A stretch of DNA of 63,836 nt, filler included, from Lenisia limosa (Eukaryota > Protista > Breviatea): the NCBI GenBank assembly GCA_001655205.1. It is 12 parts of 12 records of this genome, joined end to end, with 100 filler letters (N's around TTAATTAATTAA, not from the genome) between each part and the next. Parts side by side here need not be neighbours in the genome. Positions count along the whole stretch, not along the records: positions 17,466 to 32,779 come from LPNZ01011396.1; 11 more parts are not named here. One strand, written 5' to 3'. The notes beneath the pieces are model-generated. The model made no database searches and had not been told where the DNA came from. It saw only the letters and a program-made list of their open reading frames with translations. The position numbers and the translations under genes are program-made. This document shows positions 1 through 63,836 of the stretch, one piece after another. Each line of letters starts with the position of its first letter. Within the stretch, counting starts at the first letter, position 1.

Positions 1-285
1 AGCCACAAGGTAGCTGAACCGCACCATATATTGCACAACACAAATATTGCAGGTACATCACCCTTCCATCTTATTTTCTCTTCGAATTGAAATGACGGTG
101 TTGGTTGTTTGGTAGTTATCTCCTTGTCTCCAGCTCCAAAGAGTTATTGTAAGCGGAATTGGTGTTTGTTGTAACTCTTTTTTTAATTATATATATTTTA
201 TAACCATGATTAGTAGAACACAACGACCTTATTTTATTTTTTTATCATAATTATTTCTCATACCGAATAATCATTAGACAACAGC

Positions 286-3087
286 ATGACAACTCTGGTG
301 CTCTGTGTGGGTCAATGTGGGGCCCAAGTAGGCAAGCCTCTTATTGAGTTATTGATGTGAGTAGGGTGGAAGACTCAATCTTGGTGAAAGCAAGAGTTCT
401 GTTAATAGAGACACGGTTGACATCTACAAAGGCATAGGAATGGGGTGTAAAAATATTTGTAAGTAGCGAGTATCACAATTCATTTTAAAGAGAGAATACT
501 AACTTTTTTTTCTTTATTATAAACAAAATACAAGGTAATAAATGTTCACTGTTCACTTCAATGTTCTTGAAATTAGAAAAGATAATTGTTTGAACACTTT
601 TCTCCTTTGAAAGATAGTGATAGATTACGGTGGAATATTAATCAGCATTAATCTAATTGTTCCTTGTTATAGGAAGGAAAACGCCGGGCAGTTCGTGTTC
701 TTAGCCATTGACTCCGAGCCCAAGGTTTGACTCCTTCTGTGGAATAAGATATTCATAACGGTTTTACGAAGAATCATTTGAGTTGAGTTTGTACACTGTG
801 TAGCCGCTTTATATTGTAATCTTGTTTATCATATACTATAGTATGTATATTATACATAAATATCATAGTTCATGTATTGTGCAGTGTATCATAGCAGTTT
901 AGGCCGTTCGCAACCTACCTAAAGCAGTACCAAAAATAACGGCTAACAGCGGAAGAGGCAATAATTGGGCTCTCGGTTAGTTTCGTGTACTTCAATGATG
1001 TTTTTCTTATTTCCAAGGCTACAATTCACCAACTGTGGACATTGATGATGCTGACGACCCTTCTCTCCTGAATCGAAGTGTCCGCAAAGTGGTTCAAATG
1101 GTGGGAAGGCATTGGTATCGTTGTGTCAAAAAAAGGGATATGAGGAACTGGATTAACATTCAAGGTCGAGAAATTGAGTAGCCTAAGAGGCATTCTAATG
1201 ATCCATTCTCTTGCTGGTGAGGGATTTTGTTGCAAAAGTCTATGTTAATATGTTTGTAACACAATAGGTGGCACAGGCGCAGGATTAGGATCAAGAATGC
1301 TCGAAGAGCTTCGAAAACTCTATTCAAATGTATGGTGTTTGATACAAGCAATTTTTTTATTTATTGATTTTTGTCAGACGTGATGAATTTTAGGTTATTA
1401 TCGCTTCCACTGTGGTTGCTCCTTTTGAAGATGGCGAAACACCCCTTCAATCCATCAACACATCATTGACGTTGGCTTGTGTATTTCAGTACAAAACATT
1501 CCAAGACAGCTTTATTTATACCCTAGATTGGCTTGGCTTCAAGAATACAGTGACTTCATCATGCTTTTCAAGAATGACGACATAATGTATGGCTTATCTC
1601 GGGCCAAGTCCACTACAAGGTTTGCACGTCTTGGATGCTTTTTCTTATCGTTTATAGAAAATCATCTTCCAAGACTGCAGTTTCCTTTGAAGGTCGGGAC
1701 TCATCCACACCATATCTCTTATCTCCTTTAGAATTGAACACATACATCGCAAGGTCCATTGCAGGGCTTATGAGCCCAGTAAAGGGGTAGGGTCAAGATT
1801 ATCATTATGGTCTCCTTTAGAAGTGCCCCAGTAATGCTGGATGATTTGCTTGTTCGAGCAGCTCCTAATCCACAGGTTCGTTTGAATTATCGTATTCAAT
1901 AATTGAGTTAGACAAAAATTGTCACATTGGCGCCTTCGATTGCTACTGGGTGAGGGGCGGTAGGTTTTAATATTTGTTTTGCAGTCTGTGCTTTATTGGA
2001 TGATACGTTTTGCTTTTTAGTTTCAGATTATACAATACTCCCAAGTTACTGAGCAGAGAGGAGCTAACTCTCACGTGGGGTGACCATGTCAGAAGACTCT
2101 CGAACCAAGTGTCNNNNNNNNNNNNNNNNNNNNNNNNNNNNNNNNNNNNNNNNNNNNNNNNNNNNNNNNNNNNNNNNNNNNNNNNNNNNNNNNNNNNNNN
2201 NNNNNNNNNNNNNNNNNNNNNNNNNNNNNNNNNNNNNNNNNNNNNNNNNNNNNNNNNNNNNNNNNCTTGGAGCCAACCTTCAAGAAACTGCAGCAAAGTC
2301 TGCGGTGGGGGCACGAGACCTTGCCTGTCTATTGCGTTGCTGCCAGGGCAAGTCCAATTCCCCCTCCAAAGCCAGGCCACTACCAAAACCCTAAGGCGCT
2401 ACTGTGAGTATGCTTCAGCACGGTTTCTGTTACAAAGTAGGGACGACATTTCCCCCGGACTGTACATGGCTGGCGTCTCGAGTGCCGTAGGTCCATGGCT
2501 CGCCTCCACGCATAACCGTGCTGCTGCCACTCTCAACCAGGGGGCTTATGTCCATTGGTAGGAAAGGATCCAGCTTTTTATGAGGGGGATTTTCTACCTC
2601 ATTGGTGTTCTGCATATCATATGTGATATCCAAGCAAGGCACTTTTGCTTTGCCAGTTTTTCTTAAGATTTCTATAAGCTGCTGCAGTAGATTTCAATTT
2701 GCTATTAGTTCGCTATTGACAGGCTTATAGTCTCTGACGGAATTGGGCAAAGGGCTGGTCGGGTCGAGGACGGTGGTTCTTTTTTTTGGGGGGGGGGGGG
2801 TTTNNNNNNNNNNNNNNNNNNNNNNNNNNNNNNNNNNNNNNNNNNNNNNNNNNNNNNNNNNNNNNNNNNNNNNNNNNNNNNNNNNNNNNNNNNNNNNNNN
2901 NNNNNNNNNNNNNNNNNNNNNNNNNNNNNNNNNNNNNCCCAGATTATTCAGTTTATTCTTGTTCATCCCCCCCCCCTCCCCCAGCTACGACCGGCTATTT
3001 GGGGGGTGGAGTGAAGTGTTTCCCTCCGCCTTCGGAGTGGTGAAGGAAGTTGTGGAAGCTTATAGGGATATGGTACCCCAGCGCTGA
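286..3087 (+). CDS. Divergent tubulin, zeta/delta (ZED-module) type; multi-exon, crosses N gaps
   Basis: Exons give MTTLVLCVGQCGAQVG, AIDSEPK, SGRGNNWALGY, HSLAGGTGAGLGSRMLEELR, APFEDGETPLQSINTSL, LAWLQEYSDFIMLFKNDD and C-terminal YDRLFGGWSEVFPSAFGVVKEVVEAYRDMVPQR*. These are tubulin GTP-binding motifs with the DSEPK/GRGNNWA/GETPLQ pattern I associate with zeta-like tubulins. Confidence 0.8.
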
Positions 3088-3251
3088 CCAAACCTGATCT
3101 TTATTTGCCTTTGAGTGAAAGAAGCAATGTGAAAGACGCGCCTTAGCTGGCACCGTCCCGTAATAGTGTGATTGTTATTTATGTATGTTATTCTCTGTTG
3201 GCCAAGAGCAAATCACATAAGAAGGGTAAAGAAGTGCATTAGAAGGGAAAA

Positions 3252-6183
3252 TTAAGCATCAAGAACGGTGTGGACCTAAGAAGTAAAAATAAACCAAAAT
3301 AAAGACCAAGTAGTAAAAGGGGATAAAGGATAGAATAAAAGATACCCCAATTTGAAGTTGGGCCAAAAGAAAACCTACCTGCTTCATGATTTCGGCCTCA
3401 ACCTTCTTGGCTTTCTCAAGAAGAGAAGTAGACTTGGTCTTCATGTCCGCAACCCATTCCTTGTCGGAGACGGATCCGAGGTTGACCTGAAGAAGTGAAA
3501 AAAAAATAATTAAATAATAAAGACTCCCGCAACGCCAAATCGCATTACTCCAGCCTTGGTAACCACGGACCTTGACGTTGAGGAAAGCACCCTCAATGGC
3601 AGTACGGGCACACAGAGCGCCGACACCAGCGTCGGTCACTGAGGCGGGGTTACCGATGGTGGCCATGGCCTTGGCAATCTCGAGGATCTCAAAAGAGGTC
3701 TAGAATGTAAGAGGACAAGACTCAAGCTGACCTGCATGACAGTCCAGGGCACAACGGCGGCGCCCTTGTTGGCCTCCTCAATTGCGGTAGTACGAGCAGC
3801 AACCTCGGCATCAGAACCCTTGGGCATCTTGATGGCTGCCATAACCTGGGCTGGTTAAGAGGGAAACCTCTGCAAGGATTTCACTACAACCTATACTATA
3901 TACAAACTCTTTTATTTTGATCGAGCTTACTTCGTTGAAGGCGTTGGTATCCTCATCAACGTAGATGACAAGCTTGTTCTTGAGAGCCATGGCCTTGTTG
4001 CCCCACTCGCTGAACTCAGGAACTCTGTCGTCCCATCCTAAAACTGTTGAAACGGCTCTAGTTCAGTGATTGTTGAAGCTCCAGGTACCAAGAGCATAAA
4101 CACATTTTCAAGTACCAAATCTGTCCAGTTGCAAACCTCTCTTGTTGGCGGATAAGTTGGCAACCATACCAGCGAGAGAAGCACCAAGGGCGCCGCAATA
4201 GGCAGCAATGGATCCCTGCAAATGTTAACAAAGCTTCTTTGTGGGACTTCACTCAGCAGCCCCACATACACCACCCGGGGCGGGGCTCTCGGAAATAGTT
4301 TCGTCACAGAAGGCGGGGAGGGTCATGTCGATGAGCTGCTTGGTGTCTGATGGGTTACAAAATGCGAATATGGTAATGGGCCAAGGAATGCAGTGAACAG
4401 TCTCGCTCACCCTTCTTGAGGTGGTCCTCGAGGAGGTATTCAATAACACGTTCACGGGGGTCAAAAGGAGCAAGGTCATCAAGACCAAGAGACTTGACAG
4501 CAATCTGCCTTCGTTAGTACTGTCAATCCTGAAACTAACAGCCTATTCCGTCACTTGTTGCCCCTACCTTGACGAGCTCGGACTCAGAAATGGCTGTGGA
4601 GCGGTTCTGCTTCTTAAGGTAGAACTTGGCAGCATCAGTGAGAACCTGGGGGTCAGATACCATGCTAAAAGTCAAAATGCCGTACCTTGAGGGGAACAAG
4701 GCCGCAAACTTCTGAGCCGGTAACGCGCATTCCACGTGCAGTGGCGCGTTCACAAGACTACAGTTGTCACATTTTTGCAAATGAAGGGATGCTCAAAGAA
4801 AAGCCACTCACGGTATCGAAGCACTCATGGACGGTAGTGACAGAAATGTTGGTCAGGTTGACAGAAACCTAGGGAGTTAGCTCGGAGGGGGGATGGTGGT
4901 CCAAAACATCTTGCTCAGCAGCTGGCGTACCTGGCAAATACCGTACTCCTCAATGTACCACCCGATGGCCTTGCAGCACTTCAAAAGTCCGGGCACACGC
5001 TCGGGCTTGCCGTCCGGTCCGTTGACTACCTCTCCTGCATGCGTCACGTTTCTTCAAAGGATGCCATGACTCATCATACCCCCCTCCGCGCACCAGTGAT
5101 GGGGCAGCCGATCCTCTTGACGCGACCGTTCTCACGGAGGTCAAAGGCTACGCTGTTGGCACGACGGGTGGAAGTGGTGTTGAGGTTCACCTATATGATT
5201 GTTAACACTACATTTCCTATATTCCCATTCCTCTGGTCCAAACCCCCCCCCCCACGTTGTACGCGACGAGGAAGTCACGAGCAGCAACACCGGTGACACC
5301 AGCAGTGACATTGAGCTCAGTAGGGCCGAAGCAGGGTTTCCATTCCTCAGTAGTAACCTTCTTGGCCATGGCCTCGTATTCTCCCTGCATGTAAGCATCT
5401 TCGTTAGCATCTTCATAATCATTTTGACTTTGTCCACAGTTCACCCCTCCCCCTACGGCACGGCAGGTGGCGAGGTTGCGACGCTTGTCAGAGAAGGCCG
5501 CGTTCTCGTAACAATAGACAGAAATGGCAAGCTCCTCTCCAATGCGCTTGGCAAGAGCACGAGCATATTCAACACACTACCACGGTCAACAATAGACAAA
5601 GGAATATCATAAAGATTGGGTCACTTACCTCGTCCATAGTGACATCAGAGATGGGGACAATGGGGCACACGTCAGTAGCTCCCATACGGGGGTGCTCTCC
5701 CTTGTGCTTGCGCTGAACATATCAGATATGCCATTGCCATACCAACAAATTTGTCCTTTGAAAATCTGTGAATGTCCTTATATTTCTCACTTTAGCCATA
5801 TAATATCGTCCTATCAACACAAAAAAGCAGGTCAGAGAACACTAGGAACCTTCTAGAAAAATCTTCTCATTGAATGAAGAACACTACTATTGCCTAAAAC
5901 ACCGCAAACCATATCAATGAGCTGGGCAGCCTTGCGAACAGCACGGAAAGCAGCTTCGCAGACCTTCTCGGGTTCACCAACGAGGGTAACAACAGTTCTG
6001 TTGGTAGCCTTTCCGGGATCAACATTGAGGAGGAGGACACCCTAAAATTCGATGAATATAAGTCTCCATGGGTTAAAATGCCCAACTTACATCAACCGAC
6101 TCGGCTTCGTCGGTGATCTGTTTGATGACAGCAAGGTCGCTACCTTCAGAGAAGTTGGGGACACACTCAATAAGACGAGGCAT
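3252..6183 (-). CDS. FTCD: Bifunctional glutamate formimidoyltransferase/cyclodeaminase; complete, about 15 exons
   Basis: [14 protein letters not shown] at the start, then [82 protein letters not shown], ending VHTVLDA*. All joins are GT-AG. Confidence 0.95.
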
Positions 6184-6376
6184 ATTGAAATAGGCCTGTT
6201 TGGAACAAATTTGGCGGTAAAAAAAGTAAAACACGAACCGGGGTTTTGGTTTTGCCGAACATTTGTTCCCACCATGCCTTTTGTGGAGAAAATACATTGA
6301 TAATTGATATCTTGAGGAGATTGTTTTGTTGAGAGAACTAAAGGAATTTGTTTTATTCCTCTTATTGTGAATCAAA
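6184..6376. promoter_or_regulatory. Putative bidirectional promoter (FTCD / NCL)
   Basis: Two divergent ATGs 193 bp apart in AT-rich spacer DNA. Confidence 0.5.
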
Positions 6377-9272
6377 ATGGTCAGCCATTGTACGGATGAC
6401 TCATTTGACTGTGCTCCATGGTTCGTTACAGTGTAAAATGTCGAATTTAACGGCTTCAGGGCGGAATGTCTGAGTGAAACGTTCCCTTGCTCTCACTCTG
6501 TTCTCGGCAACCTTGTTCTTATCCTTTTCTACGGTTTTATTATCTCCAAGGGAGCTACCTTCATTGCAGATGGATCGTAAGGGCACTGGTTCTGCATTCT
6601 CTCTTACGTTTTAGAGAGCTTCTTATGGAGATCCTTGACCCTGGTAAGTAAGTCAACCGACTGGAAGATTCAGTATTAAGACAATTTATTTGAAAATATT
6701 TAGTCAAGTTCATTCGTTGGTTTTACCAAAGTAGGGCTTATTGGAGGATTCCTTCTTCCTGTTCTTGGAGCTGTGCCTGACGCAGCAATCATTGTTGTAT
6801 CCTGTCTTGGCCCAATCGAGACTGTCAAGGACCAAATTGTGGGTGACTGAATTGGGTAAAGTGCTTCTCAAAGGCTACGTGTGTTAGAAATAAAAAGTTT
6901 TTTAATTAAGTTGGTGTACAATCCGTCTCCATCAGGGAATTGACTGTTGTGATTGGGCGGGCTGTTTGGGTGATGGCTTTTGACTTGTATTACTGTGGAT
7001 TCAGCCTTATAAAATTGTGTAAACGCGTACGAAAGCATACCATTTGCTTTTTCCCCCAACATACCGTGCTTCGTCCGTTTTTTGCTGAAGTCGTACATAT
7101 TCAAATTTCATTTCATCAGGCGGTTGGAGTCGGAACCTTGGCGGGCTCAACAATCATGCTACTTACTCTTCCATTCGCGGGTTCTCTTATCTCTGGCCGC
7201 TGCGATCTTGGTAGGGGCGGATCTGTATCTGTTTTTAAAATCACTATTCATGATTTTTACCTTTTTTTTTTCCAAAACAAAAGTATTCCCTCTTTTGATA
7301 TCCTCAGAAAAGAACCACGAAGGCAAACTCAAGGCAGTCGACGGGAAGTTGACTCATGGTATGCGGTAGAGAATCGCAGTATTGCCTTATGTTACTATTT
7401 AGGAAAGAGTCTCACCAAAACTGGCGGTTCAGTGTTCAGTGATGTTCCTGTCAATGCCCGCATCATGATGTTGACCACCCTGCCTTATTTCATAATCCAG
7501 AGTGGGATTCTCACTTGTGGAGTGTAGATGATCATGATATTATTTTTACTCATAACACAGTCCGCACTTTCTTTGTTAAGTCGTTTGACGAGAGCGAAGA
7601 CAAGCAAGTTCATGATGAGAAGGTGGGTTGATGTCCCCCAAGCTCTTATTAACAAATTCAGGATTATGCTTTCATTGCCTTTATCATTGGGGCAGTCAGC
7701 TTCTGCCTCTATTCCAGTGAGTTGTCCAAAGCTAGAGAATATGACTGACTTAATTAATTACCCACCGGGTGTGAAGTTGACTCATCATCCAGTTTACCAG
7801 GTGATGTCAGCCCACTCCAAAGACGTCCAAAAGCGCCGTTTTGAGGAAGTCCGCCAACGCCACCTCACTGCTAAGGTCTGTGTTGGTCTTGGATTGACTA
7901 TATTTTTTCAAATAGCAACTGTGAAATACATATATCATAGCAGGATATTATTTACTCCAATAGGCCGTGTCTGCATTTTCAGCTAGCATGCGCCGCAATG
8001 TTTCCGTGCAAAGCGGTAAGAGTGGATTTAAAACTTGTGTTTTGTACTCTATTTCACCCTTTAGCGGAGAATGCACCCCTTCTCAATGAGCCAACCGCCA
8101 TCAACAGGGGTTCTTCCGCGCACTCTCTTGCGCTGAAGTGGAAAGTGAGTTCTCCAACCTGTTTTTCTTGTCTTTTGCGTTGTAATCTTATCAATCAGAT
8201 GAAGACCCAAGCCAATCGTATTGAGGATCAGGGTGCTGCTGAAGATGGTGGGTTCGGGGGTAATTGGTACAGTTAGGCCTTTTGTCTGTTGAAATGATGT
8301 ATTGCAGAGGCAATGAACGAAGAATCCCATCAATCAAAGGGTGCAATTGCACGCAAATCAGCTCTCTATCTTTTCATTGGGTGAGTTCTCCCCTTTTGTT
8401 ATTCATTCAATTTAGTACTTTGATTGTGGTCGTTTTCTCTGACCCCATGGTTGATGCAATCTCAGGATGGGGCAAGGCGGCCGGAATTAGTGGGGGGGGG
8501 GTNNNNNNNNNNNNNNNNNNNNNNNNNNNNNNNNNNNNNNCGCTTTCTATGTGTCCTTCATTGTGACTCCCCTCGCATCTAATGCAAGTGAAATCCTTGC
8601 TTCTCTCTCGTTCGCCTCTAAGAAAAAGACAAGGAATCTCTCTATGTCGTATGTGGAGTTCACACTGATTACCAACTGCCTTTTCTTGTGTTTTTATCGT
8701 TATCTTCAAGGTTCTCTGCTCTTTTTGGAGCTGCCACTCTCAACAACACTCTTTGCCTCAGGTAATGCCATGTTCAGATTTTCCTTCTTTATTTAATGTG
8801 GTGTGACTCCTTCTTACCACATTAGTATTTTCCTTTTCTTCATTTACAACCGCGGTTTGACCTGGACTTTCTCAGCTGAAACTGGTAAGCGCTTCAGTAC
8901 TATTTATTATTGGGCTTCCCAGCCGAATTTCTCTATATGTCGATATTTTGTGGTTCTTTTTGTGACCAAAGGCTTCATACATGTTTGCACCTGACCTGTA
9001 TAAAAATTGCTGTGAAAGGCTACAGCATGAGACAACCTTTAATCCCATTTCTACATAGCGATATCCTAACTAACACTCCAGCCGCTATTCTCCTGGTCAT
9101 CTTCCTTTCCTTCCTTGTCGGCTGCAATAAAACCACATACAAGCACATGTGAGTCAAGGAAGCTTACTTGTGTTTCTGACCTTTCAGCTGGGCTTACTTT
9201 CTTATCATGCTGTTCCCTCTGTCGCTTGGTTTGGTGTACTTCTTGGAGTCCGATCAAATCGGCTGGGATTAA
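6377..9272 (+). CDS. Na+/Ca2+ exchanger-like (NCL/EFCAX family) membrane protein; multi-exon
   Basis: LGNLVLILFYGFIISKGATFIADGS-ELLMEILDPG-LIGGFLLPVLGAVPDAAII, VGVGTLAGSTIMLLTLP..GRCDL, FSDPMVDAI, FIVTPLASNASEILASLSFASKKK, NRGLTWTFSAET, ending LESDQIGWD*. These match the two alpha-repeats of plant NCL. Confidence 0.85.
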
Positions 9273-9387
9273 GTGTTTCCGAGGTCTCCCCATCATTTAG
9301 AATTTCTTTTGTATAATACATAATATATTTTATGTGAGAGTTAACGCCAATGGAATCAGGGATATATCAGTGTCGAAAATTAACAGT

Positions 9388-11900
9388 TTAGCGCCTGCGA
9401 CGAGATTTTGAAACGTCATCAACCTGCAGAATCATTTAAAGCACAAGGTAGGGTTTAGTTATGGAGATCCTACCTTTTGCATTTCTAAGATGTCAGCTTC
9501 GATTTCTTCGAGTTCTGAAATAAGGGGACGAAGCTCGTCATAACGCACGCGGGCCAAACCAAATCCAAGACGCCGCATCTCTTTCTCTGAGAGATAAAAA
9601 ACGCCTACGTTCCCTACGAGATTTCGGTTCACCATCGGAGTTCTCAATAACACGAGCCACCCAGTAGTTTTGCTGGAGATATGAGATACGTCAAGTGGCA
9701 ACTCACAGTTCGACTGAAGAAGGATGCCACAATCTCATGAGGCTTGGGGGTGATTTCTGCTTCTTCTGCCAAGACTGCCTCCCGGAGCTTGACTGGTTAT
9801 AAACACACCAACGAAGAATTCCAAGTGTAATGCCAATCTTACTCTATCTCTTGTCCGGAGTCTTTCTTTTTTCTTCAACTCCTTCAGTTTCAGAGCCTCC
9901 TCCTCATCATCAACATCAACGTACTCATCTGAAAGGTTACAAAGAGTGGTTTTTTAAAATACCAAATCAGGAATATAACAAAAAACCTCACCATCATCGT
10001 CTTCATCTTCTTCATCGTTGGATTCTGACTCGGACTCAGACTAATAAAAAAAAAGAAAGTTAAACTGGCAAATACTCCACGTCCGAAATTATTCACCAAA
10101 CACCCAGAACTTTCGAAAAAAAAACAATATTACGTAGTTAACATTAAAGTCTATCGAGATAATGGATGATAGTATAATAATTCACCCAATCATAGGCCAT
10201 AACTCTGTGCAGCTTTCAACTATTAAATACGTAGAGTTTTTAGTCAGTTGAACAAAAGTTGAGGGTTTCCCACTTCTTGCCACAAGGGCTTGTCTGAGGC
10301 TTCCAGAAGGTTCCAGCCGTCCATTTTTGACAGATCCAGGCTCCAGAAATCATTCAAAATAACTTCATGAGTCCCTTGCTCGTAAACTCCACCAAACCTA
10401 AGAATGATGATTCTTCAAAAAAATAAAATAAAAAATAACCAAACACCCGCCGACATATAAAGCATGTTGCTGACGATAACAACTGAAGGAGATGCGCGTT
10501 CGCATGGCGCCTCTGGGAGGTCTGAATCTTCCACCTGCATCTGCTTAACCTGAAGGAGTAAAAAAAATTGAAACAGTCATTATGCAACGAGAGCGCACCT
10601 GGTCCGCGATGTCCTTCTCCGAAGTAGGTGTTGAATCTTCAGCCAGCATTTCTGCCGTGGCCTTCTCTGCCGCCGCCTCAGCTTTCAGCGACAATCTAAG
10701 AGCTGCCTGTCTCTTCTCATGGTCTTCAATGATAGTGTCCATCTCTTCACCGTCTTCAAGTCTCTTCNNNNNNNNNNNNNNNNNNNNNNNNNNNNNNNNN
10801 NNNNNNNNNNATGAAATGTGGATCAGAAAGAGAAAAAAAAACCGTATTTTTTCATGGGTACAAAAAGAAACATTTAAACTAAAGTCATTCTGCCGCCCGG
10901 CGTTAATGTTTCTTCTAAGTTCAAAAGGGGGATGAAAATGAAGAAATGTCAGATTCTTATCTGAGACCAGCCTAACCCGCTGTGTTTTTCACTGACCCCA
11001 TTCAATTATCTCTAAAAAAACATGAAAGTAATGCACAACCCCTACTACCATCCCAATCGTCAATAGCCAAGGTTTCTGTTTCCTCCTCCTATTTGGTCAA
11101 TAAAAACAGCCAACGTTTCCTCACCTCAACGTCCATCGAAGCATCACCGGCCTTTTTGACTCTGAAAGGTCAGATTTGCAGTATCCAGAGCTGCGCACCT
11201 TCTTGACTTTTTGGCCTTCTTCTTTTTGATCGTAAGGGGGAACCAGCGACGATTATCAATTTGGAAAGAGTACCTAAGAGATCAACACCCATCTTCAGAT
11301 CGTTATCAACCAACATGTCATTGAGATATATGCTGTTCATGGTTTCCTCATCCTTGTCATCATCCACTGCTCCTCCAAGGACAATGGCACGGTTCTTGTG
11401 AACCCTGGTAGTCATAAATGGTTCGGATTTCTAGCATCAAATAAGATGAACTATGGTGCCCTCCTCTTACGCCATGCCAAAGCCAGTTCTCGGGGTGGGA
11501 ACAAACAACCCAGCCTTCTTCGTCTTCTCCCATCTTGACAGTTGAATATTCTCAATATTCAGGTCCAGGGTCCAAATGTCTGGTGGTGAGATGAGCAGTT
11601 TTGTCATTTTGCCGAACAGGAATTGTTAAAAATCATGGATTTGAGAGACAATCTCGAAAACGTTTGTTTTAGAGTTTCCAAAACACTGCCCTACCATTAT
11701 GCACCTTACTGACAGCCTTTTTGCTTTTCTCGACCACTCGACTGTATCCGCCAAAAATCATAATCTAGGGAGTGAAACATAACTCCCCAAGGTTAACTTG
11801 CTTTCAGCATCAGCACAAACTTTTGAGGACTGTGGAGGATGAAACATGCCAAAACCGGAGCGGGGATGTGGGGTATTGTGCTCAGGGGTCTTGATCTGCG
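9388..11900 (-). CDS. KLHDC4: Kelch-repeat protein with C-terminal DUF4110-like domain (KLHDC4/Kel3 homolog); 5' part missing
   Basis: PHPRSGFGM, IFGGYSRV, PTPRTGFGMA, AIVLGGAVDDD..SIYLND, FGGVYEQGTHEVILNDFWSLDLSKMDGW, an acidic linker, ITPKPHEIVASFFSRTQNYW, EKEMRRLGFGLARVRYDELRPLISELEEIE. Confidence 0.8.
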
Positions 11901-12410
11901 AAACATTAGCGCAGGTCGAATTTTGAATTTTTATTTATTTTGTTATTCAACCTCCCCATTTTTTTGTTTTTTTTTTGTCACCCCACCCCATTTTTACTTG
12001 ACTGAAGCTTTCAGCATTAAGTAGAAATTTAGTACGTTGAAAATGAGTGAATAGGAACAAAAAAGAAGAATTAACTTTTTTTTTAAAAAAAGTCCAATAA
12101 TGAATAATATTTTCAAAATGTCTTCTTTTTTGCCTTTTCCACTTCGTCTTTAAAATTTTAAGATTGTTGTGGATATCGGCTGCATATAAATTTAGCACGT
12201 ACAAAATGAATCAAATCTGAAAAATCCAAAATCAAACTGCTGTTCTCAATTTATTTAGCTTTTATTTTCTAAATTGCTACTTGTCATTGTTTTTCCATTC
12301 ATTGCCTTCTTTTGTAATTCACGCAATAGAGGATAAGGGACTTGGTCAAAAAGCAGCCGCCTATTTNNNNNNNNNNNNNNNNNNNNNNNNNNNNNNNNNN
12401 NNNNNNNNNN

Positions 12411-12422
12411 TTAATTAATTAA
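12411..12422. other. Artificial contig-join linker, six-frame stop TTAATTAATTAA between N runs
   Basis: Identical linker at 12411, 14700, 17410, 32824, 34387, 36743, 38326, 49399, 51190, 55742 and 61943. Confidence 0.95.
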
Positions 12423-13199
12423 NNNNNNNNNNNNNNNNNNNNNNNNNNNNNNNNNNNNNNNNNNNNAGAGCCATGTCAGAAAGTCCAGAGGATGCGGACT
12501 TTCCACCAAGGAGAGTTGAAGGAAGTGACCCGGCAATCTAAAGCAATCATAAACAATCTAAAGCAATCTAAGTAATCGAAGCAATATAGCAACCAGACCA
12601 CAGAGAACAGTGTATCTCAACATATCGACCTCCAACAAGGCACATAGAACTTCAAAAATACCACCTTGAGCACCTCCCCACCCCCTTTTTTCTTTCCTAG
12701 TATCATCACCCCTGAGTCGTACAATCAAGCAACGATAATATGAACACAGTATTTCGACTTACATTTCCAAGAAGAGACATGAACATGTTTGACTCGGACT
12801 TGCTGCCAGAGGAGGACTTGGCAACGTCAACAGCGGCAGTGGCTGTGGCTGCACCAGCGTCTAATACGTCAAGGCAGGTCCGAAAAAAAGGGGAACATAT
12901 CGACATGCATCATGAGAGCTTTATGCCGGTTCGAAAAAGATTTACCGATATTCAAAGAGAATGATTCATTATTTTCCCCTCTGTCTCTCTCTATTCTTCC
13001 TTCTTCCTTCTTTCACCTGTTTTTCTCTTTGCAGCAGAAAATGTGGGCAATGTGTGAAAATTTAACCAACTTATTTGAAAATTGAATAATCAGTCGGTGT
13101 GGAAAACCGATTTGAGGCTTCACTTTCCTTCCAAAAATTGGATAAACTATCGATAATAATAATCAGCATACCGACGGCATCCTTATTGTCCATGATTAT

Positions 13200-14400
13200 G
13201 ACTTGGGTGTTCAGAGATGTGTTGATAACCTAAAGGGTAAGGCACTGTTCTCCTTGAAGGGCCGTCCAGAGTGGGTAAAGAATGAGCCAATTATGGTGTT
13301 GATGGGAGGCACAAAGGAGTTGTAAGGCAAATAATTGGACAATTCGCATGATGGTGTCGTCGACTTGCCCTTACAACTTTCCATGGCGTGAGAGAATACA
13401 CTAACTGCTATATCTTGATTGTTATAGTTTCTACGCAACATCTACGCAACATCTACGCAACCTCTACGCCACCTACGGTGTATCGAAGCTCATCAAGGTA
13501 GAGAGAGTACCACATGAGACCGCAGACGACGACAAGACCAATAAGGAAAGTGATCTAAAACGATCACAAAGCCGCTAAATAAGGAAAGTGTCTAAAACGA
13601 TCACAAAGCCACTAAATAAGGAAAGTGATTCACCATTGCCCGTACTTGTTGTACATTACAGTGAGGGCTTCACTCTGGTCCGAAAAAAAGACTGATTTTT
13701 TCGATAAATCCTCGAAAAACCCTCGATAAATAGCATCGGTCTTTTTTGGAGCGAAGTGAAGCCTTTATTAATTATAGTCCACACAGAACATATGAGCCTG
13801 CATACCCAGAAGGAAACCATCATGGTGATCCAGAGTCTTTGGGGGTACTTGAAACCTCCTTGGAATGTCTACACAGTCAAAAAAGTAAAAAAAATGTAAC
13901 AACGTGGTCTTCGGGCAGTTAACTCGCAACAAAAACAAAACAACAATAAAAATCCCACAGTTGACACCGGAGTAAAGCCTTTCATCATCAAATATTGGCT
14001 ATTATTTGGTTGTTTATGGTATGTTCTTCACAAGAGGTATGATGATATGTTGGCAAATATCCACTGGTTATCCCCATGGTTTGTCTTAGTTTTTTACTGT
14101 TTATATGATTCTTGAATCTGTAAATCAGAGCTTCATTTCGGTTCCATCGAGAAAAATCGGAATAAGTCATTTTGTAAAACCTAAGTAAGCTCTAATGTAA
14201 ACCCTCCACACCAACCTTATAAGGCTGGGGCTTAGTCCAGAGAATGCTCTTCACAATACCGCTGAAGCTTTTGCGAATAGTTCTTAGAATCTTTCCGATA
14301 ATACTCAGTTTGTTGAGAGGGTCCTGGAATGATGAGATTGTTGAGGAATGTTGACCCATATCCACTAGTGATATGATCATATGACCGACTTTCGAGTCGA
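13200..14400 (-). CDS. Hypothetical membrane protein, exon fragments only
   Basis: Coding-like stretches QDPLNKLSIIGKILRTIRKSFSGIVKSILWTKPQPYK, WIFANISSYL and GGFKYPQRLWITMMVSF. I could not build a coherent model. Confidence 0.25.
13664..13765. mobile_element. MITE family A (~95 bp, TIR AGGGCTTCACTTCGGTTCGAAAAA, usually TA-flanked)
   Basis: About 20 full or partial copies, e.g. 19494-19588, 24296-24387, 24646-24747, 25719-25807, 26355-26450, 41853-41928, 46783-46867, 50726-50815, 51025-51115, 52975-53052, 54236-54309, 55229-55325, 62887-62975, 63563-63659. Confidence 0.85.
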
Positions 14401-14754
14401 AATGACGAACGAAGATAGCACTAGGGTTCATCCCGAGTGTATCAAAGTTTAATTGAGACTTGTCGGTCAATTATCACTTATCACACGAGTAGATATGAGG
14501 TGAAAGGGGTGCGGACCTTTGAGGCACTTAGTGTATAATATGCATATTATACATACTATTATATATTACTTGAACTTCACTTTCGGTTTTTAAAAGGAAT
14601 TATCGATTAATTTTTAAATAATTGAAGCGTCTTGAGAGCCTACAGTAGTACATATNNNNNNNNNNNNNNNNNNNNNNNNNNNNNNNNNNNNNNNNNNNNT
14701 TAATTAATTAANNNNNNNNNNNNNNNNNNNNNNNNNNNNNNNNNNNNNNNNNNN

Positions 14755-16388
14755 NCTGGAACAGCGGGTTTGTGTCGTTCATCGAGGTCAGCAACTCGCT
14801 GCCTTTCTTCTTGAATAACCTAGAAGGTGACTCAAGGTATAAAGTACTGCTTTGATTACGTTCCAAAACCTCAATGAAATTCTTATACGTTTGACAATAA
14901 GTACCATTTTTGTACTATTGCACCTCCCCCCCCCCCCCAAGGGNNNNNNNNNNNNNNNNNNNNNNNNNNNNNNNNNNNNNNNNNNNNNNNNNNNNNNNNN
15001 NNNNNNNNNNNNNNNNNNNNNNNNNNNNNNNNNNNNNNNNNNNNNNNNNNNNNNNNNNNNNNNNNNNNNNNNNNNNNNNNNNNNNNNNNNNNNNNNNNNN
15101 NNNNNNNNNNNNNNNNNNNNNNNNNNNNNNNNNNNNNNNNNNNNNNNNNNNNNNNNNNNNNNNNNNNNNNCTCGGGTATCCCTAAACAACAAACCAGTGA
15201 AACACGGAAAAGCTATTTTAAACGCCCTATTACCCTAAAGAAAGGCATTTGTACACTCTGAGGGTCTCGTCAGTACATGACATCATAATGACGGGAATGT
15301 CAGCCAATTTGTCGTCGTCACGGATGTGCCGTAACAGTGTTTCTCCATCCATTTGCGGCATGGAAACCTGGTGAGAGTGTGATCAAGAAGGAGGTACACA
15401 ATGGAAGGGAATATTTATGTGCTTGCCTTCATGGAAAGAGACCATTTTCTAGTCTGAATATTCATTGGGTGGATGGATGGAAGAGGTAACCAGAATAACA
15501 GGAAAAAAAAAATTGAGTTAGGCATCATATATCCAGCATCATCGTATAAACTGGTGAAGTTTCATTATCTAAAAATGAATCCATAACGCAAATAGACCCT
15601 TTATAAAACAATACTAATATGCAGTGATGTGGCCATGAAATATCTCATCTTCTGTAGATTCAGTAAATCCGTAAAATGGTGGGGTGGAGGCAAACCATCA
15701 GCCCTTTCATATCCCCCAAACATCTGAAATAATAAGCTGGTACGACATTCCAGGCCGTCTGAGGAGCTCAAGTGCCTTCTGGCCACTCGTTGTGGTATCA
15801 ACTATTAAGATCAGCAAAAGTAGCCACTGATGATATGTTTACTGCCGACGTGTACCAAGACCGGTTACCCTGAGTTCATTCCCACTTCAAAGCACAACAA
15901 TACATATAATCAAGCCAGTGATCGCTCGTACCTGTGTAGCCACATTGTTTGAGGGAGGCTGATAAGATCTTCAGTGTAACCTAGGAAGCAGTCAACTTGT
16001 GGATTCAGCAAATAGCAAACCTGCGAAAAGAGACTTTTATACAGTATTATGATTAAAAAAAGGTAAGAAGACCGCCAATTACCATATCATCATCGACTGC
16101 AAGAACGTTGATTGACGCAGGGTCGAAAGTAACAGGTGAAACATCCGGAATAAGCCCATCACGATGTGGACTTGGCGGGGCAGTCGAGTCAAAGAGCCTA
16201 CAATGTTCAGTACTCGGACAATTTCACAAAGCTGAAAAAACAACAAACCTTCCCCTTGATCCTTGCGATGTAATCGGTGAAGATGGAATAGAAGGTGACG
16301 TTACACCACTTAGTGAGGGGATTTGAAGAGCGGGACGAGCCGCTGATTTTGTAGGCATCATTGACCTTTCTGGTGAAGCTAGCGTCAT
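14755..16388 (-). CDS. Response-regulator receiver-domain protein with Ser/Pro-rich N-terminus; 3' part missing
   Basis: MTLASPERSMMPTK.., INVLAVDDDM|TLKILSASLKQCGYT, SGQKALELLRRPGMSYQLIISD|VSMPQMDGETLLRHIRDDDKLADIPVIMMS..VYKCLSLG. This is a canonical CheY-like fold with the acidic pocket and the phospho-acceptor Asp. Confidence 0.85.
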
Positions 16389-16719
16389 TGAGTTGTGTGT
16401 TTGTTCCTATTTGCGCATTCTATCCTGCCAACTACTATCTATTAGAAAAACTACTAATGGTACAAACTTCGAGAGGTTCTTCCTACAACTAATGGAACTC
16501 AATGACTAACTATGATTCTAGAACAACAAGATTAATTCTGGTGTGACCCCTGGGTGACTTCGCTTTTATAGTGGAAGTACCGTACCGGGAATCTTACAAA
16601 AACACAAAAATGCCTGAAATGCCTCCCATATATAAAGAGAGTAAATGTGAAATATATGACAACAGTTTAAAGGTAATTTAGTAAGGAACTCTTTAAAACT
16701 GGCTTCCTTTCTTGGACAA

Positions 16720-17312
16720 ATGATGAAGTTTTCAATTCTTCTGTTCATCCTTGCCAGCGTTTGTCTATCATGCTTTGCTGAGAAAACTATTGTCCACATT
16801 ATTCCGCACTCACATCTTGACCCTGGTATGATCCCCACCTCAACATTGCCCATAGTTTTCTTCATCCCCCTCAAGGTCTTCTTAAATACTCCAGAATTGC
16901 CTTTTATGTTCCGAAAAGAATAAATTGCTCATTTTTACTCGTGTTTTGTAAATATATATATATATATATNNNNNNNNNNNNNNNNNNNNNNNNNNNNNNN
17001 NNNNNNNNNNNNNNNNNNNNNNNNNNNNNNNNNNNNNNNNNNNNNNNNNNNNNNNNNNNNNNNNNNNNNNNNNNNNNNNNNNNNNNNNNNNNNNNNNNNN
17101 NNNNNNNNNNNNNNNNNNNNNNNNNNNNNNNNNNNNNNNNNNNNNNNNNNNNNNNNNNAATTCAGATTTATTCGTTTATGATTCCAAAATTATCGCTGTT
17201 ACAGGGTGGCTGAAGACAGTTGATGGGTACTATTCGAGCGAAGTCTCGCGCATCATCAATGGCGTGCTCGCAAGCCTCAAGGCCAACCCGAGCCGGACGT
17301 TTACCTGGGCTA
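16720..17312 (+). CDS. Secreted/lysosomal alpha-mannosidase, GH38; first two exons only
   Basis: Signal peptide followed by VHIIPHSHLDPG|WLKTVDGYYSSEVSRIINGVLASLKANPSRTFTW (GH38 HxD..GW motif). Confidence 0.85.
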
Positions 17313-17799
17313 CAACGTGGGCTCAAGGGCATCTGATATTGGAGGTTCATTCGCCCCGCCCCCCCNNNNNNNNNNNNNNNNNNNNNNNNNNNNNNNNNNN
17401 NNNNNNNNNTTAATTAATTAANNNNNNNNNNNNNNNNNNNNNNNNNNNNNNNNNNNNNNNNNNNNGGGGGGGGGGGGGGGGAGGTGAAACAGAAAATTTT
17501 GATAAAGAATTAACAAACCCTTTGGGAAACACTTATACGACGACTACAAACTGAAATCAGCTTGTACCCTTTTGTTCAAAATACCTGATGTTGGAAAGCC
17601 TTTTGATAATAGACAACTATGGTAGATATCTAGTATTTAATCTTGTCCATCAATGAAAACATATTAACTATATATTAACAAATGAACATCTCAATAATAG
17701 ACAAAGTGCTATGAATTATAATTAAATCCCAAGGGACACAAAAGAAGAGGTTATAGGATAAGAAATAAATCTGTTGATCAATGAACAGTGATGGGATAT

Positions 17800-17967
17800 T
17801 TGAAAATGCTGGTCCCACATACGGAGAATTTCCAATCAAAGGTAACCTCTTTCATGTCGGGGAAGTCAGTGGGTGGTTGGCAAGAATGTTCAGATTGTAC
17901 TTGCTCGCATCTTCGGAAAACTGCCCGCTACTAAGAGCAAGACTGCAAACAAAGACAAAAGCCTCAT
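17800..17967 (-). CDS. Hypothetical secreted protein, 5' fragment
   Basis: MRLLSLFAVLLLVAG signal-like start and PTDFPDMKEVTFDWKFS before a GTATG donor; head-to-head with LUC7. Confidence 0.35.
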
Positions 17968-18122
17968 TTGCATCGCTAAAAAAAGTGATTTCTTGTCTGC
18001 GCAAACCTGTAAAATTATAATTTAAATATGCGCGTGGTGCGCGTCCTTTTTTATTTGGAGAATTTTTCAATTAAGACCTCTTTTGTACTTAAAGTTGCAG
18101 AACTTGCCGTATAATCGACAAA

Positions 18123-21100
18123 ATGGATAACAAATCACTCTTGGATGAGCTCATGGGCAAGGTGGGTTTTTCTTGTCAAGTTATATCCCCTACTTGGCGG
18201 CTTCAGTGCTCTTACATTGTTAGGATATGGTCTAATTGAGTGTAGGACAGAGACCTCCTCCCCGACGAAATTGTTGAAAAGGTCATTGATTTCATGTGAG
18301 CGTTGGGGCCTTCTACGGACTGTTTATATATATGTAATGGAAATAGAAAGAGAATTAGGCCACATAATTGGGTTAATGCGTCTCTAGGGACCGTAAGTTC
18401 TGCTCAGGCTTCCTGCTGGACTGCTGTCCCCACGACATGTTCACTAACACCCGTTCTGACCTTCGTGAATGCCCAAAGATCCATTCCCAGGACGCGGTTG
18501 ACGAGTAGGCTTCCCCCAATAAAACGAAATATATCTGGTTTTCTGTTGTGACCCAAGATATAACTCCTCTCTCCGACCAACAATGTTGTTATTTGCGTAA
18601 CTATGTGTTATTTTTAGGGTTATTGTGGAATGGAATCAGGTTTTAATCAGTTTTTTTTTTNNNNNNNNNNNNNNNNNNNNNNNNNNNNNNNNNNNNNNNN
18701 NNNNNNNNNNNNNNNNNNNNNNNNNNNNNNNNNNNNNNNNNNNNNNNNNNNNNNNNNNNNNNNNNNNNNNNNNNNNNCCCCAATTAAGCGTGATATTGTA
18801 TTTTGTATATATGGTGACCTCCCCTCCGTGATTAGTGCCTTTCTGCCTCTGCAGAAGCGACTAGCCTGGGCTTTGTTTGTTTTGTTTGTCTGCTAACAGA
18901 GTTAATTTTTTGTTGGTTTTTATTTCATACATTCTCTTTCACCCCCCCCCCCCCNNNNNNNNNNNNNNNNNNNNNNNNNNNNNNNNNNNNNNNNNNNNNN
19001 NNNNNNNNNNNNNNNNNNNNNNNNNNNNNNNNNNNNNNNNNNNNNNNNNNNNNNNNNNNNNGGATGCTATCCCCTACCTCGAGAAAATGATCCGCGACGC
19101 TGATAGAAAGTGGGGCGGGGGTAGAAATGGGATAGAAAATGTAAATATAAAAATAAAAAAACAAAATCGTAATAGCAATATTGCTTTTAGCATAACTCTA
19201 ATTAAACCTAGGGTTGCGAGTAACAAATTCCGCCTTGACGATGAGTTCCACAACATGCCAGTGACTCTCAACGAGGATTCGTAGGGAGGAGGGTATTGTG
19301 CTGTGCTTTGGTCGGAGTTTCAATTGTTTTTTTTTTTGTTTTTGTTTTTTTGATGTTTTGCNNNNNNNNNNNNNNNNNNNNNNNNNNNNNNNNNNNNNNN
19401 NNNNNNNNNNNNNNNNNNNNNNNNNNNNNNNNNNNNNNNNNNNNNNNNNNNNNNNNNNNNNNNNNNNNNNNNNNNNNNNNNNNNNNNGGCTTGGCTTCAC
19501 TTCGGTCTGAAAAAGACCGGTAAATTATCGATAATTTTCGAGGATTTATCGAAAAATTCAGTTTTTTTTTGAACCTAAGTGAAACCCTACCCACATCCCG
19601 GACACACATCCCCATTGTTTGTTTGGAGTCCCACCCCATTGTTTGTTTGGAGTTTCAGATTATTCGCCCCACCCCATTGTTTGTTTGGAGTTTCAGATTA
19701 TTCGTCCCACCCCATTGTTTGTTTGGAGTTTCTGATTATTCGTTCCACCCCATTGTTTGTTTGGAGTTTCAGATTATTCGGTTCGTGATTAGTACCTTTA
19801 CGCCAATATTCTNNNNNNNNNNNNNNNNNNNNNNNNNNNNNNNNNNNNNNNNNNNNNNNNNNNNNNNNNNNNNNNNNNNNNNNNNNNNNNNNNNNNNNNN
19901 NNNNNNNNNNNNNNNNNNNNNNNNNNNNNNNNNNNNNNNNNNNNNNNNNNNNNNNNNNNNNNNNNNNNNNNNNNNNNNNNNNNNNNNNNNNNNNNNNNNN
20001 NNNNNNNNNNNNNNNNNNNGGCCGAGTCTATGGGAGAGGAAGGCGACGTGGAAGGCGCCCGCAGAGTGGGGGGATATGTGGCTGTGTGTGTGTGGGATAT
20101 TTTACCTTTTTACGAGTTGATTCTGAGTTTTTTTTTTTGTTTCGATAGCTCCCTTTTTACTAGATGGGGTGCGGTGAAGTGGGCCTGGGCTTGGTTTGTT
20201 TTGTTGTTATCAACCCTTGTGTGTTGTCAACCAACAGAGTTGATTTGGGTTTCTTTTTTTATTTATTTCATAAATTTCACCATTTTACCGCCTCCCCCCA
20301 GCGCATGGCAGAGGTTGAGCGCATGATGGCGGCCGATAAGGAGGTACAGCGCCGCATTGAGCAATCTCTTGAGGGCTACTCCCGCCTTGAGTCACAGATG
20401 ATGGTGGGGGGTTGCTGGTACAGGCTGGATGGGAGTATTATGGTAATTTGTTTTCGGTATCCCTATATGTAATTAGATAATTCTTGCCCTCTTCTGAGTT
20501 TTGATTATTATGAGAGAGGGGCTTATTTGTAGTTACAGATTATTTTTCGGTACGCGCAATGCTCTTCATTAACTTGACTCTGTTTTTCTTCTCTTTACAC
20601 CCAGAGTCCTTTCTCTTGTTTATCTTCCCTTTACAGCAGGTTGCTTTGTTTTACGCCCTTTTAGGTTTGCGACGTTTGCGGTGCCTTTGTGATGGAGGGT
20701 GACCACAAACGTGTGGAAGCTGGAAGAGAGCATGGACTTGGTTGGGGGGGGGGGGGCTTTTNNNNNNNNNNNNNNNNNNNNNNNNNNNNNNNNNNNNNNN
20801 NNNNNNNNNNNNNNNNNNNNNNNNNNNNNNNNNNNNNNNNNNNNNNNNNGCAACTTTCTTTTGGAGAAACTAAACGAAGTTTTAACAAGTTTCTTTGCCA
20901 CGTGGTCGTGTTTTCTCTGTTAACTCCCTAGAATCCTTGGACGACAAACAATCTCGCCACCTTGCCCATATTGGAGGTATGAGAGTTTTTTTTTTTGGAC
21001 CGAAAGTCCAGTTTGTTTCATACCCCCAGGAAAGGTGCATTTAGGCTACGTCAAGATCCGCCAACGCCTAGCTGAGTTCCAGGAGTTTATCGAGAAGCAA

Positions 21101-21316
21101 CGGTGGGGGTTTATCGAGAAGCAACGGTGGGGGTTTATCGAGAAGCAACGATGGGCGTTGGGCATTGGGCTGCACTTCAGTTCAACAGTCCGTTAATATA
21201 TCGATATTCATCAAGGATTTATCGAGAATTCAGTCATTTTTTTGTAACCGCAGGGAAACCCTAGATAAAATGGTTAAGGGGGGCAGTGCATACACACACA
21301 CGCACACACACACACA

Positions 21317-21363
<47 letters not shown>

Positions 21364-22474
21364 CCTCTCTCTCNNNNNNNNNNNNNNNNNNNNNNNNNNN
21401 NNNNNNNNNNNNNNNNNNNNNNNNNNNNNNNNNNNNNNNNNNNNNNNNNNNNNNNNNNNNNNNNNNNNNNNNNNNNNNNNNNNNNNNNNNNNNNNNNNNN
21501 NNNNNNNNNNNNNNNNNNNNNNNNNNNNNNNNNNNNNNNNNNNNNNNNNNNNNNNNNNNNNNNNNNNNNNNNNNNNNNNNNNNNNNNNNNNNNNNNNNNN
21601 NNNNGGCTTGTATTTGATCATGGGGTTAGGGTTGTGAGTTGTCAGATTATGACCTTCGAATCGGGTGTATAGTGTGGTATAACAAGGGTTTTTTTGACTC
21701 CTTCCCCTCCCCCCTCCCCCAATAGGGGGCCAAATATGCCCTTAATAAGGTTCTTTGTCTTACTCTTTGCAGGGACCGCTACGATGACGATGATAGGCAT
21801 CTCAGAAGAGAAAGGTTGGGGATGACGATGATAGGCATCTCAGAAGAGAAAGATTGGGAGGGTAATGTTATACCTATGTATTTATTGTTTCCCTAGATTT
21901 CTAATGCATGGAAACAAATATGGATACAGGAGGGGGTATGGAAGCAATAAATATTCCAATTTTACGTTATTATGAGTGTCCATTACTCACCCCCCATAGC
22001 TCCAGCCGATACGACGACAGAGACCGCCGTGACCGTGACAGAAGTGATCGGGACAGAAGTGATCGGGACAGAAGTGACCGTGACCGTCGTGACCGTGATA
22101 GATATGACAGGCGCGACCGCGACCGCTATGATGATCATAGATCATCTTCCCGGTTTGGGGCTTTATTTGCGTTGATATAAGATATCATTTTGGTATTGAT
22201 GATTTTGTGATATGCTAGGTTTCAGAACGTTATATTGTTGACCATTCTTCCCATAATATTGTAAATAGGGGTTCTCGATAAATCCTCGATAAATATCGAT
22301 ATTTTACCAGTCTTTTTCTAATCTTAGGGTGCAAAATGACACCTTCAAATAACAGATATTGGTATTTTGTGATATACCTGAAATTATTGGCTGGCAATAT
22401 GATATACTGGTCAATGTTTTTTTTCAAAACAGACCTGACCCCTCAGGTCCAGCAGCCGCAGTAGCCGCTATTAG
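18123..22474 (+). CDS. LUC7: U1 snRNP-associated LUC7-like protein; multi-exon
   Basis: MDNKSLLDELMGK, DRKFCSGFLLDCCPHDMFTNTRSDLRECPKIH (zinc finger 1), AESMGEEGDVEGA, VCDVCGAF..HLAHIGGKVHLGYVKIR (zinc finger 2), and an RD/RS-rich tail ending RSSSRSSRY*. Confidence 0.92.
19597..19785. repeat. Intronic minisatellite, ~38-bp unit x ~5
   Basis: Unit CCCACCCCATTGTTTGTTTGGAGTTTCAGATTATTCG, immediately after a MITE-A copy. Confidence 0.9.
20176..20300 (+). repeat. Repeat family C: sense-oriented intronic element near 3' splice sites (type copy)
   Basis: Consensus TGCAGAAGCGACTGGCCTGGGCTTTGTTTGTTTTGTTGTTATCAACCCTCGTGTGTTGTCAGCCAACAGAGTTGATTTTGGGCTTTTT..CCCCAG; 13 or more full or partial copies in the window (see findings). 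Confidence 0.85.
21290..21373. repeat. (CA)n(CT)n microsatellite
   Basis: Direct observation; abuts an N gap. Confidence 0.95.
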
Positions 22475-22805
22475 TTCCCAATGTATTGTTATGTTTCTTG
22501 TATCCAAAACGGCTGTTAGGTTGGGAGTCTCAGATATATATCTATATATATTATATATATTTTGTTACAGGAGGAGTTGAGAGGAGTGCAGGAGGAGGCT
22601 GAATCAGGATAAGGGGACGAAGGAATGAATGACAAATGAAGGGGCCATAAAAGGTAACAACTAAATATTTTGAGAATTGAGTTTGAAATTGAAAGAGGTT
22701 GCTGTTCTGTTTTTGTTGTTATATATATATATATATATATATAGATATATCTATAAAAGAAGAAAGAAAAGAGTGAGAGACACACAGAGGAAAGAAGAGA
22801 GAGCA

Positions 22806-23925
22806 ATGATCTCCATCCCCCTGCTGCTCTTCAGTCTCTCCTGCGCCCTCCTTCCCTTAACTCAAGGCTTCATCTACTCAGTGCCCCAAGGGACCGTGAT
22901 CGAGGCCTCTTCTGTCACTACGGACGAACTCATCTCCAATCACATCACAATTGGCCACTTGAATTTCACTGATGGTTCCTCCAGTAAGAAGCTGTTATTG
23001 ATTAACTAACTTATGATGATGATTTGGGGGACGGGTCAAATTAAATCAGGAATAAGAAATAAACAACAGACAGAAAGGAGTTGAAATGGATATTTAAGAT
23101 TCTGCTCATAACTCACAACTCATGCTCTTTGGTGCATACTGCAAGTGTGAAACTGTAAAACTCCTTATTGAATATCTTTTAAACCCACAATGGGGCAACA
23201 TGCGATGCTTGATAAATGTGACAATAAGACATGGTATCGACAAGTGACCCAACAAGCAACAAGCAACATATTAACTCTTTTACTTGTTTTAGTTATAATT
23301 ATCACTTTGTTTTATTTCACACATCTAAGTATCTACCTTTTAAATAATATCACCGTTTTTATAACAACATAAGCGCAGAAAAACCATTGTTTTTTTGTAT
23401 TTTGCAGCCAGATTAACCCTATACGCATAATTAGCCCTGCGAGCTTGGTTGGGTGAATTATTTCTCCCATAATTCAATATCTCCTATAAACGTGATGGTT
23501 TGGACATCTTCAGGCAGATGCAACGTATTTTTACATCATACATGATTAACTCGACAGTGACCACTCGCGGTGCCTCTTTGGCCGAACTTGACAACCTGGA
23601 TCGTGGGCTCGAGGATATGAGTCCTTGATGATAAGTCTTGACCGATATGGAGATTTTCGTTCAGAAAAGTTGCCAACTTTCCACAGTTAATGAATATTTT
23701 CTGATTTTTTAATGAATAATTAGGGTGGAGACAGGTGGTTATTTATGGAAAATTTCATGAAAACAGCCTTTTTGTGCTTGAGGAAGTTCAACCAATAACA
23801 CCGCAGAAAGACGTGCAATTCCGATGCGCTCGCGCCACTCTATGACCCTCAATAACGGCCTGGACGATTGGAATATGTCCGGTAACCTCGACTGCAACAT
23901 TACCCTCAATGATACCGTGGGGAGG
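22806..23925 (+). CDS. Hypothetical secreted protein; first exon clear, later exons tentative
   Basis: MISIPLLLFSLSCALLPLTQG signal peptide + FIYSVPQGTVIEASSVTTDELISNHITIGHLNFTD; later coding-like stretch MTLNNGLDDWNMSGNLDCNITLNDT ending at GTGGGG. Confidence 0.4.
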
Positions 23926-25854
23926 GTAGGATCGATTAATTGTTGATTCGTTTTTTACGTAAACGAGGTTGCATTTTCGTATATTAATACTTTTCTCACC
24001 GAAAGTTTTTGATTTAATCACCAAAAATTTTATATTTCTATTTATTTCTTTATGATACTCTTTTCAAAGAGATTACAAACAAATATAATCTTAGCATACA
24101 GAAAAAACTGCGCAAGGATTAGCATTCACTAAATTAATGAATTCTCTTGTTCTGACCCAATAGTATTATTATTATTACCCTTTTTTACATGATAGGTTGT
24201 TATTTCCCTCCTTCTAATGAACAGGTTATTTCCGGCCACTTGCCAACTGCTCGTGGATATACTGGTTGGGGATGGGGATAGAATATAGTATAACTAAGGC
24301 GTCACTTCGTTTCGGGGAAAATGTCGATAGCTAATGAGGATTTATCGAGAAGTTCAGTCTTTTTTTTCGAACCGAATTGAAGCCCTAGTATAACCAAATG
24401 AAAATACTAGTTATTATACGTTTAATTGCGTAAGCTTATTCTACATCTCTGTATAATGAAGCTGAATCATTTTAGTCAGAGCTATTTTCATCAATAGATA
24501 TTATATTTAAAATATTTTTTAATTGGTTTTCTGTTTAATTGTTCGATTCTTTGATTGTGGCGTTTAGCTAATGAGCTCTTGGACTATCTCGGACGTAATG
24601 TTCAGCATCTCTTTTCGTCTTTTTCAGTGGGGGGGGGGTGACAACTAGGGCTTCCCTACAGTCCCAAAGATAACTTAATTTCTCGATAAATCCTCGATAA
24701 ATATCTAATACTTTATCGGTCTTTTTCCGACCATATAGAAGCCCTAATGACAACTTATCGTCTTATTCAGAATGGTGTGTTATCTGGTATGTACCTGGTT
24801 ACGCCAACATGGAAAATTGGCCTTTTTCACACCCAGAAGTACCTTAGGGCCCCTGTTTAAAAGTGTACCTGGTTACCCCAAACACACCTATTTAAAGAAA
24901 AGACAAGAATGAACAAATTAGAGAGAAGAAAGAAACTTGAACGCAGAAAACGAAGAGTCTACTAGAAGCATAAACTTAAATAGAGAAACAGAAAGCCGAA
25001 CACTTTTCAACACAACACAGAGAATAGAATTCCCACTTTAGCCTGCTCCTTTGTGGTGTCCAGCTGAATTGGCTCATTAGGACTTGGGCTTGAAAGGCCC
25101 ACGTCTCAACGAGACCTGAACAGACAGCGCGTCAAAACAAGAAGCTGACTCTCGGCAGCGATGGGCAACAGTTTGCTCTTATTGGCAATGACATGGGCAA
25201 CAGTTTGCTCTTATTGGCAGTGACATGGGCAACAGTTTGCTCTTATTGGCAGTGACATGGACAAAGGGATACTCTGCTATTCGTAAAAAGGTCCATGGGA
25301 TAAAAATTTCGGGTGGGGTAACCAGGTACACCCAAAACCGAGGTATCCAGATGCTTTTAGTTGGGGTAACCAAGTGTACTTTTCTATGTTCTTTTGCCAA
25401 CGTAAAGCCCCTTAACCACTTCATCTTACTTCCCCATATGCACATTCCACTTTTTACTTCCCCATATGCATATTCCACTTTTTACTTCTTCTCTTTTTCA
25501 CCCCCATAAACCTGCCACTTTTTATCTGTCTTCACCCCCAAGATTTTGGGCGTTTTTGTTTAATAAATTTTCGAATTTTACTCCCCTAGATCTACCATGT
25601 AATTTGCGACCGCCTACCTGGCAAATCGTACTACCACATTGGCCCCCAAACCCAGGTACACAATGTAATGATCGGATGAACCTCCAGTATCATATCACTT
25701 GCAGACCTTGGATTATAAGTAGGGCTTCCCAACGGTCCCAAAAAAGATTGAATCTCTCTATAAATCCTCGATAAATATCGATATTTAAACGAAGCAGGGA
25801 AGCCCTAACTATAATCAAGTTGTTACAAACCTGAGGAATGAGGGGGAAAATACA

Positions 25855-25935
25855 TACAGTGACCGGGATAAGACTTGACTTATTTTCCTTGGGAAATCAT
25901 AGAGCAAATCGGTTAAGACTTATCCCGGTCACTAT
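25855..25935. mobile_element. MITE family B (~80 bp, TA-CAGTGACCGGGATAAGTCTTGACC..GGTCAAGACTTATCCCGGTCACTG-TA), Tc1/mariner-like ends
   Basis: Near-perfect TIRs with TA flanks; copies at ~31715-31797, 39590-39645 (partial), 50285-50365, 55411-55492, 58843-58924, 62273-62337. Confidence 0.85.
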
Positions 25936-26019
25936 ATATCTTGGAGCCTCCAAACCCGCTTTCTATCGATATATCATGCTATTTACAACCTCATCTTCAA
26001 TATATATGTCCACCCCAGA

Positions 26020-27870
26020 CCTCAACTTACACCCCTGTATTTACCCCCTTGTTCACCCCGCTGTTCCTGATATACGCTGAAGTGATGAACTGCGGTGCTG
26101 TAGTGATGGGATGTTGTGCTGCAGAAGCAGCTGGGCTGGGCTTTTTGTTTTGTTATTTTCCCGTAAATGTTTAGCCAGCAGAGGTCCTTTTGGTTTTTTT
26201 TATTATTTCATTGATTTGTCCATTTTACTTCCCAGATTCCACGATACGACCAGTACACAATCACATTCGGATACGCTGTTAAGCTCCTTGCTGACGACTC
26301 CAATGTCTTGTTTTCTGATGGTGGGGGGGTAATGTTTCTGGGGTTGGGGTGGCTTGGGCTTCACTTCATTCGAACAAAGACTGGATTTCTTGATAAATTC
26401 TTGAAAACTGTCGACATTTTCCCAGTATTATTCGAACCTAAGTGAGGCCCTTTTATTCCTCATAGTGTACGTAAGTTCGTGATATTTTGTTTTCTCAGTA
26501 CCATTCTGAAATCTGACCGACAATGTAGGCCCCATGACAAAGGCCGTTTTGAACGAGTGGACTATTGCGTATGAAAAGGAGACCCAAGGCGACAAGGGTG
26601 ACGGTGACTTCGGGGGGTATACATACCCTGCGTCTCACAACTACGTTGGAACTCACGTGAGTACGGGGGGTAAACGGAGGAAATTTCGATGAAGAATTTT
26701 GGCCAAAAGCCAGATGACAAAAACACAAAAACAAAAACAAGCCCGGTAAATTGCACCTTTCTATAAAGGTCACTGGTTTTTAACGCAAAAAGGAATTACT
26801 ATTCTCATAATAGTACTTGCCAACTTCAATAGGCTAGATTCCTTGTCAGTGGGCTAGATTCCTTATCAATGGGCTGGATTCCTTATCTTAATTATCACAT
26901 TATTGTAAGTCATAGTTGGTTTCTTCCTATTTGCCTCCACTGACACAGTAGGTTGAATATCTCTTTGCACTTCCTATGGTTGTGTTTGCTGACATCGAAG
27001 TCACCCCCAGAAACTGGTATGTTTATGCTGTAACAATAACTGTCTACACTATCATGATGGGAATTAATATTATACTATAATTCAATATCTCTTATAAGCG
27101 TGACCAGGTACAACCTTATTTTTTATTTCCTATTGCTATATAGATAATTATGTTTTTATATTCACTTTTGTTCCTATTCTTCACATTTCCCCCGCCCCTC
27201 AACTCGAATATTGATTAGAGGTGGTTCCTAATTGAATATCTCCTATAACGTACTAAAATCCAATATCTTTATAAGCGGGACGGCTTCGACCAGATACAGC
27301 CTTATTTTTCATTTCCCATTGCTATGATATATTATATGTAATTAGTAGTATATCAGAGATACCACCTTTATTTCTCACTTTAACTACAGGTGGTTCCTCC
27401 CCATTGCGGACATGAAAGACGCAGTTTAACTTGCCCCCCTCCTTACTGATTTTTTATTTGTTTGCATTTATTTTGTATTAATCATTTTTTTAATCTTATT
27501 AGAGACGACCTAAACAAGATCATTTTTTTTACCTTCTATCTTCAACCATCTCCTTTCTCATCCCATCACGTGATTACAAACGGCATAGGGGCTACCCCCC
27601 CCCCCCNNNNNNNNNNNNNNNNNNNNNNNNNNNNNNNNNNNNNNNNNNNNNNNNNNNNNNNNNNNNNNNNNNNNNNNNNNNNNNNNNNNNNNNNNNNNNN
27701 NNNCATACATAAATAAAAACAACACAGCTTTCACTTAACAGTCTACCGTAAGACTACCATAATGGATACAAAGATCTCAAGTTCACTCGATCTATGATCA
27801 AATCCATTTTGCTCGAAGCCATTTGGCCACTGTTTTCTGACAATCCGGGGTAATTTGTTCCCGTACGGTT
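26020..27870 (+). CDS. Hypothetical protein, exon chain of unknown function
   Basis: In-phase exons IPRYDQYTITFGYAVKLLADDSNVLFSD|GPMTKAVLNEWTIAYEKETQGDKGDGDFGGYTYPASHNYVGTH|VEYLFALPMVVFADIEVTPRN|WFLPIADMKDA; a further candidate exon reads GYKDLKFTRSMIKSILLEAIWPLFSDNPG. Confidence 0.5.
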
Positions 27871-28084
27871 TGGATAACCTAAACTCAATAAATGCGATTT
27901 TTTTGTTAAAAAAACGTCAAATAGAGGATATCGATTGTCTAATTAACAGCATTCATTTGGGGGTTTCTCTACATTCTAGCCCTATGATGTGTTATTTGTC
28001 TTCACTTCGGTTCGAAAAATACCGGTAAAATATCGATAATTTTCGTGATATCATAAGATAAAAAAACAGCTACCATCACACCTC

Positions 28085-28220
28085 ATCCCGTTGGAAACTT
28101 AGTACAAAGTCCGCGGCCGTATCCACGGTGGCGTCGTCAACAATATCATTTATAAACTGGTCCAAAAGCATCTTTCGGGCGTCCCGGTCTTCTGGAGTGA
28201 GGGAGGGAGGCGGGCCAATC
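28085..28220 (-). CDS. Coding exon of unassigned gene
   Basis: CAG|IGPPPSLTPEDRDARKMLLDQFINDIVDDATVDTAADFVLSFQRDE|GT. Confidence 0.4.
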
Positions 28221-29319
28221 TGGTAGGGTTAATAATGATGATAATACTGTTTTTGATTATGATATAATATATTGGCAGTGATGATGATAAGAACAAAAAG
28301 ACGAGTAGTGTTAATGATGAAGATGTTGGTGAGTTGGTGACGATTGTTGTGTCCGATCAAGATTGTTGTTGACGATGGTTGTGCAATATAAAGACGGTAT
28401 AAAGTGGCCTGATTTGTTGATGTTAATGATAATGTTGTGAAAGAACAGCGCCAATCAACAACTATGTTATAATGTTCAGTCGGGATGTGTGTGAGGGGAG
28501 GAGGGGGGGGGGGGGAANNNNNNNNNNNNNNNNNNNNNNNNNNNNNNNNNNNNNNNNNNNNNNNNNNNNNNNNNNNNNNNNNNNNNNNNNNNNNNNNNNN
28601 NNNNNNNNNNNNNNNNNNNNNNNNNNNNNNNNNNNNNNNNNNNNNNNNNNNNNNNNNNNNNNNNNNNNNNNNNNNNNNNNNNNNNNNNNNNNNNNNNNNN
28701 NNNNNNNNNNNNNNNNNNNNNNNNNNNNNNNNNNNNNNNNNNNNNNNNNNNNNNNNNNNNNNNNNNNNNNNNNNNNNNNNNNNNNNNNNNNNNNNNNNNN
28801 NNNNNNNNNNNNNNNNNNNNNNNNNNNNNNNNNNNNNNNNNNNNNNNNNNNNNNNNNNNNNNNNNNNNNNNNAACGAAATTAAAATTGGAAAATTTCAAA
28901 ATGATGCATTGTATAGACCAACTGAAAGTGAAGGATATCCGAAAATTTCAAGGCCCTATTTGAAGGCGTTATATAGTTTCAGTAATTGCTTTGCTCCATT
29001 GGAAGCGCCTAACCTGTACCTTCTTGTTCCAGGAAAACCAACATTCATCCTTCAGTTTCTGAAACTGCTGAATTCAGAAGAGCCGCTCAGATCTTAGATT
29101 CTGGTGAANNNNNNNNNNNNNNNNNNNNNNNNNNNNNNNNNNNNNNNNNNNNNNNNNNNNNNNNNNNNNNNNNNNNNNNNNNNNNNNNNNNNNNNNNNNN
29201 NNNNNNNNNNNNNNNNNNNNNNNNNNNNNNNNNNNNNNNNNNNNNNNNNNNNNNNNNNNNNNNNNNNNNNNNNNNNNNNNNNNNNNNNNNNNNNNNNNNN
29301 NNNNNNNNNNNNNTACTAA

Positions 29320-32300
29320 AGCCCGTAAAATTCTTTGTTTTAGAACGCGGAGAACAAGTGGTGTCAATTCGTCCAGGACAGGTAGGTAGTACTCATATAT
29401 TGTTATCTTTTAGATCATTGCGACAAAGGATGAAAACCTGATAGAGCAAGAAATGCCGCACCCAACAAAGGTGGAATTCTTGGGCCAAGCGATAAGACTG
29501 TCACAAAGTTGAAGGAAAAGAGGAACAATAAATCCAAAAAGTAACTGTAAATATATTTTGCAAAAGTGAAGTGGTTGAGATTGAAATGGACAAAGGGCTT
29601 TTTGGGAGGGAAAACAAAAAAAAGACACGATATCGAATAAATGACAAGGTTTCTGCGCAGCAGCATTTCTTGTCCTTTCAAAAATATTTCTGTTACTGAA
29701 TGTGTTTTTTAATACATTTTTTGTTCTTTCAAAATATTTTGTCTTTTAAAAACTCGACACTTAGAATCCCTTCGCCATCAGATCCCACGTACTTTAGAAC
29801 ATACAGCACTCACACGGTTGGCACACACAAGGTCAAGGCATATGAAGTGAAACGCATTACAGCATACGTCAAAGCTAGAAGGGGTCAAAAATGCACTAAT
29901 TTAGCGCCGAATTGCATCGATAACCACATCATACCCCCTTCATACCCGGGGTTCCCATCTTCGTAGTCAGATGAAACCGTGGGTTTGACAGCCTCGTGGA
30001 ATAGCCTTTCTTGGAACTCAACTGGCTGAAATTGTGATGCTTGTTGACGGTAGTTACTGATGATGATGATAAATATGATGACGGTGAATGCTGCTGTTGA
30101 TGATGGTGTTGTGGTGATGATGACGGAAGTGACTGCGATGTGGTGATGAAGAAGAGTGGTGGTAATACAATGCGCAGTGGATGATGCTAATGCTGGTGAT
30201 AATGCTGATGTTGATACATGGTAGTGGTGATGATGATATGTATCCAATACCTACTTTGGTCTTAACACAGGGCAAGCACGGACCTTTTGCAGTGGACACC
30301 TATGAAAGTAAAAAAAATTTGCAAAAAAAAATTTGAAAGTAAGAATTTTGATGTAAAAAAAAATTGACGACTTCTTCACCACTTTTACAATAGACTTCAC
30401 ATCACCCCACTCTTATGTTTTACTCTCCCCACTTCGATATGCTTCACAGGCCTCAACACAAGGCCCTCAGCAGTGTTATTGGCCACTTTCTCAAGACCAA
30501 ATTGAGCCGACACACGACTTTCAAACCTGAGACGTGAATTGTATAGAGATGAGGATAAAACAAGGTTGTATCCGGCCAAAGCCGTCACCACGAGAGATAT
30601 TTGATTATAGAATAATATATTAATCCATACATTCAGCTTTCTGTGTGCAGCATACAGATTAATGGAGTACTTTGCAGTTCTACACACCCTCTTCCTACAT
30701 ACTTATTTGATAGCTCCAACACCTTAGTCCTGGACGCACGGAGAAGAACGGGCGGTGTCATTAAATCTTTAGTGGATAAGTAAGGAATTAAAAACACTGA
30801 ATGAAACGTAACACTTTATTGTAGCTAAGCCTTCCCGTCAACCAAATTTCTCGATAAGTGTGGAAAGTCTGAAAGGCAAAAGTAATGCACATTATTCAAC
30901 AACAAAATTCGGTTTTATTTCACAAGGAGGTTAGAAAGGGCAATGATGTATGACTTCTCATTTTGCTTCAGATTTAATCATCCCTCAAACCATGAGTTTT
31001 GCATAAGGCTACAGTTTCATCATGTCCAAGAAACCGAAGAGAGCCTACAATGGGTGACTAGGAATGCCAATGAATTCAATGGAAGTACCTACAATTTTGA
31101 TTGGACCACCCGCCTGTAACCCACCATCACTGAAGACGCCAACATCGAACACGCTCCACGCATAATGTGGGCAGTAGTACACACCGGTTTGCACAGCAAC
31201 TCGCTCCGAGTCTGAATCAATAACGCAACAGAAATAGAAATATGTAATATTAAACCCAAATAGGATTAGAAATTGGAATATCTAAGAAATGTTTATCAAG
31301 ACAGTAGAAGGTGTCAAAATGTTTTACGGATATTGTTTATAACTAGGAAACTACGGTTTCGGACCGCAAGAAAACTAGCAAGGTTTCCAATCGTAGAAAT
31401 GAGAAACAAATTCATAGTATCTAATCTGGTTAATATATAGCAATGAGAAATTCAAAATAAGGTTGTATCTGACCGAAGCCATCCAATTGGACTATAGTAT
31501 GCTATTAATTCACCCATCATTTGCCTTATAGATTATAGCAAACCTTGGTTCGGATACGATCCACCAAAAAGCTCCCCATAAAAGTATACCACGGAATGGG
31601 TTGGAAACTCGGACGCAGCATTGATCAGACGATCCCGGTGATCTGCCGCGATCTGTGCAGTGAAGCACAATTCAGTGATATCAGACGGATAAGTCTTGAT
31701 CGATTTGCTGTGTGATAGTGACAGGGATAAGTCTTGACCGATTTGCTCTATCGTTTTCCAAGGAAAATAGGTCAAGAAGATTAATCCCGGTCGGTGTATT
31801 GTATTATTATAATTATAGAGCATATAATATTGAAGCACACACACATATACATATGATAGTATATGCATATGATATATAGACGTATTTAGAAATGAGAAAT
31901 AAAAAATAAGAATGTATCTGGCCGAAGCCNNNNNNNNNNNNNNNNNNNNNNNNNNNNNNNNNNNNNNNNNNNNNNNNNCAAAGGATACGACCACCCACCT
32001 GATTGACCTTGTAGAATGCAGGCTGTTCCGACTCAAGAAGCCATGACCCTCTTTTGCCAATTGCCACTATGTCGCCATTTTTAACGACAATCCTAAATAT
32101 CCATCAATAAGCTGAGACAGCAATCTTAATGGACATATGTGGATACAATATTCAAAGCTTGAATACTCAAGAAAACGATGAAAAATATTCACAAGTTCTT
32201 TATATTTTAACGTGGTATTTGTTCACCTTATTCTAGACCCTCATACACAACATTGGATCACCTTATTCTAGACCCTCATAAACAGCATTGGATCATCTTG

Positions 32301-32436
32301 TTCTAGACCCTCATAAACAGCATTGGATCACCCTCTATCAGACCCCCATACACGACATTTGAGCCATGGATTTTCTCAGTTGCGACCCAGGTGGCCTTGT
32401 TGAGCGCTGACGCCTCTTTTTGCGTACACTGCCACC
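29320..32436 (-). CDS. ATP-dependent RNA ligase, Rnl2/kinetoplastid-REL family; multi-exon, both ends uncertain
   Basis: Motif I WVATEKIHGSN, Ia AIGKRGSWL, III YFYGELFGGSYP, IIIa VQTGVYYCPHYAWSVFDV, IV FGLEKVANNTAEGLVLRP, V CVKTK|PVEFQE, then ANR. All appear in the correct order with GT-AG joins. Confidence 0.85.
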
Positions 32437-32944
32437 TGAAATACCGTTGATAACAAAGCCCAGGCCANNNNNNNNNNNNNNNNNNNNNNNNNNNNNNNNN
32501 NNNNNNNNNNNNNNNNNNNNNNNNNNNNNNNNNNNNNNNNNNNNNNNNNNNNNNNNNNNNNNNNNNNNNNNNNNNNNNNNNNNNNNNTCAGTTCTATTAT
32601 ATATAGGGTCCCAAAGATACAGAATTTCTCGATATTCTATTGGACTTTTTCAGACCGAAGAGACGCCAAAATTATATGTCATATCTACTATATGATTTGA
32701 TATACTTGAGTAGATACAATCAATGACTTCACTTTGGTTCCAAAAACTCGGGCAATACAATACCAATACTCTCCCACCCNNNNNNNNNNNNNNNNNNNNN
32801 NNNNNNNNNNNNNNNNNNNNNNNTTAATTAATTAANNNNNNNNNNNNNNNNNNNNNNNNNNNNNNNNNNNNNNNNNNNNACATGTATGATAATATATGAT
32901 ATAGTATATATATCGTATCCAAAATACCCCCCCGCTCACAATAG

Positions 32945-34270
32945 AGGTCACGCCATCAAAGCGGAACCCGTCAAACATGTACTCCTCAATCCAGTACCTG
33001 GAAGGTGATGCTAACATTGTGGACTCAAAAGAACTCAAAACCCCCACCTATCACCATATGTTACAAGTTGTCACAGAACTATGCCCATCACTCAATCTTC
33101 ATAAAATATCATTATGATACTGATTGTTAATAACAATTTCTATGTTTCTTTTCCAACTAAATGGAACATTTACTTCCAAAAGAAAAGGATTCTTTATCAA
33201 GAAATCTGTCTATATTGGGAGGATAAGATTTGAGCTATCGCCCCTTTACCTAAGGTTTGACAGCAGGAATCGGAGTACCTCGATGTGGCTGTAGTTAAAG
33301 AGGCGCGAGTCCCACAGATCATGGTTTCCGCGTCCACCCGAATGGAAGAAATGATGGTCTATGGGGGGGGGGGTGAAGAGGATAATTAATAAAATAAAAT
33401 GCCCAGAATCAACTCTGTTGACTAGGTATTTGTGAAACACACAAGGGTTAAAAACAACAACAAAGCTCAGACAGGGGAGGAGGATGAAGAGTGGAAGATT
33501 ATCACGAGAAAATGAATCCTGAAATTCACTAGCCATCGACCAGTACCGTACAACACACTCGCCATCGACCAGTACCGTACAACACACTAGCCTACCAGTA
33601 CCGTCCCATTCATTCAAGCCGTCAGTTGTATTCTTAGACGCGTGGGAATGGACAAGGTCAAGGAGAACAGTGAGACCGGCGGCGTGGGCCTTGTCAACCA
33701 GGTACTTCAGATCGTCAGGGGTACCTGGGGGTGTGGTTTTTATGAGAAACGAATAACACTACTTTGATGGTGCTCAACGCTACTATTAAAGGTGTGTATG
33801 GCAAGCGAAAAAAAAACAGAAGGGCAAGAATAATCGTATTCTGTTGAGAAGACCGTGGAAGGTATTATTTGTCATAGAAACTGCTGTGTGTCTATACAAC
33901 ACATTCATACCGAATCTCGAGCTTGGGGCAAAGAAAGACGTGACCTGGTAACCGAAAGAGGCGTAGTAGGCATGCTCCTGGACTGCCATCCTAGGAAATT
34001 AATTCATTTGAGAGTCTTGAATCATATCCAAGAAATGTGGATAATAGATTCAGCTGGTTTGCATGATGTCTGAACTGACCGATAGCATATTGACAGATCG
34101 AGGTTTTTAGAGCGAAATTTAGATATTTTGGTAACATGGAAGCCTTGTCATTGCCCCTTACATCTGAATAGTGTTGTAGCCGGACTCCTTGATGTAGGGT
34201 ACAATGTTGTCTGCAAATTCCCGGTATGTTCCAATACGTGGTTCAGGAGCTGCTACTCCAACTATGGACG
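32945..34270 (-). CDS. GBE1: 1,4-alpha-glucan (glycogen) branching enzyme, GH13; internal fragment
   Basis: [111 protein letters not shown]. Confidence 0.95.
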
Positions 34271-34519
34271 GTAAAACTTCAACGAATACTAGTTCCATAA
34301 AGGAACTAACCACGAGCCGAATCGGAAACTCCAAACAAACAANNNNNNNNNNNNNNNNNNNNNNNNNNNNNNNNNNNNNNNNNNNNTTAATTAATTAANN
34401 NNNNNNNNNNNNNNNNNNNNNNNNNNNNNNNNNNNNNNNNNNACAACAAAACAACCACATCCCATCACTCCAGCGTAAGGTAAATTTGACACTATAGTAT
34501 ACAGCATTAATCGACAAAG

Positions 34520-36698
34520 TAGCGCGAGGGGTGGCCCACCTCTTTAGTAAGGGGCTCGATTTTGGCATTTTCCGCCTCCAATTCCTCGCCATAGGAATCC
34601 CTCTCGTCCTTGAACGCTTCAGCATCGGATTGCGCCTAAGGGCAAGTTAAGAGGGAATATATGACGACGCTGCAGCCAAGATGATTACAAGTTTATAATG
34701 ACACTCTGGGCCCTCTTAGAGCAACACTTATGAGCCAGAGCTGATCCCCCCCCCCCCNNNNNNNNNNNNNNNNNNNNNNNNNNNNNNNNNNNNNNNNNNN
34801 NNNNNNNNNNNNNNNNNNNNNNNNNNNNNNNNNNNNNNNNNNNNNNNNNTTGTCGTTTTCTCAATTGCCTTCTCCGTTTCCTATTGGGGTGAGGGGAAAA
34901 TGGAAACGCATGAGACTCAAAACAAGAAGAAAAATAGTCGTCTACTGACTCATTACAGTGATGAAATTGAATAGCGAAGTGGGTGTGGGATCATAAAAAT
35001 TGGGCAATAGCAATATTATTTGTGGTCATGCAAGCCGACCTTGATTTTGCCATCCTTCGATCCAGAGAAGTTTTCTTCCTCCTTCTCCATTCTCTTGACT
35101 TCGGCATTAGCCTCAGCGTGCGTCTTCTGTGCCTCTGCATTGACACGAGTCAGCTCCTCCATCTCCTTCTCCGCTTTCTCCAACTGAAACGTAAATAACG
35201 CTGTTGCTATGTACTAATAATATGACATGATATGTGTAAGTAGTATACTATATTATATACTAGCTATATGATGTCATATTATTCTATTAGTATGATACAA
35301 TGTACAGCTTGCCAAGTATAATTATACTGTAAAGCATGAGTTGTAATAGTTTATTTGAAAATATTATACTACACCCCTCCAACCTTGACAAGAAGCACTA
35401 CACCCCTCCAACCTTGACAAGAAGCACNNNNNNNNNNNNNNNNNNNNNNNNNNNNNNNNNNNNNNNNNNNNNNNNNNNNNNNNNNNNNNNNNNNNNNNNN
35501 NNNNNNNNNNNNNNNNNNNNNNNNNNNNNNNNNNNNNNNNNNNNNNNNNNNNNNNNNNNNNNNNNNNNNNNNNNNNNNNNNNNNNNNNNNNNNNNNNNNN
35601 NNNNNNNNNNNNNNNNNNNNNNNNGCGCCTTGTGACGTAGTTTTCATTCTCTCATCAGCAAGGACCGCTTCATACTTCTTCAGCTACAGGGGTGTGAGGG
35701 GTCAAACGAAAAGACAATGAACACGCACAATGTAAAAGTATTTAAATAGGTTGATAGTCTATTAACAGAACTTAAAAGAAAAAGCTGGTGATGTCATGCA
35801 TAAGCAAAATCTCACCTCCAGAGTGTCTTTGAGCTCCATATGCTCATGCTGTTGCTTCTCAGCTGCCTCACTTTTGCTCGCAATCGCTGCTGCCCTACTT
35901 GGTGAGGCGGNNNNNNNNNNNNNNNNNNNNNNNNNNNNNNNNNNNNNNNNNNNNNNNNNNNNNNNNNNNNNNNNNNNNNNNNNNNNNNNNNNNNNNNNNN
36001 NNNGATATTTATCGAGGACGAGAAATTCAGTCTTTTTTTTGGTACCGCAGTGAAGCCCTACAACAAAATGGGATTGTTATAAGAAATATTCCTGCGTTCA
36101 TCTTATTACTTATTCCCATTCGCCTAGTACAACTACCACTCTTATTTCAGTTATTATGACCCCCCCCCCCCATGNNNNNNNNNNNNNNNNNNNNNNNNNN
36201 NNNNNNNNNNNNNNNNNNNNNNNNNNNNNNNNNNNNNNNNNNNNNNNNNNNNNNNNNNNNNNNNNNNNNNNNNNNNNNNNNNNNNNNNNNNNNNNNNNNN
36301 NNNNNNNNNNNNNNNNNNNNNNNNNNNNNNNNNNNNNNNNNNNNNNNNNNNNNNNNNNNNNNNNNNNNNNNNNNNNNNNNNNNNNNNNNNNNNNNNNNNN
36401 NNNNNTTTCTATACACGATACGTGTGATAAGAAAGAAGCTTGCAGTTGTGTTGCCAAAGTGATAAGAAAGAAGCTTCCCAAGAGCTACGATTGATTTAGG
36501 ATTCTTTTCACAATTCACCAGAAAACTACTTTGTCAAAGCATTTTGGTGTGAGTGGGTGTGGAAGGGGGTGGGAGAGCTTTACACCTACCTTGAGGGTCA
36601 ACAATGTCGCCTTCCTTGGTGACACAGCGCATTTTGACGTCCCTGTTAAAGGCGATTTTCTTGGCAGCATTGAGGTCCTCCACAACCAGCGTCTGGCC
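34520..36698 (-). CDS. SMC2: Condensin subunit SMC2; hinge plus coiled-coil fragment
   Basis: GQTLVVEDLNAAKKIAFNRDVKMRCVTKEGDIVDPQG (SMC2 hinge), followed by heptad-rich exons. Confidence 0.8.
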
Positions 36699-36852
36699 NN
36701 NNNNNNNNNNNNNNNNNNNNNNNNNNNNNNNNNNNNNNNNNNTTAATTAATTAANNNNNNNNNNNNNNNNNNNNNNNNNNNNNNNNNNNNNNNNNNNNTA
36801 GGGGATCAACTAGCAATATGCCATAGGGCCATTTTTGCTGGTTTTTTCGACG

Positions 36853-37919
36853 AATATGTTAGCATGGGGGCGGCTCTACACGATGGGGTTGTTGTACCAG
36901 GGTATAATCGTGACTTTTTTCGAAAATTTTCGATATTTCGGAAAAAACTTGCATCGGGAGTAAAATAGGGGGAGTAGCTCTCGGCTACGGTCATACTCTG
37001 GGGGTCATCGCGCATCCCGTCCGCTCTGCGAACGCAAGCCCCAGCAGGCCTTGGTAGTACTGACGTCGGAGATGAGTCGGGAAGGCAGGGTACTGTAGTT
37101 TTTTTCTTTCTTTTTTTTCTTTCTTTTTTTCTTTCTTTTTTTTCTCTTTTTTTTCTCTTTTTTTTCTCTTTTTTTTCTCTTTTTTTTCTCTTTCTTTTTT
37201 TTCTTTGTCTTTTTTTTCTCAAATAATCTAATGCTTGTCANNNNNNNNNNNNNNNNNNNNNNNNNNNNNNNNNNNNNNNNNNNNNNNNNNNNNNNNNNNN
37301 NNNNNNNNNNNNNNNNNNNNNNNNNNNNNNNNNNNNNNNNNNNNNNNNNNNNNNNNNNNNNNNNNNNNNNNNNNNNNNNNNNNNNNNNNNNNNNNNNCGT
37401 TTACTCCCCTCCCCCAGATTTCCAATATCCAAGAAGTGTTGTCGGAGTACCCCCAGCCACTTGCAGCGGAGCTCTTGAAGCCCATCAGTAAACGACTCAA
37501 AAAACTGCGTGACCCTTCGTTCGACCCTACTGTTGAAGAGTAAGGGGGGGGGGGTGGTAAGCCTTTTTTATTTGTTTTGTGGGGCTGTGGGCCTTAAGTG
37601 AAGCCGTAAAGTGTTACCCTCTTTTGTTCCATGTGTTAGAGCATGGGAAACGTGTCTCGAATATTCGAAGCAGCTATACTGGTGTCCTATTGTATCACGC
37701 CACTTTTACCTGTTTTGCTCCTTTCTCCAAATGAACTTGAGTAATTAACAATACAAAATAGAATAAATCGCTCCAAGTAAGGCCTATTTCCATTTGAAAC
37801 CCTGATTTCACGTCTTTAGATATCACAAAAGACGTGTCATGCTCTCGATGCGAGCAGAGGACGTGGAAGAGGCATGGGCGGAAAAGGGACAAGAAAAGCT
37901 GAAAAACATGAAACGCTAA
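36853..37919 (+). CDS. Hypothetical protein, 3' fragment
   Basis: Exons WGRLYTMGLLYQG, ISNIQEVLSEYPQPLAAELLKPISKRLKKLRDPSFDPTVEE, AWETCLEYSKQLY, YHKRRVMLSMRAED.. with splice-like borders. Confidence 0.45.
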
Positions 37920-38381
37920 TTCTGTATAATAGATGGGTAGAGGTTTTTATTATGGATGTACATATATTTGTTTGCTGAGTCCTTAGTGGTTAATTGGTAT
38001 CTTCATGCGCTTTGTTGCCGAAGCATATCTTCCTGAACATCTCCATTCAAAAGACAAAAATTGAAAATATATGAAAAGGAGAATACTGAATGATCTCAAA
38101 TTGAATGATAAAAACAAAAACAAGCTTGCAGCCGAAAATATTTGATATTGTTTCAAGGAAGGGAGATATTTGATATTATTTGAGAAAGCTTCAGCTTCAA
38201 GGGAAATATTTGATATAGCTTCAAATTTAATTATTTCACCCAATCATTTGCCACCTCAGTACATGGAATTAGGGATACAAANNNNNNNNNNNNNNNNNNN
38301 NNNNNNNNNNNNNNNNNNNNNNNNNTTAATTAATTAANNNNNNNNNNNNNNNNNNNNNNNNNNNNNNNNNNNNNNNNNNNN

Positions 38382-38967
38382 CCCCCAGGCTGCCGGACAA
38401 GCCGCTATCGCTATCAGCCGTATGGCTCACCTCAAGAACCTGGGTGTTTCAATTCCCGATTCCGTGGGGAGAGGAGGGGGTGGTCAGTACAGGTAAAACA
38501 AGGAACAAGAGAAAACGGGGGGAATCGCTTTCTTCAGCAGTCAACCACATCATAATTCTCAATAATACGTAGCCTACTAAGCTTCCACTTTGCCCTTCTA
38601 ATTAAGCAAAAACTTTAACCAATTCCTTGATTGCAAGATTGGGATACGTTGCCACAAAAGCGACTGGCCTAAATTGTTTGTTTTGTTGTTCACAACCCTC
38701 GTGTATTGTGTGTTGCTAGCCGACNNNNNNNNNNNNNNNNNNNNNNNNNNNNNNNNNNNNNNNNNNNNNNNNNNNNNNNNNNNNNNNNNNNNNNNNNNNN
38801 NNNNNNNNNNNNNNNNNNNNNNNNNNNNNNNNNNNNNNNNNNNNNNNNNNNNNNNNNNNNNNNNNNNNNNNNNNNNNNNNNNNNNNNNNNNNNNNNNNNN
38901 NGAGGATGACTTGCTTATGGAGAAGGAAGCTGCGGAAGAGGCGGCTGAGCTTGAGGCTGAGGGCTAG
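38382..38967 (+). CDS. Hypothetical protein, 3' fragment
   Basis: QAAGQAAIAISRMAHLKNLGVSIPDS|GT..EDDLLMEKEAAEEAAELEAEG*. Confidence 0.45.
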
Positions 38968-39899
38968 AGTCCTCTGTAATACTACAATAGATGTTTTTTG
39001 AAGTACGCGGTTGGAAGTTGGATTAATTGTATATTAGTATGCAGGGGAGGCACGCAGACAGCTGTGTGCACAGAGCGGTAGGGCTAATTGTGGGGGATTA
39101 TTATTATACATAACCCAATATCTCATAAGCGTGAGGGTGGACGGCTTCTACAAAAGTACTGAATAAACATGGCCAGAGAACCCTAAAAGGAATACCGTTA
39201 TGAACCTCTGGGTTTAGCTCCAGCACAACGAAAGGAGGCGTCAGTATTTCCCTGTACAGCACCCGGTGTACCGCACCCGGGTAATCCCCCTGTTAGATTC
39301 TGAACTCCGATCAGACCCTGGCGTCCGGGAAGTCAGTATATTAGGACCTAATCCGATATACAGGAAACACATAAATACAAATCAATATCATACAGTAGGA
39401 CACATTTTCTCTTGACATCACATCACAAAACCATAACCTAGGAAGATCTTTCAATTGGAGTCAGACTAACCTCATCTGTGGAGTAAGTCAAGCAAGAGAG
39501 GCACGAATTCAAATTAATGAAATTGAGCTAATTGTCTGAAATTACTACACTCCATCCAACCGCTCGAGCAAGCGGGGGAGTCATGATATAACAGTGACCG
39601 GGATAAGTCGTAACAGATTTGTGATGTAATTTCCCAAGGAAAATTTCACCCTTTTTTCTATTCACTCTTTCTTTCTGAAACCCCTCTCTGTGTACCAACC
39701 CTCAAGAATATATAGAAATTAGCAGCAAAGCAAGATTATATCTGGCCGAAGCTGTCCACACTCACGCTTATAAGAGAAAGAAATGTATAAATTCACCCAA
39801 TCATGTGCCTTACAACCCCTAAGAAAAAGCAGCGATTGTTCCATATAAGCCCATCCCACCCCGATAAGAATAAGCAGGTGGCGCGGCCGAGATGCGCGG

Positions 39900-42800
39900 C
39901 GCTAACGGGCTGGTGCAGATTACCCTATGGCCTGGCATGGGCTGGGCACTGTAGGCAGGAGGTAGCCTACAATCGTAACCGAACTGACAGCAGTATATTA
40001 TTCATATATAGGACCTGGGGTGAGAGTGTCAAGAGCCAACACTATGAATTCTTTAATATCATATCTCAAAAAGTGTTCCAAATAACAGCTTTCTACACAT
40101 CATCCATGTTTCAAATGTACAAGTCATATCATATGTCGTCAAAAATATGATACACTCAGTAGAAACGGGAAAGACAACGAGGTTGTATTGTATCTGGCAA
40201 AGCAGTCCGAAAACGTTTCTTTTTATCCTATGGGTGATTTCGACCCGAAACAAGGTACGGTCCACGCTCATTATATATACTATTGGATAAACAGAAACAT
40301 TTTCGGACGGCTTCGCGATACAACCTTGTTGTATTTCCCATCAATGCATATCATATACTATTATATTATGATACATGATCATATGATCTTTATATAATAA
40401 TAGTAACATGATATGATCTATCCTCCAAGGTTTCCCCAACGTACGACGACACAGGCGTCATAAATGGTGCAGGTGGCGGACGAGGGCTCTCAGCAGGCAC
40501 CCCGACACCACCTGGGGGATTCGGCTGCGGATTGGCCTGCAAATTTGTTTGTGGTGATGACGTCAGCGACCGGGACGGTCTAGCAATAACCAGGGGGGAT
40601 CGGTGGATATCGACGGAGGCCGAGCCTCTATTGTTGATCGGTGATCTACTTCGGTCGAATTGGACAGTTATTCCCGAAGGTGACTGGGCATTGGGGATTC
40701 CCGCGGGCCTTGGAGTCAGTGAGTTTCCATATACGGAAGGATTTGGAGAAGTGGCTCGTGGGGCCAGGTTTTGGGTCTGGTGGAGGCTACTGTTTGATGG
40801 TACTCTTTGGACCGTTATGGTGCCGGAACTGTTGGTTGTCAGTATCACGTCGGATTCATCGAGGGCCGGGATGCTGCTGGTTTGTCGCTCAAGAAGTAGT
40901 TTCCTAAAGGGGAAGTGAGCGTACCTGCCATATTTGGTGTTTTACAAATTTATCTGAGAACTATAGTCACTCTTCAAAAGTGCACCCCTCCCAAGCCAAC
41001 TTTTTGTGTAGTTTCTTCTTGTAGAACAAGTAAGAAATAAGCAAGCCAAACTACATTCAAGTAAAAAAAAAAAAACAAGTCTAATTTGATGACAAAAAAA
41101 ACTTCACAAAACAAATAATCCAAAAAAGCAGGGAAAGTGATATCTTTCTAATCGTTTATTGTTAAGTGCTTTACCCCTCCCTCTCCAACATTAATAGCAA
41201 CAACCAGCACAACTCGGCTTGTCAGGCCACTGAAGGTGTCGCCAGGACACTTCAGGTTATACAAGAGGTCTCTGCGTAGGGAAATAAAATTAGAAATGAA
41301 TAAAAAAAAAAGCCCAGAATCAACTTTGTTGTGTGGGGGGGGGGGTGAGAATGCGGAATTTATGGAACAACCCTTCCCTCCCAATCACTCTGCTCTGAGA
41401 TTTCTATAGTAATACATAATATATACAGTATATGATTATATTATACTAATTATACATACAAAGCTTTCATCTGTTGTCTCCCAAGATGTATTCTATTCTT
41501 TACAAACACCCACATTTGGAAGTGGCAGTTGAACGGATCGAGAGGGAAAGGGTTGGGGTCATCAAGACTCCTGGTGTAACGGTAATGGCAATTTCGGCTA
41601 TTCTAAGTGTGTGATATGCTGAACTGGACTGAATTAATGCAATACTCTAATTCAACATCTCTTATAACAGTAATGCTGTCGAAGGCTTCGGCCAGATACT
41701 TATCCTTCCATAACCCACAAACCCTGAATCCTTCATAATCACCATAATTCGCAAAGCAGTAAATCGTGTAGTCAAATGTTGTTGTGTCCTAGAATACATA
41801 AGTTTGTCAAATTGGCGCTAATCCAAGACTCATGGTTGAGAATTCTTACTTGACCTTCACTTCGGTTCGAAAAAAGACTGCAATTATCGATATTTTACCG
41901 GTATTTTTTTGAACCGAAGTGAAACCCTTAACTCTTACCAATCCATAAACCCCCAAAAGACCAGTTGATATCTATCGAAAGTGTTTTTANNNNNNNNNNN
42001 NNNNNNNNNNNNNNNNNNNNNNNCAGCCACTGGTTCCCACAAACACAAAAAAAAACGAGGTTATAGAGAATTTATCCACAACTATCTGATAACCATCGAA
42101 ATTTTCACGGGGGTTTTTCAGCCTAAGGCAAGTATCAGCCACCACCCACTGAAAACTTTCTATTCTGCTTTTCTACCTCATTTTTCGCTCCAATTCTAAG
42201 AAATGTCAAGTTTATTGAACAAAAAAAAAAAAAAAANNNNNNNNNNNNNNNNNNNNNNNNNNNNNNNNNNNNNNNNNNNNNNNNNNNNNNNNNNNNNNNN
42301 NNNNNNNNNNNNNNNNTTCACTTCACATTTGGGAGAGAAAAAGGTCTGATTCTTACGAGCAAACTCCAAGGGGATAATCCTCAGCCACAAGTGCGCTCTA
42401 TATTGTGAGAAAACCAAAATTTGCCATTCATATATATCAACACCACAAGAAAGAATGGAACATTTATATCATCATGAAGGTCTTGAAAAAGACATGAGCA
42501 CAGATGTGGGATATACGCTTATAAGCGACATTGAACACTGACAACACCAAAAACCTGCCAGATAGTGGAGTCTGTGATAATGGTAACAGCAAGAAGAAGT
42601 AGGACCATGATTGGTCCGGCCCAAATTACCACCCACTCTACAAAGTCAAAGGAGTATATTTGGTGCGTTGCGTTGCTACATATTACATAGAGATGAGATA
42701 CATATACGGACAACGTTGTATCTGGCCGACCCCGTCCACACCATCACGCTTACCATTTCTACATAACTAATAGCCATTCTAATCCTGTCTGCTTATTATT

Positions 42801-43570
42801 TCAAAACAAGAATGCAAAAACACACACAAAACACCAATCTTGCCCCTCCAACTGAATCGGTGAAGTCGTAGTTTGATGTTCTCCAACTCAGTGTCGTCAA
42901 CAGACCTGAAGCGTGAATCTTAATGGGAGAGAAAAGGGAGACCGAGGGAGAGAGAGGAATTTCGAAAATACTCAAGATTAGTTATTTTAAACAAACAGCA
43001 AAAGTTTATCAAACCTCATTTTCATGGTAGCAGCGAGTGAAATAGCCGGCTATAAGGCAGCATCTAAGCAAGTGAGAAATAGCCCGCTATATTTCAAAAC
43101 AAGGCTATATCTAGCCGAAGCTGTCCACACCATCACACTTATAAGAGATATTGAATTATAGTATTGAATAATGTATAGTATATAATAGTCCACATATAAG
43201 CATAGTCCGCCCTTATATTATAATAGTCCACACAAAAGTCCGCAGTTATTGTATATAATAGTACACTAATCAGCAAAGTTCTCCCTTGAAATACTATAAT
43301 ATAAGATAATAGTACACTTTTTGTTTAGTTGCCATATAATAAAATAGTCCGCCCTTATATAATGAACAGCATAGGAGGAATAGATAATACATATATTCCT
43401 CCTAGGATAAATTATTGAGATTTCCAGATTTGCAAAGATGCAAAGACGATGAGTAGAGAATATCAGAAATGCAGAGGGCAAGTGGAGATCAACCGTAAGG
43501 ATCCCCCTATACCAACCTGAACGACCCATTGGAGAGTCGGGATATTTGCTTCTCAACTTCAGCTGCAAAA
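39900..43570 (-). CDS. Hypothetical membrane protein with Pro/Ser-rich cytosolic tail; multi-exon
   Basis: TM-like VEWVVIWAGPIMVLLLLAVTII; exons DTTTFDYTIYCFANYGDYEGFR, RNCHYRYTRSLDDPNPFPLDPFNCHFQM, RDLLYNLKCPGDTFSGLTSRVVLVVAINVGE; long low-complexity exon 40400-40900. Confidence 0.5.
43105..43165. repeat. Repeat family E (~60 bp): TTCAATATCTCTTATAAGCGTGATGGTGTGGACRGCTTCGGCCAGATACAACCTT
   Basis: About 10 copies in both genomic orientations: 23473, 27080, 27255, 31455, 31905, 39115, 39730, 40175/40300, 41655, 42712, 43105. Confidence 0.75.
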
Positions 43571-44630
43571 TCAACTCTCAGATGGGCTTCTAATATGAAG
43601 TAGATTGGTGGGGAAAAGACAATGGCTTCACACGTGAGCTACCTTGGCTCCAATTTTTATCTTTTTATTTAATGGAGGATGGAGGTAGACGACACAACCA
43701 AAATTTGGAACAAGAAAGAGGATGTCAAAAGTTAAAACAAAGACATTATACGTCCCCCATATAGGCATTGTATAAAAGCATTTTGCTTAATTTTTTTATT
43801 CGGAAATGCACTGGAAATCAGATTTATAATTATTATTTATATTTATTTTGTGATTGGATAAGTTTCGTTTTCAGTTCCACTCAATACCTATACTTCCCGC
43901 CCATCCCCCTTTCCCCCAGAGTTATAGTATATTTAAGACAAAAAACAACTTACACAGCGGCAGGAAGGTCATTTGACCAGTTTTTCTCTCGCCCCTTTTC
44001 AGCGATCAAATCATTGGTATGGGCGTATCCCTCTAAATAGCGGCAGTCTATAATTTAGGCAACCCATAGCAGATATGCGGTTTGGTTTTTTCTTTCTCTT
44101 TGTCAAAATATTATTTTCAAGAAGGAGGTGTTGAAGTAACTAACATTATGTTTTCTTACTTTGACTTTGGAGTTTAACAATATAGCTTTTTCTCATCAAC
44201 ATATCAACATTAGGAAAGGGTATTTAACAATCACATCTTGTGACTCCTGGATAATTGTTCATTTTTTTCTTCTCTAAGCGGGTGTGGGCGTCTTCGACCT
44301 TTGTTTGATTTATTTTCATATTAATTTCACCACAATCAGACACCAGTCTCCAATGAGATGAATACAAAAAGCTTGTTTACAAAGTTATAAGCGAATGATT
44401 GGGTATTATTATTACATTATAAACATTTCTATTCACATTTCACCAATCATATGAACGTATCGTGTTAATTAAAAGTCTTTGAAGCTCACAGGTGTTCAAT
44501 GATGCGGCTAGATATTCTTCTATTGTTATTATTCTTTTCTACAACTCTAACCACAATTATTCCTCCAGATGTTTCGTCTTTCGGCTTAGTCAAGCCCCGC
44601 TGAGCCTCCAATTGCGTCTGTGTGCCCAAT

Positions 44631-47060
44631 ATGGGTGGGTGTTAGGCTTGTCTCTGATATCGGAATGAGATTAGTCAGAAGGTTCCAAGTTTTTCGGAAA
44701 AAATATTCCCCTAGAAATTCAAGCTGACAACGAGACAACATGGGGTCCTTTTTTGTGATGAACAAAGGATACAAATGAAATAGTGGGGCTCCTGTACACT
44801 CTTCTATATCATCATTGTTTTCATACTGATGATTTTTTTGGAATGCTTTGCCCGCATAATAGCTTTTCTTAGTTTGCTACTATTCAAGCTGCATATCAAT
44901 TAAAATGACTTAGAGTCTTTTAAAAGATAGAAGTAACTCTTTAGGCTGCGGTTCAAGCAAAGACACTCCTGCTGAACCGAAAGAGCAATCAAGGCCAACC
45001 TCACCCTCAAAAACTGAAGAACAAAAGACACAGTCGTGGGTCATTGGGCCGTTAATCCGTTTTGTTTCCCTTTTTGGTCCCAAAAGGGTGAAGATATCGA
45101 TATGATATGGTATAGTATAGTATATGATAATGTCTCGGGAAGGAAGGGGTGTGTGTATGTGTGTGTGTGTGTGTGTTTTTATAAAACTTTTTCGTTGCGC
45201 ATCAAATACCATGAATGCATACTGGCTACTATAGAACATACTCATTTTACTAACATTTCATATTTCTCTCCAAGCTGAAATTAATGTTTTCAGCCCCAAC
45301 GACACCACTTCCGAGCCAATGAAGTCCGAAACCCCCCAACCAAGCCCGCCGTCCTCCCACCNNNNNNNNNNNNNNNNNNNNNNNNNNNNNNNNNNNNNNN
45401 NNNNNNNNNNNNNNNNNNNNNNNNNNNNNNNNNNNNNNNNNNNNNNNNNNNNNNNNNNNNNNNNNNNNNNNNNNNNNNNNNNNNNNNNNNNNNNNNNNNN
45501 NNNNNNNNNNNNNNNNNNNNNNNNNNNNNNNNNNNNNNNNNNNNNNNNNNNNNNNNNNNNNNNNNNNNNNNNNNNNNNNNNNNNNNNNNNNNNNNNNNNN
45601 NNNNNNNNNNNNNNNNNNNNNNNNNNNNNNNNGAAACCATTATTTAGCCAACAGAGTTGTTTATCAATTGCTTCACCCGAATAATTTTCCATCTATACTG
45701 GAGTGATCGGATGCGGTGCTCAGATGGCCTATGGCTTTGTTTTGTTTTTTTGTTATCAACCCTCGTGTGTTGTCAGCCAACGGAGTTGATTTTGGGCCTT
45801 TTTGTATTTTATTTCATAAATTTTCCAATTTTATCCCCCCCCCCCCCNNNNNNNNNNNNNNNNNNNNNNNNNNNNNNNNNNNNNNNNNNNNNNNNNNNNN
45901 NNNNNNNNNNNNNNNNNNNNNNNNNNNNNNNNGATGAAGTGGCCGCGGAGCTCTATCCTGACATTCCGAAGGCTCGAAACAAGCGGTCACAGAACGCGGA
46001 CCAGGAAACCCTTGACGTCATAGACTCCTTGTATCTTTCGGTGCTCCATTCCGTGATGATCAGCCTACCTCCCGAGCCGGCAGTGATTACCGAAGGTTTG
46101 TTGCGACCTTGGATGGCGAATCAGTGGTTTATATTGGTTTTTTTTCTTCTCGGATTAGAAATTAGCTATATTTATTGGGGAAATTTGAAAATTAAGTGTT
46201 TTTTTATGGAACCTTGAGCGAAGCTCTAATGCCCTGGGACCGAGATCCAGTTTAATTCCTCAAAATCTGAATTTGGTGGCAAATTTCCGCAAATATTTTC
46301 TCTTCTCGTTTTAACATTCAAAGGCTGCCAATCTGGATACCCCGAGTATCTCCATCTTATTATTACAGAAGAAACTGAAGAACAGGAAGCAGTTTTGGCG
46401 GAATCAAAAGATGGTAGGTGACTTCTCCTGGTGTTATTTTCACATTTACTTTCACTTTCTCAGCTTTTGATATTTGCATACCTGTATAAACTGGATGATA
46501 AACGGATTTTCCATTTCTCATTTCTACATGGATAATCATAAATCTCTTTCTTTGCATTATTCCCTTGGCTTATTGGGATATCTAGGTTTTAGCTTGCACA
46601 AAAAAAAGAGAATTTTGCTTGTCACTCGACATGTTATTTTCTCATTAAATATTAGCTACAGTGCCTTTTATCTTGTCAGAAATCTCCACTCCTCAAGAAA
46701 CCCCCTCAGAAGAACCCGAAACACCATCCTCACCAAAAGACGACACCCCAAAGGATGAATCAGGTTTGCTTGGTGGTAAGTAGGGCTTGGGACTGTATCT
46801 CTCGATTAATCCTCGATAAATATAGATATAATATTACCAGTCTTTTTCCGACCGTAGGGAAGCCCTAGTGGTAAGGCTTCTCTGAGCTAAATATTTTACT
46901 ATTAGAACCGAAAGTGAAGCGCTTATTATCACCTTTTCGATTTTTTTAACAGTGCAGAAGTCCCCGAAACCCCGGATGTTGCCGATATTAAGAGTGACTC
47001 CCTCGGAAATTTAGACGATCTTAATGATCTAGATGATGAATTTGCCGCATTAGATGACGG
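44631..47060 (+). CDS. Acidic, Pro/Glu-rich protein with predicted MGCGSSK acylation motif; multi-exon, tentative
   Basis: ATGG|GT..AG|GCTGCGGTTCAAGCAAA gives MGCGSSKDTPAEPKE; later exons DEVAAELYPDIPKARNK, EISTPQETPSEEPETP, DSLGNLDDLNDLDDEFAALDD. Confidence 0.45.
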
Positions 47061-48039
47061 TGGGCGAAATGTAATAATTTCAGCCATATAATTAGATTAC
47101 TTTTTATTTTTTTCTCATAAAATTCCCATGGATACAATCAAAAATGTGAAGTTTAGCGATAACCGAGTTTTTTTGCAACTTGTTTTAGTTTACCTTTGAC
47201 TCACTATTGTAGATGACGCTGCTGCCGTTTAATTTTGATAAATGTACTCCACTTTGTTTTTATTTGGTCCTTGGAGGATGATTGTGTACAGGGAATGATA
47301 GTGAATGGGTTACCCTTATAATCAACAGGGTGGTGTTGACTGTTGCTGCCAGATAGTTTTATCTCCCAACACATATGCTCCAGTGTAAACTCATGTTGAT
47401 AAAACATCCGTTTAATGCTGTAATCCCATAAAACACAACCCCTTCGAGTGGGCTTGTAGCAAATATGAAAGGGCGACGCCAGACCTAAGATGGTCCCATG
47501 GTTACCACTACACAACCCCCCCTTCTCATTCAAAACTACCCAGCAAGAGGGAAGGGAAAAAAACTGCATTACGGCCTTTGGTACATCTAAGGCTCCATTC
47601 TTGAGGTGCCAAAAGAAAGACATTTTGCTTATTGCTCAGAAAGAGTGGAGCTGAAAAAGGTTAGAGTTGCAACATGCTTTAGTTTGAGTAATTACAACCG
47701 CAACAATGATATAACATCCAACATAACACACAACTATATATATATGCCGTGTAACACACCCTGGATATAATATTTACCTTCCAGTGTGCTCATGAAGCGT
47801 AATGCTCCTTTTGCCCGTATGCATGCAGCCAAAAAACAAAACAAAAAAAAAACAAAGAGGTTTTGTAGAGAATGAAAAATACAACCACTCAAAGGCGTAT
47901 CAATATCGGTTTATATATCCAAAAAAAAAATATTCTTCAACCCTCATAATCGTACCAATACCCTTTAACAAAGTAGCAAAAGAAAGAAAGTAAATGGAAC
48001 ACTTTCATGAAACTAGGCTTAATCCCAATCCCTTCCAAC

Positions 48040-48343
48040 AAACCGAAGTGTTCTCATAAACGTCGAGTCAACATCCTCATCATCCCAGCTGGTTTCCCAA
48101 GATCCTTGTTCAGCCTAAAAGTGAACGGTCAAGAACGTCACACAACCAACCACGGGCTTATTTGATGGCTTCCAGTCTAAAGGGGCATTAGAAAGGTGGA
48201 GTTGAGGGGGAGAGGCTTACCATCTTCGAACTCCTCAAAATCGTCGTCAAAGGCATAGGCCTGCAACGGTTACAGGAGTCATTATATCAATAGTTAACAA
48301 TGAAACAAACCTTAATTGAATCATCAGGGGCTTTATCGCTCAT
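48040..48343 (-). CDS. SEM1: Proteasome lid/TREX-2 subunit SEM1/DSS1; last exon not resolved
   Basis: MSDKAPDDSIK|AYAFDDDFEEFED|DWKPSNKP|AEQGSWETSWDDEDVDSTFMRTLR, matching the DDxFEEF and W..xWDD motifs. Confidence 0.85.
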
Positions 48344-48575
48344 TTTTAAACTACTCTAAGAAAACCTGGCGGAGTTAATTCAATTATTCACGTATATATT
48401 ATGATAAACAAAGACTCTTACTTACTTAAGAATTGCAAAAGAGAAAATTACGAAAATTCGAAAACAGTGTATAGTCACGTTGAGCGCCATCGCGCATATA
48501 TAAACAATAAATCCAATGCAAAAAACTCCAACTTGAGGCTTTCTATCTCGACAAGGGAGAATGTTAGACTTCAAG

Positions 48576-49040
48576 ATGTTTCACGTGACAGCACTAGTTC
48601 TTTGTGAGTTTTTTTTTATCGGGTCAAAATACATGTTTCTCTGCTCATTTCCCCAGTCTATTTCTTTTAGAAATCGATTACGCATGTACTGTCTAACTGA
48701 ATATTCTAGTCCGAAGACTATACTCATCTTGCAGGTCTTCTTCTCACAGGCTCTTTTGCCGATCCCATCCAGGACCTCGCCAAACAAGCTTCTGCCGCCA
48801 GGTAGGGCGTTTTTTTAGGCTGATTTTATCCGTATTTACTAACTGAAAAGGTCACAGAATTCACATACACCTAAGGGATTGATAAACTTTTCTATTTATT
48901 ACTTACCCATTTCATTTCTTTTGCCTTATTTTTCCAACGTGATCTGAAATAAGTGTAAGTCTATCCTCACTCCCCAGATGTCCTTACAGTGATTATGACT
49001 CGTCAAAATTCTGTCCCAATGTCCAAGGAGAAATAGAGGT
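48576..49040 (+). CDS. Hypothetical secreted Cys-containing protein, 5' fragment
   Basis: Three exons in phase: MFHVTALVL|CLLLTGSFADPIQDLAKQASAA|RCPYSDYDSSKFCPNVQGEIE; divergent from SEM1. Confidence 0.55.
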
Positions 49041-49539
49041 TGGAGGCTATGAGGCTAGTTTAACTTTTTTTTTTAAAAAAAATGAAGTTCTTATCTAGGA
49101 TAGTATATCATGCTATATGTGTTGGCTTCAGTTCCCTTTTTTTTGATTCCAGGGCTTCAGTTAAGGTCACTGATTGCATTGATACCGAAATAGTTTTACT
49201 TTGATTAAAATTGTGCTTTATTTCCATAATTGACAAAGCATTTATGCCGCGGATAAACTCAGATGCAACTCACCCCCCCCATCAAATTGCTATCGCAAAG
49301 AGCTGTGTACACATAGGTGTAAGGCAAATTAGTGTGAATTAAATCATATATGTANNNNNNNNNNNNNNNNNNNNNNNNNNNNNNNNNNNNNNNNNNNNTT
49401 AATTAATTAANNNNNNNNNNNNNNNNNNNNNNNNNNNNNNNNNNNNNNNNNNNNAGACCGACAGAACTCCAGGTAACACACACCATGATCAAAGACCGAC
49501 AGAACTCCAGGTAATACACACCTTGATCAAAGACTCGGA

Positions 49540-50900
49540 GTTAGCAGAAGAACTTGAGAAGAGCTGACGATGTCCATTGTAGCCCCAAGTAAATACATCT
49601 CCGTTATCTGGGGGAAAATTCATGAAACAAAAAAAGCCCAAAATCACTTGTTAGCTGACAAGGAACAAAACAAACGAAGGCCAGGCCAGTCGCTTGTAAA
49701 TATTCTTATCGAGGATTTGTCGGATTTATCGAGGATTTATCGAGGATTTATCGAGGATTTAGCCCACTTGTAAGCATTGCAAAGTGATAGGTGCCAGGCA
49801 AAAACTCGACCACAAAATCCCCGGCTGAAAGTACCCCGGGGTATGATGGGTTCTCCGTGATTGTTGTGACAGGACTGTTCGCGTGCGCGATCTGGGGGAT
49901 ATGGTCAATGATATGAAACAAAAAAAGCCCAAATTAACTCAGTTGGCTGTTCATATGAATAAGGTAAGTGGTAGGCAACAAAAAAAAGAGGGAAATTATT
50001 GAATCAAAAAAGCCCAAAATCAACTCTGTTGGCTGACAACACACGAAAGTTTATAACAACAAAACAAACAAAACCCAGGCCAGTCGCTTCTGCAGCGCCG
50101 CTTCCCATCACGAGGAGGGTAAATGAGGAATATTGCACATCTCCCTCCAAACAAAACAAAAAGGCATTTGGACAACACAAGGGTTGAAAACACCCCCCCC
50201 CCTCACCTGTTTATAGGGGTTGTACCCTAGGCATTTCAGCTTGTTATCTACAGAGTGACTAACGCTCTCCAAATAAAATAGATTTACAGTGACCGGATAA
50301 GTCTTGACACGGGTATTTAGCTTTATCTTTGGTCAATCGTGTCAGGACTTATCGCAGTCACTGTATGTATAACACCCTCTCAGTCTTGGAACGGATATTG
50401 AGCCCAAATAAGTATAATAGTGTATATTTGATATACAGATGCCCTCCCCCCTACCAGTCTTTACAATAGCACAAACAGTGTAATGAGAGGCAGCAGCATG
50501 GGCCACTACCCCCCATGAGGCACTGAGATCGTTGAAACCAGGGTAGAACTTGTCATTGTCGCTGTTTTCCTGGACGGAATGTTGTTAGTGTTATTGATGT
50601 TGTTAATAATGATGATGATAATGATGATGATGTTGTTAGTGTTGTTGATGTTGTTAATATGATGATAATGTTGGTTGGTATCTAACCCAGTACCTCCCTA
50701 CTCCCAAAAATAATAATAGTAATTAGGCTTCACTTCGGTTCGAAAAAAGACAAAATTTCTCGATAAATTCTCGAAAACTATCGATATTTTATCGGTATTT
50801 TTCGAACCGAAGCCATACCCCCCACCACGCCTAGGCCATTGAATAGTCCAACACCGCACATTCTCAACGTTACTGAGAAATTAGTCCTTTATTAGGCAAC
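49540..50900 (-). CDS. RCC1/BLIP-II-like repeat protein, fragment
   Basis: FLPGTYHFAMLT|DNGDVFTWGYNGHRQL fits the RCC1 repeat (H..LT..G.V..WG.N..QL). Confidence 0.5.
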
Positions 50901-52847
50901 AACTGATGCTAAAATGAGGAGGAGAGAACAAATTTGGGCTCTTCTAAAAAGTGGTTGTCAGCGTCTGTTGTTAAAAAACAAAAAGTGAGAAGCCCTATTA
51001 CACACGGCTGCTATGATCAATATCTAGGGCTTCACTTTGGTTTGGTAAAATACCGATAGTTTTCGACGATTTATCGATAAATTTAGTCTTTTATTTCACC
51101 GAAGTGAAGCCCTATCAATATCTCTTTTCAAAAGGACGATGTTATNNNNNNNNNNNNNNNNNNNNNNNNNNNNNNNNNNNNNNNNNNNNTTAATTAATTA
51201 ANNNNNNNNNNNNNNNNNNNNNNNNNNNNNNNNNNNNNNNNNNNNGATTAACAAAAACCTTAATTGAAAGACCATTTCCCACAAACTTTGAAAAAAAGAA
51301 AAAAACATGGGCAACTCCAGGCGCGATCCTGCCGTTGTATGACGGTAAGCAGTGTGTACAACCACTAGGCTAGCGCTCCCAAAGATTTGTTGCGTAAAGA
51401 GGAAGTCCAAGCAAAAGGGACGCTACTTAAATAGAAAAAAGTTCAGTTCAGTTCTGTTCAAAAATCCGTGAATTTAATTTTCAAAAAAGAAAATTCCGTA
51501 TTTACTCTGGCTATAATTTACTGTTTACTAGGAGGAATAAAACATAGTTTGCGTTAAGTTATGATCAAATAACTACAGTAACAGAGCATATTTCATAACC
51601 GTCACAGTTTTTGTTCGGGAGTGTACTATCATACATAATATGAAGAAAACAAATCATATCATATCATATCATATAATACTGTATAATATATTATATGCAT
51701 ATCATATCACTTTTCGGGTTATGTACATACGTGACAAATTTCAATACAGTTAACTCCTTGCCTACGAGTCGCGGAATTCGGAAACAAAAAGAATCTTAAA
51801 TGCAGTAGTGTGTTTAATGATAGTTTTACTTCAGTAAAAGAGGAACGTAAACTGCGATAGCAAAAAAAGAGTATTCAATTGTAATATCGTAAACAGGTTT
51901 AGAGACTAGTTCAGTTCATCGGATATATGATTCACAAACCCACCCTCCTCATCCAAGGTCATTTCCTAAACAAGGCTCTTTATGTTTCTTCAATATACAA
52001 CAGGGCTCCATGAAGGGTAGGTGGGTGTTCTGGGGTTTTCAAGCCCCAAACACAATCGTCTGACATGGTTGTCCTCCTGACACTGTAATCCCGGTTCCCA
52101 AATATACCAGACCCGCAATCTCCATAATATTCTTATGGAATAAGAAATGGGTATTGAAAGGTTTTCTCATTCAGTCAACAAATAATCCCTTACACTTTCA
52201 CACACGATAGACGATACTCCCACTCACCTAAAATATTAGAGGAATACGAGAAATTCCAAATAAGTTATATTTTGAGATAGTAGCATGCTATCAGTTTACA
52301 TAACCTCGAACAACTGTGAAATAAAAATAAAAAGAGGTTAGTATATTAGACTACGTAGATACAACTCCACTAGCGTGGAGACCTGCCCTTTGGAATGCCT
52401 TGAGGGCGAGGTAAAAAAAACTTACAATGGAAATGGTATTGATCCTTCACGACCTTCAGTTCACTCACCCCACAATACGCTTTCTATGCAGGAGGGTCTG
52501 GGGGGCTGGTGGTCTCAGAAATACAATAACCAAAGAAATGTAGTTTTGATAGGTGGAAAACAGTTACGCTGGAGGTTCAGGTCACGAGCCAAATTGATGG
52601 TACTTTTGGTCAGGTGAAACACTAGGGAGATAAAAATCAAGCCAGGGCAACGTTAATGACAGTTCAGCTTATAAAGGATGATAAGCATGATAAGCATGAT
52701 AAGATGCTACGAAGTCACTAAATTAGCTCCTTGTACTTGCCGAGGTCACCCCTCTTACAATCCGAGGTTTTATGCAATTTAATTTTTGAGAGAGTCTAAC
52801 CGTCCTTTGAAAGCAGCTTTACACCGATTTTCTTTCCCCCTTACGCC

Positions 52848-55692
52848 ACTCAGGTATCGGACAGTGTAAGGCCCTCTGGCAGGGCCCAGCAGGACTGCCC
52901 ATGGAGTGTATGCCGTCTCAGTGGATTACCTTCGAGTCGTACCACACCAATTGCTCGTTTGTGGCTTGTATACGGTTTCGCTTTAGTCTAAAATAGATTT
53001 CGAGCATTTATCGAGATATTCAGTCTTTTTTTTGAACCTAAGTGAAGCTCTAGGTTTGCACGAACTCTATTCCGGCTTTATTATTTCTTATTTCTACATA
53101 ATCCAGCATGTGGCCAAATTGAAGCGTATTATTCCCTAGACACGCCACATGCACGGATTGCGCGGCCTCGCCAAATTGTCGTTGGTGCCCTGGGACTGGG
53201 TGTTCCGTGGCTGCAAGGGAGGATGAAATGAATATCCGTAAGGGGGTTATTAAAGGCGAGAGAGATGGGATGAAATGTGTTTCTTTTAATTATGCATATG
53301 ATATGATATCTCTCCTTCCTGTGATTAGTCAGAGGGAATAATAGTGATCCAAGGGTGAATCTTATGACCCCACTTCACCTCTTTGCAGTGACCGCGGGCG
53401 ATGTTCAGTGTTCCGGCGGCGCGGGTTTCGGAGGTAATCCAGGCTCTTTTTTGAACAAGAAATAACTATAATATGGAAAATCTAGGAAAGCGTATTACAC
53501 CATGAAAACAAATTACTCTTTGAATGAAGCTCCTACCACTTTGTTTTATTTATCATTGTGGATTTGGTTTACATTTCAGGAGGAGCATGCGTGTCAACAT
53601 GCTCGATGCACACCGATTGCGTGGAGTGCACTGGAGCTGTGGGTTGATAAATTCTTGAACCGTGTGAATGTCTCAAATATGATATGTTCACTGGGTGAAT
53701 AACGTTCCTCTAGTCATGCATGTGGACTGTTACAGGCTGCGAGACTCTGACATTCCCGGCTACTGGTGTATCAACACCCTCGGTAGGATGGCCTGAATAG
53801 TACCGTTCTATATGTTATGTCTTTCGGGGATCATGCTGTAGTCGTGCCCAACTTACTGCTTTTCCAAGACCACGTGCTCTTCTTGCTCCGCTTCTGGTTG
53901 GCATCCCTTTAAACTGTTGAACTTGATACTGTACTTATTTCAGAGTCAAGCTTTTTGTTTTGTTTCTTGTCCAGCTGTTTCACATATTTTACATTTCAAT
54001 CACATTGTCAAATATCGACATGGACTTTGGTTTGATTGATGCTTATTGAGCCAATAGTTAATTGTGACTTCCACTTTCTCCCACATTACAAGAATATTGG
54101 CTGTCCTTCCATTTCATTTTTAAGGTTCGTGTCTATGGTGCCCCCTCACAGGGCGATGCACGGCCTCCACTTATTTCGGGTCCACAGAACTGTCCGGAAC
54201 CTGCAGCCCTTGGACCATGACGTGTTCTCCTGGTAAGCCTTCCTTATCGATTGTTTTCGAGGATTAATCGAGAAATTCAGTCTTTTATGGAACCAAAGTG
54301 AAGCCCTATAATAAATATCCTTTGCTTCACCCCCCCCCCCCCNNNNNNNNNNNNNNNNNNNNNNNNNNNNNNNNNNNNNNNNNNNNNNNNNNNNNNNNNN
54401 NNNNNNNNNNNNNNNNNNNNNNNNNNNNNNNNNNNNNNNCATTCGACTTGTAACGACTGTGCTGCTGACGCCCTATGCGGATGGTGCGAGACAGCGCCCC
54501 ATGTTGGAGCGTGTTCTGACAAACCTCTGGACTGGCTTGTTAACAGCGAATGCGCTGTGGACGGCACTACGGGCATCCTGACAGGGTCTTATTGCAAGGG
54601 TTGGTGGTTTTTTAGCAGTGGTATGGATGCAGAGGGGGACCAGGTCCAAAGAAACAGAAACAGTCAAAGGTGACTTTTTTCTTATTCAGTCTTGGCAGAT
54701 CATCTTTCATCCTTCAGCTATCAGACCTCTCACCCCCTCTCCAGGTTACTGCAGTGACCACTCATCGTGCCAAAACTGTCTCAGTGAACCAGGTTGCGAG
54801 TGGTGCAACGAATCGGAACTCTGTACTCCTCAAATGTGAGGGAGAGGGGGGGAGAGGGGGAACAGTCCAATAGGCTTGTGAGAATGGAGTGGAATGTCAA
54901 CTTGAAACCCGTGGTGATGATGCTGTGATATGGCTGATATTATTGCTTGGATTCTGAATGCTGACATATGGCTGATATTGCTCCTTGGATTCTGAATGCT
55001 GACATATGGCTGATATTGCTCCTTGGATTTTGAATGTTGACATATGGCTGATATTGCTCCTAGGATTCTGAATGTTGACATTTTAGAAACTCAACATGTG
55101 TGAACAGTACTGTGGCTGTGTGCCCAATATCATGCGAGGTAGGCTCCTCGTGTTGCCTATTTAGGTTTAATCAAAACTCTTTATCGGTAAATGTATTGGA
55201 TGGAGGAGGAGCTTTTGAAGACATAGTATTAGGGCTTCACTTTGGTTCAAAAAAGATCGGTTAAATATCGATAGTTTTCGACGATTTATCGATAAAATCA
55301 GTCTTTCAACGAAGTGAAGCCCTACATAGTATACACCTGATTTGCTCCTTTCAAAGAAACTGGAGCAGTGTTAGCTTTTAAATTGGGTTCAACTGAATGA
55401 GCCCAAGATATACAGTGACCGGTATAAGTCTTGACCTATTTTCCTTGGGAAATCACAAAGCAAATCGGTCAAGACTTCTCACGGTCACTGTATGATCTGT
55501 TCAAGAGCGTCAATTCAGATTCCCAACAAATATTCAGGCAATAGAGTGTGCATTTTGGTTATGATACGTTTGATATGTTCCCATGCTCACCTCCCAGAAT
55601 GACTGTGGTCCCAACGGCGTGTGCACCAACATCCTCAACACCGGGGTGTGCAGCTGCTCACCCGGGTACTACGGCACGGCCTGCCAGCTCGG
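52848..55692 (+). CDS. Cys-rich surface protein with tandem PSI-like repeats and an EGF-like domain; partial
   Basis: HATCTDCAASPNCRWCPG, HSTCNDCAADALCGWCE, HSSCQNCLSEPGCEWCNESELC, NDCGPNGVCTNILNTGVCSCSPGYYGTACQL. Confidence 0.8.
54925..55080. repeat. Intronic minisatellite, ~38-bp unit x ~4
   Basis: Unit ATATGGCTGATATTGCTCCTTGGATTCTGAATGCTGAC. Confidence 0.9.
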
Positions 55693-56426
55693 TCCTTNNN
55701 NNNNNNNNNNNNNNNNNNNNNNNNNNNNNNNNNNNNNNNNNTTAATTAATTAANNNNNNNNNNNNNNNNNNNNNNNNNNNNNNNNNNNNNNNNNNNNACG
55801 CCTGTGTGTCATTTCTCGATAAATCCTCAAAAACTATCAACATTTATCAGTCTTATTTGTGACAAAGCGAAGCCCTTGGTATGGGTTTTTTTTAGACAAG
55901 AAATCATGTACATACCGAGGTGGAGCACCAGTATTTCGGGTTGTCGGGGTAAACTACTTCACCGAGTGACAAAACATTAACCCTGGAAGGTGAGAGAATG
56001 GAGGTTATTATACGTAGAAATATATCCTCTTTGTATTAGAAATCAGTATTTGCAAACTTTTTCTTTTTTTTTTAAAAAAAAAGACATTAACAGGGAATTC
56101 ATTATTAGGCGCGGGAAAATGAAAGGTACCTTTTTGCATTTATTTGTTCCCTTAATTTTTAATGTATACATTATTTCTTCGTATAAACAGCCAACACTAA
56201 TTTTGATTTGAAAACAAAAGAGAGAAACAAAACCCTTAGATAACGTTTCGTTTTTTCTGGAACTACAAAAAGAGGAAATATGCTATCTGTCAAAAGTAAG
56301 TCGAAACGGGTTTAGGGTAACTTAATTGTCAAATATTAATAAAAAAAACCCCGTTCAAAATATTGTTTTTGGTATTTTAAGTTGTTTTTCCCTTTATTAT
56401 TAAACAGAACTAGCAATAATATTTGA

Positions 56427-56668
56427 TTATTCAATGGCCCTCTTGCAAACCTCGTGCGTGTTCCCATCAACTGTGGCTTTAACATGTGATGTGACCCATC
56501 CATCATGGCATGCGGGTCCGAGCTGAGCCGGTTACAGGCGACGTGAGTCATGTCAGAGGTGCTGAGGTTGTTTGTGGCATCGAAGCCAATGAAGAAAAGG
56601 GCTCCAGGAGACTCAGAGATGAGAGGATTGGCCTCAGTAATGGTAGAGGCAAGTGGAGGTTCCTGCAT
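56427..56668 (-). CDS. Hypothetical small protein, 3' exons
   Basis: EPPLASTITEANPLISESPGALFFIGFDATNNLSTSDMTHVACNRLSSDPHAMMD|..DGNTHEVCKRAIE*; coding-like GC content inside an AT-rich region. Confidence 0.4.
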
Positions 56669-57525
56669 TGCGAGTGTATAAGGCTATACCTGAGGGAGCA
56701 ATCAATATGTTTCTCTAACAAGCAACAACAGTCCGTTTAAATGGTTTGTTATACTTGCTGTATGAGCCTAATTTCGCAAACTACTGTTTTAAAAGGCTTG
56801 AATGGAAAAGGCGCTTTCCTGAAAAGGGGCAAAAATAGTGACAAAATTGACACGGTCTCCTTTTCTCCACAATTTTCCTTCTTTTTCGTCCTTTTTAGCG
56901 TTTCGGTGTTCTTGTGTTAGTAACATTACGGTATCAGGGCAAGCAGTTTATTTTTAAAGTCAATCTTGAGCTCATTTTAGCTTTGCGATCTTCAACATTA
57001 TCTCTATGGTTCCTCCCACTGCCATCTTAGCTCCGTCCAGAAATTCGGTTTTTATTTGTGGTTTATTACATTTAACAAGCTCTCTTTACATTTGTTTTTA
57101 TTGTCATTCGACCAAAATCTATGATGCATTTTTAAGTAGTTTCTTATTTTATTTTATTTTTTTTCCTTGTCTCTTTGTCGTACTTAGATTTAGATATTTT
57201 ATCCTGACTGTTTTATTGCCACCCCGATTTTTATTGTTTCCACCTCTACTTGTTATCACTTACTCTATTTTGTCTTTTAGTGTGTTTTTTTTTTTGCTAA
57301 AGTGTTTATGCCTCTCCTGTAATAAAATAGTTTCCAATTCCAACATTCATTTCCATCCCTGATTGCTCTCAGATGACTAAATATCAATATTACATATTTA
57401 ACTCAATGACATTAAGCTCACTGTTTTTGGTTGTTTCAAACGATATAATTAAGCTGTTCTTTATCACTCTCGAATGTGACATGTTCGATGAGATCAGAAG
57501 ATCCGCAATCACGGTAATTCTAATT

Positions 57526-60500
57526 ATGGCAGCCATGAATCCCAACGCCGCCCCCTTCTGTCCTGGAGGAGCTCGCCGCCCTCAACAGGCTCAGCCCTTC
57601 TACACCCCCCAGCAAGTATGTTTATACCGCGGTTATAAGCTTAGTTTATAAGCTCAGTTTATAAGCTTAGGTTTGCTTGGTTATACAGTTTTTATAAGCT
57701 TAGTTTAGCGAATTAGTGTAGTTAAAAGATGTTCTCACAAGTTTAGCCCCAGCAGCAACAATATGGGTACCAACCTCAGCAGCCGCAGCAGCAGTATGGC
57801 TATCAGCCTCAGCAACAGTATGGCTACGCTGAACAGAATGAGCCCCAAACCAGGCACTATGACCCTGATGCTAAGAAGAGCGACGGAAACGCAGCCTTCC
57901 TGGCCATGATGAACAAGAAGAAGAAGCCAGTAGTGATCAAGGCCGAGTCCATGGTCGAGAAGCAGGAGGAGAAGGTCGTGGAGTCCCCTAAGGAAGAGCC
58001 TAAGGTCGAAGAGAAGGTTGAGGAGAAGGTAGAAGAGAAGGAGGAGGAGAAGGAGGAAGAGAAGGAGGAGTGGGAAAGTACTCTTGAGGAGGAGAAGCCC
58101 AAGGAAGAAGAGAAGACGGAAGATCTTGCTGAGGAGCTCGTTGAAAAGGTTGAAGAGGTTCAGATCGAAGAAAGTGGGCTGCTGGGAGCAACTTGAAGGA
58201 TTCCCTTCTTGAGATCAGTATAAACCATCCTTGTAAAAAGGGTTTCTCTGTTTAATTCTGTTTAGATGATCAAGATATTGAAGCTTTGGAGGAGGAGGAG
58301 CTCACTATCCCGGTTGAGGACGTTGTCCACGAGGTTTGCTCCTTCCAAGGCCTTATTCGTCACTATTGCAGGGTGAAGTGTTCAGAAACTCCAATGTTGT
58401 CTTCATTGGCCACGTTGATGCCGGAAAGTCCACTTGCTGCGGTCATATTCTGTAAGTGGGGGATCTTGTCCTTCTTGCTTACCTCTTCCCTTTCTTTATT
58501 GGTGTTATTCCTGTTTCTATGTGTTTATCTACCTTTTGCAATTCATGAGTGTCCCTGCTCTTGTTCTTTCACTTATTTCCTCTCACACCCTCCCTCTCTC
58601 TCCCNNNNNNNNNNNNNNNNNNNNNNNNNNNNNNNNNNNNNNNNNNNNNNNNNNNNNNNNNNNNNNNNNNNNNNNNNNNNNNNNNNNNNNNNNNNNNNNN
58701 NNNNNNNNNNNNNNNNNNNNNNNNNNNNNNNNNNNNNNNNNNNNNNNNNNNNNNNNNNNNNNNNNNNNTCTTATTGCCTTATAAAAATCAATGTTATAGG
58801 ATTTATTTTTCTTCATTCAAAATACTTCTCGCCCATGCCATCTACAGTGACTGGGATAAGTCTTGACCGATTTACCACATGATTTTTCTAGGAATATTGG
58901 TCAAGACTTATTCCGGTCACTGTACATCGATATGCACTTGGGATTCCATGTTTTCATGGGGATCCCAAGTCGATGTGCCCCCCCTCCCCTCTTCTCCTTG
59001 TTGTTTTCAACCCTTGAGTTTAATAAGCCAACAGAGTTGATTTTGGGCTGTTTTGCTTCTTTCATTAATTGTCCAGTTCAGCTTAATTAGTACTTTATGC
59101 CAATATTCTTCATCGAAATTTCTTTATTTTACCCCCCCCCCCCCNNNNNNNNNNNNNNNNNNNNNNNNNNNNNNNNNNNNNNNNNNNNNNNNNNNNNNNN
59201 NNNNNNNNNNNNNNNNNNNNNNNTTGTTGTTATCAACCCCCGTGTGTTGTCAGCCAACAGAGATGATTTGGGCTTTTTGTTAATGTTCTTCCTTTTACCT
59301 CCCCCAGGCTGCTGACAGGCGAGGTTGACGAGCGAACAATGGACAAATACGAGCGTGAATCCAAGGATAAGGGCCGCGAGAGTTGGAAGTTCGCGTGGGC
59401 CATGGACATCACGGAGCAGGAGAGAGCCAAGGGCAAGACTGAAGAGTGTGCACGTGCGTTCTTCAAGACTGCGCATAAGCGTTTCTGCCTTCTTGACGCA
59501 CCTGTATGTGGGGAATTTGTGCAAATTTCAGTCTTACCTAGTTTCCCATCTATATATTCTTCTATTTATGACTACCTTATTTGCAATATTTTGTCATGAC
59601 TTACCTTATAGGGCCATAACTCTTACGTGCCTCATATGATCACGGGTGCTGCCCAGGTAAAAGGGGGGGGGGGTATAATTGCTANNNNNNNNNNNNNNNN
59701 NNNNNNNNNNNNNNNNNNNNNNNNNNNNNNNNNNNNNNNNNNNNNNNNNNNNNNNNNNNNNNNNNNNNNNNNNNNNNNNNNNNNNNNNNNNNNNNNNNNN
59801 NNNNNNNNNNNNNNNNNNNNNNNNNNNNNNNNNNNNNNNNNNNNNNNNNNNNNNNNNNNNNNNNNNNNNNNNNNNNNNNNNNNNNNNNNNNNNNNNNNNN
59901 TAAGGTAACAAAAATATACATAGGGATACCATAAACAAATTACCATGCTTCTGGGCCCACGTTCCTTTGTTCGCTCAAGGGAGTAGCAAGTAAATTACTA
60001 CATTGTTGACTCTCTATAGGTGGTCAACAGATGCTACACCTTATATCCTAACACTGACCACATTACTAACATTAACCGCATTATTATCATCCCTAATATT
60101 AGATACATTACTTACATTACACCCCTAACACTCACATTACTAACATTATCTACATTACTTACATCCTAGGCTGAAATCGGTGTTCTTGTCATTTCATCCA
60201 GAAGGGGTGAATTTGAAACCGGGTTTGAGAAGGGTGGTCAGACCCGCGAGCACGCTGTTTTGGTGAGGAGGAGGGGGGTTGATTTTGGGTTTTTTTTGTT
60301 TCATATTTCCAATTGTACCGTGAGTTTTGTTGCTTTGTTGTTATCCACCCGTGTGTGTTGTCAGNNNNNNNNNNNNNNNNNNNNNNNNNNNNNNNNNNNN
60401 NNNNNNNNNNNNNNNNNNNNNNNNNNNNNNNNNNNNNNNNNNNNNNNNNNNNNNNNNNNNNNNNNNNNNNNNNNNNNNNNNNNNNNNNNNNNNNNNNNNN

Positions 60501-61563
60501 NNNNNNNNNNNNNNNNTGCCCTTTTCTCCTCCGCTAACAAACCAGGCCAAAACCTCGGGCGTCAAGGTCCTCATTGTCTTCATCAACAAGATGGACGACC
60601 CGACTGTCGAGTGGAGTCAGAAGAGGTCTGGGGGATCTGGTTCGGCAGAAAGAGGAGGGGTGGGCGTCCCAATTTGGACAGCTTCGGTCCGATACTGCCT
60701 TGTTTTGTTCCTCATTTCTGACCATCGCAGATACGATGAGTGTGTGACCAAGCTCACCCCCTTCCTCAAAAGCGCTGGTTTCATGAAAAAGGGTAGGGGT
60801 GAGAAAAACACGTTTTATGGATAATATGGATTATATTTAAGAAATACATGCAAGATAATATATTAATAATTACTATAATATTATATTTTAGTAGTATATC
60901 ATATGGGGGAAACATTGGTTCATCCAGTCCGGGGAGGGAGAATACATATTATAGTGAGANNNNNNNNNNNNNNNNNNNNNNNNNNNNNNNNNNNNNNNNN
61001 NNNNNNNNNNNNNNNNNNNNNNNNNNNNNNNNNNNNNNNNNNNNNNNNNNNNNNNNNNNNNNNNNNNNNNNNNNNNNNNNNNNNNNNNNNNNNNNTTGCC
61101 TTTTAGCCTTTTTTGTTTTGTTTTGTTTTGCTACGCCAATATTCTTCACCGAAATTTCCTTCGTCTTACTCCCCCCCCCCAGACATTATCTGGATTCCCG
61201 GCTCGGGTATGACTGGAGCCAATCTGAAGGAGCCTGTCAGCCGCAAACTTTGTCCCTGGTGGAAGTCTGGGGGGTATAAAGTGATCATCATTATTATTAG
61301 TAGTTGTATTATATATATGTATAGGGGGGGATGGGACTCCGTTATACATGGCAGCATCCCATCTTTTTGTTAAACTTTTGCCAACGTTATATTTCAACCC
61401 CCCCTTATTTATTTAATTAACCTCAACTTTTTAACAACCTCAACTTTTTATTTACCAACGCAGGGGCACACCACTCCTCCAAACTCTTGACGAGATTGAG
61501 ATTCCCCCGCGCCCTAAGGACGGCCCCTTCATCATGCCCATCACCGCCAAGTACAAGGAAATG
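57526..61563 (+). CDS. eRF3: Translation termination factor eRF3 (Sup35/GSPT); 3' end cut by the contig end
   Basis: PAM2-like MNPNAAPF, a Q/Y-rich segment, an E/K-rich linker, [40 protein letters not shown]|[47 protein letters not shown]. Confidence 0.93.
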
Positions 61564-63189
61564 GTGTGGATAACAAGATTGCTTGTATACTTAAGTTTTT
61601 TTAAAATGTCCATAATTATTAGGGCTGCATGCAATTAATTTTTTGAAGAAATTAATTGACAAAATGTGAAAATAAAGTAGTCAAATGGGGTTCTCTTTAC
61701 AATATGTCACACTCAGATTGTAAAAATATTTTTTTCAACTAATTGGATGAAGCCCTAATAATTATTGATAAGTGTCTAAGTCCTGTTAAATATCGATAAA
61801 TTGCTGGGGAATTAATATTATACTATTAATCCAGTATCTCTTAATACCCACAACCTTTTTTTTTTTTTTAATTGCCATAATATATATCGATATACTGTNN
61901 NNNNNNNNNNNNNNNNNNNNNNNNNNNNNNNNNNNNNNNNNNTTAATTAATTAANNNNNNNNNNNNNNNNNNNNNNNNNNNNNNNNNNNNNNNNNNNNGG
62001 AAATTGGAAAATTAATGATAAAAAAAATAAAATGAAAACCCTCAAACCACATGCACACAAGTCTGAAATGTTGGAGCACTATATCAGAGCATTTATTCAC
62101 CACCACTTTTTTGATCAATTTCACCCGTGAACTTTCACGCAGTGATATGATACTATCCATGTATGTACTTTGACCGACAAGTCTCATGACTCAATCCTCA
62201 TGTTATCTTCGTTCATCATTTCGACTGGAATCGGCCATACGATCATTTCACTTGTAAATATGGGTCAAAACATACAGTGACCGCCTATTTGCTCTATGAT
62301 TTCCCGAGGAAAATTGGTCAAGACTTATCCCAGTCAATATATGTAACACTTAATCATTATTTTCTTCCCACAAACCACAGTGGCACTCATCAATGGCCAC
62401 AAGAGTGATCTTATCCTCAATTTTCTAAAAAAGTTAAGAATCCTATCTATCCAAACGTGATATGATAGTTCACACGTGAAAATGACCCAACACGTGATAA
62501 TAATTCGCACATGTAAAAATGACCCAAAATGGTACCATATGCAAGATCTGATCCTCAATTTTCTAAAATATTAATTATTTTATAATATATGAAAAATCTT
62601 TATCGGTGTTAATGTTTTTTTATCACCCGAAAAAAAAAAAAAAAAAAAANNNNNNNNNNNNNNNNNNNNNNNNNNNNNNNNNNNNNNNNNNNNNNNNNNN
62701 NNNNNNNNNNNNNNNNNNNNNNNNNNNNNNNNNNNNNNNNNNNNNNNNNNNNNNNNNNNNNNNNNNNNNNNNNNNNNNNNNNNNNNNNNNNNNNNNNNNN
62801 NNNNNNNNNNNNNNNNNNNNNNNNNNNNNNNNNNNNNNNNNNNNNNNNNNNNNNNTTAAAAGCCCCGCTTTACTTTGTCTTGTTTGTAGGGCTTCACTTC
62901 GGTTCGAAAAAAAGACTGATTTTAACGATAAATCCTCAAAAACTATCAAATATTTTCTCGAACCGAAGTGAAGCCACTTGTATTAATAAAAAGCCTTGGT
63001 TGTAGCCGTTCAATCTGTCTGGGTACGGTTATAAAAAAACAGGGAGAAACAAATATTTTAGGGTGTAATAAAAGAGCCACCCCATTTTTGGACAAGCTCA
63101 TACAACACCCCCAAATATATAGCATTGAGAAATAGAAAATAAAGATGCCCATCTACAGTAATAGTATCCAACAATAGTATCCACCCATA

Positions 63190-63285
63190 TCACGCACCTG
63201 TCCTGAACCCAAAAAGGTTGCTTTGATGTTCATTGCTTGAAGCTGCATGGCCTGGGCGGAGTAAGCGAAGGTGGAAATGCTTTTT
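63190..63285 (-). CDS. Isolated coding-like exon
   Basis: ISTFAYSAQAMQLQAMNIKATFLGSGQ followed by GTGCGT. Confidence 0.3.
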   Translation of the reverse strand, partial: KKHFHLRLLRPGHAASSNEHQSNLFGFRTGA

Positions 63286-63836
63286 TTTTTATTATTATTA
63301 TTAGGGGGGTGGGGGGTGGGAGGAAAATTGGCAATTTTATTAAAGTCTAAANNNNNNNNNNNNNNNNNNNNNNNNNNNNNNNNNNNNNNNNNNNNNNNNN
63401 NNNNNNNNNNNNNNNNNNNNNNNNNNNNNNNNNNNNNNNNNNNNNNGACTGAGGTACAAACTGGGACTCTGTGGGCCTCTTGTAACGAGAACGCCATTTT
63501 AGACACTTTCTTTCAATTTTTGTTTAATAATTTATTAGAAAAACATTATACACATCACCAAGAGCTTCATTTCGGTTCAAGAAATACCAGTAAAATATCG
63601 ATAATATTCGAAGATTTATCGAGAAATTCGGTCTTTTTCCGAACCGAAGTGAAGCCCTAACATCACCAAACCATCACCAAACCTGATCTTCCATGAGGGA
63701 AATCAGAGGCGACACAACAATCGCCATTTTGCCTGTTACGATCGGTGGAAGTTGGTAGCAAATCGACTTACCACTTCCAGTTCCCATCTAAAGCGTTAAA
63801 AACAAAACCTCACAAATAACAAATTCTCCCCCCCCC

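Follow-up and report, generated by a model that had tools for sequence, protein, structure and literature searches.

What is a repeat of ~100 nt doing at the 3' ends of introns in unrelated genes of Lenisia limosa? In a sequence-only reading of the window (the whole stretch of 63,836 nt, filler included, joined from 12 parts of assembly GCA_001655205.1), three answers had been offered: a mobile, introner-like 3' splice-site cassette, an intron-encoded small RNA family, or a structured splicing element. The genome that harbours the repeat is that of an intron-rich, transposon-laden protist. Our checks of the copies cover positions 17466-32779, the part that comes from LPNZ01011396.1. Since ~13 kb of readable sequence and a 3-kb contig, L008, were read, the statistics on orientation and position rest on a handful of copies. 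Both the observation and the interpretation of the earlier reading were upheld in part: the repeat and its acceptor ends stand, and the hairpin and the sense-locking do not.

Copies had been placed at 18846, 20176, 26118 and 32445 of this part, and all four are real. The family consists here of three long, collinear direct copies, ~72% alike, and one head-only fragment, the minus-strand copy at 32445. These copies, and the intron that hosts one of them, are as follows.

18828-18954 (+): copy c18846, in which the motif GTGATTAGTGCCTTT occupies 18828-18842 and the head 18864-18886; the C13 end of its tail meets an N gap; its host is LUC7 intron 3 or the next intron, with the acceptor inside the gap.
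20066-20301 (+): LUC7 intron 6, GTGGGGGG ... CCCCCCAG, the host of c20176.
20165-20301 (+): copy c20176, the final 137 nt of LUC7 intron 6, with a G-rich lead-in, the head (20183-20205), a middle region and the tail TTATTTCATAAATTTCACCATTTTACCGCCTCCCCCCAG.
26118-26235 (+): copy c26118, which makes up the final 118 nt of an intron (25656-26235) of a secreted-protein gene.
32446-32467 (-): truncated copy of ~22 nt, comprising the head and ATCAAC only; an N gap cuts its 5' side.

The head shared by the three long copies is a stretch of 23 nt, GCCTGGGCTTTGTTTGTTTTGTT, and a 21-nt head pattern allowing at most one mismatch found two matches where none was expected by chance. In BLASTN comparisons, copies 20176 and 26118 are 72% identical over 104 nt (E 1e-9), copies 18846 and 20176 are 96% identical over 23 nt and 72% over 76 nt, and copies 18846 and 26118 are 84% identical over 38 nt. 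The collinear similarity of c18846 to the other long copies spans 18849-18954, and an HMM built from the three copies scores these same source copies at E 1e-22 to 1e-39. A partial duplicate of the repeat middle is also found upstream in LUC7 intron 6 (20114-20142). The head of the minus-strand fragment matches over 14-15 nt exactly, with a 12-nt deletion relative to copy 20176. Ten nt beyond this fragment lies a putative acceptor, cag/GTGGCAG (AG at 32437), of an Rnl2-like RNA ligase exon; the PF09414 match on that downstream exon is weak. The hosts are thus LUC7, a secreted-protein gene and an RNA-ligase gene, and similarity among the copies stops at the AG, without extending into exons.

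DNA word depth is ~1270 over the 26118 copy, against ~30 for single-copy sequence, and the repeat is therefore multi-copy in the genome. An independent Logan DNA contig of 830 nt covers 25904-26733 with zero differences and reproduces this copy in its context. Outside the window, a scan of GTDB genomes led to one mis-binned eukaryotic contig, L008, that carries the same MITE as the window and another copy of the repeat. The three-copy model from the window found this copy at E 1.7e-4 (pairwise z 4.6-5.6); a G14/C14 run is located 25 nt away from the inner end of this copy. The gene strand there is ambiguous, as Pfam matches did not decide it. Scans of JGI metagenome contigs with exact patterns (the head; the MITE core), a scan of viral contigs, and exact look-ups of the window ORFs and of the LUC7 protein P0001 in the contig index gave no match.

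Do the copies end at splice sites? P0001, which is derived from a transcript (EukProt Trinity transcriptome; the nearest LUC7 relatives are ~35% identical), reads ...GARR/RMAEVE... across the intron 6 junction, and this places the intron at 20066-20301 with its acceptor at 20301/20302. Likewise, an RNA contig joins 25655 to 26236, which defines intron 25656-26235 and its acceptor at 26235/26236. Both long copies with a sequenced 3' border thus end exactly at transcript-supported acceptors, where the element provides at least one working splice site and is spliced out. Random placement in introns of 236 and 580 nt would make both ends coincide with the acceptor with a probability of ~1e-5. The proposal that the border runs through a U-rich and then C-rich tract into the acceptor AG is therefore confirmed by transcripts at 20301 and 26235, with the correction that 26236 is the first exon base. 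Over the repeat-bearing part of intron 25656-26235, poly(A) RNA depth is 0, and the RNA contigs lack the repeat at 26028-26226.

The order of elements in the tail, TTTTAC as a predicted branch point, then a C-run, then AG, is that of a ready-made 3' splice-site unit. Each of the 11 introns whose bounds are fixed has a yTnAy motif 8-16 nt ahead of the AG, and the TTTTAC of the tail, 9-16 nt from the AG, is at the same distance as the yTnAy of repeat-free introns in this region. C-runs adjoin the acceptors of introns 6, 9 and 12. Many introns here start with GT and a G-run and end with a C-run and AG. Two further acceptor-side stretches are reminiscent of the tail.

21952-21999 (+): short tail-like end of LUC7 intron 12 (21815-21999), GTCCATTACTCACCCCCCATAG, at its acceptor.
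25426-25589 (+): array of tail-like units, CCACTTTTTACTTCCCC twice, ..TTTTTCACCCCC.. and ..CTTCACCCCC.., with a compact unit, GGGCGTTTTTGTTTAATAAATTTTCGAATTTTACTCCCCTAG, as the last one.

For intron 12, an RNA joint of the GT..AG type skips 185 nt; its end may bear a weak resemblance to the repeat tail, as judged by eye and with a circular HMM only. The array has a 28-nt period (TRF) and stops at the RNA-supported exon start 25590, where a piece of an RNA contig begins. Its nhmmer matches to three-copy models, at E 0.14-0.27, are only suggestive of a relationship with the repeat tail. Convergence of splicing signals, and not homology, could account for such short matches to the tail alone at other acceptors.

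All copies had been described as lying in the sense orientation of their host genes. Analyses of a second subfamily, B, and of minus-strand matches gave a different picture.

19590-19812 (+): B-subfamily element, sense in LUC7 intron 5, with a 38-nt tandem array, GGTTCGTGATTAGTACCTTTAC and GCCAATATTCT.
26657-26746 (-): antisense B copy, starting from the first base of intron 26657-26951.
19110-19211 (-): LUC7 intron 4, 102 nt, with bounds from P0001; its G-run end is the donor.
17466-17520 (-): tail copy at the left edge of the piece, G16 and then AGGTGAAACAGAAAATTTTGATAAAG.

In the sense B element, GCCAATATTCT is the start of the tail and is followed by an N gap before exon 6; the motif GTGATTAGTRCCTTT is common to this element and c18846 (two matches against none expected). 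In the antisense B copy, the sequence GTGAGTAC-GGGGGG-TAAACGGAGGAAATTTCGATGAAGAATTTTGGC corresponds to the B-type tail in reverse complement, and beyond it comes a stretch resembling the head, likewise antisense (..ACAAAAACAAAAACAAGCCCGG). The donor of its intron is fixed by an RNA contig, and the DNA depth in this bin is ~14,200. At 26703, the loose end of an RNA contig is identical to 19772-19801 in reverse complement, an exact link of 30 nt. Between the B-type tail and that of c20176, 22 of 26 positions agree (z 3.2; 4 of 300 shuffles reach the score); compared directly with the three long copies, the antisense B copy gives a match that is weak under strict scoring. LUC7 intron 4, in reverse complement, can be lined up collinearly with the repeat from the middle through the tail (..CCATTTCTACCCCCGCCCCAC), and its local alignment to c20176 has z 3.7, with none of 200 dinucleotide shuffles reaching the score and z -0.3 for the forward-strand control. 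The tail copy at 17466-17520 forms a 46-nt inverted repeat with 18909-18954 (74% complementary) and aligns to c18846 with z 6.6 (0 of 200 shuffles). These antisense matches are low-complexity, and a three-copy model built from sense copies alone gives them E 0.4-13 within this part, which is not significant. An HMM that included the antisense copies was discarded as circular, and a tail HMM of six sequences was too heterogeneous for use. Of the 15 sense-strand runs of at least five G, seven follow one of 17 donors at a distance of no more than 10 nt (binomial p 1.4e-8).

Strict sense-locking is thus not upheld, because the B subfamily occurs in both orientations inside plus-strand genes, on the basis of the exact 30-nt link, and antisense copies are at donors. 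The head-bearing copies of this part are all sense to their host gene (4/4), a number too small to be significant.

Did the repeat create the introns in which it resides? The positions of LUC7 introns 4 and 6 are absent from all five orthologues compared. The intron 3 position, that of copy 18846, is common to a plant, a coral and a brown alga, and hence this copy did not create its intron; the position of intron 5, with the B element, is shared with an animal-like orthologue. The LUC7 coding sequence lacks 45 nt (LNKKGTDTQKVRLMQ), which must lie in one of the two gaps flanking c18846. As had been noticed before, the 5' parts of the host introns are dissimilar, sharing little beyond a G-run (z under 1.5 for introns 6, 7, iC and iD). 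No TSD is evident at introns 6, 12, iC or iE, CCCAG at both iC junctions being a single case, and no TIR was demonstrated, the inverted G-run and C-run ends being short. Tandem duplication is rampant in this region, including inside the repeat and at exon-intron junctions. The genome is also packed with other repeats in both orientations, and N gaps are flanked by G or C homopolymers.

Taken together, these data lead us to favour, with a little better than even confidence, an interpretation in which the repeat represents the 3' part of an introner-type family that is modular, high-copy and non-autonomous, and whose pyrimidine end would sit at acceptors in sense copies and, in antisense copies, at donors made of GT and a G-run. 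Among the three proposals of the sequence-only reading, the mobile introner-like cassette is thus the best fit, with its dispersed, multi-copy nature, its base-exact acceptors and its TTTTAC, once the premise of strict sense orientation is dropped. The constant end of the element would be a pyrimidine-rich tail, TTATTTCAT..ATTT..CCATTTTAC, followed by a C-run. This tail would work as a full 3' splice-site unit: TTTTAC, 9-16 nt from the end, would be a branch point of the yUnAy type and the C-run the polypyrimidine tract, with the AG after them. In a sense copy, the spliceosome would take the tail end as acceptor, as shown for two copies. In an antisense copy, the tail end would read as GT, a G-run and TAAAATGG at a donor, as shown for one B copy and likely for LUC7 intron 4. 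The 5' side would be variable, carrying the head module GCCTGGGCTTTGTTTGTTTTGTT, the GTGATTAGTRCCTTT module or the 38-nt tandem array; being prone to truncation and tandem duplication, it would leave only the acceptor side of host introns looking alike. Copies probably spread by transposition, and some insertions may have made new introns (LUC7 introns 4 and 6, at apparently lineage-specific positions), others having presumably entered old ones (intron 3, at an ancient position). The G-run and C-run ends might pair and bring the splice sites together. Still more tentatively, the terminal module of ~50 nt could be a two-way splice-site cassette, with branch point, C-tract and AG in sense and GT and G-tract in antisense. 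Either end of an intron could then arise from a single insertion or half-insertion of the family, which could also replace the ends of ancient introns; the resulting introns would have G-run and C-run ends that pair. Introns would in this way be gained, and their splice sites exchanged, step by step rather than by the insertion of whole introners.

An ordinary dispersed repeat, or a low-complexity, satellite-like module, might instead have been inserted or expanded by slippage in old introns, selection having kept the pyrimidine strand facing the acceptor or the purine strand facing the donor, and no intron or splice site having been created. The ancient position of the intron with copy 18846 is in line with this scenario, as are the age of the long copies (~72% identity), the rampant tandem duplication and the many other repeats in both orientations. 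Nevertheless, the element ends at exactly the acceptor base in the two copies that can be resolved, and at the donor in the antisense B copy, which selection on orientation alone does not predict, and introns 4 and 6 occupy positions absent from the five orthologues; we regard this scenario as unlikely. Transposition at the RNA level (reverse splicing, reverse transcription and recombination), or gene conversion between the 3' ends of introns, would yield sense-only, acceptor-anchored copies. It would account for the sense orientation of all four head-bearing copies of this part, and copies that agree at the 3' end but reach to different points on the 5' side are reminiscent of reverse transcription that stopped early. 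However, the B subfamily has the tail and the GTGATTAG module and yet is antisense at a donor, intron 4 resembles an antisense copy, and four out of four is not significant, making such a route improbable. Convergent splice-signal composition (branch point, pyrimidine tract and C-run), or an assembly artefact at homopolymer-flanked gaps, would fit the weakness of the short tail-only matches and the G or C homopolymers that border the gaps. For the three long copies it is refuted: a near-identical 23-nt head with ~100 nt of collinear similarity cannot be convergent, and copy 26118, with its surroundings, is recovered in an independently assembled contig. We consider it barely credible as an explanation of the family.

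A functional RNA, either a small RNA hosted by introns or a splicing enhancer structured around a conserved hairpin, is largely refuted and in our view very improbable. Copy 20176 can be drawn as an interrupted hairpin of 13 bp, and its G-rich lead-in is able to pair with the C-run, but this copy carries a duplication of its own.

20201-20232 (+): 17-nt tandem duplication inside c20176, TTGTTGTTATCAACCC x1.9 (TRF).

The hairpin arms ATCAAC/GTTGAT and TGTTG/CAACA of c20176 result from this duplication, which is missing from c18846 and c26118; c18846 is without the 5' arm, and c26118 has broken pairs. The stacked hairpin described as the core of the repeat is thus a property of one copy rather than a conserved feature. 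Fold stability is not unusual relative to shuffled sequence (z -1.0, +0.2, +0.1 and 0.0), and RNAalifold on the alignment of copies gave -3.7 kcal/mol with an unfavourable covariation term. An Rfam scan of the whole piece at E<=1 returned two weak, unrelated hits only, and ARAGORN detected no tRNA-like sequence. With neither a family match nor a conserved or stable fold, and with no poly(A) RNA over the repeat-bearing part of intron 25656-26235, both RNA-based proposals gain no support.

The introner-type interpretation finds its closest parallels in introners proper, short non-autonomous elements, present in many copies, that make up introns of unrelated genes in Micromonas, Aureococcus, dinoflagellates and many others (Gozashti et al. 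2022, PMC9860276; review PMC11282704). Some introner families carry a 3' splice site and recruit the 5' site elsewhere, and insertions in opposite orientations are documented (PMC9860276). Introners have been tied to lineage-specific intron gain in aquatic protists (PMC9860276; PMC11282704). Like them, our repeat resides in introns of unrelated genes and stops at exons. Introner calling requires similarity at both exon-intron boundaries (PMC12130899), whereas our copies are alike at the 3' boundary only, one boundary per intron. They are also diverged (~72%) and modular, at least one of them is in an ancient intron, and no TIR or TSD is demonstrated for them. Bursts of intron gain are at present best explained by introners, and this difference matters: half-intron elements that donate one splice site, or either one depending on orientation, would escape introner surveys because detection demands similarity at both ends. 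If our interpretation is correct, transposon-driven intron birth and splice-site replacement would be under-counted.

Other systems share some of these features. The TAGGGCTTC... MITE of the window and the repeat are both small, abundant and intron-resident, and the G-run and C-run ends of several introns here resemble short inverted termini. However, the true MITEs of this part have clear TIRs and are found in both orientations anywhere in introns, while for the repeat no TIR pair within one intron could be demonstrated beyond homopolymer runs. Fungal introner-like elements are full-length, near-identical introns with unusually stable predicted structures, unlike the repeat, which covers part of an intron and has fold z values of -1.0 to +0.2. 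In primates, antisense Alu/SINE exonization relies on the U-rich strand of the repeat, which gives a polypyrimidine tract and AG, and thus acceptors in one orientation only. The supply of these signals by a U-rich strand is the same here, but our repeat has no pol III promoter, tRNA-like head or A-tail, and its end is the constitutive acceptor of normal introns, not that of a cryptic exon. In agreement with a non-SINE, non-retroposon nature, ARAGORN and Rfam gave no match and the constant end is a C-run.

Introns of Physarum polycephalum contain mononucleotide and pyrimidine-rich stretches that break assembly, with probable intron gain, and no such repeat family is described among them (PMC4758236). 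Apart from the repeat family, the picture in this part is the same. In the short, GC-rich introns of vertebrates, 5' G-run and 3' C-run motifs can reportedly pair across the intron, a finding attributed to Murray et al. in Genome Biol in 2008. There, as here, one and the same strand has G-runs directly downstream of donors and C-runs directly upstream of acceptors; those of Lenisia differ in being long homopolymers (6-16 nt) attached to a dispersed repeat, and their pairing is a prediction from the sequence. The genome is also a natural system for testing if the pairing of splice sites is aided by G-run and C-run intron ends.

Positions 17466-32779 form a fragmented eukaryotic scaffold with about a dozen N gaps, most of them bordered by homopolymers of G, C or T. 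Three genes are recognisable in this piece:

LUC7 gene, plus strand; PF03194, E 3e-13 on exon 3
Secreted-protein gene, plus strand; junctions set by one 940-nt RNA contig
Rnl2-like RNA ligase gene, minus strand (at least one gene there); weak PF09414

The sequence of this piece is present in two public runs from one study, X1 (DNA) and X2 (poly(A) RNA, 'metatranscriptomic'); read mapping covered 21650-27600. Using LUC7 exon 3 as the query in a representative-library search, we retrieved P0001, a 334-residue protein of an EukProt Trinity transcriptome that is 100% identical across this exon; to anything else, the LUC7 of the window organism is at most 35% identical. The LUC7 exon junctions were set by placing P0001 on the window. 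Residues from about 309 to 334 of P0001 (EIGRHTSELQSHSFISYAVFCLKKKK) do not match the RD-rich last LUC7 exon of the window, and this C-terminus has the look of a chimera or of a misassembly at the end of the transcript. LUC7 residues 70-84, 124-140 and 255-276 are absent from the window sequence. G or C homopolymers of 12-16 nt abut N gaps at 17466-17481, 18942-18954, 20744-20756, 27595-27606 and 28503-28515; breaks in the assembly seem to arise where introns and repeats end in homopolymers, and the gaps swallow small exons.

The repeat, composed of head, middle and tail modules, is present as three long copies, collinear and on one strand, and as a fourth fragment:

18828/18849-18954, long copy c18846
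20165-20301, long copy c20176
26118-26235, long copy c26118
32446-32467, minus strand, head and ATCAAC only

The head, GCCTGGGCTT(T/G)GTTTGTTTTGTT, is near-identical between c18846 and c20176, and its 21-nt pattern, with at most one mismatch allowed, has two matches against none expected. Outside the head the copies are about 72% alike, and a model built on all three rescored them with E values of 1e-22 to 1e-39.

In both copies with a sequenced 3' border, c20176 and c26118, the end of the copy is the last base of the intron. P0001 reads ...GARR|RMAEVE..., which places LUC7 intron 6 at 20066-20301 (a junction from a Trinity-derived protein), and in an RNA contig 25655 is followed directly by 26236, which makes 25656-26235 the host intron of c26118; RNA depth over c26118 is zero. 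The suggestion of the sequence-only reading that the borders run straight into the acceptor AG thus holds to the base at transcript-supported junctions, with a C-run before each AG. The third copy, c18846, ends in C13 followed by an N gap, and 45 nt of LUC7 coding sequence absent from the window must sit in either gap flanking it. A yTnAy motif lies 8-16 nt upstream of the AG in all introns with fixed bounds (11/11). The tail has TTTTAC in this distance range, with the C-run and AG after it; at its constant end, the repeat is thus a complete acceptor unit. Introns devoid of the repeat have no C-run between branch point and AG, so the C-run is part of the repeat.

The head-bearing copies are all sense to their host genes (4/4, not significant). 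Strand-locking, as proposed earlier, did not survive analysis of the wider family, which occurs in both orientations:

19590-19812, plus strand, B-subfamily element in LUC7 intron 5: a 38-nt tandem array, GGTTCGTGATTAGTACCTTTAC, GCCAATATTCT, then a gap
Donor of intron 26657-26951 (plus-strand secreted-protein gene), antisense B copy; the intron opens with GTGAGTAC-GGGGGG-TAAACGGAGGAAATTTCGATGAAGAATTTTGGC
17466-17520, minus strand, tail copy at the left edge of the piece, z 6.6

The motif GTGATTAGTRCCTTT, present in the LUC7 intron 5 element and upstream of the c18846 head (two matches versus none expected), ties the subfamilies together. DNA depth in the bin of the antisense B copy is about 14,200, against a single-copy level of about 30. 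An RNA contig derived from a different locus follows the piece as far as 26703, and its next 30 nt are identical to 19772-19801 read in reverse complement; over the 11 nt after these, 10 positions agree. On this match, one and the same element is sense in LUC7 and antisense in the second gene, where the donor itself is its end. The tail of the B copy agrees with that of c20176 at 22/26 positions (z 3.2). The middle and tail of c20176 have a collinear counterpart in the reverse complement of LUC7 intron 4 (19110-19211; z 3.7, a score attained by 0/200 shuffles; forward strand, z -0.3). Of the sense-strand runs of at least five G, 7/15 lie at most 10 nt downstream of one of 17 donors (p 1.4e-8), and C-runs adjoin the acceptors of LUC7 introns 6, 9 and 12. 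Since the three-sense-copy model gave no significant match to antisense copies in the window (E 0.4-13), we regard intron 4, the left-edge copy and the G- and C-runs as supportive of a family in both orientations, not as proof.

Other repeats populate the piece. One MITE family, with members about 90-110 nt long (inverted ends TAGGGCTTC...GAAGCCCTA, core TCGATAAATCCTCGATAAATATCGAT), is found in both orientations, mainly in introns, at 19491-19590, 21184-21263, 22272-22320, 24300-24390, 24646-24746, 25719-25800, 26350-26452, 27996-28050 and 32610-32670; its DNA word depth, up to about 69,700 versus about 30 for single-copy sequence, suggests thousands of copies. Short foldback Tc1-like elements (CAGTGACCGGGATAAGACTTGAC...; 25849-25942, 31687-31790) have arms 81-90% complementary and a depth of about 24,000. 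A third family (…GGCTTCGGCCAGATACAACCTTATTTT…ATTGCTATA; 27070-27142, 27221-27325, 30537-30583, 31434-31484, 31883-31929) occurs in both orientations at a depth of about 21,000. Exon-intron junctions are tandemly duplicated at 21085-21159 and 21783-21858 (24-nt units x3.1 and 38-nt units x2), each unit comprising the last exon bases and a GT plus G-run donor; according to P0001, the first copy alone is used. With the intronic arrays at 32223-32359 (35 nt, x3.9) and 26826-26887 (20 nt, x3.1), minisatellite-like expansion is common in introns of this genome.

Scanning prokaryotic genome assemblies for the commonest MITE identified a 3118-nt contig, L008 (CBDLPA010000067.1), mis-binned in an 'uncultured Colwellia sp.' MAG (run SRR2018010). 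The Colwellia bin is contaminated, a hint at a life, or a culture, of the organism among marine bacteria. L008 is eukaryotic, has introns and carries both the MITE and the studied family: a copy at 2045-1984 on the minus strand (E 1.7e-4 with the three-copy model; pairwise z 4.6-5.6), with a C14 run (G14 on the copy's strand) 25 nt from its inner end, and a second tail ending in CCCCAG at 2938, minus strand. Exons are plausible on either strand around the first copy and Pfam is undecided on the gene strand; we thus take L008 as evidence of dispersal, not of orientation.

We lean towards an introner-like family that is mobile and has a splice-site cassette as its pyrimidine end, mainly because the element ends base-exactly at transcript-supported splice junctions, and also because of its dispersal over unrelated genes, high copy number and modular, truncated 5' side. 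A transposition mechanism, TIRs/TSDs and a role for G-run/C-run pairing are inferred parts of this model. Its main rival, an ordinary repeat that selection filtered within introns already there, is rather unlikely. We placed the introns of five LUC7 orthologues on an alignment with P0001: those of Craigia (plant), Xenia (coral) and Ectocarpus (brown alga), one that has long introns and looks animal-like, and one that is intron-poor. Introns 4 (antisense copy) and 6 (c20176), like 7-12, are unshared with all five; intron 3, the probable c18846 host, is at most one residue from plant, coral and brown algal introns, and intron 5 (B element) is common to the animal-like orthologue. The family thus occupies lineage-specific and ancient introns, as would fit a mixture of insertions that gave rise to introns and insertions that entered existing ones. 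The position of intron 1 is also shared; with at least 12 introns for a 334-residue protein and only 1, 3 and 5 at shared positions, LUC7 (18123-22150) points to extensive gain of introns specific to its lineage.

RNA-level spread or gene conversion would be an improbable source of such dispersed copies, and a functional RNA is very improbable. The stacked hairpin once taken for a shared core has its arms in c20176 only, a copy with a 17-nt tandem duplication at 20201-20232 (TRF); c18846 is devoid of one arm and the pairs are broken in c26118. Minimum free energies are the same as for dinucleotide shuffles (z = -1.0, +0.2, +0.1, 0.0), the alignment fold reaches -3.7 kcal/mol and has a covariation term that is positive and thus unfavourable, and Rfam and ARAGORN gave no match; on these grounds, structured-RNA readings were rejected. 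Convergence or artefact is equally hard to credit: assembly did not produce the repeat, as an independent 830-nt contig from the DNA run spans 25904-26733 with zero differences and DNA word depth on c26118 is about 40x the single-copy level.

Introner families carrying a 3' splice site are known, and insertions in the opposite orientation are recognised (PMC9860276). Current pipelines demand similarity at both intron ends (PMC12130899); in contrast with the introners that they call, the repeat studied here does not show such both-end similarity.
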